A DNA stretch of 64,000 nucleotides from an uncultured Actinomycetota bacterium (GTDB taxonomy: Bacteria; Actinomycetota; Thermoleophilia; RBG-16-64-13): NCBI GenBank assembly GCA_963790415.1, contig CAWBOK010000003.1:799273-863272 (forward strand), read 5' to 3'. The notes under the pieces were generated by a model. It was not told the DNA's origin. It made no database searches and saw only the letters and a program-made list of their open reading frames with translations. This document shows, piece after piece, positions 1-64,000 of the stretch; positions within the stretch are counted from its first letter, which is position 1; each line of letters opens with the position of its first letter. The translations under genes and the position numbers were made by a program.

Positions 1-1
1 C

Positions 2-1330
2 GTGGCGCAGGTCGGGCACGCTGAAGGTAGCGTGCTGCAGGATCCCCGTGTGATCGGTCAGCCGCCGCAGGTGGTCGAGGTTGAGTTCGGGCACGTCGGC
101 GAAGTCGGCCTTCAGGGTGCGCGAACTGAAGACGTAGCCCGACTGACGCGTGCGTTCCTCCCTCGCCTCCGCGAACACCTGCAGATACTGCTGCGCCACC
201 TCGGGCCACACCGCGTCTCGGGCGAACAAGTAGGCCCGCTTGCGCATGGCATTGGCCTCGACGGCATTGTCGAAGAGGTCGATCACCTGGGTCGCGATCG
301 CATCCGAGTCGTCGAACGGCACAAGGCGACCCCGTTCCTCGGCCAGCATCTCGGCGGCATACCAGTACGGGGTGGAGACGATGGCCTTGCCCGCGCCCAT
401 CGCGTAGGCCAGGGTGCCCGACGAGATCTGGGCTTCGTTGACGTAGGGCGTGACGTAGACATCGCCGGCCCCAAGGAACTCCCGAAGCTCTTGGGGGTCG
501 ACGAAGCGGTTCTGGAAGATGACGTTGCCGGCCACCCCCAGGCTCTTGGCCAGCTGTTGAAGCGACAGTCGGTAGGACTCTCCGTCATGCCGCAGCACGT
601 GCGGGTGGGTCACACCCAGAACGATGTAGACGGTCTCGGGATAGCGCTCCACGATCGCCGGGAGCGCGCGCACCATGTGCTCGAGCCCCTTGTTGGGCGA
701 GAGCAGGCCGAAGGTGAGGATCACCCGTCGTCCTTCGACGCCGAACTGGTCCTTGTAGTAGTTGGGATCCACGAACGCGACATCGGGGATGCCGTGGTGG
801 ATGAAGGCGATCTTCTCCTCGGGGACCTGGTAGATGTCCCGCAGGAAATCCCCGGCCGTGTGGCTGAGCACGACCAGCCGGTCGGAAAGTCCGGCCAGTT
901 TGCGCAGAGTCTCCAGCTGCCCGGGCGAGGGATCTTTCAGCACGGTGTGGAGCGTGGTGACGACCGGCATCCGCAGTTCGCCGATCAGCCGAAGGATGTA
1001 CCGACCATCGGCGCCGCCGAAGATACCGTACTCGTGCTGCAGGCAGGCGACGTCCACCTGGTTCATATTGAGAAACTCGGCGGCCAGGCGGTAGTCGGTG
1101 AGGCGCGACTCGTTCAGTTCGAAGCGCACCTGTTGCGGGTAGCGATACCCGGCGGCCACGTCGTTCATGACCACCGTCCAGAAGGCGGACTGAGGCGATT
1201 GTTCGGCGAGCGCGTCAGCCAGATCGGCGGTGAAGGTGGCGATACCGCAGCGCCGAGGCGTGTGGTTACCGATGAGGGCCACTTTGTTGAGGCCGAAGTC
1301 CGCCTGCTCCGACGGCGTCATGCTGCTCAT
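2..1330 (-). CDS. Glycosyltransferase family 4 (group-1 glycosyl transferase) with C-terminal extension; 3' end runs off the left window edge
   Basis: Absent from the supplied ORF track because its stop lies beyond position 1. My translation of the minus strand from ATG 1330-1328 gives MSSMTPSEQADFGLNKVALIGNHTPRRCGIATFTADLA...LQHEYGIFGG...RRVILTFGLLSPNKGLEHMVRA...GDVYVTPYVNEAQISSGTLAYAMGAGKAIVSTP, a typical GT4 layout. The listed + ORF 2..1354 is its codon-registered antisense shadow. Confidence 0.8.
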   Translation of the reverse strand, partial: MSSMTPSEQADFGLNKVALIGNHTPRRCGIATFTADLADALAEQSPQSAFWTVVMNDVAAGYRYPQQVRFELNESRLTDYRLAAEFLNMNQVDVACLQHEYGIFGGADGRYILRLIGELRMPVVTTLHTVLKDPSPGQLETLRKLAGLSDRLVVLSHTAGDFLRDIYQVPEEKIAFIHHGIPDVAFVDPNYYKDQFGVEGRRVILTFGLLSPNKGLEHMVRALPAIVERYPETVYIVLGVTHPHVLRHDGESYRLSLQQLAKSLGVAGNVIFQNRFVDPQELREFLGAGDVYVTPYVNEAQISSGTLAYAMGAGKAIVSTPYWYAAEMLAEERGRLVPFDDSDAIATQVIDLFDNAVEANAMRKRAYLFARDAVWPEVAQQYLQVFAEAREERTRQSGYVFSSRTLKADFADVPELNLDHLRRLTDHTGILQHATFSVPDLRH

Positions 1331-1420
1331 CGGCTGGTGGAGGGGATCGTATGAATAGACACAAAAGTCTCAGTTGGCATGGATCTGCTCTGCTTCCTGG
1401 CCGTAGCCTCGCGCGCGATC

Positions 1421-1459
1421 AAAATGACTAGAGGCGCCGGGTTGCCCCGACGCCTCTAG
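1421..1459 (-). terminator. Intrinsic terminator downstream of the RRM gene
   Basis: On minus-strand RNA there is a 14-bp stem CUAGAGGCGUCGGG/CCCGGCGCCUCUAG with one G-U pair (a C-A mismatch on the plus strand). It has a GCAA tetraloop and is followed by UCAUUUUGA. It lies about 40 nt after the stop at 1503. Confidence 0.6.
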
Positions 1460-1502
1460 TATGCGCCTCAGAGTGAAGCGACTAAACTCCAGTGAGGAGT
1501 GA

Positions 1503-1850
1503 CTACCAGCGGTTGCCGCCGCCGCCGCCGTAGCCGCCGCCACCGCCGCCGCCACCGTAGCCGCCGCCGCCACTGCGGCCGCCGCCGCCGGAGCGGGGCT
1601 CACGTTCCTTGGCTACGTCGACCTTGATCGCGCGGCCACCGAGGTCGGTTCCGTCAAGAGCCGCCTTCGCTGCCTGCGCTTCGGCGTCCGAACCCATCTC
1701 TACGAAACCGAAGCCCTTGGGGCGGCCGGTGTCGCGATCGGTGATCAGGGCGACCGAGGTGACCGAGCCATGAGTCGCAAACAGCGCCTCGATGGTGGAC
1801 TCCGTGGTTTCGTACGTGAGGTTGCCCACGTACAATTTCGACTGACTCAT
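1503..1850 (-). CDS. RNA-binding protein with RRM (RNP-1) domain and Gly-rich C-terminal tail
   Basis: MSQSKLYVGNLTYETTE...RPKGFGFVEM (RNP-2 and RNP-1 motifs), then GGGGRSGGGGYGGGGGGGGYGGGGG. The ATG at 1850 is preceded by GGAGGG. The track ORF 1503..1904 starts too early. Confidence 0.85.
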   Translation of the reverse strand: MSQSKLYVGNLTYETTESTIEALFATHGSVTSVALITDRDTGRPKGFGFVEMGSDAEAQAAKAALDGTDLGGRAIKVDVAKEREPRSGGGGRSGGGGYGGGGGGGGYGGGGGNRW

Positions 1851-1975
1851 CTTTTCCCTCCGTTGCAGAATGACCGTACGGCACGCGAGTGAGGAGAACT
1901 GCAAACGGAGCGATGAGAACGGTGAGGAGCTCGGCGCGGCGCCTGGAGAAGGATCCTTGTCGGATGCTGGAACCC

Positions 1976-1984
1976 ACTATACCA
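1976..1984 (-). promoter_or_regulatory. Candidate extended -10 promoter (TGGTATAGT) for the RRM gene
   Basis: The minus strand reads TGGTATAGT, about 125 nt upstream of the ATG. There is no strong -35. Prediction from sequence only. Confidence 0.3.
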
Positions 1985-2052
1985 CACCTTCTCGGACGGC
2001 GTGTCGTCTGCCGCTACGCTTGGAGCGGTCGTCACGCTTGAGCGCCCGCCAC

Positions 2053-3117
2053 TCAATCAGGTGCGTCAGGTGGCGGCTCGGCCTTCCGCCCGTACCCGAC
2101 GATGTTCGAAAACGGGGCGGTGTCCGGCCACGACTCGATCAGGAACAGGACTGCGAGGGTCAAGGGCACCGACAGAAGGGCGCCGACCGGCCCGAGGATG
2201 AAGGCCCACACCAGGACGGAGATCATCAGCATGAACGGCTGTAGGTTCAGTCCTCCCCCCATGAGGCGGGGCTGCACGATGTTGCTCACCGCTCCGTTGA
2301 TGACGATGAACACCACGATCACCACGATGGCTTTGTCCACGCCGAATTCGAGCAGCGCGAAGATAGCCGGCCCGATCAGCGAGATGACGAAGCCGATGTT
2401 GGGGATGAAGCCGAGGAAGAAGGAGAGGACGCCCCACAGTACCGCGAACTCCACCCCCATCCAGAGCAGGAAGACGGTGTTGAACAAGGCCACCAGGAAG
2501 TTGATGATCGCGGTCAGGGTCAGCCACTTCCTCAGTCTGGTGGTGAAGGCCGCGAAGTGGTCGTAGGTGGCCGGGGTGACCAGGGCCGCCAACCGCTTCC
2601 CAAAGCCGGTCACATCGAGGAGCATGAACGCCAAGATGAAGAGAGTGAAGACGAAGCTGCTGATGCTGCCGACCAGCCACGCTACGACACTCAGGGCTGC
2701 CCGAATCAGAGCGTCCGGGTTGGCGATCTTCTGCGACGTGGATGATGCCGAATCGCTACTGAAGCCCAGTGATTGAAGTGCGCTCTGTGCGTTCTCCTGG
2801 AAGCCCGCCAGCTGGTCACTGTACTGAGGAATCGACTTGACCAGGCTGGCGAACGAGACGGCCAGCAGCAGCAAGAGCCCCAGCACAGCCGCGAGCACGC
2901 ATAGGACGACAATGAGGAAGGCCGCCCACCGGGGGAGACCCTTGCGCATGAGCCAGAGTTCCCCGGGTCCGAGGACGATCACCATGACGAGTGCGAGGAT
3001 GATGCCGCTCAGGACATCCTGCATGCCCTTCATACCGGCCAGCACGACCACGGCCGACGCGAGCGTCAGTAGGAAGATGAGGAGCCCCGGCAGAACTCGT
3101 GATTGTCTCTCCACCAT
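2053..3117 (-). CDS. AI-2E family transporter (PerM/UPF0118)
   Basis: 354 aa polytopic membrane protein with the family-typical C-terminal half (FLGFIPNIGFVISLIGPAI...NIVQPRLMG). GGAGGGGG RBS before the ATG at 3117. Confidence 0.8.
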   Translation of the reverse strand: MVERQSRVLPGLLIFLLTLASAVVVLAGMKGMQDVLSGIILALVMVIVLGPGELWLMRKGLPRWAAFLIVVLCVLAAVLGLLLLLAVSFASLVKSIPQYSDQLAGFQENAQSALQSLGFSSDSASSTSQKIANPDALIRAALSVVAWLVGSISSFVFTLFILAFMLLDVTGFGKRLAALVTPATYDHFAAFTTRLRKWLTLTAIINFLVALFNTVFLLWMGVEFAVLWGVLSFFLGFIPNIGFVISLIGPAIFALLEFGVDKAIVVIVVFIVINGAVSNIVQPRLMGGGLNLQPFMLMISVLVWAFILGPVGALLSVPLTLAVLFLIESWPDTAPFSNIVGYGRKAEPPPDAPD

Positions 3118-3258
3118 CTCGGTCCCCCTCCTGCGGCCTAACGGTCTTCGTACGTCAGCGAGTCTATCTCAGCCGGCAACGGAAAGGAAAGCGTATCGCT
3201 GTGTCCGAGCTTTGCGTCACCCGGTACGGATGCGCGCCGGGCGTCTCTAGACATGCGG

Positions 3259-3285
3259 GCGGCGCGGCCCTCGGGGCCGCGCCGC
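3259..3285 (-). terminator. GC-rich 12-bp perfect hairpin without U-tract
   Basis: GCGGCGCGGCCC-TCG-GGGCCGCGCCGC. It lies between repeat copy 1 and the AI-2E gene. Its function (terminator or RNA stabiliser) is inferred. Confidence 0.3.
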
Positions 3286-3330
3286 GTTGAAACTCCGCTC
3301 CGTTACGGATCGTGCCGAAGGATCTCCTAG

Positions 3331-3495
3331 CAGGCTGTTGAAAAGTGACGCTTCGCCATCAGGGCGCGATGGGCACGCGTGAGACAAGGACGCAGGGAGC
3401 GCTCGTAGCAGCGCTACGTGCGCGACCGAGGACGTCGTATCGCGCCGGCCAGTGCGTTCTGGGGGCCAAGGCTTCGATCTGCAACAGCCTCCTAG
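3331..3495 (+). repeat. Nested-palindrome interspersed element, long form (165 bp), copy 1
   Basis: Near-identical to 17182..17346. Termini are CAGGCTGTTGAA...CAACAGCCTCCTAG, flanked by CTAG on both sides. The terminal TAG (minus strand, 3492-3494) is the stop codon of the DUF1269 gene. Confidence 0.9.
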
Positions 3496-3983
3496 GCTTC
3501 GGCGCCGTGCAGTGCGTCCTGGATCTCCTTCTCCTGCTCTTCGGAGAGGGAGGTCTTGATCACCGTGCCGCCGTACTTGGAGAGACCGGCGAGGGCTTTG
3601 TCGGTGGTCATCTGCTCGAGGATCATGAAGAGCGCCGAGGTGCCGGGCTTGATCTGATCCCGGACCTGATCCTGGAACTGCTTGTCGATGCTCGACTTGC
3701 CCAGCTTGCCGAAGAGCGCCCCAAGACCGGCGCCGATGGCCATACCCAGGACTGGCACGAAGAAGAGGATCCCGAAGAAGAACCCCCAGAACATGCCCCA
3801 GGTGGCTCCTCCGCCGACGATGTGCTGGTTGGTGATGGTCTTGTACTTGCCTTCCTCGTCCCGGATGATCGCCGCGATGGCATCGGGCTGGATGACCAGG
3901 TCTTTGGCCAGGCGTCCGGCCTCGTCCATGGCCGCGAGGGCCGTCGTGGTGTCGTCGTAGCCGATTGCGATCAGATCTGCCAT
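3492..3983 (-). CDS. DUF1269 family membrane protein
   Basis: MADLIAIGYDDTTTALAAMDEAGRLAKDLVIQPDAIAAIIRDEEGKYK... followed by a Gly-rich TM segment, matching the DUF1269 pattern. Confidence 0.75.
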   Translation of the reverse strand: MADLIAIGYDDTTTALAAMDEAGRLAKDLVIQPDAIAAIIRDEEGKYKTITNQHIVGGGATWGMFWGFFFGILFFVPVLGMAIGAGLGALFGKLGKSSIDKQFQDQVRDQIKPGTSALFMILEQMTTDKALAGLSKYGGTVIKTSLSEEQEKEIQDALHGAEA

Positions 3984-4061
3984 GCTTCTTCCTTCCGTCC
4001 GATTCCTAGAACGGGTTAGAAATCCCCGATTCAGCAGGGGTGTAAACCACCGTCCGCCTGC

Positions 4062-5262
4062 TCAGCTCGTCTCCGTCGTCGAATCTGGGAGCGTCGTCGA
4101 AGCCGGGAGCGTCGTCGCGGATGGCCCCTTGGAGATGGCGACGGTCACGGTGGCCCCCGGGGCCGTCTGCAGACCCTTCGACGGGGCTTGGCCCAGAACC
4201 TGACCGGACGGAACCGTGTCGCTGTAGGCCTCCAACACTTCTACCACCAGGCCCGCGGCCTCCAGGGTGGTCGTGGCCTCGGCCTGTGTCATGCCTTTGA
4301 CGTCCGGGATGGTCACGGCGTTCGCGGGCGCGGGTCCGTTGGATAGGGTTATCTCGATCGTCACGCCCGCGTCCGCATACACACCGCCGGGAGGGGTTTG
4401 CGCCAGAACGGTGCCCGTGGCAACGGTCGGGCTGTAGGCCTGATCGGTGCCTGACTGCGAAACCGGCGTCTTTCAGGAGCTTGGTTGCGTCCGCCTCACT
4501 CTTGCCCACCGTGTCCGGCACCTGAGCTACCGACAGCGGGCCTTTCGAGACGCTCAGAGTGACGGCGGCGCCGCTACCCAGCGCGACACCCGCTGCCGGG
4601 GACTGGCTCGCCACCTGCCCGGAGGGTGTGTCGCTGAATACTTCGGTGGCCGCTGTTGTGAACCCGGCGTCTTTGAGGGCCTTCTCGGCATCGGCCTTCG
4701 TCTTGCCTACCACGTTGGGCACGGTCGTAACAGCCGGGCCCATTGACAGCTTGAGGTCGACGCCCGCGCCGAGGGCGGCGATCTCCTTGGCCGGCGGTGT
4801 CTGGGCGATCACCTGGCCCACCGGGATCTTCGCGTCGGCGATCTGCTCGACTTTGCCCACGCGCAGTCCCGCCGCCTGGATGTCGGTGATCGCGTCTCCC
4901 TGGGTCTTGCCCACCACGTCCGGCGTTGGCACCCCTGCGTCACCCGCGAGGACGATATCCACGGCGGCGCCTTTTTCCACCGTGGTCGCGGCGGCCGGCG
5001 TCTGGTTCAGCACCCTCCCTTTTTGGACGGTCGTCTGGACGCCGTTCTGATAGACCACCCACACCAGCTCGAGCCCGCCCTTGCCCAGGGCATCGCGGGC
5101 TTCTTGCTCGGTCAAGCCGAACAGGTTGGGAACGGCCACCTCCTTGGGCGACGAGCATCCGCCAAGCAGCAGCGCGGCCATCGCCAGGACGGCACCCAAT
5201 CCCACCGCCAACCTCCTTGCGGATCGACGGACGGCGTGGTCCGGGGGTGATGTGCGGTTCAT
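4062..5262 (-). pseudogene. Secreted lipoprotein made of five PASTA domains, no catalytic domain; one frameshift
   Basis: Signal peptide plus lipobox LLGGC. Five repeats of the VPxVVGxTxxxAxxxLxxAGL...G.V..Q.P type. The frame changes near 4448-4456 (track ORFs 4006..5262 and 4062..4382 join as ...KDAGFAV/GTDQAYSPTVATG...). AAGGAGG RBS. Confidence 0.75.
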
Positions 5263-5298
5263 GTGGTGCCTCCTTGCGATGACGCTGTCATATATTCC

Positions 5299-5376
5299 TC
5301 GCGCGACCGCGGGCCGAGTATCCTGTGGCGCGTGTAGCCTGCATGCCCAGGTCGGCCTCAGCGAGCGGTCGCGCGA
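5299..5376 (-). other. Long-range 12-bp perfect inverted repeat with nested 6-bp stem in the intergenic leader
   Basis: TCGCGCGACCGC (5299-5310) pairs with GCGGTCGCGCGA (5365-5376). The inner pair is GGCCGA/TCGGCC. It lies between the small membrane gene and the PASTA lipoprotein gene. Confidence 0.35.
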
Positions 5377-5389
5377 AGCGGGATCCGGG

Positions 5390-5677
5390 TTAGGCGGTGC
5401 GGCCCGGGATCCGGTCGCGGTTACCGTAGCCGGAGCCCGACCACGAGCCGATGTCGATGATCACGGCGAGCGCGATCCACACGTAATCGAACCCGTTGAC
5501 GCCGTTGGTCGCGACGGCGACCCACATAAGGGTGGTCCATGGGGCGATCAAAAAGCCGATGATAGGCCAGAGCCACGAAGAGAAGGCAAGATCCCAGCGC
5601 ACCGGCTGGAAGATCCACCAGAAGATGATCCCGGCCCGGGGGCCTAGGAGGACGAGGGTAGAGACGGCACAGCACAT
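5390..5677 (-). CDS. Small Trp-rich membrane protein (hypothetical)
   Basis: 95 aa with 2-3 predicted TM segments. AAGGAG RBS 9 nt upstream of the ATG. High GC3. Confidence 0.55.
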   Translation of the reverse strand: MCCAVSTLVLLGPRAGIIFWWIFQPVRWDLAFSSWLWPIIGFLIAPWTTLMWVAVATNGVNGFDYVWIALAVIIDIGSWSGSGYGNRDRIPGRTA

Positions 5678-5797
5678 AGTGGGAATCTCCTTTGGCAGTA
5701 GGCGGATTCGTCGCGGGGCGCCGCCATCGCAACAGGCCGTTCTCCTGGCGGAGACGGCGCCTGCGATGCACGGGCGCTCCCGGGCTAGGGCGGCATA

Positions 5798-7105
5798 TCA
5801 GGTACCCCGGTGGGACGACGGCGTTGCCAAACCCCGGCGTGCGTGAACCTCCACGACGGATTCGAGCTCGGGGCTTCCCGGCGGGAACGACTCGGCCCGG
5901 CGTCCGTACCAGGCGGCCACCGGGCCAGCCGACACTCCGTGGAGGATCACGCTGAAGAGGACCGTCCAGCCGGCCGTCACGAGCAGCAGGCCGGTGTCGA
6001 TGCCGGCTTCGCCGAGACTGGTGAGCGCCATCAACAGGAACACCACGCTCGCCAGCCCGCGCGGCCCGAACCAGCCGATGAACAGGGTGGTCGACCAGTG
6101 GACCTTCTTGCCCAGAAGTGCCAGCGCCACCGGGACCATGCGGATGAGCGTGAGGCTGAGGAGCGCGTACACGATGGGTCTCCACTGCAATCCCTCGTGG
6201 AGAAGGATCGGACCCACAGCCGCGCCGAACAAGAACCACACGGTCAGGCTGAGCAGCGTGCCCGTCTCCTCGGAGAACCGGGCGGCCGCGTGGGCGGTGT
6301 CGCGCGCCAGCGCGCCGAACGCGAGCCCGGCGATGAAGGCGGCGATGAAACCGTTTCCGTGGATGAGAACCGCGCCTACGTAGGCGAGGAGCGCGAGACC
6401 GAGGGCCGCGAACTCCCGCGAGGCGGCCGACGACCAGCCCAACTTCTTGGAACTGCGCAGCAGGAGGCCGCCCGCCATTCCGACCACGATGCCGGCCGCC
6501 GCCCCTAGGCCGATCTCGCGGACGGCCTCCACGACGGGGCCCGTGGCGTGCTCGGTGTCGGCGATCACCACGGCGATGAGGAGGGTGACGAGCGGCGCCG
6601 CGATGCCGTCGTTCAGGCCGCTCTCGACGTTCAGCTCCCGGCGCACCCGGTTCGGGACCCGGGGGTTCTTGAACATGGCCAGGCCCAGGGACAGGTCGGT
6701 CGGAGCCAGGATCGCGGCGGTGAGCGCGCAGAGGCCGACCGCCATGGTGGGTAGGAGCAGATAGGCGGTCACACCTCCGAGAAGCACGGTGAGCAGAAGA
6801 CCTATGAGCAGGAGGCGCACCGGCGTGCCCGCGTCGCGTCGAAGCGCGGCCAGATCTACGGTGGAGGCGTCGGAGAACAGGAGCAGTGTGAGCGTGACCA
6901 CGGCCGTCACGCGGACGATCTCAGAAAGGACACCCACATCGACGACAGACAGCGCCTCCGGGCTGAGTAGCAGTCCGAGCAGCAGGAAGACGATGGGGCC
7001 CGTCACCCACAGGTGCTCCAGCCGGGCGGCGACCAGCGAGTAGACCACGATCAGCCCAAGGAAGATCAGGAGGCCCGTCGTCACCATGGGCGGCGGTATT
7101 CCCAC
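5798..7105 (-). CDS. Cation:proton antiporter (CPA1/NhaP-type Na+/H+ exchanger)
   Basis: 435 aa polytopic protein with typical motifs (LSLGLAMFKNPRVP..., ESGLNDG, GPRGLASVVF). The start may be the GTG at 7105 or the ATG at 7087. Confidence 0.8.
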   Translation of the reverse strand: MGIPPPMVTTGLLIFLGLIVVYSLVAARLEHLWVTGPIVFLLLGLLLSPEALSVVDVGVLSEIVRVTAVVTLTLLLFSDASTVDLAALRRDAGTPVRLLLIGLLLTVLLGGVTAYLLLPTMAVGLCALTAAILAPTDLSLGLAMFKNPRVPNRVRRELNVESGLNDGIAAPLVTLLIAVVIADTEHATGPVVEAVREIGLGAAAGIVVGMAGGLLLRSSKKLGWSSAASREFAALGLALLAYVGAVLIHGNGFIAAFIAGLAFGALARDTAHAAARFSEETGTLLSLTVWFLFGAAVGPILLHEGLQWRPIVYALLSLTLIRMVPVALALLGKKVHWSTTLFIGWFGPRGLASVVFLLMALTSLGEAGIDTGLLLVTAGWTVLFSVILHGVSAGPVAAWYGRRAESFPPGSPELESVVEVHARRGLATPSSHRGT

Positions 7106-7175
7106 CGGCCGGCCTCGCTGGTCACGGGGGCCTTCTCAGGCGTATCCATCTGGCGCGCAGCCCGCTCCCCGATGA

Positions 7176-8909
7176 TCAGTCTGCTCCGGGAGCGCTGCGT
7201 CTCATCCAACGCCAGACCAGGCGAAGCACGATCAGGAACGTGATGATGAGAGAAACGGCGAAGCCCAGGGGCGCGATCTTGCCCAAGAGATCCCAGATGA
7301 AGCCGTGCATCTCAAGGGCGGCTATGCCGTAGCTCGCGATCGCCGAGCCGATAAGCATGCCCACCAGCATGATGGCGACGACTACCTCGCGCCCGAGCAG
7401 GCTCAGCTTGTCCACTTCCTTCGCGAGTTCCGAGGTGTCGATGGTCACCTCGAACCGCCCCTTCTGGTACTGGTCGAGCCATTTCACGGACGCCAGCGAG
7501 AGGTCGGGAAGGCGCTTGATCAACTCACTTGCTCCCGCCATCGCCTGCTTCTTGGCCTCGGCGACGATCTTCTCGGGTGTCACGACGTGTACGGCGAGTT
7601 CCTCCAGCATGGGCACACCCTCGGAGGTGAGGTCCTTCCCTGTGGAGAGCGCGCTCGCCACACTCTCGGTCTGCACGAGGGCCTTCACGGCCAAGGTGAG
7701 GTTCGGATCCAGCCGGAGGCCGTGTGCCCGCAGGATGTCGAAGCCCTCGTTGGCTATCTCGCCGAAGGAAGCGGGCGCGCCGCCGACCATGTAGCGCCCC
7801 ACTCGGCGTTTGAAGTCGCGATAGTAGGCCTTGTCATCCACATGGTCCAGGAAGGGGGTGCTCATGCCCCGCAGGACCCGGGCGATCCCGTCTACACTCC
7901 CTTGTTGGGCGGCCACGATCAGTTGGATCAGGTGCAGACGTTGTTGCACCTCGAGCTCCCCTACCATGCCGAGGTCGATGAAGGTGATCACGCCTGTCTC
8001 CAGGTTCACCAGGAGGTTCCCCGGGTGAGGATCGGCGTGGAAGAAGCCGTCGATGGGGAGCTGCTTGATCAAGGCGCGCAGGGCGTTTCGCGCGAGTTCC
8101 TCTCGGTCGAGCCCGGCCCGCTCGATGGCCTCGACATCGCTGACCTTCACGCCGTGGATGAACTCTTGGGTCAGGACCTTGGAGGTGGAGAGGTTGCCGA
8201 AGATGGCGGCGACGTGGACGCCGGGGAGCATCTCCAGGTTCTTCGCCAGACGGATACCGTTGTAGGCTTCGCCCCGGTAGTCGAGTTCATCGAGGACACC
8301 GTTGCCGAACTGTTCCAGCATACCCACGAGGTCGATGGAGCGGACGAGGTCCGACCGGCGCGAGATCACGCGGGCCGCGTTCTGCATGATGCCGATGTCG
8401 GCGCGCATCTCGGTGTAGATGTTCGGACGCTGCACCTTGACGGCCACCTCGGTGCCGTCGTGCAGGGTCGCTCGGTGGACCTGTGCCGTCGAGGCGGCGG
8501 CGAACGGCTCCGGGTCGAAGGTGGCGAAGAGTTCCTCGGGCGGCGCCCCGAGCTCTTCGATGATGCGCGCGCGCGCCAGCCTGCTCTCGAACGGGGGCAC
8601 GTTGCTCTGCAGCTTCTCGAGCTCGGTCGCCCACTCGACAGGGATGACCGACGCCTGGCTGGAGACGATCTGCCCGACCTTGACGTAGGTAGGCCCGAGC
8701 TCCTCGATCATGAGCCGCATCTTCACCGCGGTGCTGGGCGGCTCGTAGTCGGCGGGCAGACCCCACACCCACACTTGTAGGCGGTGGCGGATGTCGCCCA
8801 GGAGGCCCCAGCGGCTAAACGCGAAATCCCAACCGTAGCGCAGGAAGACGTTGTAGACCTGCTGCAGGCGCAGGTTCTCGCGCACTTTGTCCACGCCGGT
8901 GCGCCTCAC
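7176..8909 (-). CDS. ABC1/UbiB-family atypical protein kinase with C-terminal TM segments
   Basis: LGPTYVKVGQIVSSQ...AAASTAQVHRATLHDGTEVAVKVQRP...FHADPHPGNLLV. The GTG start overlaps the upstream stop (GTGA). Confidence 0.85.
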   Translation of the reverse strand: MRRTGVDKVRENLRLQQVYNVFLRYGWDFAFSRWGLLGDIRHRLQVWVWGLPADYEPPSTAVKMRLMIEELGPTYVKVGQIVSSQASVIPVEWATELEKLQSNVPPFESRLARARIIEELGAPPEELFATFDPEPFAAASTAQVHRATLHDGTEVAVKVQRPNIYTEMRADIGIMQNAARVISRRSDLVRSIDLVGMLEQFGNGVLDELDYRGEAYNGIRLAKNLEMLPGVHVAAIFGNLSTSKVLTQEFIHGVKVSDVEAIERAGLDREELARNALRALIKQLPIDGFFHADPHPGNLLVNLETGVITFIDLGMVGELEVQQRLHLIQLIVAAQQGSVDGIARVLRGMSTPFLDHVDDKAYYRDFKRRVGRYMVGGAPASFGEIANEGFDILRAHGLRLDPNLTLAVKALVQTESVASALSTGKDLTSEGVPMLEELAVHVVTPEKIVAEAKKQAMAGASELIKRLPDLSLASVKWLDQYQKGRFEVTIDTSELAKEVDKLSLLGREVVVAIMLVGMLIGSAIASYGIAALEMHGFIWDLLGKIAPLGFAVSLIITFLIVLRLVWRWMRRSAPGAD

Positions 8910-9526
8910 GATCCACCTCCCTCGGACGGGCCCACGTCGGAGGTCGACGGGAGCGGTGGAGGCGGAGGCGGTGTAAGTGGAGGGGGAGGTGGTGGTGCGG
9001 GCGAGGAGTCATCGAGAGCCACCTGGCCTCCAAGGGCTTTCTCGCTCACCTGCACGAGGCGGGACTCCAGCCCGGGGGCGCCCGCCGCCCCCTTCTTCGC
9101 GCGCAGACCGGGCATGTCCCCGTCGGTGATCGGCGGTACCAGGCCGAGCAGGTTCTCGAGCATGCTGCCAACGAGACCGAACACCGCTCCCCCGATGAAC
9201 GCCATCAGTAGACTGGTCACGTGGAACCGATGGGTGAAGATCACAGACAGGATAAAGAGCATCAGCGAATTGATCACGACAACGACGAACCCATATGAAA
9301 CGAAGAGGAACGGGAGCATCAGGAACTGCACCACGGGCTTCACGAAGGCGTTCAGCAGGCCGAAGGCCGCCGAGATCACCAGCCACGTGAGAATGCGGTA
9401 GTTGCCCATGAAGTAGATCTGGGGAACGACTATCGCCGTGACGGCGAGTGCAACGGCGTTCACGACGAAGCGAAGGAGAAGCGCCCTCCAGTTGAAGTGC
9501 TTGGGAAGAGGCAGGTGGCGTTTCAC
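8906..9526 (-). CDS. Holin superfamily IV (DUF360/YvlD-like) 4-TM membrane protein with Pro-rich tail
   Basis: LLRFVVNAVALAVTAIVVP...LLNAFVKPVVQFLMLPFLFVSYGFVVVVINSLMLF matches the PF04020 pattern. The C-terminus reads APPPPPPLTPPPPPPLP. Confidence 0.75.
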   Translation of the reverse strand: MKRHLPLPKHFNWRALLLRFVVNAVALAVTAIVVPQIYFMGNYRILTWLVISAAFGLLNAFVKPVVQFLMLPFLFVSYGFVVVVINSLMLFILSVIFTHRFHVTSLLMAFIGGAVFGLVGSMLENLLGLVPPITDGDMPGLRAKKGAAGAPGLESRLVQVSEKALGGQVALDDSSPAPPPPPPLTPPPPPPLPSTSDVGPSEGGGS

Positions 9527-9531
9527 AGACC

Positions 9532-10323
9532 CTACTCGCTCATGGTGACGGCGATGGCGTCGTCGGCCGTGCGGAACTCGAGGGTTTTTCCGTGGAGCGA
9601 GTAGGTCTTGGCCGACGCCAGTGCGGCGAGGTACTGCGTCTCCTGGTCCATCAGTTCTTGAGGCCCGGCCATCTTCGTGGTGATGATGGGGCCGATCGCT
9701 ATCGTCCCCTCGGGCGTTGTCGTGTAGTCGGCCGAGTAGGTGTTGACGCCCCCGTTTCCGGCGAGCCTTCCGTCGTCACCGAAGCGTGCCGTCAGGGTGG
9801 CGCCTTCCAGTACCCCGGTGACCGCCTGCGTGCCGGTGTTGTAACCGGTCACGATCCAGTCGCGGCCGGTGATCGTGGCCGTGCTCTTGGCGAACTCGAG
9901 CAGGGTCTTGCCGTCGGAGTCGTAGATGGTCAGCTTGGTGTCGTCGGCGTAGTATGAGGCTGCCTTCTGCATATTGGCCAGGAAGGCCGTCTCGAGCGCC
10001 ATGAGCTCTGGTGGGCCGGCCATCATGGTCGAGGCAAGCGGGCCGATCTTGAGCCCGCCCTTGTCGGCGGCGTCGTAGGGGCCGGTGTACGAGTTGACCA
10101 CTCGGCCGCTTACCTTACCGGCCGCGAACGTGGCGTCGGCGTATGCGTCGGCCGGCGGGGTCTTCATCGCGCCGTCGACGGAGTAGGAGGTCAGCACCCA
10201 GGTGACCCCTTCGAGGGTCCCACCTTTGGGGGTGCTCGAACCGCAGCCGACGAGCGCGACCGTCGCGAGCGCCAGCGCGCACGCGAACGAGGATACGCTT
10301 ACTATCCGCACATATCGTTTCAC
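9532..10323 (-). CDS. Lipoprotein with two META (HslJ-like) domains
   Basis: Lipobox LVGC. Two repeats of W.LTSY...A.F..GKVSG..G.N.Y.G.Y...L.IGP...T.MAGP.ELM..E..FL. Confidence 0.75.
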   Translation of the reverse strand: MKRYVRIVSVSSFACALALATVALVGCGSSTPKGGTLEGVTWVLTSYSVDGAMKTPPADAYADATFAAGKVSGRVVNSYTGPYDAADKGGLKIGPLASTMMAGPPELMALETAFLANMQKAASYYADDTKLTIYDSDGKTLLEFAKSTATITGRDWIVTGYNTGTQAVTGVLEGATLTARFGDDGRLAGNGGVNTYSADYTTTPEGTIAIGPIITTKMAGPQELMDQETQYLAALASAKTYSLHGKTLEFRTADDAIAVTMSE

Positions 10324-10400
10324 CGCGATCTCCTTGTCTCTTCAGGGGTCGGTCTCACGCGTCATACCCAGCTACCTGGCATTCCTACCCTACATCGATG

Positions 10401-12548
10401 TCACTGGGCGACTGCTTGTGGCGCGGGGACGCCCACCACCACCAGCACCGTCGTGCCCGGATCCACCTCGGTCCCGGCGACAGGATCCTGTTCGACGACA
10501 AGGAGGAGCTGGTCACTTGTCACGAACTCGAACGTGGGCTTCAGTTTTGCGTCGCTGAGGGCCTTCAGCGCCGCCGGCACATCGAGACCCACGAGATCCG
10601 GCACCACCGACGTGGCCGTCTCGGACGAGCCCTTGGAGACCTCGAGTGTCACGGTGCTGCCGGAGGCCGCCTGATCGCCGGCGGCGGGCGCCTGGGACGC
10701 CACCAGTCCCGGCTCCACATCGGCGCTGGCCACCCGGGAGACCTTCACAGCGAACCCGCCGGCTTCGAGCGCCCCCGTGGCGTCGGCCTCAGTCAGCCCC
10801 ACGACATCCGGCACCGTGCCGGTCTGCGTGCCCTCGGACACCACGAGTGCGACCTTGGAGCCGGCAGGCAGCGATGTGCCCTGCGCGGGGTCTTGGCTCT
10901 TCACATGACCGGCGGCCACAACAGGGTCGGACACGTATTGGACGTCCCCCACGCTGAGACCCGCGCGCGCCAGTTCGATCGCCGCGTCGGACTCGGTCAG
11001 ACCCGTCACCTTGGGCACCTTCACCTGAGGCGCCGCACCGACCTCCAGGGCGACAGCGCTGCCTCCATCGACCTCGGACCCCGCGTCGGGGGACTGCTTG
11101 CTCACCACACCCGGTGCGACGCTGGTTGACTCCTTCTCGGTCACCTCGCCTACCTTCAGCCCCGCAGCCTCGAGCGTCGCTTTCGCGTCGGACTGGGTCT
11201 GCCCGACCACGTTCGGGACCTTGACGAGTGCAGCGGCGGCTACCACGAGGTCCACGGTGGTGCCTTGGTTGGCCTGCGTGGCGGCGGCGGGCGCCTGTTC
11301 CAAGACCACTCCGGGCTCGGCATCGGCCGTCTGTTTCTGAGTCACCTTGCCGACGGCCAGACCGACGTCCTCGAGGGCCTTCTTGGCTGCAGCCTGGTCG
11401 AGTCCGACCACATCGGGCACCTCGACCAGAGGCACCGCGGCGATCACGATGTCCACCGCGCCGCCTTCATCTGTCTTTGCTTCCGCCGCCGGGTTCTGCG
11501 AGACGACCCGGCCGGGCTCCGCCTCGGCCGCGGGATCCTGGGTCACCTTGCCCACTTTGAGGCCGGCGGCCTCCAGGGCCGTCGTCGCTTCCGCCTGCGG
11601 CATGCCGACCACGTTAGGCACAACCACGCTCGTGCCCTGATTCGCGAGAACGGCGACGATGATGGCGACGGCCACGACGGCCGCCGCCACGACGGCCCAG
11701 ATCCACCGTTTCCCGCCCGCCGGCGGGGGCGCGCTTTGGTTGGATCCCAGAGCCGAAGCCATCTCGGTGGCGGTGGCGTACCGAGAGGCAGGCAGCTTCT
11801 CGAGTGCGCGCAACGTCACCCCGTCTATCGCCGGCGAGACGGCGGGGTTGAGAGAGCTTGGAGGCACGGGCATCCGTGAGCGGTGCGCTTGAGCGACCGC
11901 CATGGCGTCCGGCCCATCGAAGGGAGGTCGGCCCGTTTCCAACTCGTAGAGCACGGCTCCGAGACTGTAGATGTCGCTGGCCCTGGTCGGCTGCGCGCCG
12001 TCGAGTTCTTCCGGGCTGGTGTAGGAGACGTCGGACGCGGATGCTCCCGCGACGGCGACACGCCCCGCGGCAGGAGGGACTCCGACATCGACCAGCTTGA
12101 CCTGGCCCCCGGCGTCGGCCACCAGGTTGCTGGGTCGGATATCGCCGTGGACGATGCCCCGGCTGTGGACTGCGGCGAGACCCTCCGCGGCATCGGCTAC
12201 GTAACCGGCCGCGGTCGTTGTGGTGGCGCCGGACGGCAGCGGTTTCGTGCCCAGATGCGTTCCCGCCACCCACTCGCGCACGACCGCGTAGCCGCCCTCC
12301 ACCAGCCCACGGTCGAGCACGCGGGCCACGTGGGGGTGCTCCAGGCTGACCAGGGCGCCCAATCGTTCCACCGCGGCCCGCGCCTCAGAGTCGCCGGCTT
12401 CGACCACCTTGATGCACACGCTTCTGCCATCGAGGGCGGTCGCTCGGTAGGAGCGCACTGTGCCCTCACCGCGGAATACTTGATCGATCTGATACCTGGA
12501 GAGCAGATCTCCGTCGGCCACGCCGTCCTCCTTGTTGATACGCTGCAC
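10401..12548 (-). CDS. Ser/Thr protein kinase, non-RD type, with one TM and six extracellular PASTA domains (PknB-like)
   Basis: Kinase core has VCIKVV (Lys), IVHGDIRPSN (HGD), DVG and SPE. The TM is WIWAVVAAAVVAVAIIVAVL, followed by six PASTA repeats. Confidence 0.85.
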   Translation of the reverse strand: MQRINKEDGVADGDLLSRYQIDQVFRGEGTVRSYRATALDGRSVCIKVVEAGDSEARAAVERLGALVSLEHPHVARVLDRGLVEGGYAVVREWVAGTHLGTKPLPSGATTTTAAGYVADAAEGLAAVHSRGIVHGDIRPSNLVADAGGQVKLVDVGVPPAAGRVAVAGASASDVSYTSPEELDGAQPTRASDIYSLGAVLYELETGRPPFDGPDAMAVAQAHRSRMPVPPSSLNPAVSPAIDGVTLRALEKLPASRYATATEMASALGSNQSAPPPAGGKRWIWAVVAAAVVAVAIIVAVLANQGTSVVVPNVVGMPQAEATTALEAAGLKVGKVTQDPAAEAEPGRVVSQNPAAEAKTDEGGAVDIVIAAVPLVEVPDVVGLDQAAAKKALEDVGLAVGKVTQKQTADAEPGVVLEQAPAAATQANQGTTVDLVVAAAALVKVPNVVGQTQSDAKATLEAAGLKVGEVTEKESTSVAPGVVSKQSPDAGSEVDGGSAVALEVGAAPQVKVPKVTGLTESDAAIELARAGLSVGDVQYVSDPVVAAGHVKSQDPAQGTSLPAGSKVALVVSEGTQTGTVPDVVGLTEADATGALEAGGFAVKVSRVASADVEPGLVASQAPAAGDQAASGSTVTLEVSKGSSETATSVVPDLVGLDVPAALKALSDAKLKPTFEFVTSDQLLLVVEQDPVAGTEVDPGTTVLVVVGVPAPQAVAQ

Positions 12549-12632
12549 GGTGTGCGGCTCTTCTCGGCGGCGCAGGCGGATCGGCCGGTACCGGAGAGCC
12601 CTCGGTTCTAGAGGTGTTTATCGATTTGATAC

Positions 12633-12659
12633 GATACCAGAATAAGGTTTCCTGGTATC
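12633..12659. promoter_or_regulatory. 8-bp perfect inverted repeat in an AT-rich divergent promoter region
   Basis: GATACCAG-N11-CTGGTATC, between the kinase gene (-) and the radical SAM gene (+). Locally low G+C. Confidence 0.35.
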
Positions 12660-12714
12660 CCTGCCGGATGGCGGAATCATGCGTCTGTTGCAGAGGCAGT
12701 AGACTCAAGGGAGA

Positions 12715-14326
12715 GTGATAGTGGGCGGTAACGGCGACCCCAGATACAAGGGCGGATATCAGCAGATGGGCCTGCGCGTGCGCGGCAGCCGCGTCGCCAT
12801 GGCGGGCCTCGATGTCGGTACGGATATGCTGGCGAGGTATGGGACCACCTTGGCGCGCGTCCCCCCGATCCGCAAGGCCTTGGTGCGGGCGAGCGAATCC
12901 AGCCTTGCCTCTATCCGCGACACCGCCATCGAGCAGGGATTCCGGCCCCCGGGCGTGGACTGGGACCGCTATGACGTAGGCATGTCGCTGCTCCACACCA
13001 TCGTGAAAGTCCTCGAGCGGGACCGGGTGTCTCCCGCTACACGCAAGGCGCTGTTCCGTATCATCGTCCGCAACAACCTGTTCTTGCAGGGGAGTTGGGA
13101 GGCGAAGGAGGCGTTCAAGGCGCGGAACGACTGCTATCCACCCGATATCATGCTGGTGAGCCCCGGCAAGGGCTGCAACCTCAAATGCACCGGCTGCTAC
13201 GCCGATTCGGGAGCCACTCGGGAGAAGCTCCATTGGGACACGTTGACCCGCCTTTTCGACGAAGCCCACGACCTCCTGGGCAATCGGTTGTTCGCGTTCA
13301 GCGGGGGAGAGCCCCTCTCCTATCATTCTGAAGGCAAGGGCGTGCTCGACATCGCCGAGCGCTATCCGGACTCGCTCTTCATCATGTACACGAACGCCAC
13401 GCTCATCGACGACGCTGTGGCCAAGCGCATGGGCGAATTGGGGAACATCACGCCTGCCATCTCGGTGGAAGGCCTGCGCGGGCCCTACGGAAGAGCGGCG
13501 GGGAGAGGGTGTGTTCGACCGGATCCTGGCGGCCATGGAACGGCTGCGTCGGGAGAAAGTGCTCTTCGGGATGTCGCTCACAGCCACGCGCCTGAACTCC
13601 GACGATCTGCTGTCCGACCGGGCGGTGGAGTTCTACTTCGACCGGCATGGCGCAAGCTATGCGTGGATCTTCCACTATATGCCCATCGGCCGCTCCATCA
13701 CGCTCGACCTGATGCCCACCCCGGAGCAGCGCGTCCGGCTCTTGAGGCGGTCCTGGGAGCTTATCCGGAACCGCCGGCTCTTCATCGCCGACTTCTGGAA
13801 CATGGCCACCGTCACCGATGGGTGCATCTCGGCCGGGAGAGAGGGCGGCTACTGGACCGTGGATTGGAACGGCTCCGTGATGCCCTGCGTGTTCTTCCCC
13901 TACGCGGCGGCCAACATCAACGAAGCGTACGCGAACGGAGAGACGATCGAAGACGTCTGGGCGCGTCCGTTCTTCGCGGGCATACGTGAGTGGCAGAAGG
14001 GCAAGGGCTTCCATGGGCCCGACAAGGGCGATGACAGCAACTGGCTCATGCCCTGCCCCATGCGGGACTGCCACGCCGACGGTCGCCGCCTCCTGCTCGA
14101 GCACGAACCGGAGCCCCAGGACGAGAACGCGCGCGAAGCGCTGAACGATCCGGACTATGCCGCCGGGCTCATCGCCTACGACCGCGCTCTGGAGGAGCTC
14201 ACCCGCCCCGTGTGGGAAGACGAATACGTACGCGACCGCGGCCGAACGAACGGCTCGTCGGCATGGGAGGGAGGAGAGAAGGTCCGGCACACATGTCTTG
14301 CAGATTCTACAGAGGAGATCCCGTGA
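12715..14326 (+). pseudogene. Radical SAM protein with ~150-aa N-terminal extension and SPASM/twitch-like C-terminal Cys motif; one frameshift
   Basis: CNLKCTGCYA (CxxxCxxC), FSGGEPL and MYTNATLID motifs. The C-terminus reads DGCISAGREGGYWTVDWNGSVMPCVFFPY. Track ORFs 12715..13989 and 13511..14326 join as ISVEGLRGP/TEERRGEGVFDRIL, with the frame change at GGGCCCT (13480-13487). Confidence 0.75.
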
Positions 14327-14502
14327 TCAGAACGCTGATAGTTGGCATCGTGTTCTTCCTTGTGGCGACATTCCCGGCCACGTGGCTGCTCATGCTGTTC
14401 CTAGGGAACGTGGGGTTGGGCACCGGGTACTGGGGAGTTCTCCCTTTGGGGATCATCGTGTCCGCGTTGCTCTCCGGAGCGGTCTCGTCGACGGCGCGCT
14501 AG
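14323..14502 (+). CDS. Small hydrophobic 2-TM protein (59 aa, hypothetical)
   Basis: The GTG start overlaps the radical SAM stop (CCGTGA), with GAGGAG 7 nt upstream. Sequence VIRTLIVGIVFFLVATFPATWLLMLFLGNVGLGTGYWGVLPLGIIVSALLSGAVSSTAR. No Cys. Confidence 0.5.
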   Translation: MIRTLIVGIVFFLVATFPATWLLMLFLGNVGLGTGYWGVLPLGIIVSALLSGAVSSTAR

Positions 14503-14529
14503 GGCAACGGCACAGGCTACGGAGCATTC

Positions 14530-15411
14530 TTGACGTACGAAGATGTCGAATGGAGGCAGAGGATGGCAAAGGCAGACGCAACACCCAGGGCGCCGCGCAA
14601 GACGAAAGCAGAGAAGGAGTTGAGCAAGGTCGTGGCCGAGACGGAAGCGGCGGCTCAGGACGCGGCCGTGGAAGGTGCGACAACGATGGCCGAAGGGTTG
14701 GATGAGCTCGGCGCGGCAGCGATCGTCGAGGGCGTGAGCGCGGAGGAACTGGCGTTGGGCGCGAGCGACCTCACCCGCGCAGCCGACGCGGCTGTGGTGG
14801 CCGATCGGCTGAGCACGTTGAGCGACGTGGTGGGGAGTGCCGGCGTCGTCGATATCGCCGAGGGAGCGGAGCTGCTGGCCAGCTCGGCCGACATCAAGTC
14901 GATGAGCGCGGTAGTCGGGCTCATGAGTCTCGGCGACCTGGATCGCGGTCTCGAACTGGGAAGGATGTCGGGCGAACTGCGCACTATCAGCGAGGTGGTC
15001 GCCGGATTGCAGATGCCGGTGCTGGCCGCTGTGCTGGGTGATCGCGGTCACCAGCTGCAGCGCATCGCGGCGGATGTGATCGTGCGGGCGGCCGCTACGC
15101 GCAGTCTTGCGCAGGTGTTGGCAGCCACGGGCGTTCAGATCGGTGATCTGGGCGCCATGGAGATCGACGAAGGCGCGATGCGCCTGGCCGCCTCTGACAT
15201 CGCCGCCGAACGTGCCGCGGAGTTGGCGGCCAGCAGCCTCATGCTGGGGCTGCGCGGAACGGAGGAACTGGCGGTGGCCGACGATGCGGCAGCCGTGGCC
15301 CGCGATCTGGCGGCCGCCGGCGTGGGGGATGTCGCCGAGGGCGCGACCGAACTGGGAGCGGCGGCGGCCGTTGCCGGAGTCGTCGCCGCCGTGGAGGAGT
15401 CCGCTAAGTAG
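14530..15411 (+). CDS. Ala-rich acidic repeat protein with basic N-terminus (hypothetical)
   Basis: 293 aa with strong GC3 bias on this strand. The opposite ORF 14401..15465 is an Arg/His/Gly-rich shadow. Recurrent D(V/I)AEGA.EL / LGA...A motifs. Alternative ATG start at 14563. Confidence 0.6.
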   Translation: MTYEDVEWRQRMAKADATPRAPRKTKAEKELSKVVAETEAAAQDAAVEGATTMAEGLDELGAAAIVEGVSAEELALGASDLTRAADAAVVADRLSTLSDVVGSAGVVDIAEGAELLASSADIKSMSAVVGLMSLGDLDRGLELGRMSGELRTISEVVAGLQMPVLAAVLGDRGHQLQRIAADVIVRAAATRSLAQVLAATGVQIGDLGAMEIDEGAMRLAASDIAAERAAELAASSLMLGLRGTEELAVADDAAAVARDLAAAGVGDVAEGATELGAAAAVAGVVAAVEESAK

Positions 15412-15452
15412 GCGGAGTCGGGTTCGCACAAGGTTCACTCTGATGCCTCTGA

Positions 15453-15477
15453 GGGGTTTCGCCACTGCACGAACCCC
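15453..15477. terminator. Weak hairpin at a convergent gene junction
   Basis: GGGGTT(T)CG-N8-CGAACCCC, between the Ala-rich gene (+) and the FUSC gene (-). Confidence 0.3.
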
Positions 15478-15524
15478 CTTGGAGGCACATTCTCATCTGT
15501 AGTCGGTGGGCGGGGAAGTCATCT

Positions 15525-17981
15525 CTACGATGCCACGCCTGCATGGTGCGTCTCTTCGACAGACGCGCCGAGTTCCGCGGCAAGCTGGCTGACTATGCGA
15601 TGGATCCGGATCAGGGCCGATTCGCCGCTGGTCCGAACCTGCGCTCGTAGTTCGCTGCCTGGTTGAGACAGGCCGGCGAGGCGCTCCTGCGCCAGCATCC
15701 AGGATCGCACGGAGATCTCTTGGTCGCTCGGCGTTGCAGTTGGGGTCTGGCTTCTTTCGCCTCTGAGCAGAGGCATGATCGCCTCGATGTCTCGGTGCAC
15801 AAGCGCCCGCGCCGTGCGCATCCAGTCGGCGGCGGCAGCAGCAGAATCGTCCGCCAGGTTGGCATCCTCGAATGCGGCGTGCCCCAAACGCGTGACCTCG
15901 GCCTGCAGCGCGGCGATCCGCGTCCCTTGCTGGGTCAACGGGCTCTGCGCCTGCAGCAACGGATTGTTCTCGAAAGCGACGCCGGGCAATGTCTGCTCGA
16001 CCTGGGCGTAGGTGGCCGCGACCTTCGCCTGCGCAGCGTCAAGGGGCTGCGCGCCCTCCCGGTTGGTCACCGTATCGACAAAGGCGGAGACGTATCCGTC
16101 CACCGCGCCGAGAAAACGGGCGGCGGCCACTTTGAACCGGTCTCCGGCGTGGATCGGAAAGACGAACACGACCACCAACGCCGCGACCAACCCGCCAAGC
16201 AGAGTGGTCGCTGGGCGGGCGACCAGCAGGTCCATCGCCTTGACTCCCAGGCGCGTGTACACCGTGACGAAGCCGACGTTCAGCCAGAAGACCATCCGCG
16301 GGTAGGAGAGCGGTCCCGAATAGACGGTCAAGAAGATGCAGATTGTCGCGAACAAGACGACGAACGCCGTGTTGTCGGGCGTCAGCAGCGCCAGCGCCAC
16401 GCCGACCGTGACTCCGGCCACCGTTCCTGCGACGCGCATCATCATCCTACGTAAGGACTCGCCGGTCGAGCCGGCGATGACCACGAAGGCGGTCCAGAAG
16501 ACCCAGTTGGAATGGTCCACGTTCAAGCAGCCGCGCCACCACCATGGCCAGACCGGTCGCCAAGACGGCTTGGGTGCCCAGCGCCGTCGTCGGGTGCACG
16601 TGCACGTTGCCAAAGAGCCGCATCAGCGGTGGGAGCGGAGGCCTGTCTCGTACTGCGGTGCCGACATCAGCCGGCGGCTCGGTCGGCTGTCCGGCACCTC
16701 GGTGGAGCGTCTCGATCTTCCGCACTTGGTCCACGGACTGCGCTACCTGAACGCTTCCACCTACGAGATGGGATGCGGCAGCCACCCAAGGAGCCGGCGG
16801 AACATCCGTTGTCCCCGGTCTGTCGGCGAGCGCGGCACTCGCGTAGGCCCGCACCTCAGTCTGCAGCGCCGTGCTTTCGGCAGCCAGCGCCTGCATGCTC
16901 TCTTGGCTGCCGGCGATCAGTGCCTCCTGCAACGACCGCAGGCCGCGTCCGAGCGGCGCCCGGATCTCGGTGGGAATGTCGGAAAGGCTCGACCAATCGC
17001 CTACGCCTTCGACCATCCGAGCCAACCCTTGTTCTGCGTTGTACAAGCGCCAACTGCAGTTGACCGATCTGTGCCTGCGTCCAGCCGCCGGGCGCAAGCA
17101 CGCCGGGAAAGTGGCCCTCGATAACGCGGCGACTGAGCCTCACACGACTGAGACGCCGGCGCAGATCTTTGTCGACCCTCGCAGGCTGTTGAAGAGCGAC
17201 GCTTCGCCGCCAGGGCGCGATGGGTAAGCGCGAGACAAGGACGCAGGGAGCGCTCGTAGCAGCGCTACGTGCGCGACCGAGGACGCCGTATCGCGCCGGC
17301 CAGTGCGTTCTGGGGGCCAAGGCTTCGATTTTCAACAGCCGCCTAGCTCCCTCACCCGGTGTCGGTACTTTCTCGAGCGCGACGGCCACGGCGGCGACGG
17401 TGGCGGCAGTGGCGTGATAGAGCGACCGAATACCTTTGCGCAGCGACCGCTGCGGGTCATAGGGCAGAAACACGAACTGCCACAGCCAGAGGCTGACCAC
17501 GCCGATCGCCACGGCGAACACGTACCAGGCCAGGTTGCTCCATCCGACGCCCGAGCCTTCGGCGAAGTACAAGCTCATGGTCAGCACCAGGAGCAACTCG
17601 CCGGGGCGCAGACCGCGCCGCCGCACTACGTATGATGCGAAGATCAGCACCAGCAAGACCGCCGGATAGAACCGGGCGCTCCCTTGCAACAGGCCCGCCA
17701 GCTAGCAGCGCCAGGACCGACATCGCCGTGCTGAGCGCCTGCGTCCACTGCCGCTCGGTGCGCCGAGCATCGACGATGACGAGCGCGTTGATGAAGCAGA
17801 TCGCGACGGCGAACAACCCTACGGCCGGCATCGGTCGATCGGCGAACCATACGATGACCAGATGCGCGGTCAACCAGGCGGTCAGCGCCGCGAGCGCGGC
17901 GCGCGCGCCTTGGTAGCGGCGCAGTGCACCCGGGTCGGCGGCGTCGAGCCGGTCGTCGAACGCGGCCCACCGAGTACTCAT
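15525..17981 (-). pseudogene. FUSC-family (fusaric acid resistance/aromatic acid exporter-like) membrane protein, disrupted
   Basis: Four track ORFs (17457..18242, 16856..17689, 16447..17097, 15525..16613) together form one FUSC-like protein. Frame changes lie near 17689-17698, 17045-17060 and 16521-16533, and there is a 165-bp repeat insertion. The second membrane domain reads NVDHSNWVFWTAFVVIAGSTGESLRRMMMRVAGTVAG. Confidence 0.7.
17182..17346 (+). repeat. Nested-palindrome interspersed element, long form (165 bp), copy 2, inside the FUSC gene
   Basis: About 11 mismatches to copy 1 by manual alignment. It is read through as 55 codons (ARRLLKIEALAPRTHWPARYGVLGRARSAATSAPCVLVSRLPIAPWRRSVALQQP) in the host frame. 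Confidence 0.9.
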
Positions 17982-18052
17982 TCTCACCCCGGTGGCGGCA
18001 ATAGGCGGTCTTGCGTCCCTTCCGGCAAGACTTCCTGAACACGGATCAAAAG

Positions 18053-19387
18053 TCAGCTCCCGCAGCACATTTTGAACTTGCGACCGCTTCCGCACGGGCA
18101 CGGGTCGTTGCGTCCGGTGCGCGCTGCCTCGTCGGCGAGGATCTGCATGATGTCGGCCGCTTCCCGGCCCTTCTGTAGCAACGTGGCCATCATCTTCATG
18201 CGCCGGTCGGTGCGCGAGAAGAAGAGCTTCAGTCCTTCGCATAGCCAGTTGAGTCCGGGCTCACCCTGAGGGGTGAGCAGGATACGGTTCTTGGGGCATT
18301 CGCCATTGCACGTGAAGAGGAACTCGCACTCGCGGCAGTAGCCCGGCAGCGTCTCGCGCTTGGCCTCGCCGAACGCCAGCTGCTTCTCGGAGCGAACGAG
18401 TTCGCCCATCGGGTGTCTCCATGACGTTGCCGAGCAGGTACGTGCGGACTCCACGAAGTGGTCGCAGGAGTACACGTCGCCGTTGTGCTCGAGTGCCACC
18501 CCCTCGCCGCACGTCGGACGGAGGACGCACAGCGACGATTCACCGCGCACGTAGGCGGCGAGCACGCCGTCGAAGAACTGCACGAACATCTCGCCCACGT
18601 CGCGGCGCACCCACTCGTTGAAGATCGCCAGGAGGAACTGGCCGTAGGCGAGTGACGGGACGCTGCGGTCGGTGACGGTTCCCGCCGTGCCCTTAGTGGG
18701 CGGTGAAGCTATCTCGACGATCGGGATGAACTGCAGGTAGCGCGCGCCGAGCTCATCCCGGAAGTAGCGGTAGACGTCGAGCGGGCGCGATGCGTTTGCT
18801 GCGTTGATAGTGCAGAGCACGTTGAACTCGGCGCCGTGCTTCTGTAGCAGACGGGCGGCCGCTTCGACCCGGTCGAAGACCGGGCGACCCGCGCCGTCGT
18901 GGCGGTAGGCGTCGTGAAGCTCGCGCGGCCCGTCGATGCTCAGTCCCACGAGCACGTCGTTCTCGGCGAGGAAGGCAGCCCATTCGTCGTCGAGCAGCGT
19001 GCCGTTGGTCTGGATCGTACGCTCCACCTGCCATCCTGCGGGCAGCGCCTCGCGCTCGACCTGCACGGCGCGCCGGAAGAAGTCCAGGCCCATCAGTGTG
19101 GGCTCGCCTCCCTGCCAGGCCAGCGTCACGAACGGCACGCGCTGGGCCTCGATGGTCTGGTGCACGAACGCATGCATGACCTCGTCGGTCATGCGGAAGT
19201 CGCTGCCGGGGTAGAGCTCGACCTTCTCGAGAAAGAAGCAGTAGTCGCAGCGCAGGTTACAACGCGCCCCGGTGGGCTTGGCCATGACGTGGAACGCCGG
19301 TGTGATGGTCTGCGTCACGCGTATCGCCCTCCCTGCCGGTTGCTGCAGCACCAGGGCGTCAGCCGAGGTCGTCGCTCGTGACCCCAC
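18053..19387 (-). CDS. Anaerobic sulfatase-maturating enzyme (radical SAM/SPASM, anSME) with C-terminal SEC-C motif
   Basis: AKPTGARCNLRCDYCFF, WQGGEPTL and TNGTLLDDEW motifs, plus SPASM cysteines. The tail reads GRNDPCPCGSGRKFKMCCGS. The N-terminus overlaps the upstream gene by 29 nt, so the true start is uncertain. Confidence 0.8.
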   Translation of the reverse strand: MGSRATTSADALVLQQPAGRAIRVTQTITPAFHVMAKPTGARCNLRCDYCFFLEKVELYPGSDFRMTDEVMHAFVHQTIEAQRVPFVTLAWQGGEPTLMGLDFFRRAVQVEREALPAGWQVERTIQTNGTLLDDEWAAFLAENDVLVGLSIDGPRELHDAYRHDGAGRPVFDRVEAAARLLQKHGAEFNVLCTINAANASRPLDVYRYFRDELGARYLQFIPIVEIASPPTKGTAGTVTDRSVPSLAYGQFLLAIFNEWVRRDVGEMFVQFFDGVLAAYVRGESSLCVLRPTCGEGVALEHNGDVYSCDHFVESARTCSATSWRHPMGELVRSEKQLAFGEAKRETLPGYCRECEFLFTCNGECPKNRILLTPQGEPGLNWLCEGLKLFFSRTDRRMKMMATLLQKGREAADIMQILADEAARTGRNDPCPCGSGRKFKMCCGS

Positions 19388-19886
19388 CCGGGTCGCTCGG
19401 AGCGCGGGCGTCGGCCGGGCTGGGGCGTCGCCCCAGAGACAGGCCGCGACCCTCGACTAAGACCCGCACCACCCCCACAGCCACGATCAGCAGAGCGACG
19501 GCCATCACCCCCTGCCAGCCGAGCTCCTTGCTGAAGAGGCCGATCCACACCTCCCTGAAGACGATAGCCAGCGTGATGTCCGCGAGATCGACGATCCTCA
19601 CGGTCTTGGTGCGCAGGAAGTCCAGGAACGAGTGGAAGATCTCCAGGAAGATGAAGACCGTCAGCACATCGAGGATGACCGTGGCCAGGATATCGGTCTC
19701 GCCCCGGCTGAGCACCACCTTCACGAGGTCAAACGCCAATGTGACGGTCACCGATCCCAAGGCCACCAGGGCCAGGAGGATGAGCACGTCGGCGACCAGG
19801 TCCAGCGCCCAACCGGCAGTGCGATCTACATACTGCGTCAGCCGGGCGCGCTTGTTCATGTCGATGGTGTCGCGCGGATCGTCCAC
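19359..19886 (-). CDS. PsiE-family-like membrane protein
   Basis: 175 aa, 4 TM. The pattern LDVLTVFIFLEIFHSFLDFLRTKTVRIVDLADITLAIVFREV resembles PF06146. Confidence 0.55.
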   Translation of the reverse strand: MDDPRDTIDMNKRARLTQYVDRTAGWALDLVADVLILLALVALGSVTVTLAFDLVKVVLSRGETDILATVILDVLTVFIFLEIFHSFLDFLRTKTVRIVDLADITLAIVFREVWIGLFSKELGWQGVMAVALLIVAVGVVRVLVEGRGLSLGRRPSPADARAPSDPGGVTSDDLG

Positions 19887-20006
19887 GGCCGCAATTGTAC
19901 CCGATGGTCCGGCGCACGGACGCCCCCGTGACCTTCATTGCGTGCGCCCGGCCGAACACGTATGGTTGTGTGACTCCGGGCCTGCTGAACTCGTCGAGGA
20001 GGTCGC

Positions 20007-21497
20007 GTGCCCTACATACTCTCGCTCGACCAGGGGACCACCAGCACGCGCTCGATCGTGTTCGACGGCGACGGCGCGAGGCTCTCGCAGTCGCAGATCG
20101 CGCTCGCGCAGGTCTTCCCGCGACCCGGTTGGGTGGAGCACGACGCCACCACTATCTGGCGAGACCAGCTCCAGACCGCGCGCACCGCCATCGCGGAGGC
20201 CGGGATCGACGCATCCGATCTCACGGCTGTCGGCGTGACCAACCAGCGCGAGACCGTCGTGGTGTGGGAGCGGGCGACGGGCCGGCCGATCCACAACGCC
20301 ATCGTCTGGCAGGATCGCCGGACGGCCGCGGCCTGCGACGCGCTTGTCGCTTCCGGGCACGACGAACACGTGCGCGAGCTGACCGGGCTCGGCATCGACC
20401 CCTACTTCTCGGCCACCAAGATAGCCTGGATCCTCAACGAGGTGCCGGGAGCGCGCGCCGCCGCCGAGCGCGGCGACCTGGCGTGCGGCACTATCGACAG
20501 CTGGCTCGTCTTCAATCTCACAGGCGGGCGGGTACACGTCACCGACATCACCAACGCCTCGCGCACGCTCCTGCTCGACATCACGACCGGTGAGTGGGAC
20601 CTGGAGCTGTGCGCGCTCTTCGGCGTCGCGCCTGAGTTGCTGCCCCGGATCGTCCGCTCCGCCGAGGTCGTCGGCGAAACCGACGCCGACGTGCTGGGAG
20701 CGGCGGTCCCCATTGCGGGCATCTGCGGCGATCAGCAGGCGGCGCTCGTGGGAAACGGGTGTTTCGCCGCGGGGGACGCCAAGGCGACGTTCGGCACAGG
20801 CGTGTTCGCGCTGATGCACACGGGCGGCAGGCGTGTGCACTCGCAGAGCCTGGCTGCAACCATCGCCGCCCGCACGGGCGGGCGCATCGAGTACGCCTTG
20901 GAGGGTTCCATCTTCACCGGCGGTGCGGTCGTGCAGTGGCTGGTCGAGGGGCTGGAACTCGGCGACTCGCCTGCGGCGGTCCAGGCGCTCGCTGAGAGCG
21001 TTCCCGACTCGGGCGGCGTTGTCTTCGTGCCCGCGTTGACCGGGCTCGGCGCACCCCAATGGGATCCATATGCGCGCGGCGCCATGTTCGGACTCACGCG
21101 AGGCACCACGAGAGCGCACGTGGCCCGCGCGGGTATGGAGGCGATCCCGCTGCAGGTCATGGACCTCCTCGACGCGATGGTCTCCGACTCGGGCCATGCG
21201 ATGCCGAGGCTTCGCGTAGACGGAGGCGTCACCGTCAACGAGCTCGTCATGCAGACACTCGCGGACCTGCTGGACGTGCCGGTGGACCGGGCGCTCGTGC
21301 CCGAGTCCACCGCGCTTGGCGCGGCCTACCTCGCTGGCTACGCCACCGGCGTCTGGTCGCAGCCCGCAGACCTGCCGGCACTGAAGGGCGTCAGTCGCAC
21401 CTTCAAGCCGGCACCGGATGCAGAGGAACGCTTTGCCGAACTCAGGCTCCGGTGGGCGGAGGCTGTGAAGCGCTCCCTGCGCTGGGAACGCGCGTAG
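20007..21497 (+). CDS. glpK: Glycerol kinase
   Basis: MPYILSLDQGTTSTRSIVFD...GWVEHD...TNQRETVVVWE...FGTGVF..., full-length FGGY kinase. Confidence 0.93.
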   Translation: MPYILSLDQGTTSTRSIVFDGDGARLSQSQIALAQVFPRPGWVEHDATTIWRDQLQTARTAIAEAGIDASDLTAVGVTNQRETVVVWERATGRPIHNAIVWQDRRTAAACDALVASGHDEHVRELTGLGIDPYFSATKIAWILNEVPGARAAAERGDLACGTIDSWLVFNLTGGRVHVTDITNASRTLLLDITTGEWDLELCALFGVAPELLPRIVRSAEVVGETDADVLGAAVPIAGICGDQQAALVGNGCFAAGDAKATFGTGVFALMHTGGRRVHSQSLAATIAARTGGRIEYALEGSIFTGGAVVQWLVEGLELGDSPAAVQALAESVPDSGGVVFVPALTGLGAPQWDPYARGAMFGLTRGTTRAHVARAGMEAIPLQVMDLLDAMVSDSGHAMPRLRVDGGVTVNELVMQTLADLLDVPVDRALVPESTALGAAYLAGYATGVWSQPADLPALKGVSRTFKPAPDAEERFAELRLRWAEAVKRSLRWERA

Positions 21498-23175
21498 CGA
21501 ACGCATCGACCACATTGCGAAGCGTCCCGTAGATGTTCTCTTCGCCTATCACGCCGATCAGATCTGACGCCTGCAACTCGGCGAGGAGGTTCTCGGTGAC
21601 ATCTGTGAGCTTGAGCGTTGCGCCCCGCTCCTTGAGCGCCGGGACGAGTTTGCGGAGTGTCTCGGCGGCGGTGAAGTCGATGTCACCGATTCCGGCCGCC
21701 TCTATCACGAACCACTCGACCTGCGGTTTGAGCTTGTCGACGAGCAAGATCGCTTCGGTCTGGAAGGCCTGTGCGTTGGCGTAGTAGAGGTCTGCGCCGA
21801 AGTGGTAGAGCGCCAATCCGGGAGCGGCCTCGATGCCTTTCTTCAGCGGATGTGTCCGCCGTTCGCCGTTCTCGAACGAGATCAGGAGGTTGTTGGGCCG
21901 GTAGCTGTGCCGCACGTGGACAACGAGCGAGAGAGCGATGGCGAGTAGGATGCCCTGCTCGACGCCGACGAGCACGACGGTGGCCGCAGTGATGAGCGCC
22001 ACCCAGAACTCAAGGGGACGGGCCCTCAAGACACCTTTCATTCCCTTGATGTCCACGAGTTCGACGCCGATGAGGAACACGACCGCGGCCAGCACGGCGT
22101 TGGGCATGTACGAGAGAGGCTTGGTCAGGAAGAGCAGGACGACCAGCACGATGACGGCCGTCGTCACCTGCGACACCTGACTCTTGCCGCCGGCGCTGTC
22201 GACCATCTCGGTCTTGGTGGGGCTGCCGTTGACGACGAATGTGCCTGAGAGCGCGGCGGAGACGTTCGACAGGCCGAGTCCCACGAGGTCGACGTTCTCT
22301 CTGAATGACGTCTCGTCGTACTTGACGGCGTACGCCCGCGAGGTGGCCGCGCTCTGGGCAAGTATGACCAGGAACAGTGAGGCGGCGGTCGCGATCAGGG
22401 TGGACCACGCAGTGGAGGGCGGCAGTGCGGGAACGCCGAAGTGCGGCAGGCCACTGGGAATCGTGCCGAGTGTCGAGACGCCCAGGGCTGCGAGACCGAA
22501 GTAGGCGCTCGCGGCGATGGCGCCGATGACCGCGATCAGGGCGCCGGGGATCTTCTTGCTGATGTACTTCGAACCGACGATGACGATCAGAACCGACGCC
22601 GATACGACGACGGTCCATCCGCTTGCCTGCGGGATGTCCTTGATCGCGTTGAAGGCCTGCATGATCGCGCCGCTTCCGGTCTTCGGCACGCCGAGCATGC
22701 CTGCGATCTGCCCGCACGCCACCTGCACGCCGACGCCGGTCAGGAAGCCGATCAGCACGGTGCTCGAGAGGAAATCTGCGAGGAATCCGAGCTTCAAGAT
22801 GCGCGCCAGCACCAGGAAGCCGGCGGCGAGAATGGCCAGCCAGCCGGCAAGGGCCACCCACTCGGTCGAATCGGGAGCCGCCAGGCCCGCGAGGCCGGCG
22901 AACATGATGGCGGCAGTCGCGGAGTCGGCGCCGACGACGAGATGCCGGGACGAGCCGAGAAGCGCGAACACTGTGATCGGCAGCAGGATCGTGTAGAGGC
23001 CGGTGATGACCGGCATCCCGGCGATCTTCGTGTAGCCCATCACTTCGGGGATCGCGAGCGCCGCGAGCGTTATGCCGGCGATCATGTCAGCGGGCACACG
23101 CTTCCGGTCGAGGGGGAGGATCCCCTCCAGCACAGGGATGCGCCGAGGCGTCTTGTTGGCGGTGACCTCCGTCAC
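21442..23175 (-). CDS. SulP-family sulfate/anion permease with C-terminal STAS domain
   Basis: 577 aa. DMIAGITLAALAIPEVMGYTKIAGMP at the N-terminus and a STAS-like C-terminus. GTG start. The 3' end overlaps glpK by 56 nt. Confidence 0.88.
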   Translation of the reverse strand: MTEVTANKTPRRIPVLEGILPLDRKRVPADMIAGITLAALAIPEVMGYTKIAGMPVITGLYTILLPITVFALLGSSRHLVVGADSATAAIMFAGLAGLAAPDSTEWVALAGWLAILAAGFLVLARILKLGFLADFLSSTVLIGFLTGVGVQVACGQIAGMLGVPKTGSGAIMQAFNAIKDIPQASGWTVVVSASVLIVIVGSKYISKKIPGALIAVIGAIAASAYFGLAALGVSTLGTIPSGLPHFGVPALPPSTAWSTLIATAASLFLVILAQSAATSRAYAVKYDETSFRENVDLVGLGLSNVSAALSGTFVVNGSPTKTEMVDSAGGKSQVSQVTTAVIVLVVLLFLTKPLSYMPNAVLAAVVFLIGVELVDIKGMKGVLRARPLEFWVALITAATVVLVGVEQGILLAIALSLVVHVRHSYRPNNLLISFENGERRTHPLKKGIEAAPGLALYHFGADLYYANAQAFQTEAILLVDKLKPQVEWFVIEAAGIGDIDFTAAETLRKLVPALKERGATLKLTDVTENLLAELQASDLIGVIGEENIYGTLRNVVDAFATRVPSAGSASQPPPTGA

Positions 23176-23180
23176 ACGGG

Positions 23181-23205
23181 TCGCCTCAAGGTTTCGATGA
23201 GGCGA
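23181..23205 (-). promoter_or_regulatory. Hairpin whose 3' arm contains the SD-like GAGG of the SulP gene
   Basis: TCGCCTCA-N9-TGAGGCGA (8 bp, perfect). On minus-strand RNA the 3' arm ends 5 nt before the GTG start at 23175. Confidence 0.3.
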
Positions 23206-23298
23206 TGCTGCGGCTCATACCCCACCCAGGATGATTCCCGCGCGCCGGCGCTCGTGGCTCAGGGACACGTAGTGTTCTCAACGGAGGCGGCGTGGTCG

Positions 23299-23964
23299 TC
23301 ACGCTCGGACTCCGCGAGCATGTCTATTCCGCGCGATTGCGCGAAGCAGCGGCAGAAGGAGGAGCACGACCGTCTCCGCGACGTACACGACCAGCGCGAT
23401 CGGCGGCAGCAAGATGGCCAACACCACCCCGACTGCACCGACGACGAGCACGACCCGACGTCTCTTCTCCATCTCCACGAGCTCCCCCTCCGCCAACCCG
23501 TTGATGAGGAGGTCCGGCCGCCGGGCGATGTACCGTATGATAAGGCTCAGCATCAGCGAGGCCACGAACAGGTTGATGCCGTACACCAGTATCGCGGTGT
23601 TCGAACCACCTCCCGTCGTATGAGTGGCCATCAGGCTCGTAGAGAACGGCATCAGGGAGACGAAGAGCAGCAGCAGGAGGTTGAGTCCGAACGATACCGT
23701 GTCCCCGCGCTTCATCAGCTGGGTCAGTCCGGAGTGCGCCACCCACACCCCGCCTATGAAGGCGAAACTGATGAGGTAGCCGAGGAACTCAGGCCACTGC
23801 TCACGCAGCGCGGTGAACAGATCGGCGGATTCCTTGGGCACGGACAACTCGAGCACGAGCAGTGTGATGGCGATGGCGAACACGCCGTCGGCGAAGGCGT
23901 CCAAACGCCCCTTGGGCAGGAAGTCCGTGACGCGCCCAGCCTTGTCGTCGGCCGATGGCTGCAT
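23299..23964 (-). CDS. TMEM175-family (DUF1211) potassium channel
   Basis: RLDAFADGVFAIAITLLVLEL signature and 6 TM segments. Confidence 0.8.
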   Translation of the reverse strand: MQPSADDKAGRVTDFLPKGRLDAFADGVFAIAITLLVLELSVPKESADLFTALREQWPEFLGYLISFAFIGGVWVAHSGLTQLMKRGDTVSFGLNLLLLLFVSLMPFSTSLMATHTTGGGSNTAILVYGINLFVASLMLSLIIRYIARRPDLLINGLAEGELVEMEKRRRVVLVVGAVGVVLAILLPPIALVVYVAETVVLLLLPLLRAIARNRHARGVRA

Positions 23965-23986
23965 GTGCTCAGGCCTTGGTTCCAGC

Positions 23987-25477
23987 TCAGTGTCCCTTGC
24001 TGCTCTGCGCTTCCTGCAGGTTTCTCAGCACCACGTCGAGGTTGAACGAGGCGGGCTTTTGTCGTGGGGGGAACGCCGCGAACGCCTGGATCTGCCCCGC
24101 CACGACCGCCTGCATCTCATACATTACATAAGCGTGAGATATCACCCAATCCCAGTACGTATTGGAGTTCTCGTCCGCCCGCTCGAACGGATCGCGCCGC
24201 AGGTTGAACATCTTGGGGATTCGCAGCGGGACGAAGGGTTCGACCCAGCACATCAACTGCTTGGCCCGCTGCTCCATCAACACCGTCTTCCAGTCGCCCA
24301 TCCGGATCGCCAGTATGTCTCCGTCATCACTGATGTAGACGAAGAAGGTGCGCGGGCTCTCCTCGACCTCACCCATCAGATACGGGAGCATGTTGATCCC
24401 GTCGATGTGGACTTTGAAGGTCTTGTCGCCCGCGTGGTGACCCTTGAGCAGCTTCTGGTTGATGTCCGGGTCGCCGGCGGCGGCCAGGAACGTGGGTAGC
24501 CAGTCCTGGCCGGAGACGATGCCGTTGAGCACCGTGCCCGCCTTGAACTTGTTGGGCCAGCGCACGAACGCCGGCACGCGCCAGCCGCCTTCCCAGTTGG
24601 TGTTCTTCTCGGACCTGAACGGGGTGATGCCGCCGTCCGGCCAGGTGTTGTAGTGCGGCCCGTTGTCCGTCGAGTACACGACGATGGTGTCGTCGGCGAT
24701 GCCGAGCTCGTCGAGCTTGTCCAGCATCCTCCCGATGTTCTCGTCGTGGGCGACCATGACGTCGTTGTAGAATCCCTGACCGCTCTTGCCCACGTGTTTC
24801 TCGGCGCAGTGGGTCCGGAAGTGCATGGCCGACGTGTTGTACCACATGAAGAAGGGCTTCCCCTCTTTGTGCTTCCTGTCGATGAAGTCGAGGGCGTGTT
24901 CGGTCACCTCTTCATCGATGGTCTCCATGCGCTTCTTGGTGAGCGGACCGGTGTCCTCGATCTTCTGTCCGCCCTTGCCGTCGGCCCAGGCGTGCAGCAC
25001 GCCTCGGGGGCCGAAGCGCTCCTTGAAGGCCGGGTCCTTGGGATAGTCCACGTCTTCCGGTTCCTCTTCGGCGTTCAGGTGGTAGAGGTTGCCGAAGAAC
25101 TCGTCGAAACCGTGCACGGTCGGCAGGAACTTGTCCTTGTCGCCGAGGTGGTTCTTACCGAACTGCCCCGTTGCGTAGCCCAAGGGTTGAAGGAGTTCCG
25201 CGATGGTGGGGTCTTCCGCCATCAGGCCAACATCCGCCCCCGGCATCCCCACCTTGGTCAGGCCCGTGCGGATAGGGTTCTGGCCGGTGATGAAAGCGGC
25301 GCGTCCGGCCGTGCAGCTCTGCTGACCGTAGTAGTCGGTGAACGCGATGCCTTCGTTGGCGATGCGGTCGATGTTCGGGGTCCGATAGCCCATCTGGCCA
25401 CGGCTGTTGTAGCTGATGTTCCACCAGCCGATGTCATCGCCCCATAGGACGAGGATATTGGGTTGCCTATCAGCCAT
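23987..25477 (-). CDS. Arylsulfatase (Cys-type formylglycine sulfatase)
   Basis: NILVLWGDDIGWWN...QQSCTAGRAAFITGQ (C-x-A-x-R FGly motif)...GKNHLGD. Confidence 0.9.
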   Translation of the reverse strand: MADRQPNILVLWGDDIGWWNISYNSRGQMGYRTPNIDRIANEGIAFTDYYGQQSCTAGRAAFITGQNPIRTGLTKVGMPGADVGLMAEDPTIAELLQPLGYATGQFGKNHLGDKDKFLPTVHGFDEFFGNLYHLNAEEEPEDVDYPKDPAFKERFGPRGVLHAWADGKGGQKIEDTGPLTKKRMETIDEEVTEHALDFIDRKHKEGKPFFMWYNTSAMHFRTHCAEKHVGKSGQGFYNDVMVAHDENIGRMLDKLDELGIADDTIVVYSTDNGPHYNTWPDGGITPFRSEKNTNWEGGWRVPAFVRWPNKFKAGTVLNGIVSGQDWLPTFLAAAGDPDINQKLLKGHHAGDKTFKVHIDGINMLPYLMGEVEESPRTFFVYISDDGDILAIRMGDWKTVLMEQRAKQLMCWVEPFVPLRIPKMFNLRRDPFERADENSNTYWDWVISHAYVMYEMQAVVAGQIQAFAAFPPRQKPASFNLDVVLRNLQEAQSSKGH

Positions 25478-25607
25478 GGGGGCTCCTCCTGGGTTCGTTT
25501 CGTCAACCGGCGAAGTCGTGGGGCGGTGTTGTGTGACGACTGTCTCCGTCCTCCCGCCTGCCTACCCGTCTCTGGCGTGACGTAATCGTCTCGGCCGGGA
25601 TGCTTCG

Positions 25608-26301
25608 TCAGCCCTCGTGCTTTCGGAGCAGGCGCTCGATCTCCTCGACCTGGGCCTGCTGTTGGGCCATGAGGGCCTTGAGCTGCTCCAGCTGCTCCAG
25701 CCCGGACTTCGGTTCCTCGCCCTCAGCCCGATCCTTCTTCGCCGGTGAGAGGAAGAGGTTCGCCAGATAGCCGGTGAACGTGCCGAAGATACCGACACCT
25801 ACGACCAAGATCAGGACACCCACGATGCGTCCCGCGTGGGTGATCGGGAAGCGATCGCCGTAGCCCACAGTTGAGGATACCCGCCAGCAACAGCATCAAG
25901 AGGGCGCTTCCGGCACGGTCCTTCACCAGGCTTCGCATGATGCTCCGGATGCCGAGTGCCCTCATCAGGCGATAGACGCGAAGGAGCCGGAAGATCCGCA
26001 GGAACTTGAGCTGCGCCAAGGGCAGGCTGGCGAGCAGGTCGGCCCAGCCGAACTGGCGGAAGAAGCAGCCCTTCCTGTCGTGGGCGGTCGTGATGCGGTA
26101 GAGGAAGTCGATCATGAAGATGCCACTCAGGAGCGCGTTCATGGCGGAGAGGACGCCCGGCAGATTATGGTCCTGCTGGATGAGGTACATCAGAACGATG
26201 TTGACGATCGACAGGATCGACAACATGCCGATGAAGATCTCGTAGCCGGTGTTCTTCAGCTCGTCGGACGGTCGCTCGGGCAACGCGCCTCGCGTTGGCA
26301 T
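25608..26301 (-). pseudogene. Voltage-gated-type K+ channel with internal deletion and frameshift
   Basis: S1-S4 are present (S4: KFLRIFRLLRVYRLMRALG). S5 breaks after LLMLLLAGIL and joins out of frame directly to the selectivity filter TVGYGD (junction about 25866-25880). The turret and pore helix are missing. Confidence 0.7.
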
Positions 26302-26347
26302 GGACTACCTCGCTTCAGGACCGGGCATGGTGGCGAGAAGCCCGCGT

Positions 26348-28453
26348 CTACGCTGTGGCGGCGGCCCAGTGCTTGAGATTGCGGTATATGGATGCCGCGC
26401 CGACAAGTTCCTGCTCGATCAGATCGAACTCCGACGGGTACATGAGGAAAGGCCGGCTTTGTTCCCCGCCGAGGCCGCCGTGGTTGCCGACGAGTTCCTC
26501 GAAGGCGGCGTTCTGGTCTTCTTCGGGCCAGTAGGTGCTTATCACCAGGATGTCCGGGCACGTGGGGAAGCCATGGGTGCGAAGCAGGTGACGGCCGGGA
26601 GACGATCCATAGACGGCGAGGGGGTCTTCGCCCTCCACTCGGCCGTCTCCCACGTAGTGACGTCCGCCGTCACCGATCGCCACGGGTCCGTCCTTCTCGG
26701 TGGCCACCATCACGAAACCGATGCCGGGATGACCGGTCAAGCCGTCGATCAGTCCGGGATTATCTCGCTCCATTTCCTCCAGGGTCACGCGGTGCGGGAC
26801 CTTGCAGAACGAGATCAGCCCGGTGTTGCCCGAGGCCAGCACCACCAGGTCCGTGGTGTCGGTCGGGGGGGCGGCGTCGGCCGCGAGTCGGCGCCTGACG
26901 GCCTTGCCGATCCGCCCGCGGGCGAACCCGGATTCCTCCAAGGCGGAATCGACGGTCGACACGTGCTCCCAGTCGCTCTGGCCTTCCGAGACGCCGGCCC
27001 CTGCGCCTTCCGTGGCATACGTGCTGGCGCCGCCCACCGTCGCCCTCTCCCCGAGAAGAGCCTGCACGTGGGATTCCAGGGTGAGCCCGTACCGCTGGAG
27101 GAACGTGGCCCCCTGGGTCTGCCCATGGTCGGAGAGGACCACGAACCGGTAGTCGCGGGCGGCCATCTGCGCCGAGGCCTCGAGCTTCTTGAAGCGGGAA
27201 TCGAGCTTCCTGAGCACGCTGAGGGCATCGTGCCGGTCGAGTCCGGAATGGTGGGCTACTTCGTCGTAGCCGGCGAGGGTGGCGTAGCAGAAGGGCACTC
27301 CCGAGAGCATGTCGCCCTCGACTGTGTAGAGACTGAAGTCGCGCAGGGCCACGGTCATGGCGGCACGCACGAGAGAGTACTGGAAGTGCCGGTTGATGCG
27401 CGGCTCCTCCTTGCGGAGGCGTTGTAGCCACTTGGCTCCGGTCTCCAGCAGGATCTCCCATCCGACCAAGACGAGCGTGCGGGTGAAGTTCGTGGGCGAG
27501 AAGAAGAAGGAGCGATAGCTCTCCACTCTCTCCTCGCGGATGCGGCTTGCTACCAGCATCACCTGGTCGGCATCGCCCGAGAGCATGCTGGCACGGGCTG
27601 TGCCCCCGTGAGCCAAGAGTCCCTCGCCGTCGGACAGGGAGTTCTCGAGGCTCGCGACGTCGCGGGGCTTGCTGGACACCACGACCCGTCCCAGGCTCTT
27701 GTCGAACCAGCGGAACGCGGGTATGCCGGTGTTGTTGCCGTGCAGGATACCGGCTTGGGAGGCGCTGGTCTGCGACGAGAGGTCGCACTCCCAACCCACC
27801 AGCGTGTGCGAGCCGGAATCGAGCCAGCGTTTGAGGGTCGGTGCCTTTCCGCGGGCGATTGCCCGCAGCAGTGCGTCGTGAGACAGTCCGTCGATCTCGA
27901 GGAAGATGACCCCCGGTTTGCCTTTGATTGAGGAGTCGAGCGTGCGACCTCGCATGCGCCGCTGAAGCCTTCTCCAGAGCTGGACGTCACTGAAGGGGAT
28001 GAGTCCTAGGAGTATGGTCAGGAGAATGCTGAGGACTACCGAGTAGACGATGGCCCACCACAGGCCGTCCACTGTCAGGGCGGGCGAGATCCAGGAGACG
28101 ATGAGGATGATGAGGCCGTTGACCAACAGAGCCGCCAAGCCCGCCGTCCAGACAGCCACTTTCAGGAAGTAGCGGATAAAGAGCGGCCAGACGACCACGG
28201 TCACTACAATGAGGGTGAGCGCGAGGCTTCCCGGGGTGCGGGCTCCGGCCACCGAGACGCCGGGGACTATCCTGGCTGCGACCCACAGCGCCACGGAGAA
28301 CAGGAACAGGATCACGATCAGACGAAGGACGGCGAGCCCTATCTGCAACCAAAGGGGGCGAGCATGTGTCTCGCCCTCGCGCTCCCCTGAGACCCCCGTC
28401 TTGTCGGGGGGTCCGTTCTGCGTTGGTGACGCCTTCGGGTCCATGGGCGCCAT
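26348..28453 (-). CDS. Fusion protein: N-terminal holin-IV/DUF360-like membrane domain plus alkaline-phosphatase-superfamily phosphodiesterase (NPP type)
   Basis: 701 aa. The N-terminal TM region resembles PF04020, followed by GVIFLEIDGLSHDALLRAIARGKAPTLKRWL and the AP-superfamily core. Confidence 0.7.
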   Translation of the reverse strand: MAPMDPKASPTQNGPPDKTGVSGEREGETHARPLWLQIGLAVLRLIVILFLFSVALWVAARIVPGVSVAGARTPGSLALTLIVVTVVVWPLFIRYFLKVAVWTAGLAALLVNGLIILIVSWISPALTVDGLWWAIVYSVVLSILLTILLGLIPFSDVQLWRRLQRRMRGRTLDSSIKGKPGVIFLEIDGLSHDALLRAIARGKAPTLKRWLDSGSHTLVGWECDLSSQTSASQAGILHGNNTGIPAFRWFDKSLGRVVVSSKPRDVASLENSLSDGEGLLAHGGTARASMLSGDADQVMLVASRIREERVESYRSFFFSPTNFTRTLVLVGWEILLETGAKWLQRLRKEEPRINRHFQYSLVRAAMTVALRDFSLYTVEGDMLSGVPFCYATLAGYDEVAHHSGLDRHDALSVLRKLDSRFKKLEASAQMAARDYRFVVLSDHGQTQGATFLQRYGLTLESHVQALLGERATVGGASTYATEGAGAGVSEGQSDWEHVSTVDSALEESGFARGRIGKAVRRRLAADAAPPTDTTDLVVLASGNTGLISFCKVPHRVTLEEMERDNPGLIDGLTGHPGIGFVMVATEKDGPVAIGDGGRHYVGDGRVEGEDPLAVYGSSPGRHLLRTHGFPTCPDILVISTYWPEEDQNAAFEELVGNHGGLGGEQSRPFLMYPSEFDLIEQELVGAASIYRNLKHWAAATA

Positions 28454-28492
28454 CTTATCAAACCGCCGCGAGGCCCGTGTGCACCGCGCAAG

Positions 28493-28843
28493 TCACCTCA
28501 GGAAGAACCACCATACGCCGGCGCCCGCCCACAGCGCGGTACTCACGGTCAGCACGACGAGGAACATGGGGTGCCGGGTCTTGTGCCGGAAGACGGCGCG
28601 GCCGGCCCATCCTCCCGGGAAGCCACCGATGAGCGCCAGACCATGCAGCACCAGCTCGGGTGTCCGCAGGCTGCCCGCACGGGCTGCTCGCTTGTCGAGA
28701 CCGTACACGGCGAAGGTCGTCAGACTCCAAGCGATGAGCCAAGAGACTACCCGATCGAGCCCCGTGCCCAGCTCCAACACGAGCAACAGGGGTATGCCTA
28801 TGGCGGCGGCAAGAACGACAGCTCTTCGGTACGGACTACTCAA
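28493..28843 (-). CDS. DUF1294 domain membrane protein
   Basis: FAVYGLDKRAARAGSLRTPELVLHGLALIGGFPGGWAGRAVFRHKTRHPMF. I favour the TTG start at 28843, which overlaps the upstream TAG (ATTGAGTAG). The track start at 28918 is an alternative. Confidence 0.75.
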   Translation of the reverse strand: MSSPYRRAVVLAAAIGIPLLLVLELGTGLDRVVSWLIAWSLTTFAVYGLDKRAARAGSLRTPELVLHGLALIGGFPGGWAGRAVFRHKTRHPMFLVVLTVSTALWAGAGVWWFFLR

Positions 28844-29840
28844 TCGGAGCCTCGCCGGCGTCACGCGGAGCTTCCTCTGGGTCATCCGGAGCTTCCTCCG
28901 GGTCGCACGGAGTCTCATCCGGGGCGCGCGGCAGTGACAGCGAGGCGCCGGGCGCGACCACGTGCACCTCGACGTCTGGGGCCAGTCGAGCGGCGTGGTG
29001 GGCGAATTCTTCGGGCGGTCCCGTCAGGAGCTCCGGCTTGAGGAGGTGCACGCCCTGCGGCAGGAGCGAGCCCCAATGGATGGGCACCGCGACCCGCGGC
29101 CGCAGCAGCTCGAGCGCCCGAGCGGCGTCGCGGGGGCTCAGGTGGTCCTCCGTCATGCGCCCCCAGCCCCACACGGGCAGCAGGGCTACGTCGATGTGGT
29201 CCGAGATCGCCTGCATGCCCTGGAAGAGAGATGTGTCGCCGGCGAAGTACACCTGCCGGCTCCCCGTGATGAGGAAGCCGACAGCGCCGGTGGGCGGGCT
29301 CCAAGGGTACCGCCGCCCATCGTGCTCGGCGTGGGTGGCAGTGACTTCCAGGGCGCCGACAGTGACCGATTGCCCCGGCGTCATCTCTACCACGTGACGG
29401 AAGTGGTAGCGGCGGAGCACGTCGCGGCCACCCTCGGGCACGAGGAGGGGTGTCTCGGGCGGTATAAGCCACAACGAGGCCGGGTTGAGATGGTCGAGGT
29501 GAAAGTGCGACACCACCACTGCATCGAGGAGTGGCAGCACCCCCAGGTCGAGGTCGGGCGCGTGTCTGCGCAGTGCCCGGAACTGAAAGCGCAGGACCGG
29601 ATCGGTGAGTATCCTCGTGCCGTCCATGTCGATCAGCACGGTGGCGTGGCCGACGTACGTGAGCACGAGCTGCCCCGACTCGGAGCCGGACGCCCGACGC
29701 ATTCTCTGGTCAGGGCTCAGAGGCTGGGTATCCAGCCGGAGGTTGGCGGCCCGGCGGTAGTAGCGACGCGCATGGTCGGCCGACCACTGTGTGGGAGTCC
29801 TGCCGAGGCGCGTCGTCGAGGTTCCGTGAGTCCCCGCCAT
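28836..29840 (-). CDS. MBL-fold metallo-hydrolase with acidic Pro-rich repeat tail
   Basis: LVLTYVGHATVLIDMDGTRILTDP...AVVVSHFHLDHL...FAGDT. I favour the start at the ATG at 29840 (MAGTHG...). The track start at 30005 would overlap the ATPase gene. Confidence 0.75.
   Translation of the reverse strand: MAGTHGTSTTRLGRTPTQWSADHARRYYRRAANLRLDTQPLSPDQRMRRASGSESGQLVLTYVGHATVLIDMDGTRILTDPVLRFQFRALRRHAPDLDLGVLPLLDAVVVSHFHLDHLNPASLWLIPPETPLLVPEGGRDVLRRYHFRHVVEMTPGQSVTVGALEVTATHAEHDGRRYPWSPPTGAVGFLITGSRQVYFAGDTSLFQGMQAISDHIDVALLPVWGWGRMTEDHLSPRDAARALELLRPRVAVPIHWGSLLPQGVHLLKPELLTGPPEEFAHHAARLAPDVEVHVVAPGASLSLPRAPDETPCDPEEAPDDPEEAPRDAGEAPIE
28845..28928. repeat. Four tandem 21-bp units (CGGAGCTTCCTCNGGGTCNNN)
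   Basis: Units lie at 28845, 28866, 28887 and 28908. On the minus strand they encode heptad repeats (DETPCDP/EEAPDDP/EEAPRDA/GEAP) at the C-terminal tail of the MBL-fold protein. Confidence 0.8.
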
Positions 29841-29976
29841 CTTGGCTATGGCCTCGCTGTGCCCATGCCGGCCCGAACATCGATCATTGTTTGTCCGCCC
29901 ATTCCAAGTGAATCTCCCCAGTTGTGCCGTGCCGTACGGGGCGGCTCCAACCATATCGTATGCATGCACCTGGAAG

Positions 29977-32540
29977 TCAAGCGTGGGGCGTGCCCAGTTC
30001 GCCATGCCGCCGCAGCTTCAGGGTCTCGAACCAGGCCACGCTGAACAATCCGGCGCCCAGGGCGATGAGCACCTCGATGTATCCGAGAGGCGAGAATCCG
30101 AAGAGCGAGCGGGCGGGAGGCAGGGTCAGCAGCAGGGTCAAGAAGACCCCCGTCGCCGCCATCACCCACCAGAGTGCCTTGTTCCCGCTGCGCAACACGG
30201 AGAGTATCGACCGGGACCAGGACAGATTGGTGAGGATGAGGCCCACGTTCGCCACCACGAGCGTGGTGAACGTCAAGGCCCTGGTCTCGCCCTCCGTGGC
30301 TCCGCGGGCAAGCGAGAGCGCGTAGACGCACGCGACCACCGCGAGGACCACGAGTCCCTGAGTCACACTTGCGCCGATGATGCGGCGGCTGAAAAGGCGC
30401 TCGCCCAGCGGGCGGGGCCTGCGACCCATGATCGTGGGCTCCTCCTTCTCGGCTTCGAACACCACCGAGCAGGCGGGGTCGATGATCAGCTCGAGGAAGG
30501 CGATATGCACCGGCGTCAGCACCAATGGCGTCCCGAAGAACACGGGCAGCAGCGTCATGCCGGCTATGGGCACGTGCACCGCCAGGATGTAGGCCATGGC
30601 CTTCTTGAGGTTGTCGTAGATGCGTCGGCCGAGCCTCACCCCGGCGACGATGGACGTGAAATCGTCATCTGTGAGGACGATGTCGGAGGCTTCGCGAGCC
30701 ACGTCGGTGCCTCGTCCGCCCATCGCGATACCGATGCCCGCCGCCTTCAGTGCCGGCGCGTCGTTGACGCCGTCGCCCGTCATGCCCACGACTTCACCGT
30801 TGGCCTTCAATGCCTGCACCAGGCGGAGCTTCTGCTCGGGCACCGTGCGGGCGAAGATGGTGGTCGTGCGGATGCGGTCGGCTGAGCTCTTCGTCGCTCA
30901 TCACCTCCAGCTCCGTCCCGGTGATGATGCCGGTGCCCTCGTCCAGTCCCACCTGCCGGGCGATCGCGCGGGCTGTTCCCGGATAGTCCCCCGTGATCAT
31001 GACCACCCGGATGCCCGCGCTCCGGCACTCGGCTACCGACTGACGCACGCCGTCCCGCACCGGATCGGCCAGGCCCACCAGACCCAGGAACTCGAAGTCG
31101 AAGTCGTGCTGTGAGGTGGGGAGAGGATCGCCTCCGACGACGAGCCCCGTGCGACGCCGAGCACCCTCAGGCCGTCGTCCGTCATGGCCGCCAGTCTCTC
31201 GTGCAGCCGCGTGACGTGCGTCGGGTCGAAATGACAGAGGTCGGCGACCGCTTCCGGAGCGCCCTTGACGGCTATGATCCGCTGCCCCGTGGATGGCGAC
31301 TGCCACACTCGGGAAAGGGAGAGGAGGTCGTCCGTGAGCGGATACTCGGCCACCAGATCCCAGTCCTCGTGCAGGTGTTCCGTTCCGGAGAGCGTGGCCG
31401 CGCCGAACTCCCGGAAGGCGATCTCCATCGGATCGAACGGCTTCCTCTTGCTCGCGAGCATGGCGAACTCCATCAGTTCGTGGAGCTCATCGGGGACGGT
31501 CGTCGTCGTCCGTGCCGGGCGAGAAGGTCGTCGCGCCGTCGTCCAGGCGGGCCACCGACATCCGGTTCTGTGTGAGGGTGCCTGTCTTGTCGACGCACAA
31601 GACCGTGACCGAGCCCACGGTCTCCACGGCGGGCATCCGCCGGGTGAGCACCTGATTCTGCGACAGTCTCCACGCACCGAGGGCGAGGAAGACGGTCAGG
31701 ACCACGGGGAACTCTTCAGGCAGCATGGCCATGGCCAGCGTGATGCCCGCCAGGAAACCGTTGAGCCAATCCCCCCGGGTCAGACCGTAGACGATCACCA
31801 CGAGCGCGCACAGACCCACGCCGACCAGGGCGAGGATCGAACACCAACCGGTCGATCTCGCGCTGAAGCCGCGTGCGCTCCGGCTCGAGGGTCACCAGGG
31901 CCTTGCCGATGGCGCCGATCTCCGTGGCGGCTCCGGTGGCGCGGACGAGGACGGTTGCCTGACCGCCGACCACGAGCGTGCCGGAGTAGACGAAGCAGGT
32001 GCCGTCGCCGCCGGGGCGCGCCTGTTCCTCGTCCTCGGGCTCGAGCGAGCGGCGCTTCCCGACGGGGACTGATTCTCCGGTCAGCAGCGATTCGTCCACC
32101 CGCAGGTTGGAACCGGCCAGCAGCACGGCATCGGCCGGCACGCGGTCGCCTTCCGCCAGGATCACCAGGTCGCCGGTCACGACCTCCCGCCCCGGGATGC
32201 GAAACTCCCGGCCGTCTCGGATGACCAGCGCGCGGGGGCTCGACAGGTCGCGGAGGGCTTCGAGCGCCCGTTCGGTCTTGTGTTCCTGGTAGAGGGTGAT
32301 GCCGATGACCACGAACACGAACGTCAGCAGCAGGAGCGCCTCTTCGACGTCACCGAGCAGGAGGTAGATGGCTCCGCACGCCACCAGCAGCAGAAGCATC
32401 GGCTCGCGCAGCACTCCGGCGATCAGCCCGAGGATGCCGGAACGCTTGGCTGTGGGTAGCTCGTTTGCTCCTTCCGTGAGTAGGCGGCGGGCTGCTTCTT
32501 CGTCGCTGAGGCCGAGGAGAGGCTGCGCGGTCGTGGCCAC
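29977..32540 (-). pseudogene. P-type cation-transporting ATPase (IIA/Ca2+-type-like) with at least four frameshifts
   Basis: Five track ORFs tile one ATPase. Motifs are TGES, CVDKTGTLTQN, MITGDYPGTA and GMTGDGVNDAPALK. Frame changes lie near 31835-31845, 31495-31505, 31125-31140 and 30880-30892. Confidence 0.8.
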
Positions 32541-32563
32541 GAGCGAGACGACCCGACCCTCTG

Positions 32564-32843
32564 TCAGTCTTCCCCTCCGCCGCCGATGGTGTCCATCAGG
32601 CCGCCGAGCAGCCCTCCCTTTTTCTTCTTCGGTTGCGTCTGGCGGTCGCCGTAGTCCTCGTCATCGCGGGAGATCTTCTCGGTGTCGCGGGAGGTCGGTC
32701 CCGGTGCCACCGCCGGTCGTCTCGATGATCGTCTCAAGCTCTCCTCGATCGAGCCATACGCCCTTGCATCCGGGGCAGATCTCAACCTCGACGCCGTATT
32801 TCTCGACTGCCCGTAGCCGTTCGCCGCAAACTGGGCATTCCAT
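32564..32843 (-). pseudogene. TFIIB-type zinc-ribbon protein (zf-TFIIB, PF13453-like), one frameshift
   Basis: MECPVCGERLRAVEKYGVEVEICPGCKGVWLDRGELETII, then a frame change near 32693-32708 into ...RDDEDYGDRQTQPKKKKGGLLGGLMD. GAGGAGGAGG RBS. Confidence 0.65.
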
Positions 32844-32939
32844 GGTGTTCCTCCTCCTCAGCTGCGTGTCACTAGGCAAGAAACGGGGCTTTACAGGCCA
32901 CATGCCACCGTCGCTTGCTGTGAAGCATATCACGAACAT

Positions 32940-33020
32940 TGTTCTCTTCAGTAGTAAGCTATGCCTTACGTATAGTCGTTACATATATCTAACAGATGTT
33001 GTTTGGTATATATAAGGAAC
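32940..33020 (-). promoter_or_regulatory. AT-rich promoter region upstream of the zinc-ribbon/ATPase genes
   Basis: The lowest-G+C stretch in the window (…GTAAGCTATGCCTTACGTATAGTCGTTACATATATCTAACAG…). It contains the small IR GTAAG-N6-CTTAC. No confident -35/-10 assignment. Confidence 0.3.
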
Positions 33021-33135
33021 GTATCCGAATAAGGAGAGCCGCGACAGCAAAGGCGCCGAGGGCTGCGACACGATTGTGTGCGTCACGGCCTTCGGCGCCT
33101 GTTGGCGGCTCTTCAGCGATTGGTGATCTCAGCGG

Positions 33136-33717
33136 CTAGCGTGATGAGATCCGTCGATCCCGCCTCCGGTCTGCCCATTCCTCGAACACTCCGAGGCTGA
33201 GGCCGAAGAGAAGGTACGCGGAGAGGACCATCCAGAGACGGAAACCGTCGGCCTCCCCGTTGTAGAAGACCTTGTAGATCCGGGAATCGAAGTAGAGGGT
33301 CTCGAACGCCGTGGATGCGCCGAGCATGACGCTTGTAAGAGGCAGCACCACGTACTGCATCACCAGCCACAGGACGCCACCGTAAACGAGGCCGCTGAGC
33401 ACCGGCTCGACCTTTACGTACGAGAACGTGTACGCCCATACTGCGCCGAAGAGAGCTGCCACCGCCAAATGGGTGAGAAGCCCAACAAGGATGACCGTCG
33501 TGCCGGTCGTGAAGGCCCCATACCAGATGGATCCGATGAGCTCGAGCGGTCGGAAGAATCCGTCGCCCGTGATGGCCATCGCCACCATGAGAAAGAGGGC
33601 CATGACCGCGCTTGCCACCAGGCCGCCGATGATGCCGTGCTGCCAGGCGACCGTTCTGTGGGCGGCAAGCCGCCTATCTAGCGAACGGTCTATGGAGAGT
33701 TCTGCCATGTCGTTCAC
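33136..33717 (-). CDS. Hypothetical polytopic membrane protein
   Basis: 193 aa with about 5 TM segments and good GC3. No family recognised. Confidence 0.5.
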   Translation of the reverse strand: MNDMAELSIDRSLDRRLAAHRTVAWQHGIIGGLVASAVMALFLMVAMAITGDGFFRPLELIGSIWYGAFTTGTTVILVGLLTHLAVAALFGAVWAYTFSYVKVEPVLSGLVYGGVLWLVMQYVVLPLTSVMLGASTAFETLYFDSRIYKVFYNGEADGFRLWMVLSAYLLFGLSLGVFEEWADRRRDRRISSR

Positions 33718-33800
33718 CTCCCAGAGGGTGCCCGCCGCAAGGGTCGAAGCGGGCGTGCCACGAGCCAGTCCAACGTGGACGGGCCGGTGGTGTATGTCTA

Positions 33801-33837
33801 CCGTTTACACTTCCCTCATGATAGTAAGGGTAAACGG
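33801..33837 (-). terminator. Hairpin CCGTTTAC...GTAAACGG in an AT-rich spacer
   Basis: 8-bp perfect stem plus an inner CCCT/AGGG pair. It lies about 60 nt downstream of the stop at 33895. No U-tract. Confidence 0.35.
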
Positions 33838-33894
33838 AAGGCGTGGCGGCCGGATTCGATCACGCGGCAACCGTCAGGAGACGCTGAAGTTCGC

Positions 33895-34590
33895 TCAGAT
33901 GTCGCTCGCCCTCTCTGTGACCTGACCGCGCAGGTTCATGATCAGGAAGTAGGAGCTGACCGCCAGCACCCATGCCGGGAACACGAAGGTCACCAGCTGA
34001 AAGTAGCCCACGCTCAGCAGCAGGATCAGCGCCAGCGCATACGTAGCCAGAGCCCAGGCGCGATGCATCAGACCGGTGCGCATCCAGATGGTCGCTAGAG
34101 AGATCATGAACACGCCCGCCATACGGATGGCATAGATGTTGACGATGTCGTACATCACCGCTCGGCTGTACGTGTACAAGCCGCCGTCTGTCAGGATGCT
34201 CGGCTGACTTGCGTACGCTTTGAGCAGTCCGCCGGCGAGGGCTGCGCCCGCAAAGGTCATGGCCAGAAACAGCAGGCCGCTACCCAGGAACACTGTTGCA
34301 AAGAAGCGGTCTTCCAGGGCGCCAAGACGGTCGCGGATCACGCCGATGAACCACAGGAAGGCAATGCCGGAGAAGGGCACCAGGTTCAGAGCCAGAGAGA
34401 CCTTATCCGCGTTGGTCTCGAGCCAGGCATTGTCGGCCTGTATGTCGGCAGGTATCGAGACACGGATGAGCGCCAGGGCGGAGCCGTAGAGCAGCGCGAA
34501 GAGGATACCGGCGATGGCCGCCGAGCGCGGTGCTTTGAGCGACTTGATGATCTCTGTGCGTTGAGAATCGGATATGGCGCGTCTTTTCAA
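33895..34590 (-). CDS. Hypothetical polytopic membrane protein
   Basis: The membrane-like part of track ORF 33895..35142. I place the start at the TTG at 34590 (GGAAAGAGAG upstream), because the upstream part overlaps the NUDIX gene out of frame. Confidence 0.5.
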   Translation of the reverse strand: MKRRAISDSQRTEIIKSLKAPRSAAIAGILFALLYGSALALIRVSIPADIQADNAWLETNADKVSLALNLVPFSGIAFLWFIGVIRDRLGALEDRFFATVFLGSGLLFLAMTFAGAALAGGLLKAYASQPSILTDGGLYTYSRAVMYDIVNIYAIRMAGVFMISLATIWMRTGLMHRAWALATYALALILLLSVGYFQLVTFVFPAWVLAVSSYFLIMNLRGQVTERASDI

Positions 34591-34631
34591 GGAGTCTCTC
34601 TTTCCTGTGTCGCATGACGGATGGGGCCCTC

Positions 34632-35666
34632 TTACCGCTCGTTCTCGGCGAAACCGCGAGCAACATAGTAGATAGCCCGGTCGAAGAAGGAGTTCACCAG
34701 GAAGCTGAGTTCCAGGAGCTGGTAGGCATCCACGGGGGTCTCGAAGGCGCCCAAGGTGCGACTGAAGCGCCAGACATGCAATTTGAGCAGCGATATGGAG
34801 CTGAGTACTTCGTGCAGGTGGCATCCTTCCGCCGCCCGCCGAGCTCCCAGTGCCCGGTAGAAGGTGCTCACCTCCTCGGCGGCCGCGTCGCCCCTCATCC
34901 ACGCGTCGAGACGTGACAGGGCCGTGCGCGAGGTATCGCGCATCTCCTCGGGATCGAGGTGCCGGTAGCATAGGGTCGTGGGGCTGGTCAGCATCTCGTC
35001 GAACCAGGCTTGGGCGATGCTCGCGGAGTGTTCCTCTATCACCCGGATGGCCGGAGTCGACAACAGAGGGACATCGTGGCCGTGTTGGACCGCCTGGAAC
35101 GAGTCCTGGATGCGCCACTCGTCGCGGTGGAGCCCGACGCATGCGTCAATGGCATGCTGGTTCGCGCGGAACGCTAGTGGTGGGAGGCCGTCGAGGGGGA
35201 AGTAGTCGACCTGCTCGGCGTCGTCACCGGCGCGTTCCGCACCTCCGGTCTTGACCACCTCGAAGCTGACGATCAGAAGATCGCCGTAGAAGGCGCTGCG
35301 GTAGGAGTCCGCGTGAAGGAGCTTCACCACCCTCCCGGTGATGCCCGCTTCTTCCTTCAGCTCGCGGGCGGCCGCTTCGCCGATGGACTCGTCGATCTCG
35401 GCGAAGCCCATGGGCAGGCACCACATGCCCTGGTTGGGCTCCCGGGCTCTTTTCACCAACAGGACTCGGCGGTCGGCGTTCAGCACCACGTTGGCCGCCA
35501 CCGGTAGGGGGTTGTGGTAGTGCACGTAGCCGCACGACGCGCAGGTCTCGCGGACGCGTCCGTCGTCTCGACGCGGCTCCACCGGCCCGCCACACTCGGC
35601 GCAGAACAGAGCGGTCACCCCATGTGCCTCCCGCCGGATCCACGATCGTCCCGTCGACACAACCAT
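34632..35666 (-). CDS. NUDIX hydrolase with N-terminal zinc ribbon, fused to a C-terminal RsbRD_N-like (sensor-globin-type) domain
   Basis: CAECGG...CASCGY, then the NUDIX box GMWCLPMGFAEIDESIGEAAARELKEEAGI. The C-terminal half reads IAQAWFDEMLTS...FYRALGARRAAEGCHLHEVLSSISLLK. The likely true start is the GTG at 35618, preceded by GGGAGG. Confidence 0.7.
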   Translation of the reverse strand: MVVSTGRSWIRREAHGVTALFCAECGGPVEPRRDDGRVRETCASCGYVHYHNPLPVAANVVLNADRRVLLVKRAREPNQGMWCLPMGFAEIDESIGEAAARELKEEAGITGRVVKLLHADSYRSAFYGDLLIVSFEVVKTGGAERAGDDAEQVDYFPLDGLPPLAFRANQHAIDACVGLHRDEWRIQDSFQAVQHGHDVPLLSTPAIRVIEEHSASIAQAWFDEMLTSPTTLCYRHLDPEEMRDTSRTALSRLDAWMRGDAAAEEVSTFYRALGARRAAEGCHLHEVLSSISLLKLHVWRFSRTLGAFETPVDAYQLLELSFLVNSFFDRAIYYVARGFAENER

Positions 35667-35693
35667 ATCTCAGGCCACGCCGCGCGTCGACCG

Positions 35694-37649
35694 TCACCCG
35701 GCGCGGAAGCCGCCGCCCCCGCCGCCTGAGGAGAAGCCGCCCCCGCCTCCCGAGGAACTCCTGCTCCCCGAGAAGCTGCTGCGGGAGCTACTGCCGGAGC
35801 TGCTCCGGTGGCTCCCTCCACCGGTGACGCGCGCACTGCCGAACGCCCCGTGACCGCTGCCCGTGCTCGACGGAGCCGACATCAGGACAGTGGAGAGCTT
35901 GTCGAAACCGGCGAAGAGGCCGTCGGACACCGACGAGAGGCTGACCGTCGACAGACTCGAGGCGAGGTCGCCGAGTCCGGCTCCGCCGCCCGCCACACCG
36001 GCGGTCCCTCCGGTGGCGTCCGTTTGGGCCGCCCGACTCGGCGCGGGCGTGTCGTCCTCCGTCTGCTGGAGGTCGGGCGTCCGGCGTGCGTTCGGACCGA
36101 TCACCGGCTCCAGCCAATCAGGCACCGACACCAGGAGTTCGTGGAAGCGAAGCACCCAACGCTTCTCCACTCCGAAGGCGATGGCGTAAGGCAGGTAGCG
36201 CTCGAAGGTCTCCTGGGCGACGGCGAGGTCCTGGAAGCCGGCGAGGTCGTCGAGGTAGTTGCGGAACGCCTCCCAACGGCGCTGCTCCTGAGCGCCCTCA
36301 CGCGTGCGTTGCGGCATCACCCGGGCGAAGCCGAACACCACGGCCACGCTCAGGACCGACCCCAGCGCGACGTATCCCCATCCAGCCACCCCGGCCACGG
36401 CCAACATCACCGTGAGAACGAACAGCACGAACCCGAGCGTGAACGCTCGTCCCTTCCAGTAGCGTCGGGCGGCCTGGGGGCTCTCGGCCATGAGGCCACG
36501 CTGCACGACGTCTGCAAACACCGCCTCGTCGAATTCCATGTTGATCTCCGCCAGGCGTCTCTGCAGCATGGGGAACTTCACCCGTTCGTCGCCACCGGCG
36601 AAGAGCCGGTCCGCGACGAACTCGTCGAGCCCCATGAGACCCTCGATGGACCGGAGCTTGCGGACCTGCCAGGACGAGCGGTCGGTCTGGCTCTGCGGCA
36701 ATTCCAGATAACCGCGCCGCGCGAGATCGGCAAGGGTGGCAAAGAGCTCGCGGCTGTCTACGCGCTCGTCTAGCAGGGCTCCCGCGGCGGCCGGGGAGAG
36801 GTCCGAGGGGGGCTCGGTCGCGTACTTCGCGAACACGGCGGCCGGGTCGTCCCGGCCCCGCCGGAACCATACCAGCAGCATACAGAGGAACACTCCGATG
36901 GGCAACAGGAAGCCCGCCTTGGGCACAACCGCAGCCGCCAACCGGCCGGCGGTCCAGGTGAACCGGACCACGCCCTTGGGGAAGCCCACCGCGATCCAGT
37001 ACTTGGTGTAGGGAAAGAGGTTCTTCGCCTCGAATAGCACAGTCGAGGGAGCGGGGCCGGACACGGTGCTCTGCACGTTCAGGCTGGTATCTACCGCCCA
37101 CTCGAGATCCTTCGTCGGGACGGCGCCCGGAAGGTGCACCGAGACGCGCACCAGGTCGATGGGAACCGGGGTGTCGGCGTCGAAGACGTGCCACGCGAGC
37201 TCGTCCGCCTCGTCGTAGTAGGCCACCGCCCCCTTGGCGAGGTAGCGGATGGTCCAGGTCTCGCTGGTGTCGGCGAGGTTGAAGGCCAACTGCACGACCA
37301 GATCGCCGCCCTCGGTGAAGACGTCGTAGCTGCCCGGCTCGGTCCCCCGGGGGAGAGGCTTCCCGTCTTGCAGCACCTGGACATCTTCGATACCTTCCAG
37401 AGCATCGGTGGGAATCACCCGGGCTACGTAGCTGAAAGAGCCTTCGAAGGTGAAGGTCACGTCCTCCGAGACCTGCACGTCTCCCGATTCCTGCACGTCT
37501 AGGGCGACGTCCATGGCGTTGATGCGCCAGGTCTTGGCGTCCGCCGACGGCGCCCAGGCAAGGAGCGCGACGGCCGCTACGAGGAGCATCGCGGCGAGGG
37601 CGGCGAACACCCGGCCGTGTATCGTGAAGGCTGGGCCCCGGGCGGTCAA
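35694..37649 (-). CDS. DUF2207 domain membrane protein with Gly/Ser-rich C-terminal tail
   Basis: Signal peptide, a DUF2207-like N-terminal beta-rich domain (WRINAMDVALDVQESGDVQVSEDVTFTFEGSF), TM segments, and a tail GGGGGFSSGGGGGGFRAG. Confidence 0.75.
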   Translation of the reverse strand: MTARGPAFTIHGRVFAALAAMLLVAAVALLAWAPSADAKTWRINAMDVALDVQESGDVQVSEDVTFTFEGSFSYVARVIPTDALEGIEDVQVLQDGKPLPRGTEPGSYDVFTEGGDLVVQLAFNLADTSETWTIRYLAKGAVAYYDEADELAWHVFDADTPVPIDLVRVSVHLPGAVPTKDLEWAVDTSLNVQSTVSGPAPSTVLFEAKNLFPYTKYWIAVGFPKGVVRFTWTAGRLAAAVVPKAGFLLPIGVFLCMLLVWFRRGRDDPAAVFAKYATEPPSDLSPAAAGALLDERVDSRELFATLADLARRGYLELPQSQTDRSSWQVRKLRSIEGLMGLDEFVADRLFAGGDERVKFPMLQRRLAEINMEFDEAVFADVVQRGLMAESPQAARRYWKGRAFTLGFVLFVLTVMLAVAGVAGWGYVALGSVLSVAVVFGFARVMPQRTREGAQEQRRWEAFRNYLDDLAGFQDLAVAQETFERYLPYAIAFGVEKRWVLRFHELLVSVPDWLEPVIGPNARRTPDLQQTEDDTPAPSRAAQTDATGGTAGVAGGGAGLGDLASSLSTVSLSSVSDGLFAGFDKLSTVLMSAPSSTGSGHGAFGSARVTGGGSHRSSSGSSSRSSFSGSRSSSGGGGGFSSGGGGGGFRAG

Positions 37650-38461
37650 GGGGCGCGACCGCTCGTCCAGCCCGCGCCCCCCGCGGCTACAGCCACGGCT
37701 GCGATGGCCACGACCTCGGCCGAGTTCAGCCGTTGCGACAGCAGCACGAATCCCACCATGGCGGCGATGGCGGGTTCGATGCTGAGGAGCACCCCGTAGG
37801 TGGAGGCCGGCACCCGCCGGAGCGCCAGCAGCTCGAGGTGATACGGGAGTGCCGACGAGAGCAGCGCCACCAGGACACCCAGGGCGAGGTATCTACCGTG
37901 GCCCTCGATCACCACCCCGCTTACGAGGAGGAGCGGGGTCAGGAGCAGGGCGGACCCTACCAGCATCTGGATGGTAACGCCGAGCGGGTCCAGGTGGGTC
38001 ACCGCCCGTTTGGCCAGGAGCAGGAAGGCCCCCCAGCACGCGGCCGCCGCGAACGCGAAGGCCAAGCCCACGGGTTCCGCGGTGCCGGAGGGACCGGCGA
38101 GCAGCGCCACCCCGCACCCGGCCAGGACGATCCACACCCAGTCGAGGAGTCTTCGCGACCCCAGGACGGCCACCGCCAACGGTCCGAGGAACTCGATCGT
38201 CACTACAATGCCGAGTGGCACTCGGCTGATCGCCTGGTAGAAGAAGAAGTTCATCCCGAGGAGTGCGAACGTGAGTGCGAGAAGGCCGGTGCGCTGCCCT
38301 CGGGCGGGGAAGCGGAGAGATCGCGGTCGCACGGCGATGAGCATGAGCGCCGCCAGGGCGGTCCGCAACCATAGCGCTTCCACCACCCCCACAGATTCGA
38401 TGACCCGCACCCCGAGGGCGGACCCGACCTGGAAGAGCAGCCCGACCGAGATCACAATCAT
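37646..38461 (-). CDS. EamA/DMT-family transporter
   Basis: 10-TM DMT pattern. The track ORF extends to 38869, but that N-terminal part is non-membrane and Arg/Pro-rich. I use the ATG at 38461 (MIVISVGLLFQ...). Confidence 0.7.
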   Translation of the reverse strand: MIVISVGLLFQVGSALGVRVIESVGVVEALWLRTALAALMLIAVRPRSLRFPARGQRTGLLALTFALLGMNFFFYQAISRVPLGIVVTIEFLGPLAVAVLGSRRLLDWVWIVLAGCGVALLAGPSGTAEPVGLAFAFAAAACWGAFLLLAKRAVTHLDPLGVTIQMLVGSALLLTPLLLVSGVVIEGHGRYLALGVLVALLSSALPYHLELLALRRVPASTYGVLLSIEPAIAAMVGFVLLSQRLNSAEVVAIAAVAVAAGGAGWTSGRAP

Positions 38462-38831
38462 CACGGCGGCGCCCGCGCCCCGGCGAGGCGCGGTGATGTG
38501 CTTGACTGCGGCGGTGCCTATGCCGGCCTGCGCCGGGGGGTCGATGCGGATGATCCGGCCTGCCCTAGGAAATGGGGATTCGGGGCTCGCGGTGGGTCGA
38601 TGGCTCAGGATACCGGTCGCGGGGCCGGGGTGCCATAGGGCGGCCGGGGCCACGGATCTGCGGGATCTCGATTGGGATCGACAGCCTGTTGGGCAGGCCC
38701 GCGTCCCGTTGGGTCCTGAAGCGCCACAACGACTTGTCCATTTGTACTCCGCCTCCGCTTCCCAGGCGTGCTTGGATTCCCCCCACATTCTTCGGTGGAA
38801 CACGTCGGCCGCGACCGCTACAGTGGGGGTC

Positions 38832-39947
38832 ATGGAATGTGAACCCCCACAGATCGCCCGGGAGGACATGTTGCGCGCTCTCGCGGCTCGCGACGCTTCC
38901 TACGACGGGCTCTTCTTCGCCGCGGTAACGACCACCGGCATCTTCTGCCGGCCCTCGTGTCCCGCGCGAAACCCCAAGCCCGAGAACGTCGAGTTCTACC
39001 GCACTGCGCGTGAGGCGCTCTTCGCGGGGTTCCGGCCTTGCCGCCGCTGCCATCCGCTGGAGGAACCGGGGCGCGCGCCGGAGTGGGTGTCCCGCCTGAT
39101 CGCACGCGTGGAAGCGCACCCGACCGAGAGGATCCGGGACTCCGAGCTACGGACCGAAGGCCTCGACCCCGCAGCCGTCCGCCGCTACTTCCAGAAGATG
39201 TACGGCATGACCTTCCAGGCGTACTCGCGCTCTCGTCGGCTGGGGAATGCCTTCCAGGCGATCAGGACCGGAGCAGGAATCGACGAGGTGGTGTTCCGCC
39301 ACGGCTGGGAGTCGCACTCCGGTTTCCGCGAGGCCTTCGGCAAAGCTGCCGGCGCGCCGCCGGGAAAGGTCGCCTCCGCCCCTCCTCCCGGGCCTTCGGG
39401 CCGCGTGAGCGTGCCGGCCGACTTCATCCGCCTGGCCTGGCTCGAGACCGCCCTCGGCCCCATGGTCGTGGGCGCCACCGCCGACGCGGTCTGCCTTTTG
39501 GAGTTCACCGACCGCCGCATGCTGGAGGCGCAGTTCGAAACGCTCAAGAAGCGCTACCGTCTGCCTCTTTTCGCGGGGGAGAGCCGACTCATCGACCTGG
39601 TGCGCCGTCAGCTGGCCGAGTATCTCGCCGGGGAACGAACGAGCTTCGACATTCCCCTGGACTATCCGGGGAGCGACTTCCAGCGCCGGGTCTGGGATGG
39701 ACTGCGACGCATCCCCTACGGCGAGACCCGCACCTATTCCGAGCTGGCCCGGGAACTGGGTGTGCCCACGGCCGCCCGCGCGGTCGGCCGTGCTAATGGG
39801 CTCAACCGTATCTCCATCCTCGTCCCCTGCCACCGGGTGATCGCTGCGGACGGCGGCTTGGGCGGCTATGGCGGAGGGCTCTGGCGCAAGCTGCGGCTAC
39901 TTGAGACCGAAGGGGCGGCAGTGGTCGGGGGATATCGGGGTCTGTGA
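38832..39947 (+). CDS. ada: Bifunctional Ada-like regulator/methyltransferase (Ada Zn-binding + AraC HTH + O6-alkylguanine-DNA methyltransferase)
   Basis: FCRPSCPARNPKPENV...CRRCHP (Ada Zn domain), an AraC-type HTH, and a C-terminal ...IPYGETRTYSELA...LVPCHRVI (PCHR active site). The true start is the ATG at 38832 (MECEPP...). Confidence 0.85.
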   Translation: MECEPPQIAREDMLRALAARDASYDGLFFAAVTTTGIFCRPSCPARNPKPENVEFYRTAREALFAGFRPCRRCHPLEEPGRAPEWVSRLIARVEAHPTERIRDSELRTEGLDPAAVRRYFQKMYGMTFQAYSRSRRLGNAFQAIRTGAGIDEVVFRHGWESHSGFREAFGKAAGAPPGKVASAPPPGPSGRVSVPADFIRLAWLETALGPMVVGATADAVCLLEFTDRRMLEAQFETLKKRYRLPLFAGESRLIDLVRRQLAEYLAGERTSFDIPLDYPGSDFQRRVWDGLRRIPYGETRTYSELARELGVPTAARAVGRANGLNRISILVPCHRVIAADGGLGGYGGGLWRKLRLLETEGAAVVGGYRGL

Positions 39948-40254
39948 TACGCCGGCGCCGGCCCGGACGAACGCTCCATCGATGTCGCCCAGAGAGCGCA
40001 CACGACGCGAAGATCGGGAGCGCCGGATGCCGTGAAACACGAACTATGAGAAGCTCCTCGAGTCCCATCATATCGGTTCGGTTCGGACGCGCAACCGGAT
40101 CATCAAGACAGGCGCGTCCATGTGTTACTGGCACCCGGACTACGAAGCCGTCAGGGTGGCGGCCATTCGCGGGCACAGCGTGACCCTCTGGCGACGCACG
40201 GAGCACAGCGTCGCACCGCACGGATGGGGGCGAGTCCCCCGGAGGAGGCTATCC

Positions 40255-40539
40255 ATGAGCTTGATCAGCACGCTGATTCTCGGCTTTCTAGTGGGTGTTA
40301 TCGCCCGTGTCATCACGCCCGGTGATTTCTTCCGGCACTACAGCGGCGTCGTGTCCTGGGGCATCTCTATTCTTGTCGGCCTCGGTGGGGCCTTCATCGG
40401 CTTCCTCGTCTTTCACGTCTTGCTCGGCTGGGGTGACGCCAGCATCTTCAATTGGGGCAGCATCATAGGCTCGATCATCGGCGCCGTGATCCTGCTCATT
40501 ATCCTGACCTTCGTCCTCAACCGGAGGAGAAGAGCCTAA
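40255..40539 (+). CDS. GlsB/YeaQ/YmgE-family (transglycosylase-associated) small membrane protein
   Basis: MSLISTLILGFLVGVIARVITPG...GSIIGSIIGAVILLII. GGAGGAGG RBS. Confidence 0.8.
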   Translation: MSLISTLILGFLVGVIARVITPGDFFRHYSGVVSWGISILVGLGGAFIGFLVFHVLLGWGDASIFNWGSIIGSIIGAVILLIILTFVLNRRRRA

Positions 40540-40542
40540 GCT

Positions 40543-40573
40543 GCGATGGGGCGCCTGTCGGGCGCCCCATCGC
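40543..40573. terminator. Bidirectional 13-bp perfect hairpin between convergent genes
   Basis: GCGATGGGGCGCC-TGTCG-GGCGCCCCATCGC, lying 4 nt after the glsB-family stop codon (40537-40539) and 61 nt after the M48 stop. Confidence 0.55.
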
Positions 40574-40633
40574 GCTGGGCCGGAAGTCGTCGAAATCGCA
40601 TGACCGACGCCGGTCCGGCCTGCCGCCGCGACG

Positions 40634-41885
40634 TCACTGCGTCGGCGGCGACCTCCGCGCCGTGAGAGCGGCGACGCGCTCGACCAGCGGCGGATGGGAG
40701 TAGTGCAGGAGCACGTAGAACGGATCCGGCGTCAGGTTGGTGAGGGTGCTCCTCGCCAGGGTGACGAGGGCCGTCACCATCGCTTCCGGGTCGCGCGTCG
40801 TGGCCGCCGCGAAGGCGTCGGCCTGGCGCTCGTGCCGGCGCGAGAGGGCAAGTAGTCCCACCGAGAGCGCCGTTTCCACCGCTGTCAGCAAGAGAGCCGA
40901 AGAATACCAGCCCCGCGTAGACAGAAGGCTCCTCCACACCGAACGCGGCGAAGAGCCCCTCCCGGGTCAGGAACTGGGAGAGCAGGTAGAAGAGCACTCC
41001 CATGTGCACCACCGACAGGACCAGGCCCTGCAGAACGTGCCGCTTCTTGTAGTGGCCCACCTCGTGGGCGATCACGGCCACCAACTCCCGCGTGCCGTGC
41101 TGCGCGATCAGGGTGTCGAAGAGGGCTATACGCTTGTTCCGGCCGAAACCGGTGAAGAAGGCGTTGGCTTTCGTGGAGCGGCGGGAGCCGTCCATGACCA
41201 TGACGGAGCGCACGGGGAACTCCACCGAGGCCGCATAGTCGGAGATCGCCGTACGCAACTCCCCATCTTCCAGCGGGGTGAAGCGATTGAAGAGCGGCAT
41301 GATCCAGGTGGGTACCACGAACTCCAGCGCCACGGAGAAGGCCACCACGACCGCCCACGCGTAGACCCAGGCGAGAGCTCCGGCGTACGCAAAGAACGCG
41401 ATCACCACCGCCAGTGCCGGCGCGCCCAGCACGACCGCGAGGAGTAACCCCTTGACCATATCGGCCAGGAACGTTCGCACCGTGGTCCGGTTGAACCCGT
41501 ACCTTGCCTCGACCACGAACGTGCCGTAGACCACGAAGGGCAGGTCGATGAGGCCGCGGGCTGCGCCCAGTACGGCCACGAAGACCAGGCCTTGCGTGAC
41601 CGGGCCGCCCGCCATCCCCGACACCCAACCGGCCAGCCAGGCGAAGCCCCCGAAGCCCCAGAAGGCCAGCAAGGCCGCCAGATCTACCAACTGCGACACC
41701 CTGCCCAGCCGGGTGCGCTCCCGCGTGTAGCGCTGGGAGCGGCGGTAGGTATCCGGTTCGTACACCGTCTCGAAGCCGGGCGGAGGCTCTTCGCGTAGGG
41801 CGCGCAGGTTACGTATCTCGGCGACCCGATCGACGGCGTAGTCGGCCACCAGGGCCACGGCGATGATGACGGCGTAGGCGTTCAT
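40634..41885 (-). pseudogene. M48-family (Ste24/HtpX-like) zinc metallopeptidase, one frameshift
   Basis: HEVGHYKKRH (HExxH). Frame change near 40888-40904 into ...LSRRHERQADAFA...HYSHPPLVERV (track ORF 40634..40939). Confidence 0.75.
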
Positions 41886-41976
41886 GTGAGAAGTATGCCC
41901 CGGATCGCCTCTCGGCGCGTCTGTTGCGCGGGGGCCGCCGACGCCGCGTTCGACAGAGCGTCGGTGGCGACGCGTG

Positions 41977-42396
41977 TCAGAGCCGCAGGTCTCTCGGGTC
42001 TACGCGCACGAGCCCGGGGATGCGGTCGAACCCTCGGTCGGTGCTGACGATCTGGGAGAGGCCGTGTCGCCGGGCGACGGCTCCGTGCAGGAGGTCGCGG
42101 GAGGAGACCCCTGAGTCTGGCGGGATGCGGTCGCCGAGCGCGCGGGCTTCGTGGAGGTCCTCGATCTCAATGGGCAGCACCGACCGAGTGCCGGCCAGCA
42201 CAGCCTCGAATACGGCGCTCAGGTCGTCGGTCCGCCTGATGCTTCGGTAGCGATGGAGTATTTCTTGCAGGGTCTCGACGCTGGTGACCAGGGACACCCG
42301 GCCTGCGGCCCCGGCGCTCAGCAGCGCAGCGCAGGGCTCCTTGAACGGACTCGGGGAGCCGCAGGCGTATATGAAGACTGAGGTGTCGACGTACAT
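41977..42396 (-). CDS. vapC: VapC-type PIN-domain toxin
   Basis: MYVDTSVFIY (Asp4), SVETLQE, SSRDLLH and STDRGF acidic residues of the PIN fold. Confidence 0.8.
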   Translation of the reverse strand: MYVDTSVFIYACGSPSPFKEPCAALLSAGAAGRVSLVTSVETLQEILHRYRSIRRTDDLSAVFEAVLAGTRSVLPIEIEDLHEARALGDRIPPDSGVSSRDLLHGAVARRHGLSQIVSTDRGFDRIPGLVRVDPRDLRL

Positions 42397-42406
42397 CAGC
42401 CGCCGG

Positions 42407-42481
42407 CAGGCTGCTGAAAAGTGACGCTTCGCCGCCAGTGCGTTCGTGGGGCCACGGCTTCGGCTTTCAGCAGCCTCTTAG
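42407..42481 (+). repeat. Nested-palindrome interspersed element, short form (75 bp), copy 3, between vapB and vapC
   Basis: Same termini as the long form (CAGGCTGCTGAAAAGTGACGCTTCGCCGCCAG / TGCGTTCGTGGGGCCACGGCTTCGGCTTTCAGCAGCCTCTTAG). The central 90 bp is absent. The vapB TAA stop lies in its last 4 nt. Confidence 0.85.
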
Positions 42482-42729
42482 CCAAGGTCGTATGTCTCGT
42501 CCAGGAGACGGGCGAGTTCCTCCGGATCGGCGGGGACCGGCGCCTCGAGCGCCGTGGCTCGGGCGATGGCGGCCAACCGCCAACCCGCCTCGTCCTCGTC
42601 CAAGATTCGGGCGATAGACTCCCGCACGAGGGCGGCCACGGTGGTATGTTGCGCGGTCGCTCGCTGTTCGAGGCGCCGAAGTGCGAGGCTGTCGACTCGG
42701 AGTTCCAATCTGGCGTCCAGTGTACCCAC
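42478..42729 (-). CDS. vapB: Ribbon-helix-helix (CopG/VapB-type) antitoxin
   Basis: 83 aa. The N-terminal beta-strand/helix pattern LELRVDSLALRRLEQRATAQHTTVAALVRESI. It lies upstream of vapC. Confidence 0.7.
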   Translation of the reverse strand: MGTLDARLELRVDSLALRRLEQRATAQHTTVAALVRESIARILDEDEAGWRLAAIARATALEAPVPADPEELARLLDETYDLG

Positions 42730-42829
42730 GGACCGTGCTCCTGTCCGTACAACTTTGGTAGGACACTGTCATGGTAGCACGCTACGAGTGTCCACCGCGC
42801 ATACAGGTATCACTGGGGCCCGCGGACCT

Positions 42830-44803
42830 CTAGGACGCCTCGGCCAGGGCCTCGGCGAACTGGCTGTTGTACAACTCGTAGTAGAACCCGCGACGTGCCA
42901 ACAGCTCCGCGTGCGCTCCCTGCTCGACGATCCGACCGTGGTCCATCACCAGGATGGTGTCGGCGTCTCGGATCGTCGAAAGCCGGTGCGCGATCACGAA
43001 GCTGGTCCGGTTCTTCAGCAGCTTGACCATGGCCTTCTGGATCAGCACCTCGGTCCGCGTGTCGACGGAGCTGGTCGCCTCGTCCAGGATAAGGATCTCC
43101 GGATCGGCCAGGAACGCCCGCGCGATGGTAAGTAGCTGCTTCTCGCCTTCGGAGACGCTGGTGGAGTCGTCGTCGAGACGGGTCTCGTAGCCCTTGGGCA
43201 GCGTGCGGACGAAATGGTCCACGTGCGCGGCGTCCGCGGCAGCCAGGATCTGCTCGTCGGTGGCGTTCTCGCGGCCGTAGCCGATGTTGTCGCGGATCGT
43301 GCCGCCGAACAACCACGCGTCCTGCAACACCATGCCGAAGAGGCGGCGCAGATCGTCGCGCGTCATGTCCCGAGTGTCCACGCCGTCGATGAAGATGCCG
43401 CCGCCGTCGATCTCGTAGAAGCGCAGCAACAGGTTCACGAGGGTGGTCTTGCCCGCTCCGGTGGGGCCCACGATCGCGATGGTCTGCCCCGGCCGCACGT
43501 CGAGGTTGAAGTCCTCGATGAGGGGGGTGTCGGGCAGGTAGCGGAAGGACACATCCTTGAGGGTTATTCGTCCGCTGACCTGTTCAAGGACTACCGGGGT
43601 GACGGTGTCCGGAAGCTCTTCCGCTTCGTCGAGCAGCTCGAACACCCGCTCCGCCGACGCGGCGGCCGATTGCAGGACGTTGGCGATGCTGGCGGTCTGC
43701 GTGATCGGCTGGGTGAATTGACGGGAGTACTGGACGAACGCCTGCACGGCGCCCAGGGAGAGGGCGCCGCTCGCGACCTGGAGGCCGCCGACCACGCAGA
43801 TACCCACGTAGTTCAGGTTTCCTATGAACATCATGCACGGCATGATGATGCCGGAGATGAACTGCGCTTTGAAGCTCGCCTCGTAGAGCTTGTCGTTGGC
43901 CTCGTCGAACGTCGCGATCGCTTCCTTCTGCCGCCCGAACACCTTCACTATGTTGTGGCCGGTGTGCATCTCCTCCACGTGCCCGTTCAGCCGTCCGGTC
44001 TCCTTCCACTGGCGGGCGAACTGCTTTTGCGACCGTTTGGCGATCACCATGGTGACCACCACCGAGAGGGGCACGGTCAGCAGTGAGATGGCGGCGAGCA
44101 GAGGACTGATGGTGAGCATCATGATCAGGACGCCGATGAGGGTGAGTACGGCGGTCATGATCTGGGTGAGGCTCTGTTGGATGGTGGTGGCTATGTTGTC
44201 GATGTCGTTGGTGATGCGGCTGAGGATGTCTCCGCGGGCATGGTCGTCGAAGTACTTCAGCGGCAGCCTTCCCAGCTTGAGGTCGACCTCGCGGCGGAGT
44301 CCGTAGACGAGTCGTTGCGCGACCCCCGCCGTGAGGTAGCCCTGCAGCCAGGTGAAAAGCGCGCTCGCCAGGTAGAGGAGTGCGACGATGCCCAAGATGC
44401 GCCCGATTGCTCCGAAATCCGGGCCGACTCCGGGCGTGAGGTCCATGCCGGAGAGCATCGTCGCCAGCCGCGTCTGTCCCTGCGCCTGAAGCCCGGCGAT
44501 GACCTGCGCCTTAGTGGCGCCACTGGGAAGTTGCGAGCTGATGGAGCCTTCGAACAGCAGGTTGGTGGCTGTGGCGAGGATCCTGGGGGCCAGAACGCTC
44601 AGGCCGACACCGACTGCGGCGAAGCCCGTGACCAAGGCGAGCAGCGGAGCATCGGGCTTGAGTCTTCCGACCAGGCGCTTGAACGAGCCCTTGAAGTCCT
44701 TCGACTTCTCTACGGGTGCCATCATCGCGTGGCCGGGCCCGAAGGCCGGGCCGCGCGGCGGGCCCGGCTTGGGGCGGTCGGTCGTGTCGCGTTCGTCGGT
44801 CAC
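42830..44803 (-). CDS. ABC transporter ATP-binding/permease protein (type-I exporter half-transporter)
   Basis: 6-TM domain plus NBD. Motifs are GPTGAGKTT (Walker A), VSEGEKQLL (degenerate signature) and ILILDEATS (Walker B). Confidence 0.88.
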   Translation of the reverse strand: MTDERDTTDRPKPGPPRGPAFGPGHAMMAPVEKSKDFKGSFKRLVGRLKPDAPLLALVTGFAAVGVGLSVLAPRILATATNLLFEGSISSQLPSGATKAQVIAGLQAQGQTRLATMLSGMDLTPGVGPDFGAIGRILGIVALLYLASALFTWLQGYLTAGVAQRLVYGLRREVDLKLGRLPLKYFDDHARGDILSRITNDIDNIATTIQQSLTQIMTAVLTLIGVLIMMLTISPLLAAISLLTVPLSVVVTMVIAKRSQKQFARQWKETGRLNGHVEEMHTGHNIVKVFGRQKEAIATFDEANDKLYEASFKAQFISGIIMPCMMFIGNLNYVGICVVGGLQVASGALSLGAVQAFVQYSRQFTQPITQTASIANVLQSAAASAERVFELLDEAEELPDTVTPVVLEQVSGRITLKDVSFRYLPDTPLIEDFNLDVRPGQTIAIVGPTGAGKTTLVNLLLRFYEIDGGGIFIDGVDTRDMTRDDLRRLFGMVLQDAWLFGGTIRDNIGYGRENATDEQILAAADAAHVDHFVRTLPKGYETRLDDDSTSVSEGEKQLLTIARAFLADPEILILDEATSSVDTRTEVLIQKAMVKLLKNRTSFVIAHRLSTIRDADTILVMDHGRIVEQGAHAELLARRGFYYELYNSQFAEALAEAS

Positions 44804-46539
44804 GCGACCTCTTCCTGGCTGAGTTGCGAGAACACGATCTCGCGGTAGGTCTCGTTGGTCATCAGCAGCTCGCCGTGCGTACCCTGGCCGACGACCGTGC
44901 CTCGGTCCATCACGATGATGCGGTCGGCGTTCATGATCGTGCCCACCCGCTGAGCGACAATGATCACCGTGGCGTTGGCGGTCTCGTTCCTGAGGGCCTC
45001 GCGTAGCGCGGAATCGGTCGTGAAGTCGAGGGCGGACAGACTGTCGTCGAGCACGTAGATCTCGGGCTTCTTCACGATGGCACGCGCGACGGCGAGGCGC
45101 TGTCTCTGCCCGCCCGACACGTTCGTACCGCCTTGAGTGATCGGCGACTCCAGCCCTTCGGGCATCTCGGCGACGAACTCCCGCCCTTGAGCGACGTCGA
45201 GCGCGTGCCAGAGGTCGGCGTCGGTGGCATCTTCGTTTCCGTAGCGCAGGTTACTCGCCACCGTGCCGCTGAACAGGAACGCCTTCTGGGGCACGAAGCC
45301 GATCGTGCCCCAGAGGTCGTCCTGGGTCATCTCGCGGATGTCGACACCGTCGATCTCGACGCTGCCACCCGTGACGTCGTAGAAGCGGGGGATGAGATTG
45401 ACCACGGTGGACTTGCCGCTGCCTGTACTCCCGACGATCGCGGTCGTCTCGCCGGGGGCGATCGAGAACGAGACGTTCTTCAGCACGGCGTCCTCGGCTC
45501 CTGGATACTGGAACTCCACTTCCTTGAACTGGAGGAAGCCGCGTCTTTCGGCCAGGTCGGTCAGCGGTCGCGGGGTCGGGGGGTCGGTGATGGATGGTTG
45601 GACGTCGAGCACCTGTTGGATGCGGTCGGCTGAGGCGGCCGCCCGCGGGATCATGGTGAGCATGACCGTAGCCATCATCACCGCGAAGAGGATCTGCAGG
45701 ACATACGTGAGGAAGGCGATGAGGTTGCCGATGGGCATGGCGCCGCTCGCGACGCGGTGTCCGCCGAACCACATGACCGCCACGGTGGACAGGTTGAAGA
45801 TCAAGAAGAGCAGCGGCAACATGAGGGCGAAGAGGCGGGCGACCCGCAGGGACGTGTCGGTGAGGTCGAGGTTGGCCTCGTCGAATCGCTGTTCTTCGTG
45901 CCCGCCGCGGACGAACGCCCTGATCACGCGGATACCGGTGAGCGTCTCGCGCGTCACCTGATTGACCACGTCGATCTTGACCTGCATGGCCCGGAACAGC
46001 GGCAGTCCTTTTCGGACCATCACCCCGATGACGATACCGATGAGCGGCAGGATGACGATCAACAGGCTCGATAGCAGCACGTCTTGATGGAGGGCCATGA
46101 AGATGCCGCCGATCATCATCATCGGCGCCATCACCATCAAGGTCAGCGCCAGCGTCAGGACCGTCTGCACCTGCTGCACGTCGTTGGTGTTGCGCGTGAT
46201 GAGCGACGGCGTGCCGAACTGGTTGATCTCGGTCTGCGCGAAGCTCTCGACCTGGCGGAACAGGGCTCCGCGTACGTCGCGACCGAACGACATGGACACC
46301 TTGGAACTCCAGTACACCGAGAAGATGGAGGCGATGCCCATCAGCAAGGCGACGGCCAGCATGAGCGCGCCGGTGCGTAGGATGTAGGCGGTATCTCCTG
46401 TGCTGACGCCGTAATCGATTATCTTGGCGTTCAGGTCGGGCAGGTAGAGGTTCGCGACCGCTTGGATCGCCACCAACACCACTACCAGGATGAGCTGTCG
46501 CCAATAGGGGCGCAGATAGGTCGGCAGCAGTCGTCTCAC
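44800..46539 (-). CDS. ABC transporter ATP-binding/permease protein (partner half-transporter)
   Basis: GSTGSGKST, VSGGQRQRLA and IYVLDDSLS motifs. 4-nt overlaps with both neighbours indicate an operon. Confidence 0.88.
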   Translation of the reverse strand: MRRLLPTYLRPYWRQLILVVVLVAIQAVANLYLPDLNAKIIDYGVSTGDTAYILRTGALMLAVALLMGIASIFSVYWSSKVSMSFGRDVRGALFRQVESFAQTEINQFGTPSLITRNTNDVQQVQTVLTLALTLMVMAPMMMIGGIFMALHQDVLLSSLLIVILPLIGIVIGVMVRKGLPLFRAMQVKIDVVNQVTRETLTGIRVIRAFVRGGHEEQRFDEANLDLTDTSLRVARLFALMLPLLFLIFNLSTVAVMWFGGHRVASGAMPIGNLIAFLTYVLQILFAVMMATVMLTMIPRAAASADRIQQVLDVQPSITDPPTPRPLTDLAERRGFLQFKEVEFQYPGAEDAVLKNVSFSIAPGETTAIVGSTGSGKSTVVNLIPRFYDVTGGSVEIDGVDIREMTQDDLWGTIGFVPQKAFLFSGTVASNLRYGNEDATDADLWHALDVAQGREFVAEMPEGLESPITQGGTNVSGGQRQRLAVARAIVKKPEIYVLDDSLSALDFTTDSALREALRNETANATVIIVAQRVGTIMNADRIIVMDRGTVVGQGTHGELLMTNETYREIVFSQLSQEEVA

Positions 46540-47063
46540 GCGAGCGACTCCCCGTCATCAGTAGGCGGCGCGGCGTCTGTCAGCAACGCGCGGGAGGTGT
46601 TGGCGGCAAGCTCTTCCAGCAGTCGCTCGAGGTCGCTCCGGTCCCCGATGGTCATCGTGCCGATGGTTCGATTGATGAACTCGACCATCAGGGAACGCAG
46701 TTCCTCTTCCAGCCGGTGGCCCTGAGCGGTCAGGTATACACGGGTGAGTCGCTGGTCGGTCTCATCCGGTCGCCGGACGACGGTGCCGGCCTTCTCGAGG
46801 GCCTGCAGCATCGTGGTCACCCGCGGCCGGGAGAGATGCAGCGTGTCGGCAAGATCTCGCTGACTCATGCCGTCATGCTGTGCCAGCATGCGCAGGCACA
46901 CGGCCTCCCCGGGGTGGGTGCCCCGCTCGGCCAGCGTTTTCGCCATCAACTGCTTATGGACGTGGATGGTCTTGCGCAGGGCCTGGAGGACCCTCGCCGA
47001 CAGCGGATCGACACCGTCGAGCAGAAGCGGGGGCAGGTCGTGGGATGAAGCGGTCTTGCGCAT
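46536..47063 (-). CDS. MarR-family transcriptional regulator
   Basis: Winged-helix core MSQRDLADTLHLSRPRVTTMLQALEKAGTVVRRPDETDQRLTRVYLT. I prefer the ATG at 47063 over the TTG at 47102. Confidence 0.8.
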   Translation of the reverse strand: MRKTASSHDLPPLLLDGVDPLSARVLQALRKTIHVHKQLMAKTLAERGTHPGEAVCLRMLAQHDGMSQRDLADTLHLSRPRVTTMLQALEKAGTVVRRPDETDQRLTRVYLTAQGHRLEEELRSLMVEFINRTIGTMTIGDRSDLERLLEELAANTSRALLTDAAPPTDDGESLA

Positions 47064-47073
47064 GTGGTGGCGA

Positions 47074-47106
47074 ATAGTACATGACGAAATGGTTTTGTGC
47101 AAAACC
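47074..47106 (-). promoter_or_regulatory. Promoter (TTGCAC-17-TACTAT) with overlapping palindrome GGTTTTGCACAAAACC; near-leaderless marR-ABC operon
   Basis: Read on the minus strand, -35 is 47102-47097 and -10 is 47079-47074, with only 10 nt between the -10 and the ATG at 47063. The 7+7 perfect palindrome at 47091-47106 overlaps the -35. Confidence 0.5.
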
Positions 47107-47124
47107 GTAACGGACCACGAGTCG

Positions 47125-47151
47125 AGCCCGGGCCGGTCTCCGAACCGGGCT
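47125..47151 (-). terminator. Hairpin downstream of the HAF-repeat gene
   Basis: AGCCCGG-N13-CCGGGCT, with an alternative inner pairing CCGGT/ACCGG. No U-tract. Confidence 0.3.
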
Positions 47152-47179
47152 TGACTCAGCTATTTGGAGTTGTTCCCCG

Positions 47180-48601
47180 TCACTGCGCCAACACGAGCGG
47201 ATAGAGGTAGCCCACTACCTGACCGGAGGTGTTGATGGCCGTGGCCTCAGATCGACCCTGGCCTGCGCCCAGGTCCTGCATGGCTCCGTTCTGCCAGAGG
47301 AACGCATGCTCTACGGTACCGCCGGCCGAGGTGGGGCTGTTGAGCGGGGCCTTGGAGTAGCCGACCACCTGGCGGGCGGCGTTCAGATCGTTGGGGTAGC
47401 TCGTGGTTCCGCCGAGCGTGCCCAGGTCCTGCATCGGCCCCATGTTGAAGATGGGACCGGGCAGGCCCAGCTTAAGCAACCCGAACACGCCGCTGGTCCT
47501 GAGAAAGCCGTGGTATTCGCCGGGCACCCCTGTGCTCGAAGTGCCGATCACGTCGCCGCGAACGTTGATGCCCTGCGCCCAAGACTGGTCCCCGCCCAGG
47601 GTGCCCAAGTCGGACATGGCGGAACCCCACCAGACGCACGCCCGCGCGCCGCCTTGGCTCGAGCCGCTGGGGGCGACGTTGTACGACTTGCCGGCCACAA
47701 CGCCCAGATCGTTGACAGCCCAGGCCTCGCTAAAGTCGTACCCCGGCAATGCCCCAAGGTTCACGAGGTATCCGCCCGGCTTCCAGGAAAACGCGCGGTG
47801 TCCTGTGATCTCGGCGTCCTGGGTCTGGGCGAAGGCGGAGTAACCGACCACCTTGCTCAGTGCGTTCAGACCGGTTGCATAGCTGTAGGCGGAGGGCATG
47901 ACGGTGTCGGGGACGAGTGTGCCGAAGTCGGTGAACGCATTGTTCTTCAAGTGGAACGCGTGCCATGGTCCGGCAGAGACGTTGGTGATGTCGGTCTCGG
48001 AACTACCCGCCACGGCACCCGAGGCATTGATGAAGAAGTAGGGGTTGAACGAGGACTTGCCCATCCCGTGGTAGATGAAATCGGAGACGAATGCCGTGGC
48101 CCTCGATCCGACGAGCCCCAGGTCGGTCTTGGTGCTCTTGAACCACAGTGTGCCCTTGGTCCAGGTCACCAAGTGCCAGGCATTGTTAGTGTCCTGCGCG
48201 ACGCCCACGACCTTGCCCAGATCGTTGATGGAGTAGGCCACGCTGTTGGGGCCGCCCAGCGTGCCCAGGTCGGTCATCGTCCCCTTCTGCCACAGGAACG
48301 CATGGGCCGTCGGGTAGTTGCCCGGTCCGGCCTCTGCGGAGGTGTCCGCCCACCCCACGACCTGGCCGCTGTTGTTGATGTCGAGAGCCCGACTGTCGGC
48401 ATTGGGACCGCCCAGCGAACCGAGCGTCATCCAGGTCCCGTTCTGCCATAGGACGGCGTAGCCGGGCGCCTCGGTCGGGTACGCAGCCGCAGGTGCAGCC
48501 GCGAAGGGGAGCAGGAGGAGGGCGCAACCCACCAGCATCGGCAGTCTTCGGAGGTAGAGACTGAACCGGGCCGTCGAAGCACGCACGCGGCTGAGAGTCA
48601 T
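47180..48601 (-). CDS. Secreted HAF-family extracellular repeat protein
   Basis: Signal peptide, then about 9 repeats of the HAFLW..G.M.DLGTLGG..S.A..IN..GQVVG type. ATG at 48601 with a GGGAGAGGA RBS. Confidence 0.65.
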   Translation of the reverse strand: MTLSRVRASTARFSLYLRRLPMLVGCALLLLPFAAAPAAAYPTEAPGYAVLWQNGTWMTLGSLGGPNADSRALDINNSGQVVGWADTSAEAGPGNYPTAHAFLWQKGTMTDLGTLGGPNSVAYSINDLGKVVGVAQDTNNAWHLVTWTKGTLWFKSTKTDLGLVGSRATAFVSDFIYHGMGKSSFNPYFFINASGAVAGSSETDITNVSAGPWHAFHLKNNAFTDFGTLVPDTVMPSAYSYATGLNALSKVVGYSAFAQTQDAEITGHRAFSWKPGGYLVNLGALPGYDFSEAWAVNDLGVVAGKSYNVAPSGSSQGGARACVWWGSAMSDLGTLGGDQSWAQGINVRGDVIGTSSTGVPGEYHGFLRTSGVFGLLKLGLPGPIFNMGPMQDLGTLGGTTSYPNDLNAARQVVGYSKAPLNSPTSAGGTVEHAFLWQNGAMQDLGAGQGRSEATAINTSGQVVGYLYPLVLAQ

Positions 48602-48698
48602 TGCGCCATCCTCTCCCTGGAAATGGATACACTTGATCCGGCCCGCGAACACCTTCCGGTCCGTGAAGGCTCGTGAAGTCAATCTAAAGGTGCGAAGC

Positions 48699-50126
48699 AT
48701 GCATGTCAATGAACGAGGGCGCGGGGCGAAAGATGCTGGCGAGCGCATCGTCCACGGACTGGCCATCGTTCTGACCGCCTTCGCTGTCGCGGCTTCGTTG
48801 GTGCTCTACGGAGGCGTCCTCCCGGGTGATCGTCACAAGGTGGCCGCTTTGGCGCTGGTCGCGGGTGCCGTCTGGCTGGCGTGGCTGTCGATCCGCCGGC
48901 CGGCCCGCGGCGTGGCGGGCGGTATCAGCGTGGATCTCCTTGCGGTGGCTTGGACTGCCGGTCTGGGCTGTCTGGCGCTGGTGTCGGCGTGGTGGAGCAT
49001 CGACCGCGGCGCCAGCCTGTGGGAGGGGGCGCTGCTCCTTGGCGCCCCGGCGGCCTTCTTGGCGGGCGCGAGCCTGCCGGTGCAGGGGCGCACCCGCGCC
49101 GATCTGCCACCCGCGCTAGGCGCGCTTACAACCCTTGGGCTTGTTGTCGCCGCAGGGTCGCTGATCGGGTTCGCCGTCCGAGGCGGGCGCTGGATCCAAG
49201 TGATGGATCAAGCCGTTCTGCTCTCCGGTCCGTTCGGGTATGCGAACGCTATGGCGGCGCTCATGCTATTGACCATCCCGGCCACCCTCGGGTGCCTCGC
49301 GCGGCCGCCTGCCGGCGTCACTCGCACGCCCGGCGCCGTATACACGTCAGGCCTCGGGCGCACGCCCGGCGCCATCGACCACGGGCTGAGAGGGGACACC
49401 GTCCGGCGGGCGGTTCTGTGGAGCGGGTTGGCGGCACAACTGACCGCTCTGACGCTCACGGGTTCGCGGGCGGCTATGGGCATCGCGGCTCTACTCCTGG
49501 TGCTCGGGGCGACGCTCCCCCATCGAATGCGGTTGCGGCAGGCGGTCCGTCGGGTGCGGGAACGGCGTGGGGGCGGAGTGCTGATCGCCGTCTTCGTCAT
49601 AGTCGGGAGTGCGGCGGTGGCTGTCGTCCTGTGGCGGGCGGGAAGCTACGCTGCCGGCCTCATGCAGGACCTACACAGTAAGACCGTTACCGCCGACCAG
49701 AACCGCCTCCAGATCTGGCACGCTGCTGCGGAGGCCGCCGGGCGTCGCCCCATCCTGGGATACGGGTCCGACACCTTCTTCTCCGCGTACATGCCTTTCC
49801 GCATCCCCTGGAGCGCACCGGCGCGCTACGCGCACAATCTCCTCGTGCAGCAGTGGGTGGAACTCGGCGTGACGGGCGTGGCGGCGCTGGTGGGAACGCT
49901 GATGTTCCTTTTGGCCCGGCCGGTCGCGCGGCGCACGTTGTGGGGCCGCGAACCTGGGTTCTGGCTACTCTTCGGGCCGAGCGCGATCGTGCTTCAGAAT
50001 CTGGTGGATATCACCTGGTATTTCCCGGCGATCTACCTGCTCTTCCTGTTCGAGGCTGGAGCCCTTTCCGCGTGGAGCCTGGATGCCTGGGCCAGTGACG
50101 GGTTTCCGGGTGCGGATCATCTCTGA
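48699..50126 (+). CDS. O-antigen ligase/polymerase-like (Wzy_C) polytopic membrane protein
   Basis: Multi-TM protein with LTGSRAAMGIAALLLVLG and a periplasmic loop RLQIWHAAAEAAGRRPILGYGSDTF...AHNLLVQQWVELG. Confidence 0.65.
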   Translation: MHVNERGRGAKDAGERIVHGLAIVLTAFAVAASLVLYGGVLPGDRHKVAALALVAGAVWLAWLSIRRPARGVAGGISVDLLAVAWTAGLGCLALVSAWWSIDRGASLWEGALLLGAPAAFLAGASLPVQGRTRADLPPALGALTTLGLVVAAGSLIGFAVRGGRWIQVMDQAVLLSGPFGYANAMAALMLLTIPATLGCLARPPAGVTRTPGAVYTSGLGRTPGAIDHGLRGDTVRRAVLWSGLAAQLTALTLTGSRAAMGIAALLLVLGATLPHRMRLRQAVRRVRERRGGGVLIAVFVIVGSAAVAVVLWRAGSYAAGLMQDLHSKTVTADQNRLQIWHAAAEAAGRRPILGYGSDTFFSAYMPFRIPWSAPARYAHNLLVQQWVELGVTGVAALVGTLMFLLARPVARRTLWGREPGFWLLFGPSAIVLQNLVDITWYFPAIYLLFLFEAGALSAWSLDAWASDGFPGADHL

Positions 50127-50285
50127 CCCGCGCGATCCAGACCGTCGCGAGGGCTTTCGTACGGGTTTCGCTTTCACGACACATACTTTAGAATGAGAAA
50201 CAGGCGGTGCCGCTAGAGTGAGGGAGTGACTCCGCCGCGCGCGAGGATGCACCTTCGCCTCACAGAAGACCGGACAAGGGGGTCG

Positions 50286-51461
50286 ATGATGAAGGTATCT
50301 CGGAAGCGGGCGCTCGTGCTGGTAGGTGCTCTGTCCCTTGTGGCGATCGTGCTGGCGGGGTGCATCAAGATCACCTATCTCAACATCCCGACGGGCATAC
50401 CTGCCGGCTCGAACTACACCATAACGATGCAGGCGTCGCCTACTGTCGATCTCACTGACGTTGCCCCCACCTTGGCCTTCCGCATCCCGAACGCGTGGGA
50501 GGTCAAGACCGTGATCCTCTCGGGGGCGATCTCCCGGCAGATGATCTACTCTCCTACGATGGCCACGTACTTCAGCACCACGTGGGAAGCCAAGCCCGTG
50601 GATGTCTCGCATAACGGCCCGAAGCCGGGGTACAAGTGGTGGGCCGGGTACGCCACCAAGGCCGACGTCCACAAGGACGACGTCATCACCGCTTCCATCA
50701 CCATCGATACCCACGGAGCGGCGGGCACGTTCTCCCTCGATTTCGTCACCGGGATGACGGACCCCTTGGGCTACGAGAACCAGACGATGAACGGAAACGG
50801 CTCGAACTGGGAGAGCGGGGGCATTCTGACCCCTCCGGGAGTGAGGCTCGACCAGACCACCACGTTGACGGCCGCCGGTCCCACGTTCTTGGACGTCCCG
50901 GTGGGCCACGCCTACTTTGACGCAATCGAGGGCATGGCAGCCGCCGCGATCATCAACGGATACGATGTGCCGGGCGGCAAGGAGTTCCGGCCGAACAACG
51001 ACGTGGTGCGGTGGCAGTTCGCCAAGATGATAGATGGGGCCCTTGTGATCCCGGTCGACGAGGGTCTGGTCTCGACCTTCCCCGATCTGGGAGCGGACAA
51101 CCCTGCCAGCTTGGAGCCCCACGACTATGTCGCGGCGGCCACCAACAACAACATAATCAAGGGATACGGAGACGGCACCTTCCGCGCTTTCACGACCATC
51201 AGCCGCGCACAGGTGGTCACAATGGTCGTCCGGGGAATGAAGACGCTCAAACCGGGAGTCCTTCAGACGCCGCCCGCGGGTTACGCGTCCACGCTCGGCA
51301 ACTTCGATACGGGTGAGCACAGCGAGAACATGCGTTGGGCCGACTTCAACGGACTTCTCACGGGCGTGGTCGGCTTCCAGGCCGGTTGGGACCCATGGGC
51401 CAAGATGAGCCGCGGCGAGGTGGCGCAGGTGCTGTGGAACACCATGGCGCTGTTGCCGTAG
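50286..51461 (+). CDS. Lipoprotein with unknown N-terminal domain and three C-terminal SLH domains
   Basis: Lipobox LAGC. SLH repeats FLDVPVGHAYFDAIEGMAAAAIINGY, FPDLG...HDYVAAATNNNIIKGYGDGTFRAF, and a third degenerate one. Confidence 0.75.
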   Translation: MMKVSRKRALVLVGALSLVAIVLAGCIKITYLNIPTGIPAGSNYTITMQASPTVDLTDVAPTLAFRIPNAWEVKTVILSGAISRQMIYSPTMATYFSTTWEAKPVDVSHNGPKPGYKWWAGYATKADVHKDDVITASITIDTHGAAGTFSLDFVTGMTDPLGYENQTMNGNGSNWESGGILTPPGVRLDQTTTLTAAGPTFLDVPVGHAYFDAIEGMAAAAIINGYDVPGGKEFRPNNDVVRWQFAKMIDGALVIPVDEGLVSTFPDLGADNPASLEPHDYVAAATNNNIIKGYGDGTFRAFTTISRAQVVTMVVRGMKTLKPGVLQTPPAGYASTLGNFDTGEHSENMRWADFNGLLTGVVGFQAGWDPWAKMSRGEVAQVLWNTMALLP

Positions 51462-51481
51462 TCGCCGTGTAGGTAGAGAGC

Positions 51482-51555
51482 GTGCGGAGACAAGACGTCT
51501 TCCGCACGAGGAAGTCAGAGAGCGACCGAGGACCGGGGTGACCCGGTCCTCGGTC
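51482..51555 (+). terminator. Two consecutive hairpins after the SLH lipoprotein gene
   Basis: GTGCGGA...TCCGCAC (51482-51507) and a perfect 14-bp stem GACCGAGGACCGGG-GTGA-CCCGGTCCTCGGTC (51524-51555). No U-tract. Confidence 0.5.
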
Positions 51556-51611
51556 TACCTCGGGCGACCGGCGCAACGTGGCTGCGTCTCATCGCGGGAG
51601 AGGGTCGACAG

Positions 51612-52010
51612 GTGCGTGGTTTGGACGGTCTAACCGACCTGGGTCCGGACAACCCGGACAACCTCTATCCGCACGAGTACGTGGCCGCGTTGAGCGCGCG
51701 GGGAATCCTGAAGGGCGTAGGCGCCGGCAGGTTCGACCCCTATGCTGCTCTGACCCGGGCCCAGGCTGCGTCGATCCTGGTGCGCGCCCTGGACGAGCTG
51801 TACCCGGGGCTGCTAACGGAGGAAGAGAGACAGGCGCCGGCGGCGTTCTACTGGGAGCCTCCGCACCTCACCGATTTGAGGAGGGCCTACGCCAACGACC
51901 TCCTTGCCGGCACCGTCGATTGGTTGCAGCGCTGGGACGCCCGCGTCATCTGCAGCCGCGGCGAGGCGGCGCAATCGACGTGGAACGCGCTTGCGCTCAT
52001 CGATCAGTAG
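51612..52010 (+). pseudogene. Truncated SLH-domain paralogue (two SLH repeats only; no signal peptide or N-terminal domain)
   Basis: GLTDLGPDNPDNLYPHEYVAALSARGILKGVGAGRFDPYAALTRAQAASILVRAL parallels SLH2-3 of the upstream gene. It starts at a GTG directly after the terminator hairpins. Confidence 0.5.
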
Positions 52011-52011
52011 A

Positions 52012-52308
52012 CTACCCGGGGAGCTTCTCGCAGACCGCAGCCAGCTGGTCGATCGTGTATGCCCTCAGAGAGGTCGACTTCACGTTGCCCTGGGCAGTCA
52101 GACTCACCATGAAGGCCAGGGCCACATGGTCGTCCGGGGCCTCGCCGATGGCCACGTAGTCGTACTCGCCCGTCACGGCATAGAACGCGATGACCTTGCC
52201 GCCTATCGCCTCGAAACCGTCGATCGCCGCTTTGATCCTGTTCGGAGCATCCTTGATGTGACGCGCCCCCTCGTGGGTGAGCTTCATGAGCATGACGTTG
52301 GTGACCAT
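52012..52308 (-). CDS. GYD domain protein
   Basis: 98 aa. ...IAFYAVTGEYDYVAIGEAPDDHVALAFMVSLTAQGNVKSTSLRAY. GAAGGAGG RBS. Confidence 0.75.
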   Translation of the reverse strand: MVTNVMLMKLTHEGARHIKDAPNRIKAAIDGFEAIGGKVIAFYAVTGEYDYVAIGEAPDDHVALAFMVSLTAQGNVKSTSLRAYTIDQLAAVCEKLPG

Positions 52309-52367
52309 CGCCGCCTCCTTCGATAGGATGGTTCTCCACGCGGGCCGCCGTCCAGGGACAGGTGGCC

Positions 52368-52388
52368 CTAGGAGGCTCAGCCTGCTAG
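52368..52388. repeat. Minimal 21-bp palindromic form of the interspersed element (termini only)
   Basis: CTAGGAGGCTCAGCCTGCTAG. Its reverse complement CTAGCAGGCTGAGCCTCCTAG equals the left 11 nt and right 10 nt of copy 1 (including the flanking CTAGs) joined directly. Confidence 0.6.
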
Positions 52389-52449
52389 TTCTACTGTAGT
52401 CCCTTCTTCCGCCCGCGTCACGCGTGATTTTTGAGCGTCGAGGATGCCG

Positions 52450-52719
52450 TCACCGGCCGAACCGCCGCACGGCCCGGGCATGTGCCTTGGCCGCCTCGAT
52501 CTCGCGGTTCTTGGGAGCGGCTGTGGTCACGAGCGAATCGAGCAGTGTGGACGACGCCCGCGCCACCTCGTCGATCGCCCGAGCGAACGCCTCTTCATTC
52601 GCGGCCGACGGCGTGGCGGACCCACTGATCTTCCGCACGAACTGCAGAGCCGCTGCCCGGATCTCGTCGTCGGTGGCGGGCGGATCGAAGTTGTATAGGG
52701 TCTTGATGTTCCTGCACAT
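52450..52719 (-). CDS. DUF2277 domain protein
   Basis: MCRNIKTLYNFDPPATDDEIRAAALQFVRKISG..., the characteristic N-terminus of the family. Confidence 0.8.
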   Translation of the reverse strand: MCRNIKTLYNFDPPATDDEIRAAALQFVRKISGSATPSAANEEAFARAIDEVARASSTLLDSLVTTAAPKNREIEAAKAHARAVRRFGR

Positions 52720-52813
52720 GTGACTCCGCCTCTCGTTGAATGCCGCACGAACGACGCCGTGTGCCGCGGGCCATCCACTCGTGCGGTCTGTGTGTCCACT
52801 GGTCGACCGCGCG

Positions 52814-53264
52814 CTAGGGTTCTGCGCCGAACACCACCTCGAAGCGCTCGCACGCTACGAGCATGTCCCGCTGGGGCTCCAGGCCGTAGCTTCGGAGTTC
52901 GCGCGTGAAGCAGGACCAGTGCACCTCCCGCCAATACTCGAGTGAACCGTCTCCCTCGCCTTCGGCGGCCGCAAACTCGCGCGTAACCGATTCGAAGGGT
53001 ACGATCTCGACCGAGGTGGTGCGGATCACGCAGCGTGCCCGGCCCTCCCAGTCGGTGATCACGCTGAAATCGCCCGCCCGTGGCACGGGTTCCTTCTCAA
53101 ACTCGTAGGACCACAGAGCCCCCGCCGTCGCGCGCTTTCGGCCGGCCACCACGAGGTCAGCCAGGCTGTCGGCGGAGTCCTTTGTGTCGCAAAAGTGCCA
53201 CGCCGAATAGGGAACCGCGGAGGCCGCCAGGTCGGGGCGAGACGAAAGAAAGGTCCCCCCACAT
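52814..53264 (-). pseudogene. ASCH domain protein with a frameshift in a G6 (plus-strand C6) homopolymer
   Basis: The track ORF starts at 53152 (VAGRKRATAG...). The frame stays open upstream (…PDLAASAVPYSAWHFCDTKDSADSLADLV). Removing one G from the run at 53255-53260 gives ATG-TGG-GGG-ACC... = MWGTFLSSRPDLAAS..., a full-length ASCH protein (EGEGDGSLEYWREVH). Confidence 0.7.
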
Positions 53265-53461
53265 CTCTCGAACCGACGCTTGGCCTGTCACGGTTCCCTC
53301 CCTGTCGAGGTCCAGCATCCCGTGGCGCCCGAGTCCTCAGCCATGAGGTGGCGAGGATACAACGCCCACCCGGCTCCGGCTTGTGTCAGTCGCCGCTCCG
53401 CGTCGCCACCCGTGTCGCCGGCCCATCGAGTCTGTCCCTGAGTTCCCGGCGCCCTGCCTTC

Positions 53462-53498
53462 TTGACAGATTGGTCTTGATGGAACACAGTTTAGACCA
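53462..53498 (+). promoter_or_regulatory. Candidate promoter TTGACA-17-CACAGT with inverted repeat TGGTCT-N16-AGACCA
   Basis: Low-G+C patch about 165-200 nt upstream of the corrinoid protein gene. The IR spans the -10 region. Confidence 0.3.
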
Positions 53499-53512
53499 TT
53501 AGAGTTGGGGTG

Positions 53513-53534
53513 GGCGTCGGCGTCGGCGTCGGCG
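53513..53534. repeat. Hexanucleotide microsatellite (GGCGTC)x3.7
   Basis: GGCGTCGGCGTCGGCGTCGGCG, in the leader of the corrinoid protein gene. Confidence 0.6.
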
Positions 53535-53662
53535 CGTGTAGCGAGGGCGCACAGGCCTGCGTCGGCGACTGGAGGCATGAGTGCGGGGCAAGACCTGGGA
53601 GGTATCGAAGCGCCGGTACGGCATCTCCCGCGGATCCGGCAGTCCGAGAACAAGGAGTGCTC

Positions 53663-54292
53663 ATGTCAGATGAACTCACCCAGGCACTGGCCGACCTCGA
53701 GGAACAGAAGGTGGAATCGCTCGTCGACGAACGTTTGGCGGCGGGCACAGATCCCTCACTGATCCTTGCCGTCTGCCAGGGCGGCATGCGGCAGGTAGGC
53801 GAGCGCTACGAAGCGGGTGAGTATTTCGTCAGCGACCTCATGATGTCCAGCGCCATATTCAAGAAGGTGGTCGCGCGCCTCGAACCCCTCCTCGTGGGCA
53901 CGTCGGCGGTGAGTCGGGGCAGCGTGGTGGTTGGCACCGTCAAAGGCGACATCCACGATATTGGCAAAGACCTGGTGGTCTCGACGCTGCGGGCATCGGG
54001 CTACACCGTGACGGACCTGGGCGTGAACGTGCCGCCGGAACGGCTGGTGGAAGCGCTCGAGGAGACAGGGGCTACGGTGCTGGCTTTGTCCGGTCTTCTC
54101 ACCATCTCTTTCGACCCCATGAAAGAGACCGTCGAAGCGGTGGAGGCGGCCGGTCTGCGGGCTCACGTGAAGATCATGCTCGGCGGCGGCCCGGTGACGG
54201 AACAGGTGCGTGCGCATGCAGGCGCCGACGCGCTGGGCGCCGATCCGCCGAGCGCCGTCAGGCTGGCCGACGAGTGGACGAAGGGGGCGTGA
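53663..54292 (+). CDS. Cobalamin (B12)-binding corrinoid protein (MtbC/MtaC-like, B12-binding_2 + B12-binding domains)
   Basis: GTVKGDIHDIGKDLV (DxHxxG), ...LALSGLLT..., ...IMLGGGPVT. AAGGAG RBS. The track ORF start at 53510 is too early. Confidence 0.8.
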   Translation: MSDELTQALADLEEQKVESLVDERLAAGTDPSLILAVCQGGMRQVGERYEAGEYFVSDLMMSSAIFKKVVARLEPLLVGTSAVSRGSVVVGTVKGDIHDIGKDLVVSTLRASGYTVTDLGVNVPPERLVEALEETGATVLALSGLLTISFDPMKETVEAVEAAGLRAHVKIMLGGGPVTEQVRAHAGADALGADPPSAVRLADEWTKGA

Positions 54293-54595
54293 CTATGGAG
54301 CCCACGCCCAGGTTCGACCTGTAACCCCACCGCGGCGGCATCTGCGTGCCCCGCAGCCGGGTCGCCGCGGAGTTGCGCTCCGGGGGAGCGTCCGGCCTCG
54401 GCATCGCCTGCGACGTGTCCGATCTGACGCAGTGTGAAGCCGCCGCTCGGCCGAGGTTGCAGGATCGTAACCCCGGATACATCCCTGTAGTAGTCTGGCG
54501 AGGCGATAGTGGGCCGTGAGTAGAACGGTCATGGGGCTGCTTGGTCGTCCCAGGACGGACTGCGGACGAGGGAGGAGCCAAGGGATCGAGGACCG

Positions 54596-55300
54596 ATGGA
54601 GACCGACTTCGAGATCCTGATCGTCGAGGATGACCCGGCCATCGCCGAGAGCCTCACCGACGGCCTCGCGCACGAGGGATACCTCGTTCGCTGGGAGTCC
54701 ACCGGGAGAGGCGGCGTCTCGTACGCCCGTCAGCACAGCCCCCGTCTGGTGATCCTCGACGTGCGCCTACCCGACGGCTCGGGCTTCGACTTCTGCCGAG
54801 AGATGCGCCAGTCGGGCCTCCGGCAGCCGATCTTGATGTTGACCGTCCAGACTGACGAGCTGGACAAGGTGCTCGGCCTCGAGATGGGTGCCGACGACTA
54901 CCTGACCAAGCCATACCGTCTCCGGGAACTCTTGGCCCGAATACGAGCCCTGTCCCGACGGGCATACGGCGAACTCTCGAGTGTGGAGGCCGACGTGCTC
55001 TACGTGGGCGATCTTGTGCTCGACCGAGGGCGGGCGCGCGTCACGCGCGGCGAACGGCAGATCAACCTGACACCAACCGAGTTCAGACTGCTGGTCTTCC
55101 TCGCGCAGCATCCAGGTCAGGTGTTCGCGCGTGGTCAGCTCATAGAGAACGTCTGGGGCCGCTCGTCCGACTACTACGACGAGAAGACGGTGAGCGTGTA
55201 CATCCGGCGGCTGCGGGAGAAGATCGAGCTCGACCCGAGCGCGCCGCGGTTGGTGCAGACCGTCCCGGGCATCGGGTACCGTCTTAGCACGGCGCTATGA
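54596..55300 (+). CDS. OmpR-family response regulator
   Basis: ILIVEDDP...LVILDVRLPDGSGF (receiver domain) and a winged-helix C-terminus ...LTPTEFRLLVFLAQHPGQVF...VPGIGYRL. Confidence 0.9.
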   Translation: METDFEILIVEDDPAIAESLTDGLAHEGYLVRWESTGRGGVSYARQHSPRLVILDVRLPDGSGFDFCREMRQSGLRQPILMLTVQTDELDKVLGLEMGADDYLTKPYRLRELLARIRALSRRAYGELSSVEADVLYVGDLVLDRGRARVTRGERQINLTPTEFRLLVFLAQHPGQVFARGQLIENVWGRSSDYYDEKTVSVYIRRLREKIELDPSAPRLVQTVPGIGYRLSTAL

Positions 55301-56866
55301 GCCCCACGCGGGTCAGCGAGAAGCCCCCGGGGTTCCTCAGTGCCGTGAGGCACTGGGCCGACCGGCTCTCGCTCAGGTATCGTCTTCCGTTGAGCTACGC
55401 GGCGGTCACGCTGCTCGCCATGCTTGTCCTGGGCGGCATCTTGATCGTGATACTCGATCACTACTACTCCGATGCCGAGCGCGCGTACCTGGCAGCGAGC
55501 GCCGAGCGCGCCGTGAGGATACTGTCGGCCACCGACTGGCAGACGCTATCGAACAGCGGCACCGCCGAGGAACTGCAGGCCACGAAGGAGCGCACGCAGG
55601 CGCTCGCCCTGCTCCTACAGTTGCGGGTTGAAGTCGTGCGGCCTGACGGCACGGGGCTCATCGACTCAGGCTCGCCCACGAGTATCGATCCATCGACCTG
55701 GAAGCTGGTGGGCCAGCCGGCTGTTCCGGGTGGCGGCGGCCCGGGCGCTATTGGTGGCGGCGGAGTCTCGGTCGGCGACCGAGGGCCGTTCGGGGGGCTC
55801 CCCAGCCCGGTCGGTCCGGGCTTGTTCGCCGGGGAAGAGACAGAGGGCGCCGCGCGTTCGCGCTCCTCTGAGGAGCGCCCGTTGTCGGCCGACGGCAAGG
55901 TGGTCGCGACCGTGCGTTTCTCCGACGGACCTGCCTACGGCGCAACGGTGATCCGCACCACTCTGACGGGCTGGCTCCTGGCAGGCGTCGCGGCCGTACT
56001 TCTGGCAGCAGTATTCGGCTGGTTCGTCAGCCGTCGGATCACCCGGCCCGTGCTGGCGATCACCGCGGCGAGCGACAGCATGGCTGCCGGCGATCTGGCC
56101 GTGCGTACCGAGGTCCACCGTGCCGACGAACTGGGTCGTCTCGCGGAGTCGTTCAACGTGATGGCAGGGCGGGTGCAGCAGAACGTCGCCGCCCTACAGC
56201 GCTTCGTGGCCGATGCCGCCCACGAGTTGGGCACGCCGCTCACCGCGCTCGAAGCCGACCTCGATCTGATCGAAGACCGCAGCGAGAGCGAGGAACAGCG
56301 TCTGCTTGCCAGGCGCGCGCTGGGTCAGGCCGAGCGACTCGGGCACCTGTCGACGAGCCTGCTGCAGCTCTCGCGACTGGATACGGGAGCAACGCCGGCG
56401 CCGCCCCAACGCGTGGATCTGGTCATCCTGGTGCGACGCGCTGCCGACATCGTGGCCTCTGCGGCTGAGCAGGCGGGGATCGACCTCGTTCTTTCGCTGC
56501 CCGAGACCCCAGTATGGGTGCGCGGGTATCCCGAGCGGCTCGCCTCAGCCCTTGGCAACTCTGACCGACAATGCGCTCAAGTTCACACCCTCCGGAGGGT
56601 CCATCGCCATCGGCCTCCTGGTCGGCGACGGTTCCGCACGCGTCTTCGTACGCGACACCGGCATCGGCATCCCTCCGGGCGACGTCGAAGGTCTCTTCGG
56701 TCGCTTCCATCGGGGTCGAAACGCGTCTTCCTACCCTGGGAGCGGGTTGGGGCTTGCCATTGTGAAGGCGACCATGGATCTCCACGGGGGGAAGGTCCAC
56801 GCGGTGAGCTCCCCTGAAGGGTCGCAGTTCGACCTCGTGCTCCCGCTGGTGGTTACAGAACTGTAG
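55297..56866 (+). pseudogene. Sensor histidine kinase (HAMP-HisKA-HATPase_c), one frameshift
   Basis: FVADAAHELGTPLTAL (H-box), then a frame change near 56557-56562 into ...TDNALKFTPSGGSIAIG...VRDTGIGIPP...GSGLGLAIV (track ORF 56306..56866). 4-nt overlap with the response regulator gene. Confidence 0.8.
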
Positions 56867-56935
56867 CCTTCCGTTAACCGCCCGCGCGCCCTGGTTTTGT
56901 ATGCTCCCCGAAGGCAACCTGGGGATGGAGCGGAT

Positions 56936-58573
56936 ATGGCGGTCAAACGGAGCGGCAAAGGCAGATGGGTGCGGACGCTCGTCGTCAGTGGGCTCGTGGT
57001 AGCGCTCGCGGTTGCCGGGGTCTTTGCGTTCCGGGTCTGGCGGGGTGGGGGTGCGTCTCCCGTCACCTACGTGACCAAGCCGGCGGCGAAGACCACGCTC
57101 ATCTCCTCGGTGTCGGGTACTGGAAACGTCACCGCAGGAAGCACGTCTACGGTGATCCCCACCGTCAGCGGCGAAGTGACCGGTCTCTCGGTCGCGCTGG
57201 GCGACACGGTGACCCAGGGACAGGTGCTCTTCGTGCTCGTCAATCCGCAACTGGACCTGGACGTGGCGAGCGCCGAAACGTCGGTCGAACAGGCTGAGGA
57301 CTCGGTCGACAAGGCCGAGCTTTCGGTGGAGCGGGCCGAGCAGAATCTGAGTGACCTAGAAGACCGGCAGGAGTCACAATCGGCCGACCTGCAGATGACT
57401 CCGACGGTGGTGTACGTCTCGTACACCCCCACGACTGAGCCGCACAACCACGACCACACCTCCTACGACTGCCACTCCCACGACGACTCGCCCATGACCA
57501 CGTCCACGACCACGCCCCCGACGACCACGCCCCCGACCACCACTCCCCGACGACCACCCCTCCGCCCACGACGCCTCCCAGCACGACACCCCCCGACGAC
57601 CACGCCCCCGCCCCCGATGCCTCCCACGACAACTCCACCGACGACAGCTCCCCCGGGCGGCGGCGGGACTACTCCCACGACGGCCAAGGAGGTGACCGAC
57701 CTCGACATCGCCGAGGCCGAGCAGCAGGTCGCGAGCGCCAAGGTGCAGGTCACGGTGGCCGAGAACAACCTCGCTTCCGCCGAGTATGCCTTGACCCAGG
57801 CCGAGGCAGAACGCGGCGGCGCGCACGGTCGTGGCGCCGACCGACGGCACGGTCACGGAGCTCAACGTGAGCGACGGCGATCAGGTGGGTAGCAGCGGCA
57901 CGTCGGGTTCCACGACCTCCAACGGACAGACAGGCGGCCGGGCACGGGTGGGGACACCGGCGGCGCGACCTCGTCCGGGTCGAGTACCTCTTCGTCCAAC
58001 AGTTCGACCGCCGCGGTCATCACCAACCTGAGCAGTTTCGAAGTGACGCTGGCCCTGGGAGAGACCGACGTTGTGGCCGTCCAGAAGGACGACAAAGTGA
58101 CTCTTACGTTCGATGCCTTGCCCGACCTGACGCTCGTGGGCAAGGTCGATCGCGTTGCGTCCATCGGCACGGTGAACTCGGGTGTGGTCAGCTATGACGT
58201 GACCGTGGTTCCCGGTGTGGGCAACGAGAATGTGCGCGCAGGCATGACCTCGACCGCCGATATAATCACCGAGTCCAAGGTCGATGCGCTCGCCGTCCCG
58301 AGCAGCGCAGTCAAGACCGATCAGAGTGGCAACACGTACGTGTTGGTGCTCAAGAACGGAGAGCCGGTGTCCCAGACCGTCCAGACGGGCATGACGACCG
58401 ACACCTACATAGAGATCACGGGTGGGCTCGCCGAAGGCCAGGCTGTGGTGACTCAGACGGTCGGTGGAACCACTGCGACGACCGCGCGGGGTGGAGGGGG
58501 CGGCATTCTGGGCGTGGGCGGAGGACCAGGCGGCGGATTCCCCGGGGGCGGATTCCCCGGGGGCGGGGACTGA
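56936..58573 (+). pseudogene. MacA/HlyD-type periplasmic adaptor with inserted Pro/Thr-rich linker and Gly-rich tail; multiple frameshifts
   Basis: Lipoyl-like SGEVTGLSVALGDTVTQGQVLFVL, a coiled coil, then a P/T-rich segment (57420-57660) in which the frame drifts at C-runs. Further frame changes lie near 57812-57822 and 57936-57944. The C-terminal beta-barrel is VTLTFDALPDLTLVGKVDRVASIG..., ending GGGPGGGFPGGGFPGGGD. Confidence 0.7.
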
Positions 58574-58618
58574 GCGTCGTCTGCCGCGCTCGGCGGAGCG
58601 GCGACTGCCGGCGCCCCG

Positions 58619-59340
<722 letters not shown>

Positions 59341-59344
<4 letters not shown>

Positions 59345-60573
59345 AATGGACCGACCTCTTCGAGGAGGCCTACCGGGCGATCTCGGCCAACAAGGTGCGA
59401 TCGGGGTTGACTATGCTGGGCATCGTCATCGGCATCGGTTCGGTGATCGCGTTGATGGCCGTCGGCACGGGCAGCCAACGGTCGATCACTTCTAGCATCG
59501 AATCCACCGGGGCCAACCTGCTGACCGTGATGCCCAGCTTCCAGCGCGGCGGTGGGCCGGTCAGCGCCGGGCGGGGCAGTGCGCAGACACTCACACTCGG
59601 CGACTCTGAAGCCATCGCGCAGCTCGACGGCGTGGCTGCTGTCGCCCCCCAGGTCGGTGGCCGGTACCAGGTGGTCACGGCGGGTAGCAACACCAACACC
59701 CAGATCGTTGCCACCACGCCCAGTTACGCGGGGGTGAACAAGGTCAGCGTGTCCAGCGGGGAGTTCCTCTCCGATGCCCAGGTCACCAAGGCCTCCCGGG
59801 TGGCCGTCCTAGGGCCGACTGTGGCAACCGACCTCTTCGGTGATCCCGCGAACGGGGGCCAGGATCCCATCGGCAAGGCCGTCCGTATCAAGGGGGCGAG
59901 GTTCACGGTCATCGGCGTCACCGCGAGCAAGGGTGGGACCGGGTTCCAGAACCCCGACGACACGATCTACGTGCCGCTGACGACCGGGCAGAGGGTGCTT
60001 GCCGGGCAGACCAAGTACGTCTCGAGCATTGGCGTCGAGGCACAAACGCAGCAGGTCATGACCCAGGTTCAGGACGAAATCACGAGCACATTGCTCGAAC
60101 GTCATGGCATCAGTGACCCCGCACAGGCCGACTTCATGATCTTGAACCAAGCCGATCTGGCGACGGCCCTGACTTCGACCACGCGCACGCTCACCTTGCT
60201 GCTGGCTGCTGTCGCGGGCATCTCGCTGGTGGTGGGTGGCATCGGCATCATGAACATGATGCTCACCAGCGTCACCGAGCGGACCCGTGAGATCGGGCTG
60301 CGTAAGGCGATAGGCGCGACCGGAAGGGACATCAGCCTGCAGTTCCTGATCGAGGCAGTGGCACTGACCTTCCTTAGCGGGGTGATCGGCGTGGCTGTGG
60401 GATGGGCGGTATCCGTGGGACTCACCAGGTTCGCCTCGCTCCAATCGCAGGTCACCTGGTTCTCCGTCGTGCTCGCGTTCGGCGTGTCGGCCGTCATCGG
60501 AGTCGTCTTCGGCTTCTACCCAGCCCAACGGGCCTCGCGTCTGAACCCCATCGAAGCGTTGCGGTACGAGTAA
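59341..60573 (+). CDS. ABC transporter permease (MacB_PCD + FtsX domains)
   Basis: 410 aa with an N-terminal TM, a periplasmic core domain and a C-terminal FtsX 3-TM bundle (...REIGLRKAIGATGRDI...). 4-nt overlap with the ATPase gene. Confidence 0.88.
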
Positions 60574-60599
60574 GAACAAGTGCAAAGGGAGGATCGTTT

Positions 60600-61124
60600 G
60601 TGAAACGTTCATCGACCATCGTGTTGGCAGTGGCCGTGGGTGTTGTCGCCCTGGCCGCGGGGCTGTTCGTCGGTATGAGCTACGGCAAGGGCCACCCGTC
60701 AGTGGAGACGGCCATGAAGACGGTATCCGACCTCACCCCCGAGCAGATGGCGCAGCTGCGAACCTCGGGCGGCGGATTCCCCAGTGGCGGATTCCCCGGT
60801 GGCGGATTCCCCGGTGGGGCCGCGGGCGGTGGCAACGGGAACGCCCGGGGCGGATTCACTGCCGGCAGTATCGTGTCCAATGATGGTTCGACCATCACCA
60901 TCAAGATGAATGACGGCAGCACCAAGTTCGTGCTCTACTCGGGCTCGACCACCATCCGGAAGAGCGCGGAGGGCACCAGTGCGGACCTTGTTGCCGGCGA
61001 GAACGTGGTCGTCACCGGCTCGGCAAACTCCGACGGGAGCATCACGGCCACGCAGATCCAGCTCGGCGCGCTTCCGGGCGGCCCAGGCGGCGGTGGCCAA
61101 GAGACCACCCCGCCCACGACTTGA
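60600..61124 (+). CDS. DUF5666-like secreted/anchored protein with GGFPGG repeats
   Basis: GTG start at 60600, 6 nt after AAGGGAGGA. N-terminal TM, (GGFP[SG]G)x3, then GSIVSNDGSTITIKMNDGSTKFVLYSGSTTIRK...VVVTGSANSDGSITATQIQL. Confidence 0.6.
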   Translation: MKRSSTIVLAVAVGVVALAAGLFVGMSYGKGHPSVETAMKTVSDLTPEQMAQLRTSGGGFPSGGFPGGGFPGGAAGGGNGNARGGFTAGSIVSNDGSTITIKMNDGSTKFVLYSGSTTIRKSAEGTSADLVAGENVVVTGSANSDGSITATQIQLGALPGGPGGGGQETTPPTT

Positions 61125-61143
61125 CCGTCGCCCCCCTCTCCAC

Positions 61144-61170
61144 GGCCAGGCTCCCTCGCGGAGCCTGGCC
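61144..61170. terminator. 11-bp perfect hairpin at a convergent junction
   Basis: GGCCAGGCTCC-CTCGC-GGAGCCTGGCC, 20 nt after the DUF5666 stop. Confidence 0.45.
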
Positions 61171-61282
61171 GGCTCTCGTGGCCGACGAGTGGCCGGAGGC
61201 TGTGCCCAAGTATCTGGCGGCGCCCGGAGGCTGATTGCCGAGCGCGGCGGCCGTCGCTGTGCGGTGCCCCAAAAAGGAGCGC

Positions 61283-61963
61283 CTACTTCACCCGCGTAAC
61301 GAAGTCGCCCAGGGCCAGCCGCTGACGGGGGAACTGGTTGATGGGAGCGTCTGGGTCGGGATACCCGAGGGTGATGGCCGCGATGAACGCCTTGCCCGCA
61401 GCTTCCGGCAGCACTCGGTGCAGCGCGTCCGCGGAGCGCACCGTGGACGTCATGAGGCACGTGCCCAGCCCGCGGTCGTGGGCGGCCAGGGCTATCGTCT
61501 GCCCGAAGAGACCGGCGTCGAAGCAGCCATACGGCGTGGACACGTCCTTGTCCATCACCAGCAGAAGCAGAACCGGCGCGCCGAACAGCCCGGCCATGGC
61601 GACCATGGGGGGAACCGGGGGATCGGCGGGCGCGACGCCCCGCTTCGCTTGTTCCGCCGCCACGAAGGCGACTCTGGCCTGGAACATGGTGGTCATGCGT
61701 GCCTGTATGGCTTCCGGCCACGAGGCCCCGGCGATGTCGGGTGCGGGCGCGGCTTCGCTCTCGGCCTGCTCGCGGAGGGCGGCTTTGACTCTCTCCAGTG
61801 CTTCGCCGGTAACCACCAGCACGTCGGTGCACTGCGTGTTACCTGCCGACGGGGCCCACCGGGCTTCGGTCAGGATCTCGTCGACCACGTCGGCGGCAAC
61901 CGGCATGGGCAGGTATCCGCGGATGCTTCGGCGTTCGCGGATCGCGGTGCTCGTATCTGTCAT
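61283..61963 (-). CDS. Nitroreductase-family protein
   Basis: AIRERRSIRGY...ILTEARWAPSAGNTQ.... I place the start at the ATG at 61963 (MTDTSTAIR...). Confidence 0.8.
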   Translation of the reverse strand: MTDTSTAIRERRSIRGYLPMPVAADVVDEILTEARWAPSAGNTQCTDVLVVTGEALERVKAALREQAESEAAPAPDIAGASWPEAIQARMTTMFQARVAFVAAEQAKRGVAPADPPVPPMVAMAGLFGAPVLLLLVMDKDVSTPYGCFDAGLFGQTIALAAHDRGLGTCLMTSTVRSADALHRVLPEAAGKAFIAAITLGYPDPDAPINQFPRQRLALGDFVTRVK

Positions 61964-62146
61964 CGTGGTACCTCCGTTGCGGGGATCGTCTGGGATGAGA
62001 GAGTCTACGATAGCAGCTGCGAAGCCGTGGCCGCCGAGGAAGGCACTTCCCAAGGCTTCAACGCGCTACGATGTAGTGCAGCTTCTGCTGATCGTCGAAC
62101 AGGAGACCGCGAGACGGGTGCGATCGCGACGAAAGGAGTGTGTCGA

Positions 62147-62287
62147 GTGCGACTGACCGTGAACGGCCGTGCCCACGTGCTGATGGTGGGTGGTCCGAGG
62201 GCCGAAGTGGACGTCACCGTCCGGGCGTTCTGGAGGCCGGGCGACGGTGGCATGCCGAAGCTTCACGTGTTACATTGTCTTACATGA
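62147..62287 (+). CDS. Possible small ORF (46 aa) translationally coupled to the RHH antitoxin gene
   Basis: GTG at 62147, 8 nt after AAAGGAG. The stop TGA overlaps the antitoxin ATG (ATGA). Sequence RLTVNGRAHVLMVGGPRAEVDVTVRAFWRPGDGGMPKLHVLHCLT. No family recognised. It is the same frame as the spurious long ORF 61235..62287. Confidence 0.25.
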   Translation: MRLTVNGRAHVLMVGGPRAEVDVTVRAFWRPGDGGMPKLHVLHCLT

Positions 62288-62502
62288 AGGGCACGTTGAC
62301 CATCCGGCTAGACGAGGAACTCGAGCGCGAATTGGATCGCCTCGCCGCGGAGACGGGCCGCACTCGAAGCGATCTCGCGCGGGATGCCCTTCGTCGACAA
62401 CTCGCCGTGCTTCGCTTCGACCAGCTACGTGACACGGTGCTGCCCTTCGCGGAAGCGCGTGGCCTTCTCACCGATGAGGACGTCTTCTCCCTGATGTCTT
62501 GA
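62284..62502 (+). CDS. Ribbon-helix-helix (CopG-family) antitoxin
   Basis: MKGTLTIRLDEELERELDRLAAETGRTRSDLARDALRRQL. Confidence 0.75.
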   Translation: MKGTLTIRLDEELERELDRLAAETGRTRSDLARDALRRQLAVLRFDQLRDTVLPFAEARGLLTDEDVFSLMS

Positions 62503-62897
62503 GGGTGTTCCTCGACACGAATGTGCTCGTGAGCGCGTTCGCGAGTCGTGGGATCTGCGCCGACCTTCTCCGATACGTTCTTGTCGAGCACGACCTTCTC
62601 GTCGGCGAGGTCGTGCTGGTCGAACTGGAGCGGGTGCTCCTGGGCCGCATCAAGGTCCCGCAGCAGACCGTCCTGGATATCGAGCAATTGCTGCGCGGCC
62701 AGCATCTGGTGCGAAAGCCTCGTCGGCACCTCTCCCTTGGACTGCGGGATGTCGACGACGAGTGGATCGTGGCTTCCGCGGTAACCGGGAAGGCCGATGC
62801 GCTCGTCACCGACGATGCCGACATCCTGGACGAGAAGGACCGGATCCCCGTGCCGGCGTACTCACCTCGGCAGTTCTGGCAACACGCGCGCGGCTGA
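62499..62897 (+). CDS. PIN-domain toxin (PIN_3 / TIGR00305-like)
   Basis: RVFLDTNVLVSAF...VELERV...RDVDDEWIVASAV...LVTDDADIL. The TTG start overlaps the antitoxin stop (TTGA). An alternative GTG lies at 62505. Confidence 0.75.
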   Translation: MRVFLDTNVLVSAFASRGICADLLRYVLVEHDLLVGEVVLVELERVLLGRIKVPQQTVLDIEQLLRGQHLVRKPRRHLSLGLRDVDDEWIVASAVTGKADALVTDDADILDEKDRIPVPAYSPRQFWQHARG

Positions 62898-62987
62898 TCC
62901 CCGCCCCGCGGTCGGCGCGGTCCGCCGGAGTCGCGCGTCTTCCGGCCGCCACGGCCAGGCCGGTGCCGGCGCATTCCGACCGCCGCG

Positions 62988-63998
62988 TCAGGCCAGCAGT
63001 GCCTCGGGCAGGGCGCAGGCATATCCCAGTTCGTCGGCCACCGGCTCGCAGACCACCTCGCCGTCGATGACGTTCAGACCCTTCATCAAGGCCGGATCGG
63101 CCCTCAGGGCGTCGGCGTAGCCGAGGTCGGCCAGCTTCACGGCGTAGGGCAGGGTGGCGTTGGTGAGTGCGAACGTAGAGGTGCGGGCCACCGCGCTCGG
63201 CATGTTGGCCACGCAGTAGTGGATCACTCCGTCCACCACGTAGGTGGGCTCGTCGTGGGTGGTGGCGTGGGTGGTCTCCACGCAGCCGCCCTGGTCGACG
63301 GCCACATCGACGATGACCGAGCCCTCCATCATGTCTGAGAGCATGTCGCGGGTGATCAATCGCGGAGCGCGGGCCCCGGCCACGAGCACACCGCCCACGA
63401 CCAGATCGGCGTCGGCGATCTCCTCGCGGATCGCGAGCTCCGAGCTGGCCACCACGGCGACCCGACCCTGGAAGATGTCGTCGAGCCGGCGCAGCCGCTC
63501 GAGGTTCAAGTCGAGGATGGTGACTCTGGCGCCCAAGCCCGATGCCATCTTGGCGGCGTTCAGCCCCACCACGCCCCCACCGAGGATGACCACCTTGCCG
63601 GCTCGTGCCCCGGGCACCCCGCCGAGCAGCTGACCGCGACCACCCTGGGCCGTTTCCAGGCAATGGGCGCCGACCTGCACCGACAGCCGTCCGGCCACCT
63701 CACTCATGGGGGTGAGCAGCGGCAGCGAACCGTCATCGAGCTGGATGGTCTCGTAGGCTATGCCGACGATCTTGCGTTCGAGCATGGCTTTGGTCAGTTC
63801 GGGAGCCGGAGCGAGGTGCAGATAGGTGTAGAGCACCTGACCTTCGCGCAGAAGCGCATACTCCGCGGGCATAGGTTCCTTGACCTTCATGATCATGTCG
63901 GAGCCCGCGTAGACGGCCTCCGCGTCGGGCACCATGGTCGCCCCGACGGCGACGTATTCGGCGTCGGCGATGCCGCTCCCGAGCCCGGCGCCCTCTTG
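62988..63998 (-). CDS. ald: Alanine dehydrogenase; 5' end runs off the right window edge
   Basis: KVKEP...YTYLHLA...[25 protein letters not shown]...[14 protein letters not shown]...[10 protein letters not shown]...HYCVANMP. The frame stays open upstream of the track start at 63935, up to the window end. Confidence 0.9.
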
Positions 63999-64000
63999 AA

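Follow-up and report, generated by a model that had tools for sequence, protein, structure and literature searches.

Among the classic bacterial MITEs (small non-coding transposons) are the Correia elements of Neisseria, the ERIC/IRU repeats of enterobacteria and the RUP elements of pneumococcus, all of which form long hairpins. They are about 100-170 bp long, have terminal inverted repeats and TA-containing flanks, and come in long and internally deleted forms; the transposase family of RUP is IS630-like. Rickettsia palindromic elements (RPE) are palindromic repeats that can sit in frame in protein genes and be translated. REP, BIME and REPIN sequences are imperfect palindromes of 20-40 nt with a conserved GTAG and are strictly extragenic, and MIRU units of 46-101 bp form tandem arrays within operons, where they overlap the stop and start codons of the flanking genes.

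Our analysis indicates that three repeats in a 64,000-nt stretch of DNA (the window) are copies of a MITE of uncultured Thermoleophilia soil bacteria, which lies outside the Correia, ERIC, RUP, RPE, REP/BIME/REPIN and MIRU families and belongs with the derivatives of IS5-family insertion sequences (ISs). The element resembles Correia, ERIC and RUP in its length class, terminal repeats, TA-containing flanks, deleted forms and placement in transcribed intergenic regions, the last of which implies that host mRNAs carry a long hairpin. At the same time, it has no sequence relation to them, its hosts belong to another phylum, and its transposase would be of the IS5 family, as against the IS630-like one of RUP. 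A few copies recall RPE (copy 2 in a FUSC gene, P0282 and L028), but most lie between genes or on stop codons, the ends and target indicate a DDE transposon, and the conserved reading frame of RPE is absent, the frame being open in only 10 of 20 long copies on the + strand and 8 of 20 on the - strand.

The preliminary description had likened the element to REP/BIME or MIRU repeats, with which it does have in common that it is interspersed, mostly intergenic and palindromic. The likeness ends there, since the element has true terminal inverted repeats (15 nt, identical to those of IS5-family ISs), CTAG, CTAA or TTAG flanks representing the target duplication of a DDE transposon, and an empty site with a single YTAR. 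Unlike REP/BIME/REPIN, moreover, it is bordered by CTAG and not GTAG, has no separate short arm hairpins and no RAYT gene between or beside its paired copies, and has copies inside coding sequences. No MIRU-like tandem array was found at copy 1 with TRF, and all copies are single units. IS5-family ISs and their MITE derivatives, on the other hand, match the element in the 15-nt repeat, CAGGCTGCTGAAAA(G/A), in the CTAG/CTAA/TTAG flanks and in the single-YTAR empty site, and further likenesses are size variants, nested copies and many other small elements with the same ends in soil metagenomes. From the ISs of that family the element differs by the absence of a transposase gene, by a 90-bp core hairpin unrelated to the IS interiors compared, and by an inner hairpin kept by compensatory changes.

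Copies in the window and the wider family

As first described, all three copies in the window lie on the + strand (Table 1). Counted with their right flanks, the two long copies (3331-3495 and 17182-17346) have the same length, 165 bp, with exactly 11 differences between them, and the short copy (42407-42481) is 75 bp and misses the central 90 bp. The breakpoint had been placed at a direct repeat; a GCCAG/CCGCCAG microhomology is clear in copy 2, but copy 1 reads ATCAG there, and the bounds of the core in copy 1 are approximate owing to ambiguity within the GCCAG microhomology. At the apex of this core is a stem-loop, CGTAGC-AGC-GCTACG. Both end motifs match three times in the window and 0 times in 100 shuffles, and an nhmmer search (E<=10) found no additional copies in the window, diverged ones included. 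Copy 1 is indeed bounded by CTAG on both sides, with its terminal TAG serving as the stop codon of the DUF1269 gene, but nothing marks it as the founding copy, a status that was an artefact of the three-copy sample.

Table 1. Element copies, their parts and neighbouring features, in window coordinates.
Feature	Position	Strand	Remark
Copy 1, long form, 161-bp body (CAGGCTGTTGAAAAG...CAACAGCCTC)	3331..3491	+	nhmmer 180.8 bits
Copy 1 left flank CTAG, target-site duplicate	3327..3330	.	consensus of 30+ copies
Copy 1 right flank CTAG	3492..3495	.	CTA 3492-3494 is the DUF1269 TAG stop (- strand)
Copy 1 left terminal inverted repeat, CAGGCTGTTGAAAAG	3331..3345	+	
Copy 1 right terminal inverted repeat, reverse complement GAGGCTGTTGCAGAT	3477..3491	-	
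Copy 1 core, about 90 bp, without counterpart in the short form	3358..3447	+	inner part of the hairpin
Native GC-rich hairpin 3' of DUF1269	3259..3285	-	conserved in relatives without the element
DUF1269 membrane protein, host gene of copy 1	3492..3983	-	PF06897 on 94%-identical orthologue
Copy 2, long form, within FUSC-family gene	17182..17342	+	read through, 55 extra codons
Copy 2 left flank CTCG, degenerate CTAG	17178..17181	.	
Copy 2 right flank CTAG	17343..17346	.	
FUSC-family membrane protein, host gene of copy 2	15744..17960	-	four successive frames in the assembly
Copy 3, short form, 71-bp body, core deleted	42407..42477	+	
Copy 3 left flank CCGG, recognisable YTAR gone	42403..42406	.	
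Copy 3 right flank TTAG	42478..42481	.	TTA 42478-42480 is the TAA stop of the 83-aa gene
PIN-domain toxin gene, downstream of copy 3	41977..42396	-	PF01850
83-aa antitoxin-like gene, upstream of copy 3	42478-42729	-	TAA stop within flanking TTAG

When 185,579 species genomes were scanned with a 25-nt left-end pattern, GGCTGYTGARRAGYGACGCTTCGCC, 31 further loci appeared, on both strands, in at least 9 MAGs labelled Thermoleophilia, Gaiellales or uncultured Actinomycetes/Actinomycetota. One single-contig 4.6-Mb MAG, FR_37 (JAOSKU010000001.1), has 5 of the 31 matches and one fragmented Gaiellales MAG has 16; six matches stop at contig ends. A profile made from 19 long copies (nhmmer) detected more diverged copies in the same loci, and with copies found beyond the window by both pattern and profile, the proposed interspersed family of nested-palindrome elements is real. 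In an all-against-all protein search of public data, dozens of predicted 'proteins' turned out to carry the element's translation, RLLKIEALAPRTHWPARYGVLGRARSAATSAPCVLVSR.PIAPWRRSV.LQQP, suggesting that gene callers often read through copies.

Forms of the element range from 45 to 329 bp, with no transposase ORF in any. Deletion forms of 45, 63, 66-70, 96 and 105 bp have internal deletions that differ from form to form, while in forms of 325-329 bp the apex houses a nested sister element, and diverged sub-families retain the core and differ in their ends. The spacing between the flanking tetranucleotides of 20 long copies is 165 bp in 12, 166 bp in 5, and 161, 164 and 167 bp once each; all lengths had been thought to be multiples of three, but with spacings of 161-167 bp divisibility by three is not a rule of the family.

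Could the copies be an artefact of assembly or duplication, perhaps in a window where frame-broken genes suggest long-read indel errors? Such an origin is scarcely credible: the two long copies differ at 11 positions and sit in unrelated gene contexts, the same family occurs in independent MAGs of several projects, and copy 3 is kept at its site in an independent assembly. An assembly duplication had been named at the outset as a ground for refutation, and it is these independent assemblies that refute the idea.

We found no match to the element in a plasmid collection (BLASTN) and 0 matches to its pattern in IMG/VR. Rfam gave 0 matches in the window at gathering thresholds, and the sole match at E<=10, to MIR1437, a hairpin model of a plant miRNA precursor, scored 25.7 bits where the gathering score is 168 and is noise. 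Since neither the gathering nor the permissive scan gives anything real, the element stands outside all Rfam families, as had been supposed. A literature search on MITEs of Thermoleophilia and on MITEs associated with CTAG and stop codons returned nothing relevant. By comparison with Rfam and the literature, this MITE family appears to be undescribed, although of a well-known kind, and as far as sampled it is confined to uncultured Thermoleophilia.

Ends, target site and probable IS5-family parentage

The family consensus is cCTAG/CAGGCTGCTGAAAAG...TTTTCAGCAGCCTC/CTAG (element between slashes), with a 15-nt terminal repeat, CAGGCTGCTGAAAAG, found with its complement at both ends of 30+ copies. 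More fully, the ends across copies read cCTAG/CAGGCTGCTGAAAAGTGACGCTTCGCC ... GGCTTCGaTTTTCAGCAGCCTC/CTAG, the consensus right end closing as CAGCCTC/CTAG. CTAG predominates among the flanks; CTAA and TTAG occur too, and some flanks have decayed.

The repeat CAGGCTGCTGAAAAG matches an IS5-family IS repeat, CAGGCTGCTGAAAAA, the two having the common 15-nt form given above. We scanned soil metagenome contigs for the 15-nt end plus CTAG, excluding the element's own interior, and obtained at least 29 elements of 1.25-1.52 kb that are bounded on either side by CAGGCTGCTGAAAAA, as well as at least 36 other, unrelated elements of 95-339 bp (35 of them at 95-185 bp) with the same ends. On the flank that the search left unconstrained, the 29 long elements listed have CTAG in 19 cases, CTAA in 4 and TTAG in 2. 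The two long-element ORFs tested, from L096 (369 aa) and L090 (380 aa), are IS5-family transposases, scoring 270 and 280 bits on NCBIfam NF033581 (cut-off 140) and also containing Pfam DUF772 and DDE_Tnp_1; three more high-G+C long elements encode the same kind of protein, as judged by eye. L067, among others, also has ends matching the element. The match between ISs and element is limited to the 15-nt repeat and the flank.

IS5 duplicates Py-T-A-Pu, most commonly CTAG, with 15 CTAG, 3 CTAA and 3 TTAG among 24 targets (PMC5493358), and the flank mix of the element and of the ISs, with CTAG far more frequent than CTAA or TTAG, equals this published spectrum. The repeats of the element are exactly those of IS5-family ISs, its flanks are CTAG, CTAA or TTAG, and its empty site has a single YTAR; together these features make it an ordinary DNA-transposon derivative, that is, a MITE, and probably a non-autonomous IS5-family one, a short non-coding IS derivative. 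It is short, has no transposase coding capacity and is dispersed in many copies (3 in 64 kb), and autonomous elements with the same ends exist on metagenome contigs of other organisms. The preliminary description had held that a clear match to a known IS or MITE family would tell against its proposal; at the level of the IS family there is such a match, but the MITE family itself appears undescribed.

We then have to consider IS630/Tc1-mariner, whose members are also DDE transposons. IS630-family elements insert into TA and duplicate it (PMC2170065), and a passage of the same paper, citing Tenzen & Ohtsubo 1991, states that IS630 prefers TA within CTAG. The element could thus be an IS630/Tc1-mariner-type MITE inserted at the TA inside CTAG, with TA alone duplicated and the outer C and G coming from the target and the element ends, and consistent with this it is the central TA that the two flanks best share, the outer bases often differing between left and right. 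We nevertheless regard this origin as very unlikely, because every full-length element examined that has these repeats encodes an IS5-family (NF033581) and not an IS630/DDE_3 protein, so that no IS630-family element with the same ends came to light among them, and because the flank mix equals the IS5 target list (PMC5493358). With elements that share its ends encoding IS5-type proteins, an IS5-family MITE is the best-supported reading despite the CTAG preference of IS630.

The duplication produced on insertion would be either 4 bp or TA only. Where the flanks of one copy are not CTAG they mismatch each other, and the same is true of 6 of the 29 full ISs, which is at odds with a clean 4-bp duplication unless the flanks decayed afterwards. 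Two features of the window copies count against the IS5 MITE reading: copy 3 has no YTAR on its left, and copy 1 has 7 extra bases.

The window was said to contain no transposase, and for IS5-family transposases of the present group tblastn bears this out: neither the 64 kb of the window nor 41 related loci (L001-L041, about 260 kb) gave one, an absence that counts against the IS5 MITE reading. No partner IS was found between the paired copies of L019, L006 and L032, nor in any of the loci by a terminal-repeat search. The IS-bearing contigs fetched via the transposase (L162-L169) come from other organisms and have no copy of the element.

Insertion sites, stop codons and reading frame

Downstream of its stop codon the DUF1269 gene has a GC-rich hairpin of its own, and copy 1 occupies the 3' untranslated stretch between the two; as this hairpin is conserved in relatives that have no element, the element was inserted upstream of it. 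In three relatives whose DUF1269 is 94% identical (L033, L034 and L036) the element is absent and the sequence reads ...GAAGCC TAA G TCGGCACGG..., while on the same strand the window reads GAAGCC TAG (element) CTAG GAGATCCT TCGGCACGA. The empty site is therefore a single TTAG (on the + strand of the element) at the DUF1269 stop, against a CTAG on each side in the window, which identifies copy 1 as an insertion. The gene with the element still terminates at the same codon as in the relatives, and compared with the empty site there are 7 extra bases adjoining the insertion.

Copy 2 lies within a coding sequence. A FUSC homologue, P0243 (755 aa), aligns in one frame with residues 1-98 and 170-214 of the query (BLASTP), and the 55 element-coded residues of the FUSC ORF have no counterpart in it. 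The junctions are GCT AGG and, at the degenerate left flank, GCG AGG (- strand), both encoding Ala-Arg; judging from their sequence, they are the duplicated CTAG read in the xCT/AGx frame. The FUSC gene with copy 2 may be a pseudogene or may suffer from assembly indel errors; other genes of the window are frame-broken where their orthologues are intact, and frame breaks also occur in the PASTA and M48 genes. Orthologues of the genes next to copy 2 lie on contigs that end short of the site or are not syntenic.

Copy 3 separates a small antitoxin-like gene from the PIN toxin gene of the same operon, whose ATG (42394-42396, first base 42396, - strand) is 10 nt beyond the copy. The short copy is also present at the same site in a relative of about 94% identity (L001). 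With an empty and a filled site for copy 1 and with copy 2 inside a coding sequence, the element is mobile, and copies 1 and 2 show insertion polymorphism with target-site duplication.

The window has 34 CTAG sites where 202 would be expected, a roughly sixfold deficit (the genome is 66% G+C), and CTAG holds TAG on both strands. Its rarity and the TAG on either strand together mean that many surviving insertions sit exactly on a stop codon. About 16 copies have a neighbouring gene that is directed towards the element and stops in the flank or just inside it. These inward-running genes end at the right flank of about 9 copies (among them window copies 1 and 3, L010, L016, L017, L024 and L031) and at the left flank of about 7 (among them L027, L029 and L031), some of them terminating within the first 15 nt of the element, at the TGA of CTGCTGA. 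At L031, and at L027 according to the first, rough gene caller, convergent genes end in both flanks. We also considered that CTAG sites might mostly be stop codons to begin with, but only 5 of the 34 in the window coincide with stops of rough-call genes, so that survival of harmless insertions explains the enrichment better than does the distribution of targets. We infer that it is selection on survivors that produces the bias towards stop codons.

From three copies it had seemed that every copy would be transcribed in the same sense, which proves to be an artefact of so few: across loci, both orientations relative to the neighbouring genes occur. The roughly 9 right-flank and 7 left-flank gene ends rule out a fixed sense relative to transcription, and host transcripts accordingly carry either strand of the element. 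The read-through frame, open in only half or fewer of the long copies on either strand (10/20 and 8/20), is not a conserved property; together with the varied spacing, this also disposes of the idea that selection keeps the frame open or the length a multiple of three. Those copies that are inside ORFs do keep the frame, namely copy 2, P0282, where the element is within a helicase-domain protein, and L028, where it is within an open frame joining membrane and nuclease domains.

Conservation of the hairpin and proposed mode of spread

The nested palindromes noticed initially are real, and the whole element folds as one long imperfect hairpin (+ strand, -88.1 kcal/mol, z = -4.0; - strand, -75.2 kcal/mol, z = -3.2). 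The consensus hairpin of 19 long copies has 58 pairs, with 96.5% of cells paired. The stem position reported to vary as T..A or C..G does so in the larger sample, being C-G in 16 and U-A in 3 of the 19 copies. In line with the suggestion of selection on a hairpin, the structure is kept by compensatory changes: 16 of the 58 pairs have changed on both sides, compared with 5.5 +/- 1.5 in shuffles (0 of 500 reach the observed number) and 0-6 in slid controls.

The two strands are not equivalent. The CAGGCTG-> strand forms a more stable fold than its complement in 24 of 26 copies, with a mean advantage of 12.5 kcal/mol, and has five G·U pairs and zero A·C in the consensus; counted by cell, it has 114 G·U against 10 A·C, and minority variants give G·U in 16 pairs and A·C in 9. 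This G·U excess on one strand is suggestive only, the cells not being independent events. Element orientation is unbiased with respect to local GC skew (16 versus 18). An asymmetry tied neither to gene orientation nor to GC skew argues against a role in host mRNA and against a lagging-strand, single-strand mechanism.

Better folding of one strand (24/26) and the G·U preponderance (114 vs 10) would fit a single-stranded intermediate, and the element as a whole is a long imperfect palindrome bordered on either side by (C)TAG, all of which recalls REP/REPIN sequences; the element would then be a single-strand hairpin with xTAG at each end, moved on single-stranded DNA by a RAYT (Y1 HUH) transposase. 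This is nonetheless highly improbable. On reading the arm sequences we saw no separate short hairpins of REP type, the ends match those of IS5-family ISs exactly, copies also occur within coding sequences, and there is no HUH gene between or beside the paired copies at L019, L006 and L032. What lies between paired copies is a HepT-like toxin gene and its partner ORF, two ORFs that from their translations look nitronate-monooxygenase-like and glyoxalase-like, and others. The unbiased orientation relative to GC skew, too, gives no support to a single-strand (HUH or lagging-strand) model.

The same conservation could be read at the level of RNA, with the element acting chiefly as a functional RNA structure or a regulatory hairpin (a small RNA, a processing site, a terminator or a transcript stabiliser) which has been multiplied and is selected as RNA. 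The 16 of 58 pairs changed on both sides, matched in 0 of 500 shuffles, the five consensus G·U pairs with zero A·C on one strand, and the core kept in diverged sub-families whose ends differ would all agree with such a function. We still consider it quite unlikely, given that the element occurs in both orientations relative to inward-running genes, that several forms have lost the core, and that there is no Rfam family; a scan at copy 1 found no promoter-like or terminator-like site inside the element. Presence or absence among close relatives and insertion inside a gene fit selfish insertion better.

For an IS5-family MITE, the preferred reading, spread would proceed as follows. A DDE transposase of the IS5 family, produced elsewhere in the cell, presumably encoded in the same genomes and acting in trans, would bind both 15-nt terminal inverted repeats (CAGGCTGCTGAAAAG and its complement), excise or copy the element, and insert it into Py-T-A-Pu, preferably CTAG, which would then be found on both sides. 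When the target is a stop codon, the duplication would rebuild the codon and leave the gene unharmed; when a copy without a stop codon enters the xCT/AGx frame, read-through would give an in-frame peptide insertion. Internal deletions at microhomologies would yield the short forms, and new insertions into CTAG within copies would yield the nested ones.

DDE cut-and-paste transposition needs the ends alone and accounts neither for the compensatory changes of the inner hairpin nor for the G·U excess on one strand. A fold-back role in mobilisation, arm-to-arm conversion and an RNA-level effect are candidate causes. It is conceivable, although doubtful, that the inner hairpin of 90 bp is more than cargo and has a function in single-stranded form, as an RNA or DNA module. 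The observations behind this idea are the compensatory changes, the strand preference and a core common to sub-families with different ends.

Our analysis names, and proposes a mechanism for, a repeat that breaks short-read assemblies (as seen in the six matches that stop at contig ends) and misleads gene callers in MAGs of Thermoleophilia and Gaiellales. It provides a clean example of a CTAG-specific transposon that, in a high-G+C genome, comes to lie on stop codons and leaves the genes unharmed, and it shows one 15-nt IS5-type end to be common to many IS and MITE families across soil bacteria. In this uncultured soil lineage the copies offer ready-made markers with which strains can be typed and insertions dated. 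The strand-specific conservation of the hairpin, which the transposon reading does not explain, is the sole part that could lead to something new. If the inner hairpin is indeed a functional single-stranded module, it might be required for fold-back MITEs to be mobilised efficiently or, alternatively, be a host-exapted hairpin that the IS5 machinery carries to stop codons and, in frame, into proteins.

Nested, paired and read-through copies of the element

Composite elements of 325–329 bp were found in three of the related loci (L007, L014 and L020), and in each of them the apex of a standard copy holds a member of a sister sub-family, which shares the core of the standard element but differs from it at the ends (GAGCTCG...CGAGCTC). 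At L007 the inner copy again has CTAG / CCTGG flanks, and it sits at the place where some copies of the element carry a natural CTAG.

Two toxin-antitoxin loci are touched by the element, namely the PIN toxin operon that holds copy 3 and, at locus L019 (the FR_37 MAG, at about 2.638 Mb), a 126-aa ORF followed downstream by a HepT-like toxin gene (PF20797), the two being bracketed by a pair of inverted element copies in an arrangement resembling a small composite transposon. Contact with two such loci may be a matter of chance. At another related locus, L028, a multi-pass membrane domain, a complete element copy and an endonuclease/exonuclease/phosphatase domain (PF03372) follow one another within a single open frame, which is either a read-through fusion due to the insertion or two genes joined via stop loss.

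Coordinates of the features described in this part
Feature	Sequence	Position	Strand
Composite element	L007	3626-3950	
Composite element	L014	371-699	
Composite element	L020	548-874	
HepT-like gene with bracketing copies	L019	5774-6867	
Open frame through element copy	L028	1-1976	-
RNA-binding-domain protein	window	1503-1904	-
GC-rich inverted repeat	window	3259-3285	
AGGATCT	window	3319-3325	
PASTA-repeat gene, frame-broken	window	4006-5262	-
FUSC-like gene, frame-broken	window	15744-17960	-
M48 peptidase gene, frame-broken	window	40536-41885	-
Pro/Thr-rich-looking repeat region	window	57441-57632	
15-nt tandem repeats	window	58502-58578	
15-nt tandem repeats	window	60756-60832	

Surroundings of copy 1 and broken frames in the window

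Downstream of the DUF1269 gene lies a GC-rich inverted repeat, CGGCGCGGCCC-TCG-GGGCCGCGCCG, probably a terminator-type hairpin belonging to that gene itself; the repeat is conserved in relatives without the element. Beside the left flank of copy 1 stand seven bases, AGGATCT, that are absent from the empty site of the relatives L033, L034 and L036; they represent either an unrelated indel or an insertion footprint.

Several genes have broken frames in this assembly. The FUSC-like gene, when aligned to its homologue, is read in four frames one after another, the frame changing near 17702, 17060-17109 and 16524, and the PASTA-repeat and M48 peptidase genes of the window have nonsense C-termini, their orthologues in L033 and L001 (the relative at copy 3) being intact. 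These frame breaks reflect either long-read indel errors or pseudogenes.

Elsewhere in the window we noted a Gly-rich tail on an RNA-binding-domain protein, a repeat region and, 2.2 kb apart, two short stretches of GGCGGATTCCCCGGG-like tandem repeats.

The IS5-type end in metagenome contigs

Across the metagenome contigs L042-L161, the end CTAG|CAGGCTGCTGAAAAA is common to at least 29 IS5-family ISs and is also found on unrelated MITE-like elements, at least 36 in number, which measure 95-339 bp, with 35 falling within 95-185 bp; among the matches listed, contigs carrying elements with this end range in G+C from 0.43 to 0.73. That ISs and MITE-like elements have this end in common suggests that many MITE families, spread across soil bacteria, derive from a single IS5 lineage.
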